The notes under the pieces: model-generated
Databases searched by the model: none
What the model saw: only the letters and a program-made list of their open reading frames with translations
Told to the model about the DNA's origin: nothing
Assembly (NCBI GenBank): GCA_026770705.1
Contig: JANJGN010000055.1
Location: 1,488,001 to 1,552,000 of the forward strand
DNA: 64,000 nucleotides
Reading direction: 5' to 3'
Source of the DNA: Isurus oxyrinchus
Taxonomy: Eukaryota
In this document: piece by piece, positions 1 to 64,000 of the stretch
Position numbering within the stretch: the first letter of the stretch is position 1
Layout: every line of letters starts with the position of its first letter
Position numbers and translations under genes: made by a program

Positions 1-612
1 TTAGATTTAGTATTACTTACAAGGAAAAAGCATGCAAATTGACCAGAGAAACAACAGACCTGAGGATCGGGCGCAGTTTAGAATTCAGCATAGAAGTAGC
101 AAAGGATTGATTAAGAAGCGGAAAACAGCGTACGAGAGTAAGCTTGTGGGGAATACAAAAAGTGACTTTAAAAGTTTCTATTGTTATGTGCAGAGAACAA
201 AATTTATAATGGGAAAAAAGAAGTGGCCGACCAATGAACTGTATACCTTGGTTATGTCTTCACAAAGGAGGACACAAATAACATAATGGAACTTTTGGGA
301 AACAAAAGATTTAGTGAACGGGAGGAACTGAAAGAATCAGGATGGTTAGGGAAATGTTGTTGGGGAAATTGATGGAATTTAAGACCGATAAATCCCCAGA
401 GCCTGATAATCTACATCCCAGAGTACTTACAGAAGAGGCCTTAGAAATAATAGATGCATTGGTTGTCACCTTCCGAGATTCTATAGACTCTGGAACAGTT
501 TCTACAGATTCTCGGGTATCTAATGTAACCCCACTATTTAAAAATGGAGGTAGAGAGAAAACAGGGAATTATAGACTAGTCAGCCTGACATCGGTGGTGG
601 GGAAAATTCTTG
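1..612 (+). mobile_element. CR1-clade LINE ORF2 fragment (region leading into RT), decayed
   Basis: ORF 342-713 reads KSPEPDNLHPRVLTEEALEIIDALVVTFRDSIDSGTV..SNVTPLFKNGGREKTGNYRLVSLTSVVGKIL, the typical CR1 ORF2 pre-RT block. ORF 32-286 (AYESKLVGNTKSDFKSFYCYV) is the preceding linker. Confidence 0.9.
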
Positions 613-1079
613 ACCCCATGATACACCCCGGTGTATGGCCATTCAGAAACTTGATTATGAGTGCACTGAGTGAGAAGCTTCACAATTTAGGACCTTGTCC
701 TGGAACAGATTAATTTAGGATTTGCCTTTTTGGAGAACTGTCACTGTACAGGCCCATTGTTTGTGCTTAGGGGCAAAAAAACGCTTTATTTTCATGCCAT
801 TTGACCTCCTTTTCCCTTTCAATGAAGTTGCACTCATCTTTTCCTATTTGCTTATATCGTTTCATATTATCAGTTATTATTGCGATATCACTATGCTTTT
901 AAAATTATCACTGTACAGTGTTCAATCAAATTGTTTCTATAGTACATCGCTTGACATTGTGATTCATTCTAATTACGTTTCCGATCCTAATTGAGATTCC
1001 ACAAGAGACACACACGCCCTTACACATAACAAAAAAAGGATTTCATCACATTCTATGGACCTGACTCCGATATAAAATT

Positions 1080-1510
1080 AGGTCATCAAAAACTCTGCTT
1101 CCCATGGCTTAAATCGCAGCAAGTCCTTGCAACTATTACCGCTTTACTGGCTCAATTACATGGACTTATAATGTAATTACATATTTCCAAAGACTCTTAA
1201 AGTTTCGTCACCCCATACATTTATAATCTCTTCCAACCCCATCAATTTATGATGTGTCTGTCCTCCTCTAATACTGACCCCTTGTTCATTAACGATTCTA
1301 ATTGGCCCACAAATATTGACTCTGCTTCTAGTTGCCTACGCTCCAATGTCTAGAATTACCTGTCTACACTTCACCTTTCAGTTCTGTTTCCACCCTTGAA
1401 ACAGTTTAATTAAGCATTTATTTGTTTATGTGCCTTTAAACAAGAGAATGTGCCAATGATGTGCCTTGGACATTTTCACTCTGTCAAAGGTGCTGTGTAT
1501 ATATACGATT
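1080..1510 (+). mobile_element. L2-clade LINE 3' end, highly decayed
   Basis: Recognisable L2 3' motifs: caaaaactctgcttccc..., and the tail gtgccttggacattttcactctgtcaaaggtgctgtgtata. Homologous to copies at ~7560-8170 and ~63300-63900. Confidence 0.6.
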
Positions 1511-2426
1511 TCCTATTATCCGTCCGCAGCAGGTCACTGCGCCCCTCTATTTCTGAGTCGATATCACTGTTCTTTTGGCCTTGTACAGGTGTATCAGGCA
1601 CTGTGCTTGAATATGTTTTGCTTGCTGACGTCTTTCTAAATCTGGCTTATTCTGCATCGTGGCGTGCCTAATTCGATATTTCGTCTTGAATCCCGATGTG
1701 TCTGGCTCTGTATTACTCTGGGAATGACAATGCGTGTCTGCGAATCTGACTCTTAATCCAAGTGCACCTTACTCTGAATGCAGGAGTGAATGATTCAATA
1801 TCCTTGAATGTATGTCTCTAATTGGTTGTGCTCTCATTCCTGTATCATTGAGTTTCTGGTACAGCATTGCCTTCTTTCTGAATCTGCATTTCATAGGCTT
1901 GTGCCTGGTATTTATCGATGTTCGGTTTCAGATTTTAAAACCTTCTTCTTTGCATATGACTGTGTTGCCCCCTTGCCTGAATGTAGCTTATCCTTTCCTG
2001 CACTCAACTTTGGTTGCTCAATCATTGCACTCTGTATATTTTACTATATCCTATGTTGTCTGACATTTTAAACTGATGTATATAATTATGAAGTTTACAG
2101 TGCCTTCCTCTGTCCTTAGATATACTGGTCTCTGCACTGTACACTTCTTATGCTCTATATAGTGTGGTGACCATTCAGCTGCTATAATATAAAGGTAACT
2201 AAATTCAAAATGTCACATCCTTAGAACTGCTGCATCACCTCTGCTCTGAGGCTGCTATTAAAAACAATCTGCACCATAATCATTTGGCTGATAGACCATG
2301 TGAAATATGCTTGGAACCGCTCCATCATTCCGTTTCTTATATTCAGCATTTGATGTATTGATAATGACTGTGTGATTCAAGTTCTATTGCCCAGTCTCAG
2401 GTCGACTGTGATATGATTTTTGATAT

Positions 2427-2530
2427 TAAAACATAAAATGCTTGAAATACTGACACTGCAGACGTGGATGCCCCTGTAGAGATTGAAACGGAGATAACGT
2501 TTTGAGCCAGATATGCATAATTCCTTCAGT
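2427..2530 (-). repeat. Penelope-like element terminal (pLTR) remnant
   Basis: aaaacataaaatgcttgaaatact...gagataacgttt resembles the PLE terminus at 34008-34140 and 37609-37745. Confidence 0.45.
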
Positions 2531-3559
2531 ATCAAATACATCTACGTATTTCTCTATTCTGAGAGAATGTATGTGATGTGCTCGGACATGCACCATGTCC
2601 ATCATTATGATTTTTGGAGCATGATGTGCGTGGGTCTGCTGTTCGATTGCAGCTCAACAGTTCAGCTCTCATGCGCTAGCAGCAGCTCAAAGATTTTGTT
2701 TCTGTTATTAACTGTAGAATGTAGGATCATAACGGTGGTTCTGATGTTCAGTCTGTGTGGTGAGAGGCAATTATTTATAGGTTTTCAGCCGCATTCTTGA
2801 GCCGCTGAATTCTATGTAGTTTCGGGACAGCGAAAGTATTATTTACAGAAGGCAACATAATCATTTCACAACGATAGCGACAGTGATGGCCTGACAATGC
2901 ATTTCAAAGTTAGCTTCTGTGTCTCTTGGAAGATAATTGCTGGTATTGTTTTCTAAGCATCTGTTGCCCTCGTTGTTCTATGATGGAGAAATGGTGGGTC
3001 TGGAAGATGTCGTCGACAGACAATTGGTGAATTGCTGCAGCGCTTCTTCTGGTTGGCTCACACTGCTGTTACTGTGCGATGGTTTTGGAAGAATTGACTG
3101 CTTCAGCCCATCGATGGGTTGTCAAACTAACAGTTTTTTTTCCCTCTGTGGTATTCCGTTACTCAATATTATTGGAGCAGCATTCATCCATGTATAGATT
3201 TTATTTAATCACGCTCCTGATATGTGACATTTGTGTGGTGGGCAAGCATTTTGAAGTCAAGCCGTGGGTCAATACCTGCAGAGTTCCCATTCTCCAGCCT
3301 GAACCCATAGAGGAAGGATGCACATCACAAGCTCAGCTAAGGTTATTTTTAATGATAAGCTCGAGAATGTTGGTGCTTTGGGTTACAGAATTGGGAGATC
3401 GTGGGGTCGTCTGTTGCTGGAGATGGGCATTGTCAGTCATTCATATAGCACGAAAGTTACCTGCAGTAACAAACACAAGCCAGGTTGTTAGCCAGTTTTT
3501 CATGCATGTTGACAGTTCTTGAGGAACTGAGTTCCTGTAACCGGGCTTGATATCATCGA

Positions 3560-5480
3560 ACTGCAGCAAGCAGATGACAGATAGCCAGCGTGGGAGAGGT
3601 GGGGGTACGGTGGGAGGTGCACAGGGTAAGTCTACATTAATTGAAGGGCAAGAGCCAACTGCGTAGAAATGGACAGGCAATCCTTTGCAGGTTGCTCTCT
3701 AGCCAATATATGTCAAAACGAGTGGAACAAGGCAAGTGAAATTCTGCTCTACCTACCGAAAGGAGGGGACGCATTGTTAGAGAATGTTGTGGCCAATTTT
3801 TATCAAGTCTGCAGCTGGAGAAGAATGAGGAGATTTAGATTAGCAAAGCCTTTCTTTCAGAAGTCAGGTCATTTGTGTCCTTCAAAAGCGGTGCTCAAAT
3901 TCTGTCTGCTGGCAATAACTGAATCCACGGAAATAAACATGAACTGTTCAGAAAGCTATTCACAGATTTGGAAGATTACAACCCATTTGAGGACTATGAG
4001 AATGGAAGCGATTTTGGAGGTGTGACAATAGTTTGTCAGGGCAGACGTTGTGTTTGATGGAGAGGGGTGGTAATGTTTTTTTTTAATTGAGAGTGCTGTC
4101 ATAGCACCCAACGAGCGGGGCAGCATTAGCGGTATCAACATGAATGGGAGACACAAATGGAAATGGCTCCGTGATCAACTTAGTACAATAGGGTTGAAGG
4201 ACCAGGAGGCAGGTGTCACTAATTTGCAGAGCTTGGTGGGCGCAAGCCAGGACCAGAACATCAGAAGACATCATGGCAAGAGTGACCTATTGGAAGATGG
4301 GTAATTGAAGAAATCAGACAAGCTTTCTCAACGGATCTCTCAAAGTTTGTGAGTTACAATAAATGAGCTTCTGAGTTTTGCTATTGGAGGTGACTATGGA
4401 GGAGGCACGTGGGCAGATTATGAAGCCGGATTTTGGTGGAGAACATAGGCTGGTTGTTATATTTGCATTCCCACATGGATGGATTTTGCAATAGCAGAGA
4501 GTTCCTGCGGTGCAAAGAAGGCAAACCATTCTGCTTTGAGTTATCCAATCAGATGTTGTTTTCGTTCAATAAATCGCCTGCCAATCCAAATCTGTAGCAC
4601 TTAAATTAAATGAATTGGTGGTTAGTGTGTTTCAGTGGAACTATTGTGGTGGTAGTCGTAGCGGCGTGGTGGAGGTGGGAAGGTGAGGTGGCGGTGTTGG
4701 GTTGGGGGTACTACATTCCAGCACGACATTGGTGTTAGCTGCCTCAAAGCTTTCTTTGTTTGCTCCGTGTCAATTTTTTCCCTGAACAAATTGAGATGAT
4801 TAACGTTTTCTCGCTTGAACACCAATTTCTTGTTCCTTTTCTTGATGCTGCTTCTTGTTTCTGGGTACTTGTTTTACCCTGTGTCTGTGTCTCGTGGTCC
4901 AGAAAATAAAGTTGCTTTGTACTTCAGTTTAAGAATTCTTATACATTTACCATCTGTGCCTAATCTCACTGTGCTGGCAAAGCAACTGAATTTTAGTGCT
5001 GTGTAAAGATCAGTGTACCTTTAAAGGCTGGATGTGCCCGGATAGATGAAGAAATGGTGATTTAGTTTAGGGCAAGAGAGAATCTCTTTCGAGTGAAACC
5101 ATATCACAGATTATCAAGGTGCGAAAACGTAGTCCTCCACTGAACTGGGAACATGCTACAATCTTGAAAACTTTCACCAACATTGCTCTCCGCACATGCT
5201 TCAGACAGTCTTCTCAGAACACTAACAAGCCAAAACTAAACAACAGCTGAAAAAGGTTTTGGAGTGTTAAGCATCGAGTTAGCTGTAAAGATGTAGATGT
5301 TTGTTTTGTGAAGGAAGAAGAGAGATCGGAGGATGTAATGCTGGAATTCAGGATCTCCTCGGTGCAGTTCCTTGCAGAATGTGTGTAGACGATACTGTAG
5401 GAGGAGTTATGCATTAGGAATAATGTTTTACTACAGGAGTGGAGATAAGTGTGGAGACTGCACACAGCCATTTATGCCTG
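3560..5480 (-). mobile_element. Very old LINE (probably L2) internal remnants
   Basis: Purine-rich + strand. Minus-strand peptides are weakly like L2 ORF2 (e.g. 5214-5471 ..SSITSSDLSSSF..LFQLL). No long ORF. Confidence 0.35.
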
Positions 5481-7559
5481 CGGGAGATTGCTGAAATACG
5501 CAGTGACTCCGGGGCAAAATGATTAGATGGGGTGGACAAACATCTTCCAATCACGACGACAGAAGAGAGGGCTTTGCATATTTATCCAGAAAAAGATTTC
5601 AAATGTTGGAATCGGGACACTTATGGTTTGTACGTACTACTTATCACCCACAGCAGTTATGGTATTTGCCATCGTGGTTACACTTGGTGTATGTCAGAAT
5701 CAAAACTACATTTTGACCAAGTTTCAGCTCAAGCAAATTCCTGCCTGATGCTGAACAAGGAGTTGTGGAAAGTGAATAGACACCAGATTCAATGGAGGAG
5801 ACGGAAGTTATCAATGGCATTCTAGTGAAAGTGGACATAAGCTTAATTTGGCTTGTGAGGATTTCTAATGGTCTGGAAACGAAGGATTGTACCCAGCATT
5901 ATGCGGTACAAAAGTTGGATCCCTGGAAGTTACACAAAAACAACATGTCGTTTTTATAACTTTGCAATCATTGTTTCATAGTAGGAAATAAGAGGCAAAA
6001 GGAATGGAGATACCTCATGTTTCACCTGCGGGCCTCGGTAGCACATCTCTTGTGGAACAAGGCATGACAGCGGGAATGAGGGTGAGGAGCAAAACACTGC
6101 CTTCCTGATATATGATTCCTCAGTGCTGGGTCCTTTTGGATGAAAAAAGAGGAAGTGGTCAACATCACTTGTTAATGTACATCTGATTGGCAGAAATGGG
6201 ACGGATTGCCAAAATAGTGAAGGGATCATAGAAATGTAAATAGGAATTCGGTAGTTTTATGTGGCTGTCAAATAATCGTGACTAGAAACTTCGAAGATGC
6301 TGTTAGTTGTCTGTAATGTAAAATCGTGCACGCATTTCAAACACACGGCAAACAAAATCCAGCCACTTACACTTCAAATTGGCAGGCACCGCATTCATTT
6401 GCAATCATTGTGATTCTAAGCAGTCCTCTTTGTAGAGAAGAATACATGGTTGTTTATCAAAACAGAGCATAAGTGTTGCTGAAAAAAAGAAACAAGCTGT
6501 TGAAGTGTATTTTTTTGGCTTGCAGTCAACATGACAGATTTTCAATATTACCCATTGTGATGAAAACAACAATTCGTATTGCATGAGATAAGACTGCTGA
6601 ATCGCTTCCAAGTGGACTCGGATTGGTTTAGACATGGCCGTGGGGCATCAAGTTTTTAAATCTTTGACCAATCAGAGTGACCAGCATGAGTTGAATTTAC
6701 CTGTTCCCTGGTGCATACACAATGACAACGCTTCTGCGAATCGGCATCAATTTGCAACTGTAGAATTATTCAAAGCGTGGGTCAGTAACTGGATTAGAAT
6801 AGGTTATTTCGTCATTATCTTCGTTGTTTCAATTGATTGAATGCTCGATACCATGGCACTCTCTCCATGTCTTTTTTATAATGCAATTGATTACAAACAC
6901 CTTTGCCAGAAGTCCACGTTTGAATCAATCCCATGAATCATCCACACCTCCGACATTCCAAGAACAGTTTCTATAACAACTGACTTAGAAGGTGACTGAC
7001 AAAATTAAATGAACCCTCGTCATCCTACGCAGACCTATGTTCCAGATTTTAAATTGTGGAACACTCCGGCCTCTCTCAACTCCTTTGCCCTATAATGTAC
7101 CTGGATTGTACTTCCATCACTTGTTTCCATTATAAATTTTCCAATAGCACTCTAGAAACAAGCTGAAATCACTTCTCTCCCTGCTCCTGCACGATATGTT
7201 TCTGTGCAGCCTGCAAAAATTCAATCAGTATTCAGTTTCTCATCTGCAAACCGTGCCTTGGTAATGTCATAGAAAAAATGTGCTTCAGTTTCCACATGTG
7301 CACAGTGCACGCCTAATTCCTTCTCTCATCCACATGCCCTGTTCCTCACCGACCTTCAGTTAGCTATGCTGTTGTCTGACATTCAGAATTCGAGGAAAAG
7401 AATGTCTTCAGTCCACCTCAAAAGCTCTGCTCCATTACGACAATCTCCATGCTCCCTTCGGTATCTATGTGATCAACGACAACTTTGAAAGGGGTTGACC
7501 ACACGAACATATATCTACCCTACCGCTATTCCCTTGGAAGCTCACCGATCTGCGACATT

Positions 7560-8170
7560 GTCAAAGTCTATCCCATGTTTGGACTTGTCTGATCCTGAAA
7601 CTCCTATCCATTCGGTTTACATCACTAGGTCGTATTATTCTCGCTTATTTTTGTTACCCTCCCACAATCTGCTCGTAATAATCTTGAGACGACCTAAAAC
7701 AATTGCAGCTCATGGCTTGGCTCACATCCAGTTCTCTTGATATTTAAGTCCTGCTTTCGATTAGCAACATCCAGTCCAGATAAATCAAAGACTCGATTTA
7801 ACATTTCTCTGTTGCCAGGTAACTCTGAGGCTTCTTCAAAACTCAATCTCAGTAATCTGCTCCAAGCCCAAGCCCTCTGACACCATTGTGCTTCTCAAGT
7901 ACTAGCCAATTCTTTATCCCGGAATTTAATCGCTCTACTGTTGCCGATGGCTTCAGCTCTCAATTTCATTCCCTCAGTCAATGAACCAATTAGAACGTGT
8001 CTTTGATTTTTTGGATCACCTTAAAACCTAACTCTTGCCGACGCTATTTCTCATCCCTATGTTACCTTCCAGTGTGGCTCGGTGTCAAAGTGTACTGTCG
8101 AATGTATTTTTCAAACTCTTGGGATGATTTGTTATCTTGAAGTCGCTATATATAAGCAACGTGTTGAGTT
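7560..8170 (+). mobile_element. L2-clade LINE 3' end, decayed
   Basis: ggaatttaatcgctctactgttg..., gtgtggctcggtgtcaaa and the tail ttgggatgatttgttatcttgaagtcgctatatataagcaacgtgttg match the L2 3' terminus pattern. Confidence 0.65.
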
Positions 8171-9031
8171 TATAAAACAATGACTTTATGAGCTCTTCAT
8201 AGTTACATTGCTCGTCATTATATAAATCTCTGATCGCGGTTCACAAATTCAGTATATTAGCTAACATCTGAATGACCTCAGATAAAGAGGGTAGAAACAA
8301 CCCAGGGTACAGCAAAGGATCCTTGAAACCTTCCTGTTGATATTTCGAATTCAATTACAAAATTAATTCACCCAAGTAGAGTTACCACTGAAATAAAATG
8401 AGACCTCGCAACGTTTTAGTACCAACACCATTGCAGGCTAAATGCAACATGCTTGCATCAATAATTAATTATTTTTGAAGTATTTCTCGTTGCCCATTTT
8501 ATAATTTCACTGATTATGGGCCAAGAACTGAAGTGAGACACCTGACTTGAGCGGTCACGTTTCAGCCAGCGTATCTTTCATTGAATACTTGCTAAATATG
8601 TGGGTCATTAAGAGAAATAGAGAAAACCGGTCCTTCATTGCCATCCTTGCTTCAAGTGAATGCTTGCTCGACCCCATGCCTCAGCCTCCGTGTTTTCCGA
8701 ATGAAATCTAATGAAAATACCTTCATTGGAAGTATTTGACACTTCTTGTATGAGGCAGAACGTTCTGTGATTGTGGTTTGCTATTTGCCCACGTAAAGCG
8801 GAAAAGGCGTACAGCTTTCTCTGGAGAGAATTTATGTCATTACAACAGGGACTTAACTTGGTTGTTGCAACCTGTTTGCCCAGATTGAGTTAAAGAAAAG
8901 CTCAACTGAAAAGTACAGAAACCTCAAGCTTCCTGTACACATCCGTAGGGTATACATTAATGGTTGTGGGAATTTACATTCAGAGATAGTGAGGTCTTGC
9001 AGAGCGAAATGACGTTTCCTTTCGAGGCAAA

Positions 9032-9098
9032 ATACATAGACCAATTGGCATTATTCTTAAAATATACTACATTATCCTTGCCATCATTGGTGTTCCTG
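9032..9098 (+). pseudogene. Exon 1 of GPR139/GPR142-like orphan GPCR pseudogene A (N-terminus and first half of TM1)
   Basis: Reads (I)HRPIGIILKIYYIILAIIGVP-G and is followed by a canonical donor GTAAGT at 9099. ATA sits where the initiator ATG is expected. The phase-1 split inside GVP|xN joins exon 2 at ~14265. Confidence 0.75.
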
Positions 9099-10414
9099 GT
9101 AAGTTACTAAAACCATTGATGTTGTGGGAACATATCTGTGAGCTGGTCCCTGTTTTCTGTGTGCCAAATATAATCAAACCCTGATCTTCTGTGCAATGTA
9201 ACATATCTAGATTTAGATATTTCTCTTTTTCAATCAGTTCTACTGAAGGAGCCTTCCCATAGTGTCTGAATTAGTGGCGTTTTTATGCACTTAGTGACAT
9301 GTTGCATGTAACTGACTCGGGACATTGTGTGGACGTATTTCTGGGAAAATGTATTCCAGGAATGTTCTGTCATGGTACAATTTCACTGTATCGTATCGGT
9401 TGCAATTGATTGCCAAAGTTTTGCTCGGAAATATTTGGCACAAGTTATATCAAGTGAAATAATTTGAAATCGATGTCTGCTAATGAATGAGAAGAGAACA
9501 AACAGGTGAGAAGTGCTTAATGACGGGTACACAATATGACAGCATTTTCCCTGTGGTCAAGAGCCTGTACAATGATTGATTGCCTTTCTGTGTACTATGA
9601 AAACAATGACTTTATGATGATTAAACCAATTACCCAACACTGCCCTAAGAATTGATAGGTCACCAACTTTGTTTTGGTGTCCTGCTGTTACTCCACATGA
9701 GCAGTTTGCTGTCGATATGGAATATTCTGGACTATTCTACCTCTTCATCTGAATAAGGTGTGACAATCTACTTCTTGCTTGTGATTCATGCTCTCTAAAC
9801 GTGCAACCTGCAACGATAACAACCCATAGATCAGTGGCGTGTCTCCAAGCGAGAATTGATACAGTTGAATAAAGAATATACTTACTGTGTTTTCAGTAGA
9901 CAAGGATCAGTCCCTGCCATTAAATAATGGCTTCACTAAACTGTCAGTAGTGCAATATATTGCGCACTGTTGCAATAATAATAATAATAACTTCAATGCC
10001 TGTAACATTATAAATAGAACACTGACAACACTGATTAATTGACCCTCGAGTTATAGAAAATTAGTTTAGCTCTGAAACTGACTGTATGGTACAACTTGGT
10101 GTCTCAGGTTCTGCTCTACCCACAACTAAGTCACATCTCACGACTCTCTAACTCAATCCACGAACCTTGTCCTGTTGGGTTTTATTCCTCATGCTTACAC
10201 CTTATTGTCACGTAATTGCATCTAACATAATTTCCGTGAGAACTAAAATTGTACTCAGTTCCCTCTTCTAACAAATCCAAGGCAAGTAAATCTTCCGAGT
10301 TGTCTTTCAGGATTTAATACTGATTAAATTCAGTTTATGATACTCATACAATGAACATTTTTTGAGTTTTCTTCCTGAATTATTATTGCTGTTTTTTTTT
10401 CATATTACATGTCT

Positions 10415-12070
10415 ATCTCCCTTCCACAGGTTCTGAACAGTAAGCAATTGCTTCAGTCATCCCATGCTTTCCTGAAACTGTGCCTAACCGTGGTCATTCT
10501 GAAACAGGTGCTGCAGAATAGAAGTTCCAGCAGATGTATGTATGCCCAATTTCGTGCATATATAATCATCCTGCTCATACAAAAGCTGACAAGCCTTACC
10601 TACCACACTGCTCCATTCAGCTGCCTGGACAATTTCTCTCCTCCAGGCCCACTTGTTATATGGAAGAGGACTCATTTGGAAGTTATTATCCCAGTTCCCG
10701 TCATTGAACAGTTTTATGGAGCCTCATTTATCTTTCATCACTGCAGGGCTGGGAATAAGTTTAATTGCATGCCCCTGAATCTGATCCCGGCTCAGTGTCC
10801 CTGCTGCAAAGTGCAAACGTGTGAATTCGGGTACAGACACTGACACATTCCCATACTCGAAGGATGAAGATGCGGGAACACGTATAGGTCATTTCTCTCT
10901 TGTGGTTCCATGAGAAATGTGTTCTTCCAATCCTGCTAAGGTTCCCGCATTCATTTTGTTCCCCTGGTAAATTGATAATTTGTTGGGGCACTTTACTTTA
11001 AAGCAGCACTTAGATAGGTTAACCAATTTTCTTTCTAATTTACGTTCCTGCCTTGCCTTCAATAAGTCTATCACGGGCATTTGACTTTCTTAACTCAACT
11101 TCACTTTCCTTGGTTTAAATCCTGGAATTCCCTCCCTAATAGCACAACGGGAGTACTTGCACCACAGAGACTGCGTCGTGTCAAGAATGCAGCACACTGC
11201 CACCTTCTCAAGGGCAAATAGGCAAGGGCAATAAATGCTGCCCCAGCCAAAAAGCCAGAAAGAAATGAAGCAGAAAAGAAAATTACACTGCTGAAGACGA
11301 GATTTATAATACCAACAAATTGTGAGGCTACTTGGTAGAATATTATGCACTGCTAAATTCTTTCCAAGCGTACCTCTTTCCCTTGCACAGTTTCTGAATC
11401 GTGATTCATTCGTTCATTCATCGGCTTCATTCCCCACACTGTGCCTTACCTTCTTAACTACGAGATAGGTGCTGAGCCCAGAAGCTAGTTCACTGAACAG
11501 TCTGCCAGATTTTCGGGCAAATATTCAAAAGCTGACATTCCTCAAGCTAACCTCGGACGGGACTATATCTGACCAAAAGCTGTAGTCCTTGGCCTGACAC
11601 TTTCCCATAGCTATCCTGTGCCCGCCTGCTCCAGATGACTCACGTGGAAGTTATTATCAACTTACAGTCATTGACTAATTTTATTTTTTCTCTTTCATTA
11701 TTGTACGGCTGAGAATAAATCCGAATGCATGTTCCTGATTCTGATCCCTGCGCAGTGATCATGCTGCAAATTCCAAACGTGTGAACTTCGGGTGTGAACA
11801 GTGACACATATGCACACTCGACGGATGAAGATATGGGAATCCCTGGAGTTTATTGCTGCCCTGCGCTTTCCTGAAATCTGTGTGGAAATCTTACCTCCCA
11901 ATCATACACAAGTCTCCACATTCATGTTTTCATTTTATTCCCTGGAAAATTAGTAGGTTGTTTGGTCACTCGCCTATGTTATTTCTGCACTGGCGAACAT
12001 AATCAACTTTGCTTTTACCTTACAGTCCTGCTTCATCTTCAAACATTCCATCACTGGCATTTTAATTTCT
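10415..12070. repeat. Old tandem duplication of a ~0.68-kb unit (~10415-11090 and ~11380-12070) separated by a CR1 3'-end piece
   Basis: Collinear blocks are shared by both copies: ggaagttattatc, tgcatg..cctga.tctgatccc, tgctgcaaa..caaacgtgtgaa.ttcgggt, tgacacat..cactcga.ggatgaagat, ccctgg.aaatt, and the ..tc.atcac.ggcattt end. Confidence 0.7.
11118..11255 (+). repeat. CR1-type LINE/SINE 3' end fragment
   Basis: aatcctggaattccctccctaatagcac...caccttctcaagggcaa...gggcaataaatgctg. Reverse-orientation relatives occur at ~17625-17970, ~38670-38830 and ~49395-49560. Confidence 0.6.
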
Positions 12071-13345
12071 GAACTCGATTTAATTAATGGAGATTATCTG
12101 TCAAATTATATCTACTGTAATCCGAACCAAATATAACTGATTCTTCAATTATGTATCCCCCTACCATTTCGCCTGTGAAGCCTTAGTTTGTTTCCTTCAA
12201 TTGCTCCTGTGTTGTTACATTTGTGCCGATGATATGACCCGCCAGTCCAGTCCATCTCAAATGCTTTTATTTACACTCACCGAAGGATTCCCTTTCACGG
12301 TTGTTTTCAGGATGTCGAATGAGTTCATCGCTATTCCTGGGCTATTGCTTTCAGCAAATCTTTCCAGAACAATGTCAGGGCTCACCATGTCCTCATTTTC
12401 CATTGCACCTTCTCCAGTGCTGTCATCTTGCAGTCACCTCCCCCTGAGACCACCAGCAAAATTATCATCTACTCATATCCTATAAAATTCAACACCTCGC
12501 GACAGGCTGATCCATTTTAAATAATCCCATCCTTGAATTATTTTCTCGGCACCTTACTATAGAGGCATAGAAGATGGAACACCTCTCCTTTCAACTCCAT
12601 ACTCACCACTGACCAGATCTCCTGTTAGGGGATGCAGAAATTTACTCGCCCTTTAAATTGTGTATAATAACTCATGCTCCATGATGCGGTACAATGGACA
12701 TGAATTAAAGCAGATTGACTGAATGCTTTGCTGAACACGCCTTGCCTACCCACTATTGTGACTATCAGCTTTTGGTGGTATTCCAGTTTGATAATCTTTC
12801 CTGATTCCAATCTGACTGGACGGGCTAGGCATTTCCATTCTTTGGTGTAATGAGGAACAACAGCGAGGTTTTTTGCTTAGTCATTTTATTGCATGCTGAA
12901 CAGTATGTTAAATCTTTGCAGAATTAATCATCATTTGCAAAGAGAATGTAGGGGAAATGAATTTTTGTTTCATCAAATGCACTGGAGTTTGCAAATGCTT
13001 CCGGGATTTCCCTCTCTGTCCAGGGCCAACGGGAATGTGCGAGCATCAAGGGTTTATCCCGCTTCCCCTTCATCATTTACATTCCCGGACCACACTAAAT
13101 TTATCTCCCTGGAAAGATTTTCTGTTGGTCGCTTCCAAATTGTTGTTTCCCTTTAATTGTTCCTCCACCTCCCTCCCGCCCCACTGCCTTCTGGGTCTAT
13201 AATTCTTTTCAAGCCTTTCTATGACTAATCGCATCCTTTTCTGATGAAAAGTTAAAACCTTGAAACATTTACTCTGTTTCATTCCTTCCACAGATGATGT
13301 ATGGCCTTTTATGTGTCATCACATTTTCTGCTCTTGTTTTTTTAT
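11995..13345 (+). mobile_element. Decayed Penelope-like element (RT C-terminus, GIY-YIG, 3' pLTR)
   Basis: Collinear with the intact PLE at 34005-36673: aatcaactttgct (INFAS), tgttgttacatttgtgccgatgat (RRICSDD). Ends in ctgatga...gaaac...ccacagatg..ttttctgctcttgttttt. Confidence 0.65.
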
Positions 13346-14264
13346 CACAATTACAGATGTTTAAGTACATTCTTTATCAAATGCTTTGGCAAGAATATTA
13401 AGAAAGTCCCTTACATAGACTTTTGTGTTTCAGACGGAATGTTTTGGTGTCTATATATTAAGGGTAAATTTAACTATTCAGAGTTATTTGTCTGCCCTTG
13501 AAACTTTTCCTGATGAAATCTCAGCAAAACTAACAGTTCGAGCTCTGGGTGGGAAGTATTCTGCAACCAGCGCCAGGGCCAGTTGGCTCTGAAAAATGTT
13601 GAACGGAGGCATTGGGCCATGCCAATTCCGAGAGGTTCCGAACCTCGACACCGAGATAGGCTACTGTCCAATCGTGGGTGTTATCAGTTCCGAACACCAG
13701 TGTGTTTCTCCGAGTCCGGGTCCCACTGTTTGAAATCCGACATCGAAAGGGGAGAGTAGCTGCAAATTATGTACATGCCTACGCAAGGTGGCATCGTCAA
13801 GTTCTGCAGTCGTATAATCAATAATCCTGTTTTGGCTTTGCCCACTCTTCCTACAGGAGATGTATACAGTTCCATTCCATAGCGGACGCCTGGTCCCTAG
13901 CACAAGTGGCGTGCGGTGTACAAGTTGGTACTAATGACCTGCCTGAGTGGAGCAGCTTTCAATTACTGCCTCAGTCTCTAGCTTGTGGTCGCAATGACAT
14001 GCACTGTATATGTATGATAAGTTTGGGATCAGATGATAATACCTGGCATAAACTTTCCAAACAGGGATCTGTGAGAACATTAAGTGGAAATGTCGCTGTA
14101 TCGTTTGAGAATATAATATTCTAGCTTCTGACTCTGCCAGATTCCACACTCTTTTTCTACACTCCCTCCCTTTTAATTTTAACTCAAGGTTTTATAGCCA
14201 TGCCTTAGCCACGGAGAATGTTAGGTAAATAATTACTAGCCATTTTCCCTTCTCTCTTTTACTG

Positions 14265-15143
14265 TAAATTAGTGTTGTTTCTGATCCTCACTCGACATGC
14301 ACCACTCGCTACCTGGAAGCAATGGCAGCGGTGGATGTACTACTCCTTATCACTGAAGGCATACTATATCAGATCAAACGATATTGTTTTCCAGTATCTT
14401 TTCATGAAATCACGCCTGTGTGTTCCAGAACATATGGCCTGATGTGTGCTGCAGCAGATCTTTCCGTCTGCTTCACCGTGACTTTCACCTTTGATCGATT
14501 TTTGACCATTTGTTGCCAGAGGCTGAAAAATCAATACTGCACTGAGAAAAATGCGGTGGTGGTGTTAGTAACGACAACCACGCTGTTCTGTTTCAAAAAC
14601 ATTCCTGTCTACTTTACGTTTGGACATGGGGAGTTTATCGAAGATTTATCATGGTTCTGTCGTTTGAAGAAAAGCTATTACACTGAACCTGAATGAGCTT
14701 TGTCTGGATTGATACAATATTCAGCCCATTGCTGCCATTTGCTTTAATTCTGTTCCTCAATGTTCTGACAGGCAGACGTTATAGTGTCCAGTCGAGTCAC
14801 TAAGGGGCTGAGGGTTCAGGGAAAGAATTGCAATGACCCTGAGATGGAAAGCAGAATCAAATCTGTGGTTTTAATCTTCAGCTTGGGCGGAAGCTTCATT
14901 CTTCTGTGGTTCACGTTATTAATAGAATTCCTGTATCATAGCATTTCAGGCATATTTTACAGCCATTACAGTGATTCTTCAGAAATATTTAAAACTGTTG
15001 GATGTATGCTGCGGAATATAAGTTGCTGCATAAACACAATTATTTCTGCAGTTACACAGTCCAAATTCAGAGAACAGTTAAGAAAGGTGGTGAAATATTC
15101 AGTTACATCTCTCATGCAAATGAGTATGAAAGCAAGGACCTGA
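14265..15143 (+). pseudogene. Exon 2 of GPR139/GPR142-like class A GPCR pseudogene A (TM1 end to C-terminus)
   Basis: Motifs TCTTRYLEAMAAVD (TM2), ADLSVCFTVTFTFDRFLTICCQRLKNQYCTEK (TM3, DRF), LLPFALILFLNVLT (TM5), DPEMESRIKSVVLIFSLGGSFILLW (TM6), SCCINTIISAVTQSKFREQL (TM7/helix 8). Lesions: TGA at 14694-14696, frameshifts, and an acceptor reading ttttactg instead of ..cag. Confidence 0.9.
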
Positions 15144-15659
15144 GAGCAGTCAGCTTGGTGTCTGCTGTTCGTAATCCATTAATGTAACATTTGCACTCGT
15201 AGTTTCATCAACTGTTTTCCAGCAGAATACAGTGCAGGCCTCAAAGCAGCAGAACCCCTAGCCTAATAACCCCGCCCCCCCACTCGCAACGTACCCGCCT
15301 TGTCCTCCCACCCCCCAGATCAATCACCCACGCTCACAGCCAACACAGCCACTTTCAGTTTCTTCGCGAATTGGAATCATTCTCTCTAAATTCATTCATC
15401 AGTGGCTGTTGACTCCAAACTTCTTCCAGGCAACTGCCTGAGGCTGAAACGTTCGTTTCACATTTTCGCATCTGAAGCCTACCTGGACCCGTCAAGGCCT
15501 GATGCTTCCATTAGTGTACAGCTAACACAAAGCAAGAGAAGTGATAACAAGTTTAGTGGAGGGTGTCGGGAGCATCCTAGTTCTGACAATTGGCCGCAAT
15601 TAACATTGGCAGTGGGTTTGGATTTAATAATACAACTTTAAAAAAAAGAGAACTGGAAA

Positions 15660-15924
15660 TTTCATAATTTTCAAATGATAGGCAATTTGGAAGTTTGGGA
15701 AAGAGTTGGTATATTACTAATCGATTACAGCAGGGCAGCAATTGTTTTGCAGAATTGGAAGATGATTGGCAGTCCGAATTTAATATATATACATTTGAGG
15801 CTTTGCATTTTATAAGAAAGTATAGGAAAATTAATTACATACTTAATGCATAACTCTACGGAAGGCACAATAACTTAAGGGCCTACGTGTTAATGTGTAT
15901 TGATCTGCAAATGTGGTAGTTAAT
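15660..15924 (+). mobile_element. CR1 RT remnant, left part (continues at ~21815-21930 beyond the LTR element)
   Basis: gattggcag..gaatttaat and the later gtacataacagggaagttaaaatgg are consecutive degenerate CR1 RT 3' segments on either side of the LTR retrotransposon. Confidence 0.45.
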
Positions 15925-16815
15925 TATTAAACACCATTTACTTTTATTCCTGTTTGATTATGGATTAACATTACAATGGCTGCACTTCGAAATTCATGGC
16001 TACTGGAACAGTGTGAGGGCTGTTATTCAAATTTGCTGTCCTGTAGCATTTTGCCATGAAAGACAGCGTAGTTCGAGGAGGAGTCTGTCCTAACGGAGAA
16101 TTGCTTGGCCACACCTGAACGTGTGAACAGCGCTTTTTCTCTTCTGTGAGAGCAGTACAGTATTAAAATATAAACACCTGGCATGAAAAGGAAAATACCT
16201 AAAACCTATTTTTATGCTGTGCGTGTAAGATTCCACTGATTATTCAGTAATACCTAATTGCTTTCCCCCCTCTTATCTCCATAACTTGCTCTCTCCCCGA
16301 AAAACACCTGTCAAGCGCGAAAGGGGGAAATCACCGTTAGAGTCATTGAAAAACTGGTGATCAGCGAATGACATAAAGATTTAAATTGTGGGAGAGGCCA
16401 CATCGTGTCATAAGCATACAACTGAAAGGAATTTGGAAGTCATCAATGAAACTCAACACTTCGAATCGTATACTAAGCAACTGGTGCTTTAGAACAATTT
16501 TATCCGACCCTTAATATTCGTGTTTTTGTTTGCCTTATGTGCCTTGTATGTGTGTGTGTATAGGGAATTAGAAAGGGTAGCGTTTACGTTATAGAATCAG
16601 AAATTAGCGGTTCATATTTCTTTTTTTTTTGTCACTGGTTCAGGACAATTCGTTCACTAATCTGTTAGTGAATTTATAAGTGTACAATCCTGGTAGTCCT
16701 ATTTAGATAATCTTAGTTAACCAATTACGTTGCTTGATCAAATTATCCACATTTGTTGCGGATTGGGAGAGGTGGTGCTTGATATTGCAGTACACCAACC
16801 CCACTGAGTCATGCT
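15925..16815 (+). repeat. 5' LTR of element 1
   Basis: Direct repeat of 20944-21813 (attacaatggctg.actt.gaa..catg.ctactggaaca; cacatttgt...atattgcag). Confidence 0.8.
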
Positions 16816-16821
16816 GAAGCT

Positions 16822-16840
16822 TGGGGGCTCTTCCTGGGAT
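16822..16840 (+). promoter_or_regulatory. Primer-binding site, tRNA-Pro-like
   Basis: tgggggctcttcctgggat versus the tRNA-Pro PBS TGGGGGCTCGTCCGGGAT, immediately after the 5' LTR. Confidence 0.75.
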
Positions 16841-17624
16841 AATTTGGAACAAAGGACAGTAAGGTTTTGAATCTATAACATGGAAGTAATTGTAGCTCAA
16901 AGGAAAGGCCAGGCTTGTGCTGTCAAAAAAAGGTGGCACTGGAAAATGCTCAAGCTTTCCCGCAATTCGAAGAGGTGCTCCAGACGATTTCACAAGAGAT
17001 CTCAAAAACCTGGTTAAACAAATTGACAAGCAAATTAAGAGTTGCATTGACTGAAAACGAAAGCGGGGCAGAGATAATCGAAGGGATATCACAGTATTTA
17101 AAATTGGGAGGAGTACCTGAGTCATCGAGCTCTCCAAGGGCTAATTCATTTGAATGGGCTCAAAATGCAGTTGGATAAAGAAACAAACATTGGAACTGCA
17201 CGTAGCACAAAAAAGAGGAGAACGGCATTTCAAAGGGAACAGCAGCGGGGAGAAGGAAAATAAAAATGGAAATATGAAGATTTGGTCTCTGGCGGGAATT
17301 ATAAATGGTGAGGATTGAAAAGGAAGAACAAGAGAAAAGAAAAAACAACATCCAGTGGGAAGATGTTTAAATGTGTACCAGCTCTTCCAAAGTTTTGGGA
17401 AGCGATGTTGAATCATTCTTTCTTTTATTTGAGAAAACTCCAGAACATTTGAAAAGCTGAAGAAAAATTGGACATTGCCCATGCAGAATTAATTGTCAGG
17501 TAGAGTAAAGGAAATGCATGCTTCATGGTCAGATGAGGTTTCTAGGGATCATGGTTAATTTTGAGTGCATATGAATTGGCCCCTGAAGCATGCAGACAAC
17601 AGTTTCAAAATTTCAGGAAAGCTT

Positions 17625-17975
17625 TATTTGATTGAATGTGGGCGCCAAAAAACAGGCAGGCATTTATTGTCCACCCCTCATTGCCCATTTTTAGAACCAA
17701 CCTCCTGGCTCTGACCTGCAGTCATATGCAGGTCAGACAAGGTAACGACAACAGATTTGTTACCCCTAAATTACATAGTTGAACCAGCTTATTTTATTTT
17801 GCCACAGTCCACAATGGTTCCATACGCATCACTGGACTTTTAATTGCGGACTTTTGCTCAATTCAAATTCCATGATCTGTTGTGGCGGGATTCAGTCCTC
17901 AGCCTGGAGTTCATCATCCACACTGTAGTGATTATTCGTCTAGCGACAATAACACTATGCCATCGCCTCCCCTCT
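17625..17975 (-). repeat. SINE/CR1-tail-type insertion inside gag of element 1
   Basis: Interrupts the gag homology. Contains gcatttattg.ccacccct, shared with repeats at ~38690 and ~49420. Confidence 0.55.
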
Positions 17976-20943
17976 TGAAATGTTATACAAAGTAGGTTTG
18001 GAAGATGAATGCAACCAGTTCAATTTTAAATTATCTATAAAATCCTCTGAGATGTCAGTCTCTTGGAAGAATTAAAAAAATCTCTACCTCGTGCATTAAT
18101 ACCCCATATAATAAGAAGACCACATGGATGCAACTGTAAGACGGAACTAATAATGGATAACGATAATGAACTTATCCATGAAAACTGAACATTATTTTCT
18201 ACCACCTCAATGAATCTGAGAAGGATAGAAAGTGAGGCAGTGAAGGGAGGAAATGTAGCCAGGGTAGATAAAGGATATATGGGGGTAACTTGTGATCTCC
18301 TCCTCAGATCAGGAAATAAGGTACTGAGTGCGGAGGTGAAACTGGGTGTCCAAAGTGTTTTCAACGTAATAAAATGGAACACATTAGTTCATAATGCTGG
18401 AAGTAGCTAGGGAAGCCAATGGGACTGGTTCGAGTCTGTAAGAGTGAGTCCGAAAAGGGAACTCAAAATAAAATGCCATTGATAAAATTGTAACCTTAAC
18501 TGCAAATAAGGCACCGGAGTTAAACATTTCCGTGAATGCAGTTGAAGTGAATAATTTAGAAATGAGATATAAAGAGTTTTGTCCAAAGGAAAGGCAAGCC
18601 TTTTTTCATCAAACAATGCACCTGAACGCATAGCTATTTTAACGGAGACAGGAGCTACTCAAACTCATTTGCAGAAGAATGACCTAGTTTTTCCAAGAGA
18701 CAGATAAGCTATTCATTATTGCTATAAGTGCAGAGTGCATCCCAGTTCCATTTTACAAAGGGCATATTGATTTTGATTTGTTTTCTGCATCAGCTATGCT
18801 AGGCTTGGTGAAGAAATTATCTGTGAATGAAGTTGATTTTCTCCTGGAGAATCATGTGGAGCAAAGGTTATATCTTTGCCCGTAATTACAGAATGCCCAA
18901 GGGAGGTTAAAGCGATGGAGCAGTTATATATATAAAAAAAATATCCTGCAGTGTTTCCATCCTGCGAGATGACCAGGACAATGGCTTAATAAAGCCTGTC
19001 ATCAGTTGTTAAAGTCATACCATGAACAGATTATCGAGTAGTAGAGACTTTATGTGAAGGTTGAGCATAAATCAAAGGAAGTATTTTGAATGACTCTATT
19101 AATTGAGGTTCAGAAAACAGGTCCAGAATTTAAGCAAGTTACCACAGTCACTCACACTGAAGCTGAGGTGGATGTATTTCTGGAGTGCAGTTCCATTAAA
19201 AATTGAGATTTGATGAGGGATTTGAGGCACCGTCATAGGCTTTCAGATGAGGAATGTACTGCTATTCATCACATGGTGTTACTGCCCAAATTGCCTAGGG
19301 AGGTATTGTGAGTAGCACATGAAATTCCTACGGCAGGACATTTAGGAAGAGAGAAAACCTAAGCATTGGCAAACAACTTTTACCTGGTCAAGACTTCATA
19401 AGGACATATAGCAATTTTGTAAATGGTGTCTAAATTTCAGTTAGAAGGTAAACACCAAATGTAATCACGTTTACCATTTAATACCCATACTAGCTTTTGA
19501 AGAAACTTTCAGTTGGTTATTAATAGATTGTGTAACACCACTATCCAGAAGGAAAGCAGAGCATCAGCATTTCCTTACAATTATTAAAATGACAACCAGA
19601 TTTCCAGATGTTATTCCTTTAAGAACAATTTTAGCTAAGGTGGAACTGGATAGCTTAACTCAGTATTTCCCTCATTGTGGCGTACGAATTGAAATACAAC
19701 CTGACCAAGGCTCTAACTTCATGTCTAAAATTTTTCATTGAGCTTTTTGGTTATCAGGCAACTAAACTCTACGGCCTAATATGAGCATGAAAAAAACACA
19801 GGGAGGTTTAGATCGATATCATCTGGCTCTCAAAACCATGAATATGATCGATTGCCCTTAATAACTAAAGTTTCGGACAAAAGATTGGCTTTCTTACTAT
19901 TTGCTGCAAATTATTATCGAAATGTGTCTATTGGATTTAGTCCACTCAAATGGCTCTATAATCTTGAAATAAGAGTTTAATTAAAAAGAGATAAATGAAA
20001 CTTTCCTGAGGTAGAAATATGAGTCCAACATTTTGGATTATGTTTCAATTTTCCTAGAATGTCTGACAGGAACATGTTAAGCAGTTAGTGCACCTGTTTA
20101 AGCAATTGCAGTTTTATGGCTTTGTAATAAATCTGGCCAATAGTGAATTTGCAAAAGCATGAGTAACTTACATACGTCACACCGTAGGAAGAGAACACGT
20201 CAATCAGTATAAGTGAACTCACTAGTAAGAAAACCCATTCTTGAAAATAATACAAAAATCATGAGAGTTTATTGAGTGTGTGGGTTTTATCTGAAGTTAA
20301 TAAATTAACAAGTGTTGGCTACCCCTGACTTTAACAACACTTTCAAAATGGCAGTTCATGCTAATGACTCGGTGGTATGAGCAGTCCTCCTGCAAAATGA
20401 TAAAGTGAGGATAGATAGGCTGGTCGGGTACTTTTAAAGAATCTAAATCATTATCAGATAAAGTACATGACAGTGGATGAACAATTGTAGCATTGTTTTC
20501 ATCTCTTCAACATTTGGAAGTTTATGCCTGACACCATGGCGAAAAACACTAAATTATATTTACCAGATCCTACTGGAGTTCTTTGAAACGTTTGAAGCTT
20601 GAAATGTGAGAATTTTTTGGAGGAGTGTATTATTTCCAACGTTAAAAGAATCACATATCCAGCAAAAACAATGTGTATGCACACGGGTTGTCCCGGCTTT
20701 AAATTAAACTCCTAAAATAAGTTAAAGAGGTAAGAGAAGCAGAAGGTTTTATAAGACTGGATAATGTGATCTGGGGGCGGTGGGCAGGGGGGTGGGGGGT
20801 GGGGGGTGTGTAGAACTGGTGGGTCGGATGTGGGGTTGGTGGCTAAATGGAATAAGTATCATGTTTTCTTGTCCATGTGGCACATGCCCAGTGATTAAAC
20901 GAATTTTTGAAATAGTGTTTAATTTTTCTTAAGGGCATAGGGA

Positions 20944-21813
20944 TGTAAAGGATATTCATTTTTTCCTGTTGGAATGTGTATTAAAATTACAATGGCTGTA
21001 CTTTGGAAGACATGTCTACTGGAACAATTTGAAAGATATATACAATGTTGCTGTCCCGGACCAGGATGTACCTTGAAAAACAGAATGGTGCCAAGGAAGA
21101 GTCTGGTCTAATGTGGAATTGCCTGGCACCAGCATTTTAATTGGCCGCTGACTGGGTGAAAAGAATTTATTTTTGTGTGTGGGAGTGTAGTGCAGCAGAG
21201 AAAAGTTCCTAGACAGAAAGGGGAAAATAAGTGAAAACTCCTGTTCTTTCAGCACTGGAATAATACACGATTCCAGTTAGTCTCCAATAACAGCTATTTT
21301 TTGGGGGGGAAAATTCGTCAAGAGTAAAAGTGGAAACCACCATTAGGGACATTGAAAAGCAAGTGCACAACGAGTGAACTAAGAAATAAAAGTGCTGGGA
21401 AGAACAACTCTGGCAATCGACAAAAGTAAAATGTAATTTGGAAACTACCGATGAAAAATCAACTCATGGAGTCTTGCACTCTGCAGTTGGTGTTTTTGAT
21501 CTATTTATCTGACCCTTGAAATGCATGTTTTTGTGCGCATTATGCATCATGCATATGTAAGGGACATAAGAAGGTTTTTATAAGAATTTAATAAGATCTT
21601 GAATTTAGGTTATATAGTTAGAAATTAGCACTTCATACATTGTTCTATTGCCAAAACAAAATTATTAACTAATTAAGTTTAAAATACTGGTTTTCGTATT
21701 TTGTTAACCTCAACTGAACAATTAAGTGGTTTGATGAATCTTTTCACATTTGTCGTGGCTCAGGGAGCAGTGGGCTGAATATTGCAGCCCACAATCCCCA
21801 GTAAGTCGTGAAA
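20944..21813 (+). repeat. 3' LTR of element 1
   Basis: Starts with TG right after a degenerate polypurine tract (aagggcataggga). Homologous to 15925-16815. Confidence 0.8.
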
Positions 21814-22661
21814 AGTTTGGAACAATAGTTACCATCGCACATGCTGCCTGGGGCTTCGGAAATTGTGGTGCGAGTACATAACAGGGAAGTTAAAATGGAA
21901 TCTCTGTAACCCTGATTAAGCATTGACTGCATTGTTGCCTCCACTTGCAATCGAACCAGTAGTCTGGACTCTGTAGGCTATATTTGCCCCAAGAGTGGAA
22001 AAATGCCATCAGCATTTATACTGGCTATGCTCCTCCTGATCATGTACGTCTCAATGCATTTTGTTCTGAAAATCATTTGCCAACTGTTACTCTCAAATGA
22101 AATACTGTGGTGCAACATGGTCTATGAACAATTTATTCAAGCCGAATTGGAATGATAAGAACTTCTTCCTTGAGGGAATTAGATTGTGTCGATCATGCTA
22201 TTTTAATAGATTTGGTTGCACCAAGCAAGATATTGATCACCTTAATTTTACAACAGGTACACATGCAGATACATTACTGACCTTACTGCTACTCAAATGG
22301 ACCTTATAGATATTTGAGTGGCCTCAATGGATTGTAATTAATAGGCACTTTTATTACTGGATTCATTACTCATTTAAATATATCACTCTTTAACAATATG
22401 CTACAACTTTAGATGCATCAATGGTATCACTTATGCTTTAACCTCCCATCTAGATATTTCACGGACGTCACTTGTACTGCAAATACCGATCTACATATGT
22501 AACACTGGTCTCACGTGTACTGTAAATAAATATCCAGCCATTGCATTGCCAACTCATAACATACGTGCTCATACAATTATCGCAATGTATGCATTAGTCC
22601 TATAGCCTCCAATCCGTATTTTACTGACATAAGTTGCACTGTAGCACCCCATTAAGAATAA

Positions 22662-23395
22662 TGTCATGAAACAATTAACGTAATTTTTCTGGAGCATATT
22701 TTTATGTTAAAATAAATGTTTACTTTGCGGGTGTGTCTTACATATATTAAGGTTGGTAGCCTGGGTGCTTTGATGGACACTAGTGTTGTTATGGAAAATA
22801 GGTAGTGTGCATTTGGATTTTTAAGTGGAACATTCAAGATGTTCTGTGAAAGCTTGATGCCAATCTAACAGATGCTAAGCCATATGTTTATATTAATAAT
22901 AAAATTTGTAGTAAATGGTTTCTTTCTTAAAAGGTGAAGTTGGAAAATGCTGGTCAGACAATGGAGATTTGGATTGAATCATTGGTGGTAGTTATAACTT
23001 TAGCAATTTTCGGGTGTACAGAGCAGTGGCAACGTGAGATCAAAAGGCAAGACTCTATCTGACTTGAAAGAAACATCATTGTTAATCTTTAAATAGAAAA
23101 TGCTTTGCCTGGTGTTCGGTTAAGTCTATGGGTGGCTTTTGCCGCAATGGAGGTTAGTTTGGGAATTTGTTAAATGTTTTGTTCATAGCCACGTGCATAT
23201 ATTTAAAATGTATAAGTTAATAAAATGTTTCAATTAATTTAATGTAACATCTCGCTAACTGGTGGCCTGTTTCCTAAATTTATAGTTGCATCTCAAACAT
23301 AACATGTACATGTATAGGTTATGACAACTGTTTAAAATTACCCTCTGATTTTTTTTAAGTACCCCGCTTTACTAACTGCATTGGGCAAAAAAACA
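22662..23395 (+). repeat. 5' LTR of element 2 (TG...CA), followed by a degenerate tRNA-Pro-like PBS at 23397-23414
   Basis: Begins tgtca, ends aaca. Homologous to 28402-29125. tggaggatcgtcgagcat follows. Confidence 0.8.
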
Positions 23396-26300
23396 ATGGA
23401 GGATCGTCGAGCATACAATATAATTCTTATTCCTCATTTGGTTACGATTTGGTGAATCTGAAGCTTACTAGCTCGAGAGGCACTTTGAATTCCAGAGTTG
23501 ATGGGATAGGTTGTCTTCGGCAATTGCTAAAACATCTCTGGGACTAGAAGGGAGAACACTGATTGATTTGAAAAGAATAACCAGAATTAATTTAACAGAG
23601 TTGGCAGTTAAGTCATAATTGAGCTTACTTGTGGGGGCTAGGAAATCTGGTATAGTTAAAAGCATAGCGCAACATCTACAGTTAGATGTTAAACAAGATA
23701 CTTGTGGGTCACAGCTGGAGGTGGTGAGGCTTCAGTTGCAAATGAAAAAAAAAATAATTAGAAGCAAAGGATAGAGCAATGGCTTTTAAAAGGGAATTAA
23801 AAAATGTAAAGATGGGGATTGAGGAAATAGAAAGAGAGAGAAAAACAAAATTCCAAATGAAAACGGCAGTTAAAAAATTGATGTCAACAGATGGGGAAGG
23901 ATTTGTCTCCAGATTAGAACACAGTGGGGATATGTTTAACTTTGTATAAGCTCTCCCAAATCTTGAGGATAAAATGTTGAAGCATTCTTAATTTCGGCCT
24001 GACAAGTTAGCTAAACAGATGAAATGGTCACAGGAAAACTGAACATTATTACAACAGTGTAACTTCTAAAGTAGTGGGCATCAGGTATATGATACGATTT
24101 AAGAAGAAATTTTGGTGAATTATGCGGTGATGAAAAAGTTGGTTTGATTACGCATGCATTGGTTCACGAAGCACACAAATAGGAATTGAAGGATATGAGA
24201 TAACAACTTTCGGAATATTATATTTAGTTTGAAAGATTAAAAAAATAATAATTTTCAACATTGGATGTGTGCATTAAAAATAGAGACAACTTATGTAGCA
24301 CTTAGTGGAGTCATTCTTTTGGAAGAAGTTAAATTTTCAATCTCTTCCTTATGAGAACTCATGTGGAAGAACAGAGGATTGATTCTCTAAGACAAGCAGC
24401 AGAGATAGTTGAGATTACAAATTAGTTTGTAGATCTAAAACCTTTTCTCTGTCATCCTTTCAAATTGTTTCTTTTTAAAACGAGGAATGGTGAAAGGAAG
24501 GGAGGAAGTCCTTTAAGAGAGTGAGAAGCTGGAAGTTCCCAGGAAGTATTTTTAAGAACAAAATGATGACAGCTGAAGTCAGAAGTGACATTTAGAAATT
24601 GAGGCGTTTTCAATGTAGTAAAGTAGGGCACAACAAGTCAGCGTGTTTCAAGAAAAATCTGCAGCAATTACTGGGGTGCAGAAAAGCTCTGAAACTAAAG
24701 GTACTGTGGGTTCTGAGGTTCAGGAACAGGAGAGACCAATGGTTTGTGTACATGTGTAACAGTGAGAGTCAGTGAAATATAAAGAATATGGATTGCGTTC
24801 ACAGTTTACACAAGAAAATTCTGAAGAACAGGTTGCAGAAATGTTGAAAGATTTTGTTGGTGAAGAAAAAGTCTTTCCATATGTTAGATATTAAAATTTG
24901 AAAAGTCACAAAGACTGGTTAACCATTAATGTTTGTGGGATAGTGCTGTTTTTTGTTGACGGAGTGTGTTACAGGAGAAGATAATAAATAATGGGGTTCA
25001 TGGAGACTCCATTTCAGCGTGGAAGGAAATTTAAAGAGCAGATGGGAGGCGGGTGAAGTTATAGTTGGAGCGGTGGAAATATTGTCCATTACAGTGGTTC
25101 ATTTTTGTCTGGGCAATTATATAGCTGAAACGCAAATGTGTGTGCTTCCTATGGTTGTTTAGCAGCCTGTAGAAGTGTTTTCAACAGAAGTGCAACAGAA
25201 GGAACATCCTTGATGATTTCGTGATTGTGTTATAACAGGATCCAAAGCCATTAGGGAAGAACAAAAGAATCAAGATAAGCAGACAGTTCAAACGCAATAA
25301 GAAGGTGTCGAAATCCTTTTAGCTGTAAGTGTATTGGATAATATTGTTCAAGAGGAAGGCATTCTGGACAGTTCAGTTGAAGTGTTTAAGACAAGAGGTT
25401 AGTGGAGTTACAGGAAAATTATTTGCAATTAAAAGAGTTTGATCAGAAAGCTTATTCAGAAACCGAAGCTAAGGTTATTCCAGTATGTTATTATCTTCGA
25501 GGGAATATATTAATGAAAATCGGAAGTGGAATCATGCCTCAGCAACTGAGAGTTGAAGGGATCTCCGTCAAATTAATATCCCATTAGGTTATAGAAATGA
25601 TATTCTAAGGATTAATCATTAAATTCCAAAGGGGCGGGTGGTGTTGACGGGCGAGGGAAGGGTGGGGTGGGGGAATAGGCGCTGGTGCGAGTGGTGACAT
25701 TTAGGAATCAGGAGAAAAACATGAAAATATAGAGAGGTTTTTTTTTTTCTTTTTTTGGCCAGGATTGCATAGAGACTTGGTTAAATTCTGTGGAAAGTGT
25801 CATATATGTGAAGTAACAGGAAAATAATAAATAGTGATTAAGCCTGCGACATTAATCTGAATACTTGCATTTGGCGAAACTTTTACCAGCTTCATTATTG
25901 ATTGTGTAGGGCAACTCACCAAAATTAAAAGTGGAAATAGTTTGTTATTGACAATAATGGATCTGCCTGTTAGGTTTCCTGAAGTAAATTATTTAACAAA
26001 TATTGCAACTAAGAAATTTGAGTAGGAGATAATTATTTGTTTTATCAGATATGGTACACTGAAGGGAAAATAATCAGATCAGGGGTAAAATTTCATGACA
26101 CAGCTTTTTACGGAAGTAATGAATAGTGTGGGGTAAAGTCAACAGCTTAACATCCAGATTCAAAAGGATCATTGGGAGGGTGGCATCAACTTTAAAAACT
26201 ATGTTAAGAGCATACTGTCAGAATTATGCTCGGGATTTGTATGCGGGAATTCCATGTCAGTTACTAGTCATTAGCGATGCTTTGAATGGATCTACTGGCT

Positions 26301-28401
26301 TTTGTCCATTTGAACACGTTTATGCTCATGAGGTAGGGGGACCAGTGAAATTGAATCATCAGAAATTATTCAGTTAAAATTCAGAAACTATTCTCCGGGG
26401 TTACTTATCAAACCTAGGGAAATTATGAGCATAACATGTGAGTTGGCCGGGGAACATTTAAAAGTATCACAGCAAGAAATGAAAGTGGAAGCAAATAAGA
26501 AGGCTATAATTAGCAGTCTTGAACTGAGGAGAAAGTATTAGTTTTGCTTCCAGCACTAGGGGATTCCATAAATGCAAGATATATGGATCCTTACAGAGTT
26601 GAAAATAACTTGAATGAAGTAAATCATTTACTAATTATTACAGATAGAAGAAAGAAGCAGAGGGTGTTCATATAAATATGCTTGAGAAGTACTTCGAAAG
26701 GGAAGAGGAATAAAAAGAGTTGTTAATGATGGTGGATGATCAGATAGAGCTAGAGCTACATGACTCTGAAATCGATACCACTCTAATCAAATTGGTTAAA
26801 GTGGGGATGCTTGAAAATTTAAATGAAATGTGAAGTTACCTTCCAAACAAATTTCAACGTGATTTGAAAAAGCTAATGCAGTCACACAAACATATTTGTG
26901 CAAATATGTTGTGAAAAGAACGTTTAGCTACATTTGATGTCTCAGTGCACTTTCATCTTCAATAAGGCAACATCCTTACAGTTAAAATCCGACACAGTTA
27001 CCACATGTATAATAATAAATTGATCTCCTGCTTTAAAATGATATCATTGAGAGTCCTTGCAGTACCTGTATTTCGCCCATTGTACTGGTGCCGAAACCAA
27101 TTGGAAATCAAATACTGTTTGTGGACTATTGGAAAGTGAGTTCGGTGCCTAAGGCAGACTCATATTCCCCACCACAGTTCGAAGTTTGCATTGAGAAAGT
27201 GGGACAATCGAAATTTAACACAAATATAGGCTTGCTCAAAGGATAGTGCCACGTGCCTTTGTGGCATAGAGCAAAGGAGATATCAGTTTTTGTAACGCCA
27301 AGTGCACTAAGTTAGTTGAAAGTCATGCCATTTGGTATTTCAGAGACTGGCAAAGAAAGCCATTGTGGGTCTAAGCAATTGTGTTCATATTGATGATCTA
27401 ATTGTTTTCAGACAGTTGTGGCAGGAACACTTACAGCATCTGGAAGAATTATTTATTCCACTACATGAAGTTAATTTGATTATCAACTTGGCTAAATGTG
27501 AATGTGAAAAAGCGCAAGTTACCCATCTAGGCCATATCATTGGGAATGGTAGGGTGGCTCCGCGCGTCGCGAAAGTGAAGATTGTCATGAATTTCCAGGT
27601 GCCTACAACAGAATGAGAAATATTGAGATTTCTGGGCATGAATGGGTTTTACCGGACATTTGCACCCAATTATAGGCAAGTGGTTGCACCACAGATTGAA
27701 CTATTTATAAAGAACAAGAAGTTTCAATGGACACTGGAGTATCAGAAGTCCTTCAATAGCTTGAAAACTGTATTAATTACGGCAGCAATATTGGCAGCAC
27801 ACAGTCATGCCAAGCAATTCAAGTTGGCAGCTGATCCAACCGATATAACTATTGGGGTTTGCTCCTACAAGAAGATGGCATTGGAATTGAAAAACAGATA
27901 GGAAATTTAGATATTAACTAGTCGAGAATGATACTTTGAGGTTGGTGCTCGCATTGTGGTCTTTTCAAATTCACGTTGCAATTCATCATAAACTTTTGAA
28001 ATTCATGTTGCAAATAATTCATCATAAACTATTGATTCAATGGATTGTGCTCCGTTGAAGTTTTTGGACAAATGTCAATACAAAAGTTCAAAGCTTTTCA
28101 GATGGATCTATTATTACATCCGTTTAATCTACACATTATACATATTGCTGGAAGGGAAAATATGTTCACAGATATCAAGAATTTAAAGCTTAAGATAAGT
28201 TGGGACATTAAAAATATCCTGGACACTGAACTAGAGTGATTTTTGTTGATACCAAGTGCTTTTTAAAATACATTATTATGTAAATGCATGGATCGTGTAA
28301 TTTATTAGTATAATGAATAAAGGAGATAGTATGAAATGGGTGATTATCATATGGCTGTCTTTTTAGAATTACGGTGGCTCATCTTTCGCTTAAGAGGGGA
28401 A

Positions 28402-29125
28402 TGCCTTTAGATATTAATGTTTATAATATTTTGGAAAATATTTTTTTATTTTGAAATTAAGTTTTAGTCTTTGGGTGTGTCTTAATTGGATTAAAGCCAG
28501 CTAGTCTGGGGTATGTGTGTTTTGATGGGTATTAGTTTTGATATTGAAGAGAGATAGCGTGCATTTCCATTTTTTGAATAGAGCATTCAAAATATGGGGT
28601 GAGAACTTGACGCCTATCTAGCAGATGCGAAGCCATATGTTTACATTAATGATGAAATTGTTACTATGAAAAGGTTTGACTGTTTGTCGGTGAAATTCAA
28701 AGAGGTTGGTAAGCAATGATAATTTGTATTGATTAATTAGGGGTATGAAGAACTTCAGCTCTTTTCGGGTGAACAGAGCAGAGAGAATGTGAGATCAAAA
28801 GCAGCTGCAGGGCTCCAACTGGCTTCACAGTGAAAATAACCTCATTGTGAATTAGTATGGTGAACATGCTTTGCCTGGTGTTTGGTTAAGTTTTTGGGTT
28901 GCTTTTGCCACAATACGGTTAGTTTATAATTTGTTAAATGTTTTGTTAGTAATGAATTCTAACCAGGAGTATATATCTTAACCTATCTTTATTAATAAAC
29001 TGTTTCAATTAATGTAATATAAAACCTCAAGAACTGGTGGTCTGATTCCTGAATTTTGAGTTCCATCTCAAACATAACACTTAAAATTAGAAATTAAAAT
29101 TTTCCTCTGGGTTTTTGTTAATAAC
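28402..29125 (+). repeat. 3' LTR of element 2 (3' tip missing)
   Basis: Preceded by the PPT aagaggggaa. Shares gggtgtgtctta, atgtgagatcaaaag, tgctttgcctggtgtt.ggttaagt and catctcaaacataaca with the 5' LTR. Confidence 0.8.
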
Positions 29126-30569
29126 TAGGCCTGAAAATCCGTATTTCTCAATAAACCCTCCCCGCTTTCCTATCCCCCCGGCAGACACGTAAATGAAGTT
29201 TCAGGAAACACAGGGTATGTGATTGACAATTCTTCTTCAAGTTGTTGCTCAATTAATGGTTTGAAGATGGAATATATCTTAAGTTTGGCTTCACACAGCT
29301 GAGTAATTCCAACAGGATTAACTAAAAATTAAGAAAAAAAAAGTGTTAAAAAGGAACAGCAGAGAATCTGAATTCTAACGTTGCCAATGGAGATGATTTT
29401 CGGTTAACAACATGCCAGTATCAGCTCCTGTTACTGGAATGGTTCCTACTTCTGTGCTGATCTCTCCACTTGTGTAGAACACAACTGTTTTTGAGTCAGT
29501 GCAGTGTCCGTGAAGGAAGTGGTTAATTAATATGTCATACAGTATTTCAGTCTAATTTAAACCAAGATGGAAGCTGCTCACCCCAAGGAGCAATTTCCAA
29601 CACACGTTCTTGCTCTTTGGGATAAGAGGTAGGTTGCTAAAATGAACCTTTTGCTGAGAATTGTTAATGAGGAATTTCGTTTTCTCCATTGATTACGTGC
29701 TCATGTCTCAGACAAGCCACTGTCGAGGAGAAATGTGGCGAGGAGCAATGGATCCATTAGACTCTGGATTTATACTGATACATCCTGATATTGGGCAAAC
29801 TTGAACATCAAATGTCAGAGAAAATATCGTGATAGAGTCTTGGGAAATGTACAACAGAACAGGATTCCATCTCATCAGTTTTGTCCCTGTTGGCAGCAAT
29901 GTGAAAAAGTGCAGAGTTAAAATTGGCCAGCAAATAAAATTCGATCCCTGTGGATGGATGATGAATAATTGGAATTAAGATTTCTTTTATTTTCTTGCAA
30001 CTAAATGTCAATTGTGAGCTCCAGAATGTGAGTGCGAGGCTTCTATGTCTAATTAGTATTAAATGTGTGGAAAACCTCCATTATAATCGTGTGGCACTTT
30101 CCTCTGAGATATAGCTTTCTTTTTCGTTTTCATACAAAGATCCCACAATTTAGTAATTCTTGACGTGGGAAGATGCCTACTTGCCATTATTAGATATATT
30201 TTGCTTTAATACCACTGAATGTCAAAACTCCCGTTCAGAGCGGTGCTCTGAGAATGAATACTACAGCTTCACTTTGGCATATCACAGTAGAACCTATTTT
30301 CTTAAGGCAACGTTGGGGCCATCCCCTCTTTTGCACCATCATTTCAATGCCTGCCATGTGGGCATTGATGCTTCAAACAATGAGCCAGGGTATATCTTGA
30401 ATATCCCAGTCTAGGACAGCAGAATCGTAGGTACCAACACTTGGACCTCTGAATTGCACCCACATGCAAACATTTCTGAACATACTTTTGCATCGAATCA
30501 TGTTGTCGCTATGACCACCAGTGATTATACAACCTAATTTGGTATGCTACCATGTAAGTTGTTGTCTCG

Positions 30570-30755
30570 GTGATCTGATCATCCATGGATACTAAGAGAA
30601 GTAAGTGTGGAAATTGTAGAGGCAATGTCCATAATCAAAAATACCTCCTATGGTGCAGGGGCTGTGTGGCAGGCCTGGGGAATGGCAAATCTTACATCCT
30701 TCAAAAAATTGTGCAAAGCTACAGGTCATTCATTTTAATCTTGATTGTTGAAGTG
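30570..30755 (+). mobile_element. CR1 ORF2 fragment
   Basis: catccatggatactaagagaagtaagtgtggaaattgtagaggca = HPWILREVSVEIVEA, the same block as at 415-460. Confidence 0.65.
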
Positions 30756-30959
30756 CCTCAGAAAGGATAATTTGGTTCACAGTTAACTGTCAATCGAACA
30801 AAAGTGATTTGCATATTCTAAAGCATTACAAATGTGTTATCAACAGATCGTGCTGAATGATTTTGCTTGAGTTGCTGATGACTACATTGAATGAATGGCA
30901 CATCAAACAAGCAAAACGTCAACATGGTTTTGGTCTCGGCTATCTTTTGATTTGAATAT

Positions 30960-32370
30960 CAGACATAATTCACAAATTCCCCGCCAAGAGATGGAGTGGG
31001 TGTGTCGGGGACGAGTGGTGTGCGGTAAAGGGGGAGCTTGAAAAGCCTGTTTGATTGCATTCCAGGATGCCTTGCCCTAGGGCCCTTGCCTGCCATAAAT
31101 TTATGCTCGGATGTTGAGCACCTCCCCTCCCCAACTGAGGCCCATATGTGGACAATTATTGAAAACTTAAGGGTTGATTTCCATGTTGTTTCAATTTTGA
31201 GGCTTATTTCAGGAGCCAGGAAATTTCCCTCTTCAGCCCTCATGCGTGAAGGGGGAGCGGGCATGCGCAGCCACCAATCAACGTATGGCCTCCAGCTAGA
31301 AAGACTCCATCGTTAAGTGGTTTCATGCAGGCCCATCTATCAACCGACACCGAATCCCAACACTGCTGCTCTCCCCAGGAATCACCTGACATCCCCACCC
31401 TGGAAATTCAAAAGCGTACGTTTTCCACTTTTCTGAAATGTACATTTCCCCATTACGTGTTTGGAGTTTAGTGGCTAGGGAGAAATTCCATGGATGTGCA
31501 TCATGCTGTGTTCCTGCAAGCCGTAGGCTCACTGGAATTTTGCACAGGGATGGCAGGACTTTCAGCGGGCTGCCCAGAGATACCTTAATTAATGCCCATA
31601 AATGTCCACTATATGTACACTTAATGGCCACACCCCAACCTGCTTCATTTTGTAATGTATCGGGAGGAGTTCCCAGCTGTAGTTAATTTCAAACATAATG
31701 GCCTTTACGCCTCGGGTGACAAGTGTGGGTTGTCTTCCCTCAGAAGCCGCATATTAACTTAGCTCCTCCCCCGTTCAGACCCGGAACTGCTGGCTTTCCC
31801 TTAATCCCTCCTTCCGGTCTCTCCCCGTCAATTCAATGCCCTACTGTCCACTCAACCCTGGCCTCCAATAAACCCGCCTCCTTGCTACCCTTGTATATTA
31901 CCTATTCCTGAACCCCAGGTATTACCAGCCCTGGTCACTGCAGCTGCTGGCACTGCAGGGACTAGGGAGCTGTCAGGCAATCAGATTTGTTAGCAGCTCA
32001 TTAATGCAGGACATCCTCCCAAGTGAGTTGAAGAAGCCAAGCATGCAGCTAATTATTGTTTGTTGGAGCAATAATTCGCTGGCAAGCAGACAGTAGTCGC
32101 ACAGGTATGTTCCCTGCTGACTCATCGGACGGGGGCTGAGGGATGGGGGAGGGGGAGATAACCCATACCGTCTTAAAAATGCTGGCATTAAGCCGCTGGG
32201 AGCTGCTTGCAGACCAAATTCTGTACACTGCAGTGTTAGGCACTTCACGATCTAGAGATCTGCCGATCATTCAGATTTGCTGGCAGTTTCTAGGTCGGTC
32301 CTTCTCCCATCCGAGGGGCAGGTGTCCCACCAGAAGCCAATTACATTTTGTTGGAGCGTTAAATTGCTGA
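30960..32370. repeat. Probable non-autonomous DNA-transposon-like repeats (GC-richer island)
   Basis: Composition shift and motifs such as ggcccttgcctgcc and ttaatggcc. No coding homology recognised and no TIRs resolved. Confidence 0.25.
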
Positions 32371-32869
32371 AGTGAAGGAAGTATTGCAGAGATATTGGCT
32401 CTTCCAATGGCTGAAGGGAAACCACGCCAATAATTCCTGACATTAGGGTCTTTTTAAAACATGGGTTGAAGAGGGTCGCATGGAGCCCAGCACCACATAA
32501 TACACCTTCAACAGATTACTGAACAGGGATATTTGTTGTGTCGGGTTATCTGCAACAGGAAGGTAGAAAGTTCCATTGCCATCTTTTACAAAACAAGCTT
32601 CAGGTGGATTGTTGAAGCGAGAGGCAGCGAAGCCTGAGAGTCAATTTCCAGCACAATAAATGTTATTCAAGTGGTGTTTGGCTGGCGAGTTTCATGAATT
32701 CATTTTCACTGTCAACCAGGACTGTAGTTTAATCTGAAACAGTATTAAAGTGGTGTATTACGTTTACAGTTAAGCTCGTTAAACTATATAATATTATTGC
32801 AGTGTATCACTGAGTGATATTTTTAAATTGTTCATCCTAAGTAATTAAACAGAATACAACGGAGATGCA

Positions 32870-33350
32870 ATGCAAGTGATGGGTTATTGTTGTCACACGC
32901 GGGAGCTGGTAGACAGCAGTGTCATCCACAGCAACTACATGTGCAGGAGATTCCAGCCGCTACAGAAAATATGGTTCAGGTTTCATGAGCTGGAATCCGA
33001 GTTTGTGAAACTTCGGTGTCTTAGGGAGTCACCTGTATGTATTGTTCTACGAGGAAAAAAAGTTGCTTAGGTAAGGTAGTTCACAATTGTCCTGTGGACA
33101 AGGGCAGGAGAGTGTGTGACTGAGAATGAGGGAGACCTGGGGGTCAGAAAGGTAGCATTGGATGCTCCTAAACCCTTAGATTTATCCTGTAGAATTGAGG
33201 TTCCTGCAATTTGATTGAATGAGAACTGAAATTACCTAACGGATGAGCCGTGATTCAAGAGAGAATCCAAGTGAGGGATGTTGAAAGGAAATTTTATTGA
33301 TCTGGCCATTGTACATGTGGGTGGATAGATGCTACTTGTGCAACAGAGTC
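32870..33350 (+). mobile_element. CR1 ORF1 N-terminal remnant (Zn-finger/coiled coil)
   Basis: ORF 32870-33070 MQVMGYCCHTRELVDSSVIHSNYMCRRFQPLQKIWFRFHELESEFVKLR matches the CxxC..CxxC plus heptad pattern of CR1 ORF1p. Confidence 0.6.
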
Positions 33351-33917
33351 CATCAGTCGCAAAAGAAAAAAAAATGATCACAAACATAACGACCAGCGCA
33401 TTACTGCCTCAGCCTCCAGAAACTTGCCGTCGGGTAAATAACATGAGAGAGAGAAATGTTCAAAGATTCGCACTGGAGAACTAGTTTTTGATTCGTGTTG
33501 TCCTAGAACCACAATTCGAAAATAAACGCGGCACTGTTAGGTCACGCTTTGCTTGAATCACGTTCGGTCCAGATGGACACAAATGAAAAAAGAAGGCTAT
33601 GACAAGGACGTCACTGCATAAACGTGGAGCCAAAGTTACCAAGCTGGAATTAATTTTTCATGGGCATTTGCCATTTCATAATGATAGGAGCAAAATAACG
33701 TAAAATGTGATAGCTAATAGATTATGAGATCAATTATGGAGTAAGAAATAATCTTGGCTCAGAAATTGTAGCTCGGGAATTATTTTGGAATAACAAGTTT
33801 CGTGAAAAAAGTATGTCAATGTTCAAATTTGTTTCTCACCCCTCTAACACTAGCTACACTAGAGGACAGACGTTAGATCAAAATTATGATAGTATTATTA
33901 ACAACTACAAGTATCAA

Positions 33918-33978
33918 TGATGATAATAATAACACTAATCATCATCATCATCATAACCGTCACCATTAGCATTATCGT
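33918..33978. repeat. Compound trinucleotide microsatellite (ATG/ATA/ATC)
   Basis: atgatgataataataac...atcatcatcatcatcat. Confidence 0.8.
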
Positions 33979-34004
33979 AAGAACTTACACAAATATATTC
34001 CAGT

Positions 34005-36673
34005 GATAAAAACCAAGAAAACTGCGGCTGCTGGAAATCCAATACAAAAACAGAATTACCTGGAAAAACTCAGCAGGTCTGGCAGCATCGGCGGAGAAGA
34101 AAAGAGTTGACGTTTCGAGTCCTCATGACCCTTCGACAGAACTTGATTTCGAGTCCAAGAAAGAGTTGAAATATAAGCTGGTTTAAGGTGTGTGTGTGGG
34201 GGGGCGGAGAGAGAGTGAGAGACAGAGGTGATTGTGTAGACAAACAAGCAGTGATAGAAGCAGATCATCAAAAGATGTCAGCGACAATGGTACAAAAGAA
34301 CACATAGGTGTTAAAGTTAAAGTTGGTGATATTATCTAAACGAATGTGCTAATTAAGAATAGATGGTAGGGCACTCAAGGTACGGCTCTAGTGGGGGTGG
34401 GGGGAGCATAAAATATTTTAAAATATTTCAAAATAATGGAAATAGGTGGGAAAAAAAATCTATAAAAATAATAGGGAAAAAAAAGGGGAAAAAAAAGGGG
34501 GAAACAGAAAGGGGGTGGGGATGGGGGAGGGAGCTCACGACCTAAAGTTATTGAATTCAGTATTCAGACCGGAAGGCTGTAAGGTGCCTAGTCGGAAGAT
34601 GAGGTGTTGTTCCTCCAGTTTGCGTTGGGCTTCACTGGAACAATGCAGTAAGCCAAGGACAGACATGTGGGCAAGAGAGCAGGGTGGAGTGTTAAAATGG
34701 CAAGCGACAGGGAGGTTTGGGTCATTCTTGCGGACAGACCGCAGGTGTTCTGCAAAGCGGTCGCCCAGTTTACGTTTGGTCTCTCCAATGTAGAGGAGAC
34801 CACATTGGGAGCAACGAATGCAGTAGACTAAGTTGGGGGAAATGCAAGTGAAATGCTGCTTCACTTGAAAGGAGTGTTTGGGCCCTTGGACGGTGAGGAG
34901 AGAGGAAGTGAAGGGGCAGGTGCTACATGTTTTGCGTGGGCATGGGGTGGTGCCATAGGAGGGGGTTGAGGAGTAGGGGGTGATGGAGGAGTGGACCAGG
35001 GTGTCCCGGAGGGAGCGAATCCTACGGAATGCCGATAAGGGGGGTGAAGGGAAGATGTGTTTGGTGGTGGCATCATGCTGGAGTTGGCGGAAATGGCGGA
35101 GGATGATCCTTTGAATGTGGAGGCTGGTGGGGTGATAAGTGAGGACAAGGGGGACCCTATCATGTTTCTGGGAGGGAGGAGAAGGCGTGAGGGCGGATGC
35201 GCGGGAGATGGGCCGGACACAGTTGAGGGCCCTGTCAACGACCGTCGGTGGAAAACCTCGATTAAGGAAGAAGGAGGACATGTCAGAGGAACCGTTTTTG
35301 AAGGTAGCATCATCGGAACAGATGCGACGAAGGCGAAGGAACTGGGAGAATGGGATGGAGTCCTTACAGGAAGCAGGGTGTGAGGAGCTGTAGTCGAGGT
35401 AGCTGTGGGAGTCGGTGGGTTTGTAATGGATATTGGTGGACAGTCTATCACCAGAGATTGAGACAGAGAGGTCAAGGAAGGGAAAGGAAGTGTCAGTGAT
35501 GGACCACGTGAAAATGATGGAGGGGTGGAGATTGGAAGCAAAATTAATAAATTTTTCCAAGTCCCGACGAGAGCATGAAGCGGCACCGAAGTAATCATCG
35601 ATGTACCGGAGAAAAAGTTGTGGAAGCGGGCCGGGGTAGGACTGCAACAAGGAATGTTCCACATACCCCATAAAGAGACAGGCATAACTGGGGCCCATGC
35701 GGGTACCCATAGCCACACCTTTTATTTGGAGAAAGTGAGAGGAGTTGAAGGAGAAATTGTTCAACGTGAGAACAAATTCAGCCAGACGGAGGAGAGTAGT
35801 GGTGGATGGGGATTGTTCGGGCCTCTGTTCGAGGAAGAAGCTAAGGGCCCTCAGACCATCCTGGTGGGGGATGGAGGTGTAGAGGGATTGGACGTCCATG
35901 GTGAAGAGGAAGCGGTTGGAGCCAGGGAACTGGAAATTGTTGATGTGACGTAAGGTGCCAGAGGAATCACGGATGTAGGTGGGAAGGGACTGGACAAGGG
36001 GAGAGAGAAGGGAGTCAAGATAACGAGAAATGAGTTCTGTGGGGCAGGAGCAAGCTGAGACGAACGGTCTACCGGGGCAGTTCTGTTTGTGGATTTTGGG
36101 TAAGAGATAGAAGCGGGCCGTCCGAGGTTGGGCGACTATCAGGTTGGAAGCTGTGGGAGGGAGATCCCCAGAGGAGATGAGGTCAGTGACAGTCCTGGAA
36201 ACAATGGCTTGATGTTCAGTGGTGGGGTCATGGTCCTGGGAGAGGTAGGAGGAAGTGTCTGCGAGTTGACGCTCAGCCTCCGCGAGGTAGAGGTCAGTGC
36301 ACCAGACAACAACAGCACCACCCTTGTCAGCGGGTTTGATGACAATGTCAGGGTTGGACCTGAGAGAATGGAGTGCAGTAAGTTCAGAGAGAGACAGGTT
36401 AGAATGGGTGAGAGGAGCAGAGAAATTGAGACGACTAATGTCGCGCCGACAGTTCTCAATGAAAAGATCAAGAGAAGGTAAGAATCCAGAGGGAGGGGTC
36501 CAGATGGTGGGAGAATATTGGAGATGGGTAAAAGGATCCGTTGAACTGGGAGAAGACTCCTGCCCAAAGAAGTGAGCCCGGAGACAAAGACGGCGAAAGA
36601 AGAGTTCAGTATCATGCCGAGCCCGAAATTCATTGAGGTGAGGGCGTAAGGGTATGAAACTAAGTCCTTTGCG
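34005..36673 (-). mobile_element. Young 5'-truncated Penelope-like retroelement with a 10-bp TSD
   Basis: Uninterrupted RT + GIY-YIG frame and a 3' terminal repeat. Flanked by identical ATATTCCAGT at 33995-34004 and 36674-36683. Confidence 0.95.
34105..34143 (-). ncRNA. Minimal type I hammerhead-ribozyme-like motif with variant core (CUGUCGA)
   Basis: Minus strand: AGTT-CTGTCGA-A-GGGTC-ATGAG-GACTC-GAAACGTC-AACT. Stem I AGTT/AACT, stem II GGGTC/GACTC, palindromic ACGT stem III, GUC site. It lies in the PLE terminal repeat, where minimal hammerheads are known to occur. Confidence 0.6.
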
Positions 36674-36721
36674 ATATTCCAGTAGCTGTTTGAATATTCC
36701 AAAGCTGGGGGCAATTGACAT
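34535..36721 (-). CDS. PLE reverse transcriptase + GIY-YIG endonuclease (N-terminally truncated, frame open)
   Basis: KPADKGGAVVV, FYLLPKIHK, TMDVQSLYTSI, GVAMGTRMGPSYA, LRYIDD, YKPTD..YLDYSSSHP, then GIY-YIG LVYCIRCSQCGLLYIGET..R..EH..GLN. Element-derived sequence begins at ~36672 (KGLSF); the upstream ATG lies in flanking DNA. Confidence 0.92.
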   Translation of the reverse strand: MSIAPSFGIFKQLLEYRKGLSFIPLRPHLNEFRARHDTELFFRRLCLRAHFFGQESSPSSTDPFTHLQYSPTIWTPPSGFLPSLDLFIENCRRDISRLNFSAPLTHSNLSLSELTALHSLRSNPDIVIKPADKGGAVVVWCTDLYLAEAERQLADTSSYLSQDHDPTTEHQAIVSRTVTDLISSGDLPPTASNLIVAQPRTARFYLLPKIHKQNCPGRPFVSACSCPTELISRYLDSLLSPLVQSLPTYIRDSSGTLRHINNFQFPGSNRFLFTMDVQSLYTSIPHQDGLRALSFFLEQRPEQSPSTTTLLRLAEFVLTLNNFSFNSSHFLQIKGVAMGTRMGPSYACLFMGYVEHSLLQSYPGPLPQLFLRYIDDYFGAASCSRRDLEKFINFASNLHPSIIFTWSITDTSFPFLDLSVSISGDRLSTNIHYKPTDSHSYLDYSSSHPASCKDSIPFSQFLRLRRICSDDATFKNGSSDMSSFFLNRGFPPTVVDRALNCVRPISRASALTPSPPSQKHDRVPLVLTYHPTSLHIQRIILRHFRQLQHDATTKHIFPSPPLSAFRRIRSLRDTLVHSSITPYSSTPSYGTTPCPRKTCSTCPFTSSLLTVQGPKHSFQVKQHFTCISPNLVYCIRCSQCGLLYIGETKRKLGDRFAEHLRSVRKNDPNLPVACHFNTPPCSLAHMSVLGLLHCSSEAQRKLEEQHLIFRLGTLQPSGLNTEFNNFRS

Positions 36722-37608
36722 GTCAATAGTCAACTAGAGAGGGAGTTCCGAGAATGCATATAGAACAATTACTGAGAACGATACCTTCTGGACAAAAGCG
36801 CAGATGTCAGAGGTAATGAGAAGGAATGGATCTCACGATTATGTATCCTTCCGACAAGTTTGACCATAAAATTATATAAATACCCATTTGTTTTGAAGTG
36901 GACAATAGAGGACCTACAAAGTCTTGAACTTAAAAAAATATGTCACAACGGTATGAAGGGATAATTGTCAAGAGTGAAATTGGAATTTAAGTTAAGTTGG
37001 AAAGCGAGAATGACAACGTAGCAGTTATCAAAGAAGGTATTTCACACGTGCCTAAAACTCTAATATAAATTTATAAAAACAAACCACGGTGCATGGTGCC
37101 GACCTGAAATAAAAAAAAGAGGGGGTGCTGAAAAACCCAGCAGATCTGACAGAATTTGCAGCGACAGAAAAGTGCTATCGTGTGGAGATCTAACTGAGGC
37201 CTTTTCAGAAATGTGCAGTTGAACACTCATATATTTTATGCCGCAGAAAAATGGCGGAAGGTCACGTGGAGAAGAAAGGCAGGACAAGATTGGGTTTGTG
37301 AGGAGGAACTTTTAAAAAAACACAAAGATGTCATGGGAAATCATGCAAACGGAGTGGTAATGATAGTATTAAACTAAGAAAGTATCGGACGAGAGCAGGT
37401 GTATATTGGCCAACACTCTCCGAAATCATAAACATGATAACCAGACACGACCGGGTCTTGGCAATAACATATGACAGTTTTTGATAAGAAAGTATTGAAC
37501 TCGAAGTTGCATCCAGAATGCTGTAAAATTTCTAAGCTGAAGAGGAGTTTAAATTCCACCAACTTCTTTTGTGCTTCACTGGAACGTTAGAGCATGCGAG
37601 GTCAGAAA

Positions 37609-38555
37609 TAAAAACAAAAAAACTGTGGATGCTGGAAACGCAAAACAAGAAACAGAATACCTTGAAAAACTCTGCAGGTCTGGCAGCATCGGCTAAGAAA
37701 AAAAGAGTTGACGTTTCAAGTCCTCATGGCCCTTCAGCAGAACGAAGTAAAAATAAGAGAGGGGTGAAATATAAGCTGGTTTAAGGTGAGGGAGTGGCGG
37801 GGACAGAAGCGGGGGCGGGGGTTGATTGGAAGGACAGGCAAGCAGTATTAGGAGCAGATAATCAAAAGACGTCGCAGACAAAAAAACAAAGAGAAGTGGT
37901 GATATTTTCCAAACGAATGTGCTAATAAAGAATGGATGGCGGGACACCCTGTACATCTCGAGGGGAGGTGGGGTGGAAAGACTCACAGGGCATCAAAGGT
38001 ATAGATTTAATAATATTGGAAATAGGTGGAAAAATAAAAATCTATATAAATTATTGGAAAAAAACTAAAGGAAGGGGGAAGAAACGTAATGTGACTGGGC
38101 ATGAAGGAGGGATTTCAAGATCTAAAGTTGGTGAATTCAATATTCAGTCCAGAAGTCTGTGAAGTGCCTAGTCAGAAGATGAAGTGCTGTTCCTCCAGTT
38201 TGTGTTGCGCTTCACTGCAACAATGCAGCAAGTGAAGGAAAGAGATGTGGGCAAGAGAGCAGAGTGGAGTGTTAAAATGGCAAGTGGCAGGGAGCTTTGG
38301 GTCTTTCTTGCAGACAGATCACAGGTGTTCTGCAAAGCGGTTTCCCAGTTTACGTTTGGTCTCTCCAATGTACAGGAGACTGCATTGGGAGCGACGAATG
38401 CAGTATACTAAGTTAGGGGAAATGCAAGTGAAATGCTGTTTCACTTCAAAGGAGTGTTTGGACCTTGGACTGTGAGGAGAGAGGAATTGAAGAGGCAGGA
38501 GTTGCATCTTTTACGTGAGCATGGGGAGGTGCCATAGGTTGGGGTTGAGGAGTAG
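37609..38555 (-). mobile_element. Second, shorter copy of the same PLE family (GIY-YIG + 3' repeat), with an 11-bp TSD
   Basis: Close match to 34008-34975 (ORF 38319-38507 KHSFEVKQHFTCISPNLVYCIRRSQCSLLYIGETKRKLG). Flanked by gaggtcagaaa (37598-37608) and gaggacagaaa (38556-38566). Confidence 0.9.
37706..37744 (-). ncRNA. Second hammerhead-like motif, variant core (CUGCUGA)
   Basis: Minus strand: CGTT-CTGCTGA-A-GGGCC-ATGAG-GACTT-GAAACGTC-AACT. Same layout as 34105-34143 with a weakened stem II. Confidence 0.45.
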
Positions 38556-38879
38556 GAGGACAGAAACTTGTGTATGAGAACAAGGTCATTAATTGAAAGG
38601 GAAAGAGACCGAACGTTCGCATTCATGCATCTGGGCGTCTGGAATTTTCAGTTTCATCATTAATGGCATATGGGCATCACTAGCTAGCCATCATTTATTG
38701 ACAATACTAATTCTGCCTTGAGAACTGAGTGGCTTGCTAATCTGTTTAAGAGAATAATCGAGAGCCAACCACATGGCTGTGGATCAGGAGTCTCTTATTG
38801 GCCAGACAACGTAAGGACATAAATTACCCCCAAAACAGACAACCAGTCCGCCTTTGGTCTCACCTGTGTAGAAGCAACG

Positions 38880-39490
38880 GCATTATGAGCGGGGAGAAAT
38901 GTATTGTTAAATGTTTAATTCTCTCAAATTAGTGCTTTGCAGCCCTGGGCAGTGAGTAAGGAGGAATTAAAGTGGCATTTATTGATCCTCCTACAATTTC
39001 ATGGGGGGAAGGTGTGATTTTGAGGTTGACAGAGAAGTTGATATGTGTATCCTGATTGAATGCTATATCTTTTGAATGCTGGCAGGAGGCAGGTAAAAAG
39101 ATGTTTTGTGGTTGCATCATGCTAGAGTTGTTGGTAATGGAAAAGGATGATACTTTGAGTATGAAACTTGGTGGTATGCAATGCTAGGACAAGGGGGATT
39201 CTAAAATTGTTTCAGAACCTAAGGGGAGATGTGAAGGAGGTCAGAGGAGCAGGAACAAGATTAGTCAGAGTTGAGTTCCCTGCCCATCACAGTCAGGATT
39301 GCATCCAGGGCTAAGACAAAAGGAAGATTTTCAGATTTGCCGTTATGGAAGGTGGCAACATCAGATCAGATGCGATGGAGATGGAGAAACTGGGGGAACG
39401 AAATTGGGTCTTTAAAGCAGTCAGGGAGTGAGGAGGTGAAGTCGAATTAACTTTGGGGTCGGTTGGCTTTGTAATGATGTTGGGATTAAA
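38880..39490 (-). mobile_element. Decayed PLE RT/thumb region (same broad family; resumes at ~41000-41320)
   Basis: Collinear with 35000-35440 (atgttttgtggttgcatcatgctagagttg; aaggtggcaacatcagatcagatgcgatggagatggagaaactggg). 41140-41320 matches 35685-35865. Confidence 0.7.
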
Positions 39491-39499
39491 GGGTTAATG

Positions 39500-40900
39500 T
39501 GATTAAGATGAGGTGTACTTTGAAATCTCTTTCTCCTGCTGTATATTGCCGTCAGAACTTCTTGGACAGCTCATCTTTCCTGGTTACCAATTTTTACTTG
39601 ATGTTGTTGCACAAAGAGTGAGCTGATATTGTGAAGGCTGAACATGATGTAACTTGCCTTTTATCAACTGCAGCCAGTTGAGCGTTTTCTTTGTTGAACT
39701 TATTGTATCAAAAGCCTGATGTGACTGATCTTTTTTGAGTGATTTTTTTCTGCTGAAGCTGTCCTTTGCAAGCGTGCAAATAATAATTTTCTACCTTTAA
39801 CTTATTCCAGAATTGCGGAAAAAAGTAGAAATGCTGATGCATTTGGTCTTGCGCTAATCAGTGCACTTCATAGGAATACGAACATATAAGGGGAAACCAG
39901 CATTTGATACTGTATCTGAAGCCTTGGTATGCAAATGCGCTCAGCTTGATGCAGCCGTTGCCATGGAAATGCACCAGTGATGGTGAGTGATAGTTAACTG
40001 CCTAGCATTGTTTGAACTATAAAGTAGGGAGACTGAGCCTCATTCTTCAAAACTTTGCCTCGAAGAATGAGTCAGCAAATGGCTGTAACTCATTTTCTTT
40101 AGCTGAAACAGGCGCAATGTGTGCAAATGTTCCATCTATGTGTATAAAACAGTGCCCTATTTCTTGTATATGCAGCTTCCAGGACATTCAAATGAGCCAC
40201 ATTGTGACACTGACTAAAAGTTTTTAATTGGTTGTCAGTGTAATTCTTCACGCACTGAGGATTTAGAAATTGTTGTCCAATCACGGAATCACATGTAATA
40301 TTGGGCACTCCATTGTGGGTTTTGGAAGCATGGGCTATTTGAGTAAGTTCTGTAGCTTGTCCATTGCAAACAATGGCTGTGATATTCTCTTTCACATGAG
40401 CCGCCTGCCTTTGAGGCGTACACCCTACATACCCAGCATCACACTAACATTGAAACCCATATGCCAGGTTATTTATTTGTGTGATAGGCAGAACTTCTTT
40501 TTGGCATCAAGGCAACATCCTTTTAGTAGCGACATCACTCGTGTTGCGGCTGCATAGTAGCATTTGTGGCTCAGAACTTTTCAATCCTTTTCATTTTAGG
40601 GTAATCTAGGGTAGACTTGCCACATTTCAGGATGGAAAGTGACGGTTTTAGCGTCATCCCGAATTTATGTAACACATCGCAAAATTATCTGATCAGGGTA
40701 GCCAAAGGCAGGGAGATTTGCATGCGACCTTGATCAGCAACAATCTTGCATGATGAGAAAATGGATCGGGTCATATTTATGAAGTTGCTGAAAAGCCCCA
40801 TGTCATAGTCTGCGAATCTCTGAGAATCTCAAAACATTTACTGACCCGTGAAGCTATTCCAGATTCTGAGTTCTTTTTTTGGTTATTGACAGCAGCAATC
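39500..40900 (-). mobile_element. PLE of a second family (GIY-YIG C-terminus followed by pLTR/ORF start)
   Basis: Minus strand CDAGYVGCTPQR (YVG motif, ~40410-40445). ORF 40099-40395 ..CDSVIGQQFLNPQCVKNYTDNQ..HLNVLEAAY matches the SAIGQHL..LEA PLE endonuclease tail. Confidence 0.7.
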
Positions 40901-41984
40901 CATCCCCGGAAATGGAAGTCAAAGCTGTACGACATTGATTGACAAGCGAAGCTGCGATAAGGGTTTAAATTGGAAGTAATGTTAAAGGAAATAATAAAAA
41001 AAAACATTTCTGCACAAGAACAGGCATTGGCACAGGTACATTCTTAGATGAACGAGAAAAGAAGCTAAAAGCTTTATGGGAGTTAGACACGGTAGAATTG
41101 GAACAAAAGGTTTTATATTCCCCATTGAAAGTCAGGCATAACTATGGGCCATGCAGTTACCCAAAACCATGCCTTTTACTTGGAAGAAGTGTGACACGTT
41201 TAATTAGAAACTTTCCAATGAGAGAACAAGTTCAGCCAGATGGAGGGGATTGCTGGTGGATGTAGATTGTTCTGGCCTCCGTTCAAGGAAGAAATGGCAC
41301 GCCCTCAGACCGTTCTGGTTAACCTTTTTAACAGCATAAACCGTCAAATTTCCACCTCTGTACAGTTCTCAAAACGTTAACTTCGTTTCTCTCTCCGCAC
41401 ATGTTTGTAGACATGTTATGCTTTTCCAGCTCGTCCTGTTTATGTTATATTCAGTTGAAAAAGTTCAACATAACGGCTTTGGTTTAATACACTATTCCAT
41501 CATGAAGGAAGCCGAGTGTGTTTTATACTTCATTAACCGCGCTCTCAAAGTGTCTTGCCGTAATCTATGGTAAATATAGATACACAGGCTCAATACTCTG
41601 CTCGGGGACAGCTTTCAAATATGCACCATTTATCGTCTCACTGAGTTTTTTGCGAGTAAAGTTAAACATTTTAATTTGCCTGTATTTAATTACATCTGCA
41701 AAGTGTTTAGGGAGTGTGTGGAATCATTGCAGAGTTGCTTTAAGTTCGGCCGTGGGTATTAATAACAAACGAGACTTACCCCTCGGCCACAATGATGGAT
41801 TTTTGCCCCACTTTACCGGTGCAACAGCCCCATTAATAATTCACTCACGCGTGGCTGCTGATGGCCGCCTCCCATATGCCCAGCATGTCTACCTTGATAC
41901 TTTATTACTCCATGCACCATATTTAAATTGCTGTTGTCCGCACAGTTCTGAATGTTTGCAGCTCAGGAAGGCTTCACTGAAGAC

Positions 41985-43930
41985 ATGGCGACAAAAGCAA
42001 AGCAGAGTGCAACTGTGGATTCAATGACGCATCCCTGAGACGCTTTTAGGACATCACCAGGCAAGCATGATGTCCTCTACTCTGTTCTGCCCATAGACTG
42101 CGCATCAGTTTCACCACCCCGGTTTGGGAGCTCGTGGCAGCGGCGGTCGTCGCCAGCAGTGCACACAACAGGTCGGACATCCAGTGCAGAAAAATAATAA
42201 ATGATCTCACCCCAGCCACAATGGTAATTCAACCATCTCATCATGATATCATGGTGATATTTTCACTGGACTGTTATTCTAAACACCCAGTGGATTACTC
42301 TGGGACCCTGGGTTGGAATCTCAAAAACGCAGATGCTGAAATTGGAATTCGATAAAAAATCTGGACCAAAACAGTTTGATGATGAGCATGAAACCATTCT
42401 CATTTGTCTTAAAAACTCATGTGATTCACTAATTGCCTTTCGGGAAGGATAATTGCTTTCCTTATCTGGTTTGGCGTGCATTTTACTTCAGAGCCACAGC
42501 AATATGATTCACTCTTAAAAGCTCCGTGATCAAGGGTTAGGTCTGGCGCATGATATCCACTACTCAAGAACGAATAATTTAAAAATGCCCTAAAAAAACC
42601 ATCAGTCCTACTCTCAGCCAGCTCAAGGGACATCATCGCTCACCCACACACGCCCACAGATCACCATCTGTCTTCATCTCCTCCAGATATTTCCACACCC
42701 AACCCCCCACCCCCCAAACCCATGTCGCCCATGGCTTCACTTAGCACACACACATGCCTGGCATCATTCCCATTTGGCCTGGCAAGTGGCTTGCTTACAA
42801 CCTTCCCATCGTTGTTTATTCAGAGCAAGATCACGGATAATCTACGGGCAGAGTACCAGACTTCTGGTGGATTCCCAGTCATCGAGCTATTCACTCTGTT
42901 CGAGATTTGCATGGTGGAGGTAACCAGAATGGAAGGGAAGTGTCCCTGCAGCGAAATGCACATCACAGGCAAGAATCCACAGAAGGATATCGCACCAGAT
43001 CATCAGGCTGTCAACGGTACACTGAGTCCACTGTTTCCCATGTAACGCGAGTGCCGGAACTAATTATCTTCAGTTACTCTCCTACACGCATCCTCTACGT
43101 CGCTGTCAAGCAAATTTAACGCCGACCCAAGCACAGGAAGTACCTATGATGAGGACTCTGAGGGCAGCACCTTTGAAGATCCGTCACAGCACCCTACCAC
43201 TACTTCCAAAAGCGCAGTGACACACACCTCTCTGGGACCTAGATGTCGAGCTCTAAATCTGGTGAGCACAGAACACAATCTATTCCACTAAAGGCAGAGA
43301 CAGGGACATCCTATATCGCTGCCACTCAATGATCTAGTGGAGGGAAGGACATTGTTGAGTATAAATCAGTTGATGAGACTTTTGACTCAGTCATCAATGA
43401 GTTGTTGGAGCTTCAAAGTCAATCACAGGAACATCATGAAGTGATTCCTGATGCAAAATGTGATATAAGACATTGTCTGGCTTCAGCCTGAGGTGAAAGC
43501 ACCGGCATGCCAACGCATCGGGGTAAACACTAGCAGGGTGACGGTCGCATAAGCATTGTTCCTGCTTTGCTGCCCGGGCTGAACTCCATTGCTGATGACA
43601 CAGTTGGCTTTAACCATTATTAATGCAAGAGGGGTGGGGGGCAAATCAATTTCACTCCAGATTCCCCTTCTCCTCAATAGTCAGCCAGAGGCTGATGGAC
43701 ACCCTTAAGGAAGATGACCAACAGCTGGATATCCTAGGCCACTCAACAGGTTTCTGGGAATGCCCATCCCATCGAAAGCCCCTCTTCTGGTGTCACCAAC
43801 ATCTCCAGTTCAGAAGACTGAAAAGCGTTAATTTGGCTCACATCAGAGTGCACAAAGCAGCTCGGGAAATCCCTCCTGGTCTAGGTCCTCCAGAAGATGC
43901 CTGCCAAAGGCATCACAGACAATTGGGTGT
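41985..43930 (+). pseudogene. Harbinger Myb/SANT-like DNA-binding protein gene, spliced, decayed
   Basis: Exon 1 (41985-42223): FNDASL..HDVLY..PVWELVAAAVVASSAHNRSDIQCRKIINDL, then donor gtaatt. Exon 2 from 42824 after ttattcag: SKITDNLRAEYQTSGGFPVIELFTLFE (the K..N..E..TGGG motif). The 3' boundary is approximate. Confidence 0.75.
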
Positions 43931-44859
43931 AGCAGTCAGCAGACTGCCCACACCTCCAATGTGCACATCGGGGGAGCACCAAGACATAGCAACAGTGTTA
44001 TGATTGTTAAGAATATGTTGTAGCACCATGTTGGCATCGGTGTACATGATGTTTGATATTGTAAATAAAGACTGAATAATGTCTAATTCTCTTGCTGCAC
44101 GTTGGGATGAACAGTGTTTTAGCATTCAGATGTGCAAACCTGGTTCCTGAAGATGAAGGGAAGTGTCTTAGTCCTCAGCCTCTTCCCTGTGCAGTCTCTT
44201 CAGATCAACTAATCATCCGGCTTCACACTCAATTGACACATTCGTGACAGCTGCACATCGATCATATATGTTATTGTAATCAGAATGTCATCGGCAGGAA
44301 TCACAGACTTTCATCATTATCCCTGAGTGCTGTCAGAGCCTTTGAGGTGGGTTTGGCCTCCAATCTCTTCAGCATCAGCGTCCGGTGACGGTGCAGTTCT
44401 GACGAAAAAGTGTGATATTGGCTGCCAAAGGATCAGGTGCTGTTAAAGTAGCACCGCTGAGCACACATGATATGAGACTGATCACAGAATGTAAGCAATC
44501 TGCCCTCGGCCAGACAGGAGTCAGACGTCTACTGAAGAAATGTGAAAAGTAGTGGAGTCTCCTCATGGCATGTTTTCATGATCCTCCTGAAACCTATCTA
44601 ATAATTGTGGCCTCCAGTGGCACTCCAATGCAAGTCCCTGAACACTGATTGAATGTGCGTTGCCTTCAGCCTGGTGCCAAACTTGCACCGATGCAAGGAT
44701 TTGTTTTTCCATCGCCTATCAGAAATTGCCATTGCCGGCTATGTTTCAAGCCAGATACCAGCACTGACCTCCCTGCATCTCGTCATCATTCTTCATGAAA
44801 CAGTTGGCCATTGAAGCCTCATCAAATTGTTTGCCTTGCCTGGCCAGTGCTATGTCCTC

Positions 44860-46210
44860 AGTGCTGTCAACCTCGGCTTCGGGAACTCATCACTCTCATC
44901 CCTTTCGACGCCCTCCTCGTGAAGGAGACGTGCAGCTCGTTCATCTCCTCCACATGCAGGTCTTCTGCCCAGTGCAGCACCAGGTTGTGCAGCGCCAATC
45001 AGCTGTGATGATGCGACACCCTCTGGGAGATGAATTACATGCCACACGGGTTGCAGAGATACCAGACCCTCAATGTCCTTATGTCTATTGTTTGCTCCAC
45101 CAACGTCTGATTTATGGCAAAGCCTCATTATACTATGTCGCTGTTGCAGCTTGAGGCTGGCACACGAGCTTGGTCAGCCACGTGGGTCGCCCTTGTCCCC
45201 AAGGATCCAGAACTGAAGCTTCTCAAGACACTTGAGGATGTTGAGATGTGCGGCCGGCAAATTATTTTTTGTTTATGAACACGCTGTGGGAATCATTTGG
45301 GGAGCTGGAGGATACACTTGTTGAGGTTGCAAACCAGCTGTGTGTACACTAACTGAGGGCCCTTGTGGTTGATGTCGTTGGACGTTTGTTGCCACAGAGA
45401 GCTAGGCACCGCATGAGTGCGCGCGATGGCACCATGCAACTGTAGAAAATCAGAGGTTGCCGGAAGACCTAGCGCTCTAAATGAAAACTTCCTGCCTTGC
45501 CTGACCCCGGTCAAAATGCACTAAGTTCTGGGCCTTCAGAAGAAGAGGTCCACGATCTCATGAAAGGCCCTGTGAGAGAAGGCTTGTGAGATCCCGCACA
45601 GGTCAAATGGGGAACCAGTTGTGTGTTACATCACGCTCCTGGTCACTGACAGTAGATGTCCTCCATGTCCCCATGGCTCTATATCGTGCAGTAGATGAGT
45701 TATGTGACCGACAATCCCCTAGAAATCTGCACTCTCTGGTGACACTGGTTCTTAGCCATATGCAGAAATGGCAGGAGCCATCTATGGGCCCTGGGTCTAG
45801 TGAGGCACGTAAGAGCGACGGCTCACTGTGGATCTTTAGCTGCGTTTGCAGGATGCCCTGCCACACCTTCATTGTGAGGTTAGCTTTCAACTCATTTGCG
45901 AGCCAGGCACTCTTTCCTTTGTTCTCTGCTCCCTGTAAGCAATGAAACACAGTAGTAGCTCAACCGGCTGCACAATCCTGATGTCTGCTCATGCAGGATC
46001 AGAAAGAGAGACGCTTGGGTTAGCACATGTGTCCAAAGTAAATCTCTTGGTGAAGACAAAAGGCCACTTGGCGCTTGCCAGCATGTGCCAGGCACCACCG
46101 CAAAAGCCAGTGCACTTCATGATTGTTCAAAACACCGCCTCTTTCATTCCCAACTCCCTTGACCTATTGCAGCAGTTTGTCTTCTGGAATTCATGCTGCA
46201 CTCTCAGCTC
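44860..46210 (-). pseudogene. Harbinger (HARBI1-like, DDE_Tnp_4) transposase, decayed
   Basis: Minus-strand remnants: DLCGISQ (~45590), GAIARTHA..INHKG...TQLVCN (degenerate GAIDCTH..NRKG..NVQ.VCD, 45293-45514), WILGDKG (~45190-45210), YNEA and ALHNL (~44980). Confidence 0.75.
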
Positions 46211-47489
46211 AAGGCGGGCATCCACCTAACACCACAGCAAGGCTAATTTGATCAATTAAACCATGAAGGGAACTGCTCTAAATCTGAATAACCACATATC
46301 ATGGACTCTAAGTGAGGTGGCCGCATTTCACAAGGGGCGTGAACAAATTGCCCAGTCGTCCAATTGCAGCATCCTAAAACGCTGATTAATTTGCAATGCG
46401 CGCTCGACAGATGAGAGGCTCTAGACAATTTGGTGGCACATTCATGCTTTTCCGTTGTTTGAGTGAGCAGACATGTTTCAGAACATGACTCCAAACATAT
46501 CAATGAAGTTGCTGCTGAACCATCCCACCTGTGCAGCAAAACTCAATTTTGACAAGATTTTTGACACCTGGCCTGTGGCTGCGAGCATCCATCCGTCTTT
46601 GCTATCTTGCTCCCCACCTATCAGCCCACCTACACCGGATCCCGTGCCCCAGCACTGCACTAAAAGCCAGCTGGGTATCAGTGACTTGCAGGTTCCCTCC
46701 CCACCACCCATGCCCTCTCCGGGACTCCAACAGAGTGTGCATTGCCTCTTCCTAAATGCCCTACGGGCGAGGCTTCTGAGTACTGCACAAGGTTGTGTGC
46801 ACTTACCTTCGAGGACTCTAAAACTTCAAGTCGCCAGATGCACGCTTGTAAACATAATCGTATATCATGACATTCTGAAGTCACATTGATGTGGGAGGTA
46901 GAATTAACGTGGACGGATGATTCCAGCCCCCGGCACAGTATTAAAATACCAAAATTTGTGGCCCCTTCATGACTGGGAAGGCGGTGCAAATGCGGGGAGC
47001 CATTCCAGACTTCAGTGGCTACGGCTGACCGTAGCATCCTGCTGGAATAAAATTCCACATTTTGTTTCTTACATTCGATTGCGGGAAGTGAAGCCCGTCA
47101 TTACCTGTTGCAGAGGCTATTCAAAAACTGTTTTTTCACGAAAGTGCAACTCCTCCGTTTGGCCTTCCCGCTATATTGCCCATTCACGCCCGCCATGACG
47201 CCCGCCAAACAAAGAGACAAGGAAATTCCGCCCATTGACACTTAGAATATTCCTACATGAAAGACAAGAAAAATAAAATAAAAAAAAAATAGGAAATCAA
47301 GGGGAAGAAGGAAGGGTGTAACTTGTAGAAATATTTAATACTAGAAGACAAAATACGTAGAAACATAACAGTAAAAATGGCAACCAATGTTTTTAATCTG
47401 ATGCTGTGCAACCCAGTGTTTTCAGAATAGTGGCTACAGAAATAAATGATTGGTTGCTTCAAATATTCTGAAATTCCAAAATCTGGAAA

Positions 47490-48250
47490 TGTCACACTAG
47501 GTTGTAACATGCTGAATGTAACACTTCTCTTGCATAGGGTAGTGGACGAAAGCAACAAATTCTAGAGCAGTGAGCCAAACCTCTCTCACTGGGAAAACAC
47601 TGGAATCCATGATTAATGATGGAGCAGCGGTTAATTTCGGAAATTATAGTACGAAAAGAGTGAACATGATTTTTTGAAGGAAAAATAGTCCTAGACAAAT
47701 TTATTCTTATATTCTCAGTTGTATGCAGCAGGGTGGATACACGGGGCAGCAATAGATCTACTTTAGTTGGTTTACAGAAAGAAAACGATCTGATGCTGTG
47801 TAATACAAAATCTTACCACAAAACATTCATGGAGTCGGGGAGAACGCATTATTATATATGGGGGAATGGTGAACAAAACCAAAGTGAGTCAGGATAAATG
47901 CGTCATTTTCAGCTTGACACTCGGTAACTAGTGGAGTGGCATAGGGCTCAATCGTGCAGCCTGACCTATTTCCAAACTCTCCAGATTTGTTCTATGAAAC
48001 GGCGAGTAAGCTGTACACAAAATTTCTAACCATGCCAAGAGAGCTGGGAAATAAAATTGCTAGGAATATACAAACAAGCCTGGAAAGTAGTTTAGAGATG
48101 TTAGCTGAAGACTTTTGACACGCGCTGTACAATTTTGGCATGTACTGTACAAAGTGGGAAAATGTCAGGATTTCCATTTTGTTCACAAGGATATCAAAGC
48201 AGGGTATTACTTAAATAAAAAGAGATTTTGGAAGGCTGTTGTGTAGGAGG
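47490..48250 (+). mobile_element. CR1 RT remnant
   Basis: ggaaatgtcacac, tcctagacaaatttatt, cagcagggtggatacacggggcagcaatagat and gtaactagtggagtggcatagggctcaatcgtg (degenerate VTSGVPQGSVL). Confidence 0.65.
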
Positions 48251-48254
48251 ACCT

Positions 48255-48900
48255 CTTTGCCAAAAAGGGTCAGGAGCATGTTATAAGGCGTTAGGTATAT
48301 GGGGCAGCTATTGCATCCCCTACTCTTGCATATGGAGAGGCTTGGGAGAAAGCAAATGAGATGTTTCATGTGGAGGAAATAACGAACAAACACGGAACAT
48401 CTGGCAGGGGTGGGGGAAGATGTTATTAGTGATCTAAGTGGACATGGTGGAAATTGTGGACGATAAAGTGCAGAAAGTGGAGATGGTTGGGATAGAAGGT
48501 GAGAATAAGGGGAAAAGTATCTTTCTGCTGGAAAGGAGGGGAAGACAGTGAGGGGAGAAATTTGGGAAAAGGAACAGGCTTTACCGAGGCATCAGACAAT
48601 TAAAATATGGGTTAAGTAATGCTGATTTTAAAGGAAGGCACATCTGAAGATTTGTTATGGGCAGTGACATCTGAACATTTGCAAAGGCGAAGGGAGAATT
48701 GTGCCTTGTTTACGGAAATGGGGTCAAACGAACAGTTTTCAATTTAACATTCTGATTTCGTAGTTCATAGAAAATATTAATGCTGAGAATAATCCCTGAA
48801 ATTCAGATGGAAAAGTAATCAAAATAAAGGTAGGTTCACAGGTGGCCCGTTTGCAGGCGTTGGGTGGTCAGAAAATAGATGCAAAATTGTTTACTCTGTC
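48255..48900 (-). mobile_element. Highly decayed PLE fragment
   Basis: Collinear similarity to 34750-35500 (gtggagatggttgggatagaaggtgagaataaggggaaa versus gtggaggctggtggggtgataagtgaggacaaggggga). Confidence 0.5.
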
Positions 48901-49394
48901 AAGATCATCCTTAAAGAAGGAACTGTTACAAAAAGAATCATCATTAACCTATCGAATGAAGTGTTGAACTAGGAAAGCTATACAACTCACATTCCGTGAG
49001 AGATGGACAAATATTTCAAATCCTGTCCTTTGCCTCCAGTTCTAGGTCCCACAATTTAATTTTGAGAAACTTGAAGAGAGTGCAGTCGAGGTTAAAGGGG
49101 ATTATTTTCCCCCATTAGCTGTCCTACTTTGGTAGCGATTCAAGCGGAAGCGAACAGAATAAATGATGGACGATACATTACGCCAAATAAAGATGAGGAA
49201 ACCAGGGAGTGAGTTTTGCTGAACTGCTGTTGCTGGCAACTGGCATTGGCAAGACAGGTGAAATGGCCGACTGCCTTTTTAAAAACATTTCACCGATCTA
49301 TTTATTAATTTATTTTTTGCATCTATGAATTGTTCTACTGAATTCCCACAGGTAGGTAGAGTGGCCAATTACACGTGTACAGGGGAAAAGCATT

Positions 49395-49560
49395 GGGTGT
49401 GGGCGTCGCTGGCTAGGCCAGCATTTATTGTGCACCCCTACTTAAAGGGTCAAACACATTGCTAGAGGTCTGGGTTCACATGCAGGCAGATTTCCCTCCC
49501 TAAAGGACATTCGTGAAACAGATGAAAATAACAATCCACAATGCCTTTGTGGACATTTAG
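49395..49560 (-). repeat. CR1-tail/SINE fragment
   Basis: gtgggcgtcgctggctaggccagcatttattgtgcacccct...gcagatttccctccctaaaggacatt.gtgaa, the same repeat as at 17640 and 38670. Confidence 0.6.
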
Positions 49561-50825
49561 TGCAGTGCTGCACCTGTCAAATACGACCATGTTTTTCCTG
49601 TGGGACCTGTCATTGTATAAATGTATTCAGTGCGGGGCATCATATTACACTTGCTGTAAGTAGAGCTGATGACGATGATTCTGGGTGCTGAATAATCTCC
49701 ATCGCCATACACAGTCCCAAGAGCCACTGGGAAATTAGAATAATGTTTTAATGAATAATATTTCCATTATGATTATAATTAGCTAATACCCAATTGCAGG
49801 TTTTACAGCACAGTAACGAGGCTCTCAGCCATTCTTCCTGCTGGAGACAAACCCTACTCTTCTGCAGGTCATCGGAGACTATCAGTATAATCTTCGATCC
49901 CTTTTTCCTTCATACTCAATTCACTTCATCAGTAAATATCATCTCATCCACTCCACGTGGTCGCAATTCCATATTCTCAACGACATTAAAGTATATCATT
50001 CTCTTTTCAGTATTTTCATGGATTTATTGCCGACTGTCCTGCATTGAGGTGAATGAGAATTGGACACACACACATGTGTCACAACTATCCTATCCTCATT
50101 AGCCTCTGTTAATTTAATGGCCCCCATTCATTAGCCCATAAGCATTCTCTTATCCACAGTATAGAGGCATAACAATTTCCACAATGCTAATCTGTTTGTT
50201 TCCGTATTACCTTTGGACAGAATGTCGGCAACTGATACATGGAGTTGTGATTCTGTTATGATCGGCCAGAACCTAACATATGTGTGAAATTCGCTATTAC
50301 CTCCATTCTATAAACAAACATATGTTTTAGTTCTTTTAGTGATCTTCCAGTTGAATTGAATGCCTGCTTTCTAATCGCATGTGCACCAACTCCATAAATA
50401 CCCTTCTATACATAATAATGTGATACATCTTTAGCTCCGGTACCCAAATTACGTGGAGTGGTCTGAGACAAATGTGAGTCGCCTGTATGAGGGCATTGCT
50501 CACACCTGAATGGTGAGTTTCCTGCAGAAGGCTGTGATCCCAAACTGGGATGACTCCTTACACTGAGAGTTGTCGGAGATCACATAACGATTTCCAGTAT
50601 ACCCATTTTGGTTACTCATGAACAACATTTAAGATGTCAACCTGGCTCCCGGAAGTAATCTGCTGCTTGGCTCAGAAACATATTTGTTACACCTGGTTTG
50701 GATGCTGGCTGAAGTCACGGTCAAGTTAAGCCTAACCACTGACTTGCTACCAAATTCGTGCTGCTAAAATCCAATCTACCTGGACTCGGAAACGGAAAGA
50801 GTTCATCAGTAACCGCCCATCTCCG

Positions 50826-51330
50826 TCAATTGTGATCTTGTCCTATGGAAAGTGCCGCCTCTCCACCAGCGATACTTGCTACGCTGTGGTCATGGCACCA
50901 ACAGAAGCCCTCATCATTATTTCAGTGGTTATGCTAAACCGAATCAATGATTATTGTGTCCCGCTCAATTTCCTGAAAATTACGCGTGTGCAGTGTGCGC
51001 TACATCTTGTTTCTTGCAGCCACAGACTGTACTGCTTGGTTAACTGTCGCTTTCAATTTTGATCGATTCGACGTCATATGTTGCCAGAAGTTGAAATCTC
51101 AATATTGGACCAGATAAACTGCGGCTGTCGGTCTAGAAGCAGATAGCATTCCGTCCTGCTTAAAATAACCTTTCCAACCTAGGTTAGGTTTAACTATTAT
51201 TGTTATCGCAGCTCAATTTGCCGTTGTTCTAAAAATCCAAGCTATTTTAATGATGCATGATCGGTTGGTTTTATGATCTTCGAAAACAAAAAGCCTATTG
51301 CTTCCAATCGGGTTAATTCCATTGTTCAAC
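50826..51330 (+). pseudogene. GPR139/GPR142-like GPCR pseudogene B, 5' part of the main exon (TM1-TM5)
   Basis: IVILSYGKCRLSTSDTCYAVVMAPTEALIIISVVMLNRINDY, then (frameshifted) AATDCTAWLTVAFNFDRFDVICCQKLKSQYWT and LLPIGLIPLFN. Cut at 51330 by an LTR. Paralogous to 14265-15143. Confidence 0.85.
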
Positions 51331-52082
51331 TGTTATAACGCAGCAGTTGGTTAATACCTTTATTTGAAACTCCAGAGGTAAAATGTATACAACTACCATA
51401 GCCTTTACATTCAATTGGTATGTTGAATATGCATCTCTGAATTCGGAAATGAACCCACGAAGCCTCAAGAGGTGTGGATATCAAACTAAATTATATATTT
51501 ATTTATTTACAACAGGTTATGAAATATATACATATGTCTACAAATTACAACTATCACAATTTCTAAACAAATTCCCAAATTAATCTCCACTAAGGCACCT
51601 GTAACCAATAGACTTAACCAGACACCAGGTAAAGCATTTTCACCTTATTGTATCAAAATGACTATCCTTTCAATTTGGCTCCTTTGCAATGCTTATTATT
51701 TCTGTAGGCTTACAGGCTTTCATCTTACATGTCTCTGCAAAGCACACAGATACCGTTCTCTAATAACGATCCTTTCCTTTTGAATGTAAATTTCCATTGA
51801 TTCACCAGGTCCTTTGATCCCCTATCATTGTATTAGCTTTATTAATAACATAAGCATTGCTTGGCATCTCCTAGCTGCGTGCAAGAATACACACCCATTC
51901 CTGAATGCTCCATTCAACAAAATCTAAATGAACACTCTACCTCTACTTACGGCTCAAAATTACTATACATAAAAGTACCTAGACGAGTTGTCTTTAATCC
52001 AGTTAAAATTCGCATTGGCCAAACATCTACTAACAAAGAAAATTTCCAATATTATTATCTGCATGAATATCACTTCCTGACA
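51331..52082 (-). repeat. 3' LTR of element 3
   Basis: tgttat...cttcctgaca. Homologous to 61461-62188 (ctctgaattc..aaatgaaccc, tatcaaactaaatta, accaatagacttaa.cagacac). Confidence 0.85.
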
Positions 52083-55000
52083 TACCCATTCCTGTCGAAA
52101 AATGAACAGTCAGCATCCTAAAGGAAGTTTCCATTCTTTAATAAACCATCTCACACTATGTCCCATACTTATTAGCCTATTATATTACCAGACGCATGCA
52201 TTAAAATAAGGCATCGTTCCACTGCAATGACCATGTTTTTGAAAATCCACAATTTTCCTTTAACATTAAAACGCAGGTCCTCCACATGTATAATCCATAG
52301 AATAAATGGTTGTAATAATAATCTCTTCGTACAAGGTCTTGCACTTATAACACAAAATTTGTCCAAATCTTCATGGGATTGTGGTCCAGATAAATAATTG
52401 TTTCCAATGAATTGCTTGCAACATAAATTTCAAAATGCTGCGTTGCCAGCATTATTGAACTCTATTTCTATCGTTGACTGTCGGCTATGTTGCTCGTCCA
52501 GCTTCTGTGAAAAAATATCCGATCGATTTTACAATTCCAATGTTGTAAAGTTGTAACCGTACAGCCATAGTGTCTATATCGCTTGCATCAATGGTGAACA
52601 TAAAGTGGCATAATTGGGAACTTCCAAACTTGATGTCATAGTTAACACGTAGCTTTCGAACTACTCAATGACTTCTGACACACCAATGTCCATTGAAACT
52701 TCCTGTTCATTTATGATAATTCAGCCAGTGGAGCAACCACTCGGCTAACATTTGGCATAAATTTACCGTAAAACCCACTCATGCCCAGAAATATCATAAA
52801 TTCTTGCTTTGTCGGAGGTCCTGGGAAATCCACGATATCCTTGACGTTCACATTACCTGAGAGCAACCTTACAATTTCCAATGATATGTCCTGGATGCTT
52901 AACCTGCACTTTTGCAAAATCACTTTTAGCCGAGTTCAACGCCAAATGAGCTTCTTATATTCGAGTAAATATGTTTTCCAGAGGGGGTCAATATTCTAAA
53001 TACAAACGTTTAGATCATCAATAAAAGCAACACAATTGCTTAGACCCGCAATTAATTTGTTTGTCATTCTTTAAAATGTCACGTGTGTATACTTCATAAC
53101 AAATGGCATGAATTTAAACTGGTGTAGTTCACTTGGTGTTACAAAGGCTCATATCCCTATTGCTCTCTCTGACAAAGGTTGCTGCCACTTTCCTTTAGCA
53201 AGCCAAGCTGTGTGATAAATTTCGATTGTCCTACTTTCTTAATACAATCTTCCAACCGTCGTGTAGGATATGAATCCGTTTTTGTCACCACATCCATCTC
53301 TCCATAGTCCAGAGAGAGTCATAGTTCTCCAACTGGGTTCTGTACCAATGGATTAGGTGCACTCCATTTAGTGCAACTAGACTCACATATATAGTTTTGA
53401 AGCACAAAAGTAAGATATTTTTTGTATTTGGGATAACTTTGCCGGATTTAATCTGTAAGGATGTTGCCTGATTGAAGAAAGAACTTGCACTGAGGCATTA
53501 AATATAGCAAAATGCATGTTTCCCAAATTCTTTCCACAAATACACATCTGTTACTGCAAAATAATTTCCAAACCACTTTGACACTTGTTTGGAACGTAAC
53601 TAAGTAGTTCATTAAAACTTTCAAGCACCCCCTCATTTTCTAATTCGATTAGAGGAAATTTAATTGTAGAGACCTGCAGTTCTAATTGTTCTTCTTCAGT
53701 CACCATCAAAAATAGCTCTTTTTGTTCCTCTTCCCTGTGAAAGCACGTTTGAAGCATATGTTCGTGTCCGACCCTCTGCTTTTTGGTTATATCTGGAGTA
53801 TGTATTAAATAATTTCCTTCAATCAATTTCTTTCCGATCCTGTAAGGTCCAGTAAATCGTCCATTTAATGAATCAGTTCGCAATTGTAACTGAACTAGCA
53901 CTTTCTCTCCAGAAGAAAAACGTTGTGGTTTAGCCTGCTTATTTGCCTTCACTTTCGTCAATTGCTGTGATATGTTCAAATGTTTCCTCGCCAACTCACA
54001 TGCTCTGTTCAATCTTTCCCTGAAATCTTATGTAATCCAAAAAATATCTTTTGTATTTGACCCATCAATTTTTCATGAATCAGCTTCAGTTGCCCCTTAC
54101 CTTAGAGGCATACATTAGTTAAAAAGGGCTGAAACCAGTCGATGCATTTGGAGCATCTCTAATAGCAAATAAAAGGAATGGAATTCTTGCATTCCAATCC
54201 TGTGGATAATTCTCACAATATGCCGTTCTCAATGTCTTTAGAGTTTGAAGCCATCTCTCAAAAGTTCCCCGTGATCCCGGAAGATAAACTGTTGACCTGA
54301 ACTGTTGAATCCCCAAATTGTTCATTTTTTTCACGAAAGAGGTGCGAAATGAAATTTGAAGACTTATCTGATCGCTTTTTTTTCCCTACACCCTACACCA
54401 TAACATGCAAAAATAAAAAGTCCTCCACAATCCTCTGAGTTGAAATATTTCACAATCGTTTCAGGAAATCTCGTAGATACATTGATTATTGTCAGAAAAT
54501 ACTGATTTCCACTTTTGAACTTAGAAAAGGGTCCTACACAATCAATTGTAGCCCATGTAAAAGGTTATTCAAACGGTGGTATAGGGATTAAACGCATGGC
54601 ATTAATCACTGCTTGACATTTATGACAGGTTCTACAGAATTTTAATAAATCCCTATGCAAACTGGGCAAAAATGTAAAGGCAATGGTTCGTTCCCTGTGT
54701 TTTCCTAGTTCCTAAATTTCCACACATTGGAATTTGGTGACATTCCTCAGAATCTCGTTTTCTTTTACCCAACTGGGATGATAACCTGATGAACTTCAAT
54801 GCAGTCTTCATTTGCTAAGAAATGATCCGACTTCTGCTTTTACATTTAGATATCTCCCTAAAGATAATAAAATATTGGAGTACAGTTTGCGTCTCTTTCT
54901 GCATAGGCTTTCTGATATAACTCCTTTATTTGTAAATCCTTTATTCTGTAACTTCACTAACTTCGTTGAGTTAAACACTTCTGTTGAACGGTCCTGCCCT

Positions 55001-55225
55001 CTTTCCTCCAGAAAAATGATATCAAATACTACCCAAATAGCTTTTGAACTGCTTGCCCTTCGTGTGCGACTCGCTCTTCCCAGTAAGATTTTGACCTCGT
55101 TACAACACAATCAGGAAAGAATCCAGGATGTTCCTACTGTAACAGCTCTTTTGGAAATAATTATACAGGTTGCTCAACTTCTATAGGCATCAACCACATT
55201 TGCGATCCAGCTCTATCGTTGCACA

Positions 55226-55936
55226 TGTTGGCCACTGGCTGCAGCTGAACTGCCAGACACAGGCAAAAGCAACTTTTGAACTGAAGTCACTTGAGTCCAG
55301 TTGCTGGCCTGAGTAACTTTTCAAATCTGACTCCAATCACTGGGTCCGAACTGATTAGAACCGCTTTCAAAGAAGCTGCGTTTCTTCAAGACAATGGAAA
55401 TGTGATGCGTCCATATTTAGAAACAGAGAAACGAAATGATCCTTCAAGTCTTGGAACAGCGAATAGAGAAGATTCCAAAGATCAGAAAAGCAGACCAAAA
55501 CCAACGGGAAGAGAGACAGAACAGCTTGAAGATATACAATTCACCGTAACACTGAGAGGATTTCGGGCATCGGGCAGCGAGACTCTGGAGACCAACCATC
55601 GCAGAAGCGAGGGAAACTACATCCGCAACGTAGAGATGCACGGGAGAGAGAAGGGAATGCCTGGCCAGCATCAGCTCTCCTTTTCGGATACTAGCTTTTA
55701 TATTCTGTGACCACTCAGGGAGTGTCAGAGAAACCTAGTGTATGAGTGTTTAGATCCTAGTTCTGGGTATAAAACTGGATAACCTGCTGTAAACTGTATG
55801 TCTACATTTAAACAGATGTATGAATTGTGTGTAGATGATCTAAAGACGTGAATAAGCGCGTTTAAAGTTAAGAGAGAATTCGCTCTACTCCTCTGTGTAC
55901 TAAGCCATTAACCATTACCGGTAACCTCCTGCAACA
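55226..55936 (+). repeat. Putative 5' LTR of the ERV
   Basis: Begins TGTTG exactly where Gmr1 protease homology stops (~55222) and ends CAACA (5-bp inverted termini) just before a PBS. There is no second copy to confirm it. Confidence 0.6.
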
Positions 55937-55940
55937 TGTT

Positions 55941-55958
55941 TGGTGTCCCTTTGTGAGC
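55941..55958 (+). promoter_or_regulatory. Primer-binding site, elongator tRNA-Met-like (degenerate)
   Basis: tggtgtccctttgtgagc versus TGGTGCCCCGTGTGAGG, 4 nt after the LTR's terminal CA. Confidence 0.45.
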
Positions 55959-56064
55959 TCAAGGATACGTCTCTGAGTTCAGTTACCGGGAGACTCAGGC
56001 GAACCAATTTGGCAAAGTATAGGCATAACAGGAGTTTGGGTTAATTCATAGCTGTTAACATAAG

Positions 56065-57805
56065 ATGACGAATCAAAAGGAATATCTGTTTTGACTGGAA
56101 GGGAATTCTTCATAAATACATAATAGGGGAGTGGCCGCGTTACACGGAAAATGTAGGTCACATTGGTCACAAGGGAAATCCCGCTATAGAGGCCCTTTGG
56201 AGAATTGCGCAAACAAAGATGTCAGATAAGAAATTTAAAACAGGTACCGAAGTCCGTAGCGATCGGATGTTTATTTCAGGAATGGATAGAATGCTAAAAG
56301 CAAGCTAGGAGAGAGCGAGACAAACTAGAGGAAGAAAATAAGAAACTCCATGAGGAGTTTAGTGAGAAGTGCCTTAGTGAGAAGGTTACTGATTTAAAAC
56401 AGCAGAGAAGTGTGGATTTGTTGCACATGAACCGATATCAGTTACAGTTCGAAACATTGGCTGATAAAAAAGAGTAAGGGAGAGGGAGAAGCCCAAACAG
56501 CTAAAGCTGAGGAGGAGGGTTGGAAACAACAACGTAGTGATTTTAAAAGTGCTATGAATGTGATTCACAGAGCAGCTCAGGAAAAGAGGAGCACTACCGG
56601 TGATCACACAAAGTGTCAGAAACTAATAGTGAGGCTGCAAGATCAGCCACCTGCACAGGGGGGCATACAGTGTGCTTTTACACCCGGAAGAAGTGAAGAA
56701 AAATGTCAAGGGGATATAGATTGGGATGATTTAGCAGGCGGGGCGGATAGATACAACGGGGGTGACGAGAAAACTCCACCAGAGGATCCACCACCGGCAT
56801 ATAAACCAGATCCGGAAAAACTGTCTGCCCCAATGGCCCACCTTGTAACCACTAGAGCAAAGGTAGGGCTGATGGCCAGGGTCAAGCCGGGCCCAATATG
56901 ACATATTCCAGCCCACTTGGGATACAAGCACTGAGGGATATTGCAAAAGATATAGGGACGTGTGCACCCAGGGATGATCCGAGCGAGTGGTTCCTCGCAG
57001 TCAGGCAACAGGGAGGGGTACACGGCTTAGACGATGATGAGGGAAAATTAATTCTAATTTGCCTACACCCACATATATACTCTGCCCTACCGGAGGAGCA
57101 AAAACTTGGTAGAGGCACAAATGAGGCCTCAAAGAACCAGGTTTTACCTGTCATGGACGATAACAGAGGGGTCCCAGTGTAGGCGCTGATGAAATGCTAT
57201 CAAAGAAAAGGTGAATACACCACCACAGTTTGGCTCGCATTTGGGTGGTATTTTAATTGGCCAATGTCACTGGCCTAGATAAGAATAATTTACAGCTGGA
57301 GCTTAGGAACTGATGGCAGAGTATGCTCGTGTTGCAAGGCACTGAGGAGTCGAGGAAAGCATTGGATCATTTTAATTCCACATATGACGCACATAGAGAG
57401 CACTGGATAATGAAAAAGATAGTTGGAGTATGGGAAAGGGAAACACCAAAACTACTCAAGACATCCAGGGACAGAGCAATGCTTGTTAAGAATCAGCTGA
57501 CAACCTGGAGAAATGAAGGGAGGGGACCTCCTCAGTGGGACCCCGCTCCAGCCTATCAGACATTGGGTAGAGGCAGAGGAAAAGGAAACTTCTCGGGGAC
57601 GGGGAGAAATCAGGGCTAGGCGTCCAGATGGTATAACTGTGGCCGAGAGGGAAACTTCTCAAGCGACTGCCCAAACTGGAGACGAGAAAATTCAGGTCAG
57701 GGAGGAACCCGGAGCCTACCCATGGAAGGACCGAATAGAGCAAGTCCGCAGTGTGATATGATAGAAATACCAGCGAGTTCTGAGTTGTACCCCGAACTGC
57801 AATGA
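56065..57805 (+). pseudogene. gag: ERV gag (frameshifted and stopped)
   Basis: Coiled-coil N-terminal region, PPPAY (56788-56802), capsid-like block (ORF 56898-57182), GRGRGKG patch and degenerate knuckle WYNCGREGNFSSDC (~57629-57670). Ends at TGA 57803-57805. Confidence 0.7.
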
Positions 57806-60800
57806 CGGTCTCAGGCCTCTCCATAATGGGTGTGTGATATGCAGTGGGATGACACGGGAAGACCCCGAGTGAATGGTAGGGTTGGACGCTGGCCGATTAA
57901 ATTACTTTGGGACACAGGGGGATCCCACACCGCCTTCAGCACCAGTCAGATCAATGACATAGATTGGAAAATTAAAAATAACATTTTTCTAAGCCGATTC
58001 ACAGGACATTCACAAGTAGGATATGTGAGTGTACCGTTGGAAGTTGGTGTGGGAGACATATTGATAGAACATTCAGTGGCTCTTATCAAATTACCCAGAG
58101 AACTAGAACATCTTTCAGGGAGCGACTGTATGGTCAAAGCAGGATTCTGCTTTGACCTAGTTAATTGTATGATTTGACAAATGCCTTTGGACAAAGGCAG
58201 TATAAATCACACACTCACTGGGTAGGAAAATATCAGGATAGGATATGCACGATCGGGGAAACGTGGATAGAACCAGGAGAAATGAGTGACGATCTTCATG
58301 TAAAGCAAATTATTGCACAAAACTCAATATTAATCGTCCGACTAAAGCATGATTGTGGGAAAATGACCAGACGTGTGTGCATACAAGGTCCAGACTCCAA
58401 ACCACAAAAGCAGTACGGTTTACCAAAAGAAGCAGAATAAGGGATAGGAAAGGTGATACAGAGTCTGCTGCAGCAAGGGATATTAAGACCAATAGCTTCT
58501 ACTAACAATGCACATATATGGCCGGTGAGAAAAACCAACAGCAGCTGACAACTACAGATAGACTACAGAGAATTAAGGGAAGTGACCCCTTTAACACCCC
58601 TACTGGAGCAACTATCCCAGAGACAGTAGTTCGACAAAATGAGAATGGCAATGGTTTACAGTTTTGGACATAAGTAACGGTTTTTGGTCTAGTGCACAGG
58701 AGAAAGTATGTCAATATAAATTCGTTTTTACTTTCTATGGAAAGCAATATACATGGATCACCCTACCATAGGGATTTCAGAATTCCCTGTCCATATTTCA
58801 CCAACGTGTAAGGGAAGGGTTAAAAGGATTCTCGAGGCCTGAATTTCTAATGCAGTATGTAGACGACGTACGCCTGCAAATTGAAACCAAAAAGCAACAT
58901 AATCAACGACTAAGTGAATTACTGCAGTTAAATGACTTGGGATTAAAGATCAACCCTAAACAAGCGCAGATCATGAAACAATAAGTTACTTACTTGGCAA
59001 TGATTGTGACATCGGGGAAGAGGGACATTGACAAGCGTAGGATGAACACAGTTGGCAGACTCAATGTTACAAGACGTAAAAGGGTTAACGTCCTTCTTAG
59101 ATTTGGTGTGATATTGTAGGGACCACATAGATGGATTCACCAAAAAAGCAGCACCGCTAATGGAATTATTAAAAAAGAATTTGACCTGTGAGTGGAAAAC
59201 ATTACAAACCCAGGCCATGAACGCTCTAAAGCAAGCATTAGCTGCTGTGTCAGCTCTGAAAACCCCAAATCCAACTGAGCCATTTTCATTTGGGGTGGCT
59301 ATCACAGACACCACCCTTTCAGCAGTTCTACTACAGGAGACACATGGGAAATTACGACCCGTAGCGTATGCCTCACATATGCTCTCACCAGTAGAGCAGG
59401 GGTATACAATATGCGCAAAAGACTTGCTGTCTTTTGGGCAGTGCAGCATTTTACCTTTATAGTGGGAATAAACACAATTACAACATTAACAGAACACATC
59501 CCTGTACAGCTACTGAATTACGGAACGATTAAGGATGGTACAGTTAGCCCAAATAGAATCCCTAGATGGATAATGTTGCACGGGAGAAATATAACCATAA
59601 AGGGGGATAACACACTATCATGTTAATAGATAATTTACTTTATCAGGGAGAAAAACAGGAATGTCAAATGATGAACGCAAATGACTGCAAGGGCCCATTT
59701 GTATCAGAACAAAAGGGAGGGAGTAGGACTGGGCCTGAAAGTAGAAAAACAAAGCAAACAGGAAAGGAAAACCCTATTTTAAATCCTGGTGGATGGCTCT
59801 TCATCAGTACAGCATGGGGAAAGGAGAACTGTCTGTGGGATATCCATGGAGTATGAAAACGGACAGGAAAGATTTAGTGCGGCTTTGAAATATCCATAAA
59901 ACCATGAGTGTGCAGGGAGCAGAACTAGCAGCCATTGCATATGTGGTTCGACACCCGGAATATTTCCGCCTAGATCAGTCATATATTTTGATGGCATCTC
60001 TGTCTGTAATAGCCTCACAGAACATTTGCCCCTATGGGATGCAAAAGATTTTGTCTCTGCAGATGGAAGGCCTCTTCCTTCCTCCCCGCTATTACAATAC
60101 ATCTTTCAAGAAGCACAAGGGAAAGAATTTGTGGTCAAAAAAGTTAAAGCTCATTCAAAATTACCTCCCGATGGGAACAGGAAAGCTGATGACCTAGCCA
60201 AACGAGGTGCTGTAAGTGGAAAGGAATAGTAGCCACTGATTTTGGAAATCGGGGGCCAGAAAGAGAAGCAGGTTAAAGTAGTGGATTTAATGGATGAGCA
60301 AAAGAAAAATGGAGAATTGAAAAAATTAATAGAAGGAGCACAGTCAGACATATTTAAAAGGCACGAGGGGGGTCTATATTCAAAATTGAGTGGTTTTACG
60401 TGAGCGGAAATTTGGGGCACCAGAGGAGGGGCGAAAGCAAATTATCCACCAGTACCATGACTTATCAGGACATAAAGGAATGGAGAGCACCCTGTATTCG
60501 ATAAAGGAGGTATGCTGGTGGCCAGGAATGAAAGGTGGTGTGCACCACTATGTCAAGAATTGTTGATTTGTGCACAACACAACCCCGATAGAAATTTTAG
60601 GAAAGGGGCCTCCAACATAATAGACCAGTAGAAGGGCCTTGGACTAAGTTACAGATAGACTATGTAGGATCCCTTCCCCCACAACAGAGAACTACAAGGA
60701 TATTCTAGTATTATTGGATACCTTCACTAAACAGGTGGAAGCTTTTCCGAACAGAACAAACACAGCCAAAATTACTGCATTTTTTTTTTTTGGGAAGGTG

Positions 60801-61150
60801 TTTACATGCTGGGGTTTACCTGGAGGCAGAGAATTGCATCAGGGAACATGTTTTACAGCCCAAGTAATGCACGATGTTATGAATCTTTTTTTGGGATCAG
60901 GCAGAGATTCCACATACCCTATAGACCACAGTCTAGTGGAAGTGCGGAAATTCTGAAGCGGACATTGAAAAACATGCTAGCCAAAATGGTGCAGCAGCAC
61001 AAGACAAACCGGCAGATTGTTCTGCCCTATGTGCTGATAATAATCAGGAATACCATGGCTTCAACAGGATACACTCCTTATAGGCTTATGACAGGTAGGG
61101 ACATGAGGGGATTGGAGGGGTTGGTAGATCTGGATTTGGACTCAAGAATG
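57806..61150 (+). pseudogene. pol: ERV pol: protease, RT, degenerate RNase H (tether), RNase H, integrase
   Basis: PR LLWDTGGSHT. RT IWPVRK, LDISNGFW, KFVFTF, LP*GFQNS, QYVDD (58853-58867). RH-1 SAVLLQETHGKLRPVAYAS..LAVFWAVQHF. RH-2 ILVDGSS / AELAAI / IYFD / KVKAHS..GNRKADDLAK. IN HDLSGH..WWPGM..C..C, GPWTKLQIDYVG, PYRPQSSGSAE..NTMASTGYTPY. Confidence 0.88.
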
Positions 61151-61159
61151 AGGTTTGTT

Positions 61160-61406
61160 GATGCATATTAATCATTACTCGTTGTTCGGGGCTCAACTCT
61201 ATCAGGCTAGCTTTTGCATCGAAATAAGCCTTGCTTTGCTGTTTCTTCTTTCCCTGTCGGTGAGCAGTTACATAATTTGCTTCTTGTACAGTTTCTACTA
61301 GTTGTTGTACCCATTTTACTAAAATAATGTGTAAACACTTTCTCTAAAATAAATTTCGAAATAATTTTGGATGTGTTTGATCTGGTCGGAAAAGTTTCCA
61401 CCCACT
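61160..61406 (-). mobile_element. Inverted ERV integrase fragments
   Basis: Minus strand WVETFPTRSNTSKIISKFILEKVFT (copy of 60735-60806) joined to VKWVQQLVETVQEANY..KKKQQSKAYFDAK..PEQRVMI (integrase C-terminal linker). Confidence 0.7.
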
Positions 61407-61460
61407 AGGTTGACCACATTATATCAGACAAAATTGCTGTATACCCCAACAGTTCAAAAT

Positions 61461-62188
61461 TGTTATGCCATAGCAGTTTTAAAAGACTGTTATTTAAAAT
61501 CCGAGGGGACAACTTCCAACAATCGTCATAACCGATGTTTTCAACTGGAGTATTTGATATGGAACTCTGAATTCATAAATGAACCCGCCAAACCCCCAGA
61601 CGTCTCTATATCAAACTAAATTAAACTTGTATTGTTTTGCAAAAAAGGTATTAAACACATACACATGTCTACACATTTCTATTTTAAATTTTAAACAAAG
61701 TCCCAAGGAAACAATAACCAATAGACTTAAGCAGACACTAGGCGGAGCATTTTCACCAGACGAATTCGAAATGTAGTTCCTTACTGTTTGGTTCCAATAC
61801 TAACAGTTTTAATCTTACAAATTTTCAACTTACACGTCTCTGTGATGCACATGGGTTCACCCTTTGCTAAACCTAGCCTTTCTTTCTGAATGCAAATTTT
61901 CATTGTATGACCAGGCCCTTTGAAATCCGTTCATAGTTCCATTGTCATCAGTAATAAAAGGATTGCTTGGTGTCTTCCTAACTAGATGCAAGATTTCATC
62001 CGCACTCTTGAATGTTCTATTTAGCAAAATGCAAATGTATCCGCCAGCCCTGTTTACATCTGAAAACTACGGTACACCAAAGCACCCAGCCTCGCTGGCT
62101 TTCATCCAATTAGCACACACAGACTAATACTCGATTAAAAATGTTAGAAATACTCCAATGATATTATCATTACTTCCTCTTCCTGACA
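61461..62188 (-). repeat. 5' LTR of element 3
   Basis: tgttat...cttcctgaca, a direct repeat of 51331-52082. Confidence 0.85.
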
Positions 62189-62193
62189 TCAAA

Positions 62194-62480
62194 TCTCTGA
62201 CAGCGAGAGACATTTTATTGGCCAGCCGAGTTCACCAGAGACTGAGGGGGCAGACTGTGGGAGAGAATCACAGTTTCGATCTTTGGTGTATATTTTAGAT
62301 ATCTTGATGTCCTAAATGCTTGAGATGATGAATTTTCTTGCACCTATGATAATGTTGCGTAAATGCTGTGGAACTTAAGTTTGCTGCACAAAAAAATATT
62401 TATATGTTGACTCAGGCTTAGTTCAGGGTGCAGTTACAGAATGCGCTGAATCATCCACTATATCGATTAAGAAATTAATT
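62194..62480 (+). pseudogene. GPCR pseudogene B, 3' part of the main exon (ICL3, deletion, TM7/helix 8)
   Basis: SLTARDILLASRVHQRLRGQTVGENHS directly continues LLPIGLIPLFN at 51330. Later MLWNLSLLHK..IYMLTQA*FRVQLQNAL parallels MLRNISCCINT..VTQSKFREQL of copy A. Confidence 0.85.
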
Positions 62481-63089
62481 GCGGAACAAAAGAACTGAGA
62501 GCAGCTGAAATATCTAGAATCATGGGGCATGAGGTAACCGCAGCAGTATCGGAAGTAATGCATCCAGAGGAGAGCTGTTAACGAAAATTAAGATGGGTCA
62601 GTGAGCGGGAAAAACTGAAAAAAATTGTGCCACAGTTATCTGATACAGCGAAAAGCAGTGGGTCAAGATCATCGGGATACTTCCGGGGATTGCATTCAAT
62701 GAGCACATTTAAGCAGACATTGAAAATACATTTATTAACTATGCAGGCGGAGACTCCAACGCCAAAGGCTGCGTTTCAATGTCGAGATATAACATGCAGA
62801 GTCCGGGGAATAAATTAACAGATGGAGGCGGGCAGTCAAGAGAGCAGAGGACAAAGGACAAACTTGGTCTTTGGTGAACCGGAAATGAAGTTGACAGGAA
62901 GGCAGTAAAAACGTTCCCTGATGAACATAAAATAGCACAGCAGATACATTCTTTCCTCAAAGTAGACTTGCTCGATTTTGAACTCCTTGCTTCTTCTCAG
63001 AAAGAACGGAAAACAAGTTTGTATAACAGCGAGAGGCTGCATATAGATGAAATCTCCTTTGGTCAATATGCTTTTATTCATTTGTTTAT

Positions 63090-63250
63090 CCCCCATCCAT
63101 CCCTCTTTCTGTCTGTCCGACCGTCTGATCGTCCATTCTTCCATGGATTTTGTATGTCCCTCATCCCGTTATTCTATCCGTTCGGCCATCTATCACCCTT
63201 CCCGCACCCATTTAGTTTGCATCCATACATCTATCGATCAATCTATTGAT
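63090..63250. repeat. Degenerate (CCAT/CTAT/CCGT)n tetranucleotide repeat
   Basis: ccatccatcc...ctgtctgtccgaccgtctg...catccatacatctatcgatcaatctat. Confidence 0.55.
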
Positions 63251-63299
63251 TTTGTTATTCATTTATTGAAACGAATTATTGTATTGCCCTAGCCACCTT

Positions 63300-63905
63300 C
63301 CAGCCTTATCGCTGTCCTCTATTTATATCTCTCCCCCCAAGCTTTAAAAGACGCTGTTCATGGCTGAGCGACTGTGTGATCACACATGGAGCCAGGGTCG
63401 CCTTGCTCCCAAAACTTTTCATCTACTAACTCTTCCATATCTCTGTAAACCTACTAAGCACTACAACAGAGTTTATCACTGTGAAGCCTACCAGCCAATA
63501 GTGCACCTCTTCCCGCCCCCGATCTCTATAAGTTCCTCTAGCGGCTCCAACACTCCATCTTTCACCCCCTCAAGCACCTACACCTTAACTCGATTTGTGT
63601 TCCCTTGCAGTCTCTTTAACCTTTAAGGATATCTGGAAACCTCCATTACTGGAACTTGTCCTTTTCCATTTTCATTTTTCCACCGTTGGAGGCCGTGCCT
63701 TCAGCTGCATGTTTGTAAGGAATGTAAAATTGCATTCCTCAATCTCTCAGCCCCTTGTTTTGTGGAATTCAGGGCGCACCTCAAAATCTTTCTCTAAATC
63801 CTAATTTCTCTTTGACTGGATGTAAAGCCTTTGCTTTCTAACGCACCTTTGAAGATGCTTGTAAGCTTGGACTATAAGAATGGAATAAGGAGTATATCAT
63901 CTATG
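63300..63905 (+). mobile_element. L2-clade LINE 3' end
   Basis: ttccaccgttggaggccgtgccttcagctgc and neighbouring motifs typical of the L2 3' region; homologous to 1080-1510. Confidence 0.6.
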
Positions 63906-63943
63906 TTTAACGTATCCCATCTTTGACACTCTGTCGAGCTCTT

Positions 63944-63964
63944 TCTCTCTCTCTCTCTCTCTCT
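63944..63964. repeat. (TC)n microsatellite
   Basis: tctctctctctctctctctct. Confidence 0.9.
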
Positions 63965-64000
63965 TTCTGTGCCGCATTCTGTACCGTCTTGCCTCTCCCT

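Follow-up and report, generated by a model that had tools for sequence, protein, structure and literature searches.

The provirus starting at position 55226 of the window (the whole 64,000-nucleotide stretch of DNA analysed here) is very probably a defunct copy, truncated at its 3' end, of an endogenous retrovirus (ERV) family with many copies, likely in a shark. The reverse transcriptase (RT) of this family is canonical and lies outside the gamma/epsilon/class II clade and the foamy viruses, and the envelope protein (Env) of its sibling copies is homologous to that of lokiretroviruses and is predicted to be of the paramyxovirus F type.

Structure of the provirus in the window

The window copy contains, in order, a 5' LTR, gag, pro, RT, two RNase H domains (the first catalytically dead, the second complete) and an integrase, with many stops and frameshifts and an inverted 3' end. 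Features lie on the forward strand unless noted. The 5' LTR (55226–55936, about 710 bp) has TG...CA termini and matches both sibling LTRs, which confirmed 55226 as the true 5' edge of the element. It is followed by a decayed primer binding site (PBS; 55941–55958; 14/18 positions) complementary to the 3' end of tRNA-Asn(GUU). The broken gag (56069–57802, start approximate) was delimited by tblastn against sibling open frames; it has a coiled-coil-like N-terminal part and a CCHC knuckle at 57638–57670 (Pfam zf-CCHC, E 0.008 in this copy and up to 5e-8 in siblings), and apart from this knuckle gag gave no useful match. The gag stop (57803–57808; CAA-TGA-CGG) lies in frame and is predicted to be read through into pro-pol. 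The aspartic protease (57806–58200; DTG at 57911; Pfam gag-asp_proteas, E 0.0025) precedes a broken RT (58400–59260; YVDD at 58856), which was identified by Pfam RVT_1 (E 4.9e-6) and by the trees described below.

Colinearity with siblings stops at 61138. Inverted integrase pieces, not remarked on in the sequence-only reading, then span 61135–61446: a C-terminal piece on the reverse strand (61135–61331; 86–90% to the reversed sibling region) and a second reverse-strand fragment, of the integrase core (61326–61446), with which the recognisable provirus ends. Neither env nor a 3' LTR was found in the window or the next 20 kb. This copy lost its 3' end later by inversion/deletion, and it was multiplied together with its flanks through host segmental duplication. 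Upstream of the provirus lies a minus-strand element that we read as a putative Gypsy element; this identity rests on motifs read by eye, because Pfam was nearly blank there.

The tandem RNase H

All motifs named in the sequence-only reading were present in their places, distributed over several frames. The first RNase H (59270–59600) contains GVAITD (59292), SAVLLQE (59319), RPVAYAS (59355) and LAVFWAVQHF (59423); its RNase H homology was clear from the window frames (Pfam RT_RNaseH_2, E 1.7e-17) and from its alignment to gypsy, loki, gamma and snakehead retrovirus (SnRV) sequences. The second, acquired RNase H (59780–60215, frameshifted; Pfam RNase_H, E 4.8e-7) retains the D-E-D-H-D positions, as had been proposed, with VDGSS (59789), AELAA (59919), IYFD (59981), KAHS (60146) and GNRKAD (60173), and the sibling version matches retroviral and cellular RNase H structures. 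As also proposed, an HHCC integrase follows (60390–61138, domain and core, broken; Pfam Integrase_H2C2, E 9.4e-16), with YHDLSGH (60453), VKNC (60552) and ICAQH (60566).

The first RNase H had been described as lacking its first Asp. This is correct, but the loss is larger: none of the three catalytic residues of gypsy is retained (D to A, E to H and D to E). The D-to-A change occurs in 9/9 in-frame siblings (a tenth row is frameshifted there) and the other two in nearly all; the dead domain is therefore the state of the family, not decay. The first RNase H would serve as a structural tether and the second would cleave RNA, as in all retroviruses. Note that a tether and an acquired RNase H are common to all retroviruses (PMC7947760), so the tandem arrangement that drew attention to this element is an ordinary retroviral feature and not diagnostic for lokiretroviruses. 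Nor is a recognisable first RNase H a loki hallmark, as had been assumed, since canonical frog and coelacanth relatives scored as high with RT_RNaseH_2 (89–102 bits) as one loki protein (95 bits).

Sibling copies of the family

The host genome contains at least 40 copies of the family; a first look gave 434 LTR candidates genome-wide, and 40/40 of those scored matched. Siblings show the LTR-gag-pro-pol-env-PPT-LTR layout with target duplication of canonical Retroviridae and are about 8.5 kb when env-deleted and about 10 kb with a long env. A perfect 4-bp target site duplication flanked four of seven siblings examined. Several sibling PBSs are perfectly complementary to a host tRNA-Asn gene, and minus-strand synthesis would therefore be primed by tRNA-Asn. 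Further, gag and pro share one frame, and TGA-CGG was present at the gag end in 15 of the 19 copies with a readable junction (27 examined). Pol would thus come from readthrough of this conserved in-frame UGA-CGG. RNA folding past the gag stop gave 0 compensatory pairs (four partly overlapping rows), and we therefore claim no RNA structure there. The dN/dS of env among copies was 0.39, and the family would accordingly have spread first through infection and then via env-deleted sub-lineages with shared breakpoints.

The envelope of the siblings

It had been suggested that any downstream ORF be compared with paramyxo/pneumovirus-type class I fusion proteins. When this was done with sibling env, homology to loki Env was found, and the direct match to paramyxovirus F was weak (E 0.009–0.08). 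The sibling Env contains a furin site, a fusion-peptide-like stretch (GLLELAGAGYASGVA), a heptad region and a transmembrane (TM) segment, from which we infer that it would act as a class I fusion protein. The gamma-type CX6CC or ISD motif was absent in 19/19 env pieces.

Against a loki Env profile built from two sequences only, HHalign gave E 1.3e-5 for the family alone (0/40 shuffles reached the score), 3.2e-6 with stingray homologues added (0/30) and 8.2e-8 with other env families of the host genome added (Prob 94%, 0/40); the last profile matched over 242 collinear columns that start at the furin site. The loki Env used matches PF00523 at E 0.002. The match to SnRV Env was weak with a similar layout, and that to foamy Env did not rise above shuffles (1/40). 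The closest Env proteins were from horn shark (78–79%) and stingrays (49%). Open-frame env homologues occur in the host genome (G000:C40, 727 codons) and in two stingrays (XP_059838750.1, XP_072911529.1); the 745-aa stingray env-type proteins are 96% identical between two genera. Contigs of a second organism covered the C40 env stretch in short pieces mixed with paralogues.

An explanation that we regard as a real but tentative possibility is that a canonical class III pol acquired its env by recombination from a lokiretrovirus or a mononegavirus; the env, if captured sideways, would then be uninformative on the ancestral retroviral Env. This competes with vertical inheritance of Env only, not with the classification of the family. 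Anamniote retroviruses are described as recombining env and pol often (in the part of bioRxiv 10.1101/2021.11.23.469661 available to us), and the integrase of close relatives groups with loki. However, even the best blocks of the Env share just 21–30% identity with loki Env, and related Envs (24–36% identity) occur in several divergent families of the host genome, at least three of which have the same class III references as best RT match. The weakly similar layout of SnRV Env and the F fold reported for foamy Env (PMC11468914, seen in part) also argue against capture.

It is improbable that the resemblance to loki Env and F is convergent, produced by a furin site, a hydrophobic peptide and a coiled coil in a protein of another or a new fusogen class. 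The lack of a Pfam match (PF00523 included) for family env fits convergence. PDB sequence searches with env returned nothing relevant, and the C-terminal half searched among longer proteins was blank. Structure predictions, which also fit convergence, failed both for an env read-through as a single sequence (pLDDT 30.7) and for a stingray homologue with a 10-row alignment (pLDDT 30.6); with the latter low-confidence model Foldseek found no match at E<=0.001, a result given no weight here. In the ESM Atlas, class III fusogens led for the env C-terminal half, among mixed matches, and spike, HA and F-type clusters led for the stingray protein, all below the Atlas bars. Against convergence, the best Env-loki block is beta/cysteine-rich (LxxVHNVG...LSxC...HWxCP) and is separate from the coiled coil and the TM segment, which were trimmed from, or fell outside, the match, and none of the 30–40 shuffles reached the score.

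Phylogenetic position of the polymerase

Three RT trees placed the family in the canonical clade: a quick tree of 84 rows (support 97, starred), a 47-row LG+G4 tree (100/99, starred) and a 27-row C20 mixture tree (99/99, starred). Lokiretroviruses were monophyletic without the family in all three. These trees held no identified ERV-L or Odin sequences, and the loki and SnRV references were labelled through motif matches to a published alignment, not by name. In AU tests the grouping of the family with loki was rejected (p=0.0004), as was that of a wider 11-row clade with loki (p=0.011); the grouping of the clade with SnRV was not (p=0.44), and the trees did not recover it with support. Support for the 11-row clade was 93/93 (47-row tree) and 90/88 (27-row tree), neither starred. 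Lokiretroviruses also excluded the family in the second RNase H (100/96, starred) and integrase (100/100, starred) trees. In the latter they joined the frog/coelacanth relatives of the family (95/84, starred), and some modules are thus shared with loki.

Sibling RT identity was 51–54% to frog/coelacanth sequences, 45% to SnRV, 34–38% to loki, 33–35% to foamy and 30–34% to gypsy sequences; the best database matches were frog and coelacanth Pol proteins (50–53%), and viral_contigs held no match to the family RT. The element is a retrovirus-type provirus, as had been read. Nesting of the RT within epsilon-like ERVs or Ty3/gypsy, named beforehand as evidence against the loki-type reading, was seen in none of the RT trees, and the family lacks the single active RNase H of Metaviridae. 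Odin elements have no env, an RT sister to loki and a cnidarian host; here siblings have env and the RT is canonical. On these sequence comparisons, the family likely belongs to class III, within a snakehead-retrovirus-related grade of the canonical retroviruses. According to the parts of the reports available, most ERV RTs in cartilaginous fish belong to clade III (PMC11089739) and the elephant shark has SnRV-related ERVs (PMC4422223). A cartilaginous-fish origin of the provirus, raised in the sequence-only reading, is probable.

It is very unlikely that the family is an ordinary fish ERV of the epsilon-like or foamy-like (FLERV) kind. The best PDB matches of the RT were MLV-type and then foamy, and epsilon-related viruses of fish and toads are reported to have UGA gag stops (PMC13517186, seen in part). 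However, in the 47-row RT tree, among whose references fish FLERVs were not identified, the family fell outside both the gamma/epsilon/class II clade (99/98, starred) and the foamy viruses (100/100, starred); gag and pro are in frame, and gamma-type Env motifs are absent. A true lokiretrovirus, the first from cartilaginous fish, is scarcely credible: the two RNase H domains, of which the tether is easily recognised, the loki-homologous Env, the NYNRIN-like annotation of relatives and the grouping of their integrase with loki favour it, but the AU test and the trees of RT (all three), integrase and second RNase H speak against it, the RT has LPQG rather than the loki PFG and no PLSRWPM-type motif, the tether has EKHLL/TEH rather than EKALL or ERALL and TAH/TCH, and 0/6 chondrichthyan genomes were positive in the published loki survey.

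Implications for retroviral envelope evolution

Canonical and loki Envs are stated to share no detectable similarity, the basis for independent origins, in the accessible text of PMC9040795. At the level of sequence, a family with canonical RT and loki-homologous Env is a direct counter-example and qualifies that statement. Because a canonical polymerase here accompanies a loki-related sibling env, the predicted measles/RSV-style entry protein is likely commoner among retroviruses than assumed. In the literature covered, which lay outside subscription journals and was seen in part, we found no published SnRV-related or class III ERV with a loki/F-type Env. Note that fish and amphibian ERV envelope screens were queried with gamma- and beta-type Env (bioRxiv 10.1101/2021.11.23.469661), which a loki-like Env and co-opted copies would therefore escape. 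Class III is the usual type of ERV in cartilaginous fish. Some such envs, namely the G000:C40 frame and the 745-aa stingray proteins, may also have become host genes of elasmobranchs by co-option.

We propose, tentatively, that the F-type Env shared with loki is the ancestral retroviral Env, kept in a basal aquatic grade of canonical retroviruses that comprises this family and its relatives in sharks and rays, SnRV and foamy viruses, and replaced in orthoretroviruses by gamma/beta-type Env. This corresponds to what Wang and Han (2022) call scenario II; they preferred two independent env gains. Together with the structures of foamy Env, the family allows the order in which Envs were gained and replaced to be tested through Env-versus-RT trees.

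Comparison with known systems

The family resembles the Huo/class III clade (SnRV and CmiERV lineage I; PMC6001957, PMC4422223, both seen in part) in having a canonical RT that belongs neither to the gamma/epsilon/class II clade nor to the foamy viruses. SnRV has the highest identity to it among named viruses (45%) and likewise an in-frame gag stop, a tether plus RNase H and a weakly alignable Env layout. It differs in that its gag stop is UAG-GGC rather than UGA-CGG and its tether scores 46 rather than 87–89 bits; the family has a shorter genome and Env, and their sister grouping is without support. The sequence comparison here is with SnRV; CmiERV lineage I of the elephant shark belongs to the clade by its published description. 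Closer are the frog/coelacanth ERVs, known here from Pol annotated 'NYNRIN-like' (P0001, P0002, P0004, P0005, P0006): they are 50–53% identical over RT and tether, fall in the same clade (97, starred, in the quick tree; 93/93 in the 47-row tree) and share the EKHLL tether signature, whereas their second RNase H and integrase group with the family without support.

Lokiretroviruses (PMC7947760, PMC9040795) also have two RNase H domains, with a tether that is still recognisable as gypsy-like, and an Env homologous to that of the family over 110–240 columns. In contrast, the RT, second RNase H and integrase of the family lie outside the loki clade (LPQG versus PFG), loki Gag has no significant match to it, and the loki smc gene was not seen in it. 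Foamy viruses form a separate RT clade, their Env has no significant sequence match to the family, and they differ from its in-frame gag-pro with a CCHC knuckle; however, they are canonical retroviruses with a paramyxo/pneumo F-fold Env (PMC11468914), and the Env of the shark family is likewise predicted to be of the F type.

The window provirus and its copies in the host genome

The provirus extends from 55226 to 61138 and begins with a TG...CA LTR (55226-55936). Three-frame translation and motif mapping recovered all of the tandem RNase H, reverse transcriptase (RT) and integrase motifs named in the sequence-only reading. Pfam confirmed the RT domain, the first RNase H, of gypsy type (RH1; RT_RNaseH_2, E 1.7e-17), the second (RH2; E 4.8e-7) and the HHCC domain of integrase (E 9.4e-16). 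Many stops and over 12 frame changes mark this copy as dead. Neither env nor a 3' LTR was found in the window or within 20 kb beyond it; two inverted integrase pieces (61135-61446) lie beyond 61138. Upstream, the minus strand at 52600-55225 contains a decayed LTR-retrotransposon-like pol with integrase apparently ahead of RT. By eye we take this element to be Gmr1-like, and Pfam was nearly blank on its pol. An inverted relative lies at ~26400-27800. The provirus appears to have inserted within or next to the decayed element.

At least 41 pol matches were detected in the host genome (~5 Gb), from the best 40 of 82 candidates. Six pol copies, including that of the window, were 96-100% alike and the remainder 83-86% identical. 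The near-identical copies are host segmental duplicates, because similarity ran for ~11 kb through both flanks in all three checked. Window 52970-64000 is duplicated (~11 kb, 97-98%) on contigs C119, C53 and C65, and two further near-identical pol/LTR copies of the locus lie on C65 and C166.

We studied 26 sibling copies in detail. Their LTRs are ~690 bp (18 pairs, 85-94% identical, with a non-LTR repeat pair in L019 excluded), a perfect 4-bp target duplication was present in 4 of 7 siblings checked, and they carry a polypurine tract. The PBS matches the 3' terminus of the host's tRNA-Asn(GUU), called by ARAGORN at 4/4 loci. Pairwise dN/dS among 10 pol copies was 0.45 and among 5 env copies 0.39, compared with 0.62-0.93 in shifted frames; these values are consistent with spread of the family while env was still functional.

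The first RNase H is a tether

When aligned with gypsy, loki (lokiretrovirus), snakehead retrovirus (SnRV), WEHV, gamma and foamy proteins, RH1 of the shark family has A, H and E in place of the gypsy D, E and D. All 9 siblings that could be read in frame show the D-to-A change, and nearly all share the remaining two replacements. The reported absence of the first catalytic Asp was thus borne out but understated, as all three catalytic positions are replaced. RH1 is a tether, and the layout of tether plus RNase H is described as common to all retroviruses (PMC7947760). Pfam tether scores were 102 bits for a frog relative, 89 for coelacanth, 95 for a loki protein, 87-89 for the shark family and 46 for SnRV. 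Recognisability of the tether is therefore no marker of loki, because the frog and coelacanth relatives score in the range of loki. Having two RNase H domains in tandem is ordinary for a retrovirus.

The family belongs to the canonical retroviruses

The top database matches of the family Pol were frog and coelacanth Pol proteins (50-53%). RT references were labelled by motif matching to a published RT alignment (supplement). The SnRV reference was P0010, a retrieved protein 99% identical to a 10,688-nt sequence of the same length as the GenBank SnRV genome; WEHV-1 was identified by name, and viral_contigs supplied the RTs of foamy and class II viruses. With references that included neither Odin nor any identified ERV-L sequence, the family fell within the canonical retroviruses, with loki as sister, in a quick tree (84 rows; support 97), a second tree (47 rows; 100/99) and a mixture-model tree (27 rows; 99/99). 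It was excluded from the gamma/epsilon/class II clade (99/98) and fell outside the foamy viruses. AU tests rejected family plus loki (p 0.0004) and the wider clade plus loki (p 0.011) but not the wider clade plus SnRV (p 0.44). In the RH2 and integrase trees loki was monophyletic without the shark family; in the latter, loki grouped with the frog and coelacanth relatives (95/84).

The RT phylogeny against loki, gamma, epsilon, foamy and gypsy, which the sequence-only reading had itself proposed, therefore rejects its assignment to loki, as do the AU test and the RH2 and integrase trees. The provirus is likely a member of a class III-like canonical ERV family whose Env is homologous to loki Env. 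In a published loki survey, none of six chondrichthyan genomes was positive. Clade III RTs are reported to dominate in cartilaginous fish (PMC11089739), from which SnRV-related ERVs are known (PMC4422223); the latter are placed in clade Huo (PMC6001957, PMC8922424).

Env is homologous to that of lokiretroviruses

Long sibling envs open with a signal-peptide-like sequence, contain RKKR with GLLELAGAGYASGVA after it, and have heptad and cysteine-rich regions as well as a TM segment; ISD or CX6CC occurred in 0/19 pieces. Among the 26 siblings, 5 had a long env, 18 an internal deletion of 0.9-1.2 kb and 3 were truncated, proportions that are biased because siblings were picked partly with env queries. 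Most of the deletions belong to one of three breakpoint classes shared between copies (7, 6 and 3 copies); all deletions take away the furin site and fusion-peptide region. Two Env relatives from Heterodontus francisci (P0288, P0289; 78-79% to the shark family) also have an internal deletion, with another junction; the horn-shark affinity of Env points to a cartilaginous fish as host. There are hints that the fusion region may have been lost repeatedly in the horn-shark/family lineage.

Profile comparison of the downstream ORF, another proposed check, showed that the family Env is homologous to loki Env. HHalign against Env from two loki loci, one of which matches PF00523 (E 0.002), gave E 1.3e-5 for family rows alone, 3.2e-6 with stingray homologues added and, once other host env families were included, 8.2e-8 across 242 collinear columns; none of 30-40 shuffles scored as high. 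Collinear but weak matches were obtained with 35 paramyxovirus fusion (F) proteins (E 0.009-0.08; 0-1 of 30-40 shuffles as good) and with SnRV Env (E 0.004-0.04; 0 of 30-40). Structure prediction gave no confident model of Env, and ESM Atlas leads were mixed and all sub-threshold. Because of the homology to loki Env, we infer an F fold for the shark Env.

A related provirus on host contig C40 contains a 727-codon open env frame (~8928250-8930430; L159:1252-3432, minus strand, in a retrieved piece) with a signal-peptide-like start, an RDKR furin site and a TM. The pol of this provirus is interrupted by 14 or more stops as well as frameshifts, its LTRs are ~82% alike, and 0/9 paralogues examined were open over 228 codons. 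This env is a candidate for co-option. Likewise, open 745-aa homologues in Hypanus sabinus (P0287, XP_059838750.1) and Hemitrygon akajei (P0290, XP_072911529.1), 96% identical across two stingray genera and ~49% to the shark family env, are candidate co-opted Envs of stingrays. Further host env families (L160-L170; contigs C1, C6, C10, C14, C16, C17, C21) show 24-36% identity to the stingray protein. RT pieces of L159, L160 and L162 best match class III references, and short pieces of L161 and L170 best match WEHV.

Comparison with known retroviruses

Wang and Han report no detectable similarity between canonical and loki Envs and favour independent env gains (PMC9040795), and a 2026 paper retains the split (PMC13524379). 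A survey of anamniote Envs (bioRxiv 10.1101/2021.11.23.469661) is described as having confined its screen to Env of the gamma and beta types. Within the limited literature searched, we found no description of loki-homologous Env on class III ERVs, and the available parts of PMC12440569, PMC10435555, PMC13709493 and bioRxiv 10.1101/2024.03.25.586437 contain nothing bearing on it. The interest of the family lies in its Env and the open-frame homologues, not in the tandem RNase H.

Foamy Env was later shown to have an F fold (PMC11468914). The HHalign match of the shark Env to foamy Env did not rise above the shuffles (1/40). The C-terminal half of SnRV Env (L061:6131-9535, a retrieved piece) aligns weakly with both the shark Env and paramyxovirus F; comparison of these sequences suggests that SnRV too may have an F-type fusogen.

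In the siblings, ~100 aa are added to the end of integrase, up to a TAG conserved in 15/19 readable copies, after which env continues in the same frame. Sibling gag and pro share one frame with TGA between them; of 19 junctions that could be read among 27 sequences, with one spurious pattern match left out, 15 have CGG next to the TGA on its 3' side. UGA-CGG is described as a type II readthrough context, and UGA at this junction is reported for a few aquatic retroviruses (PMC13517186). The gag UGA-CGG would presumably be read through into pro-pol. SnRV, in contrast to the UGA of the shark family, has UAG at the gag stop.
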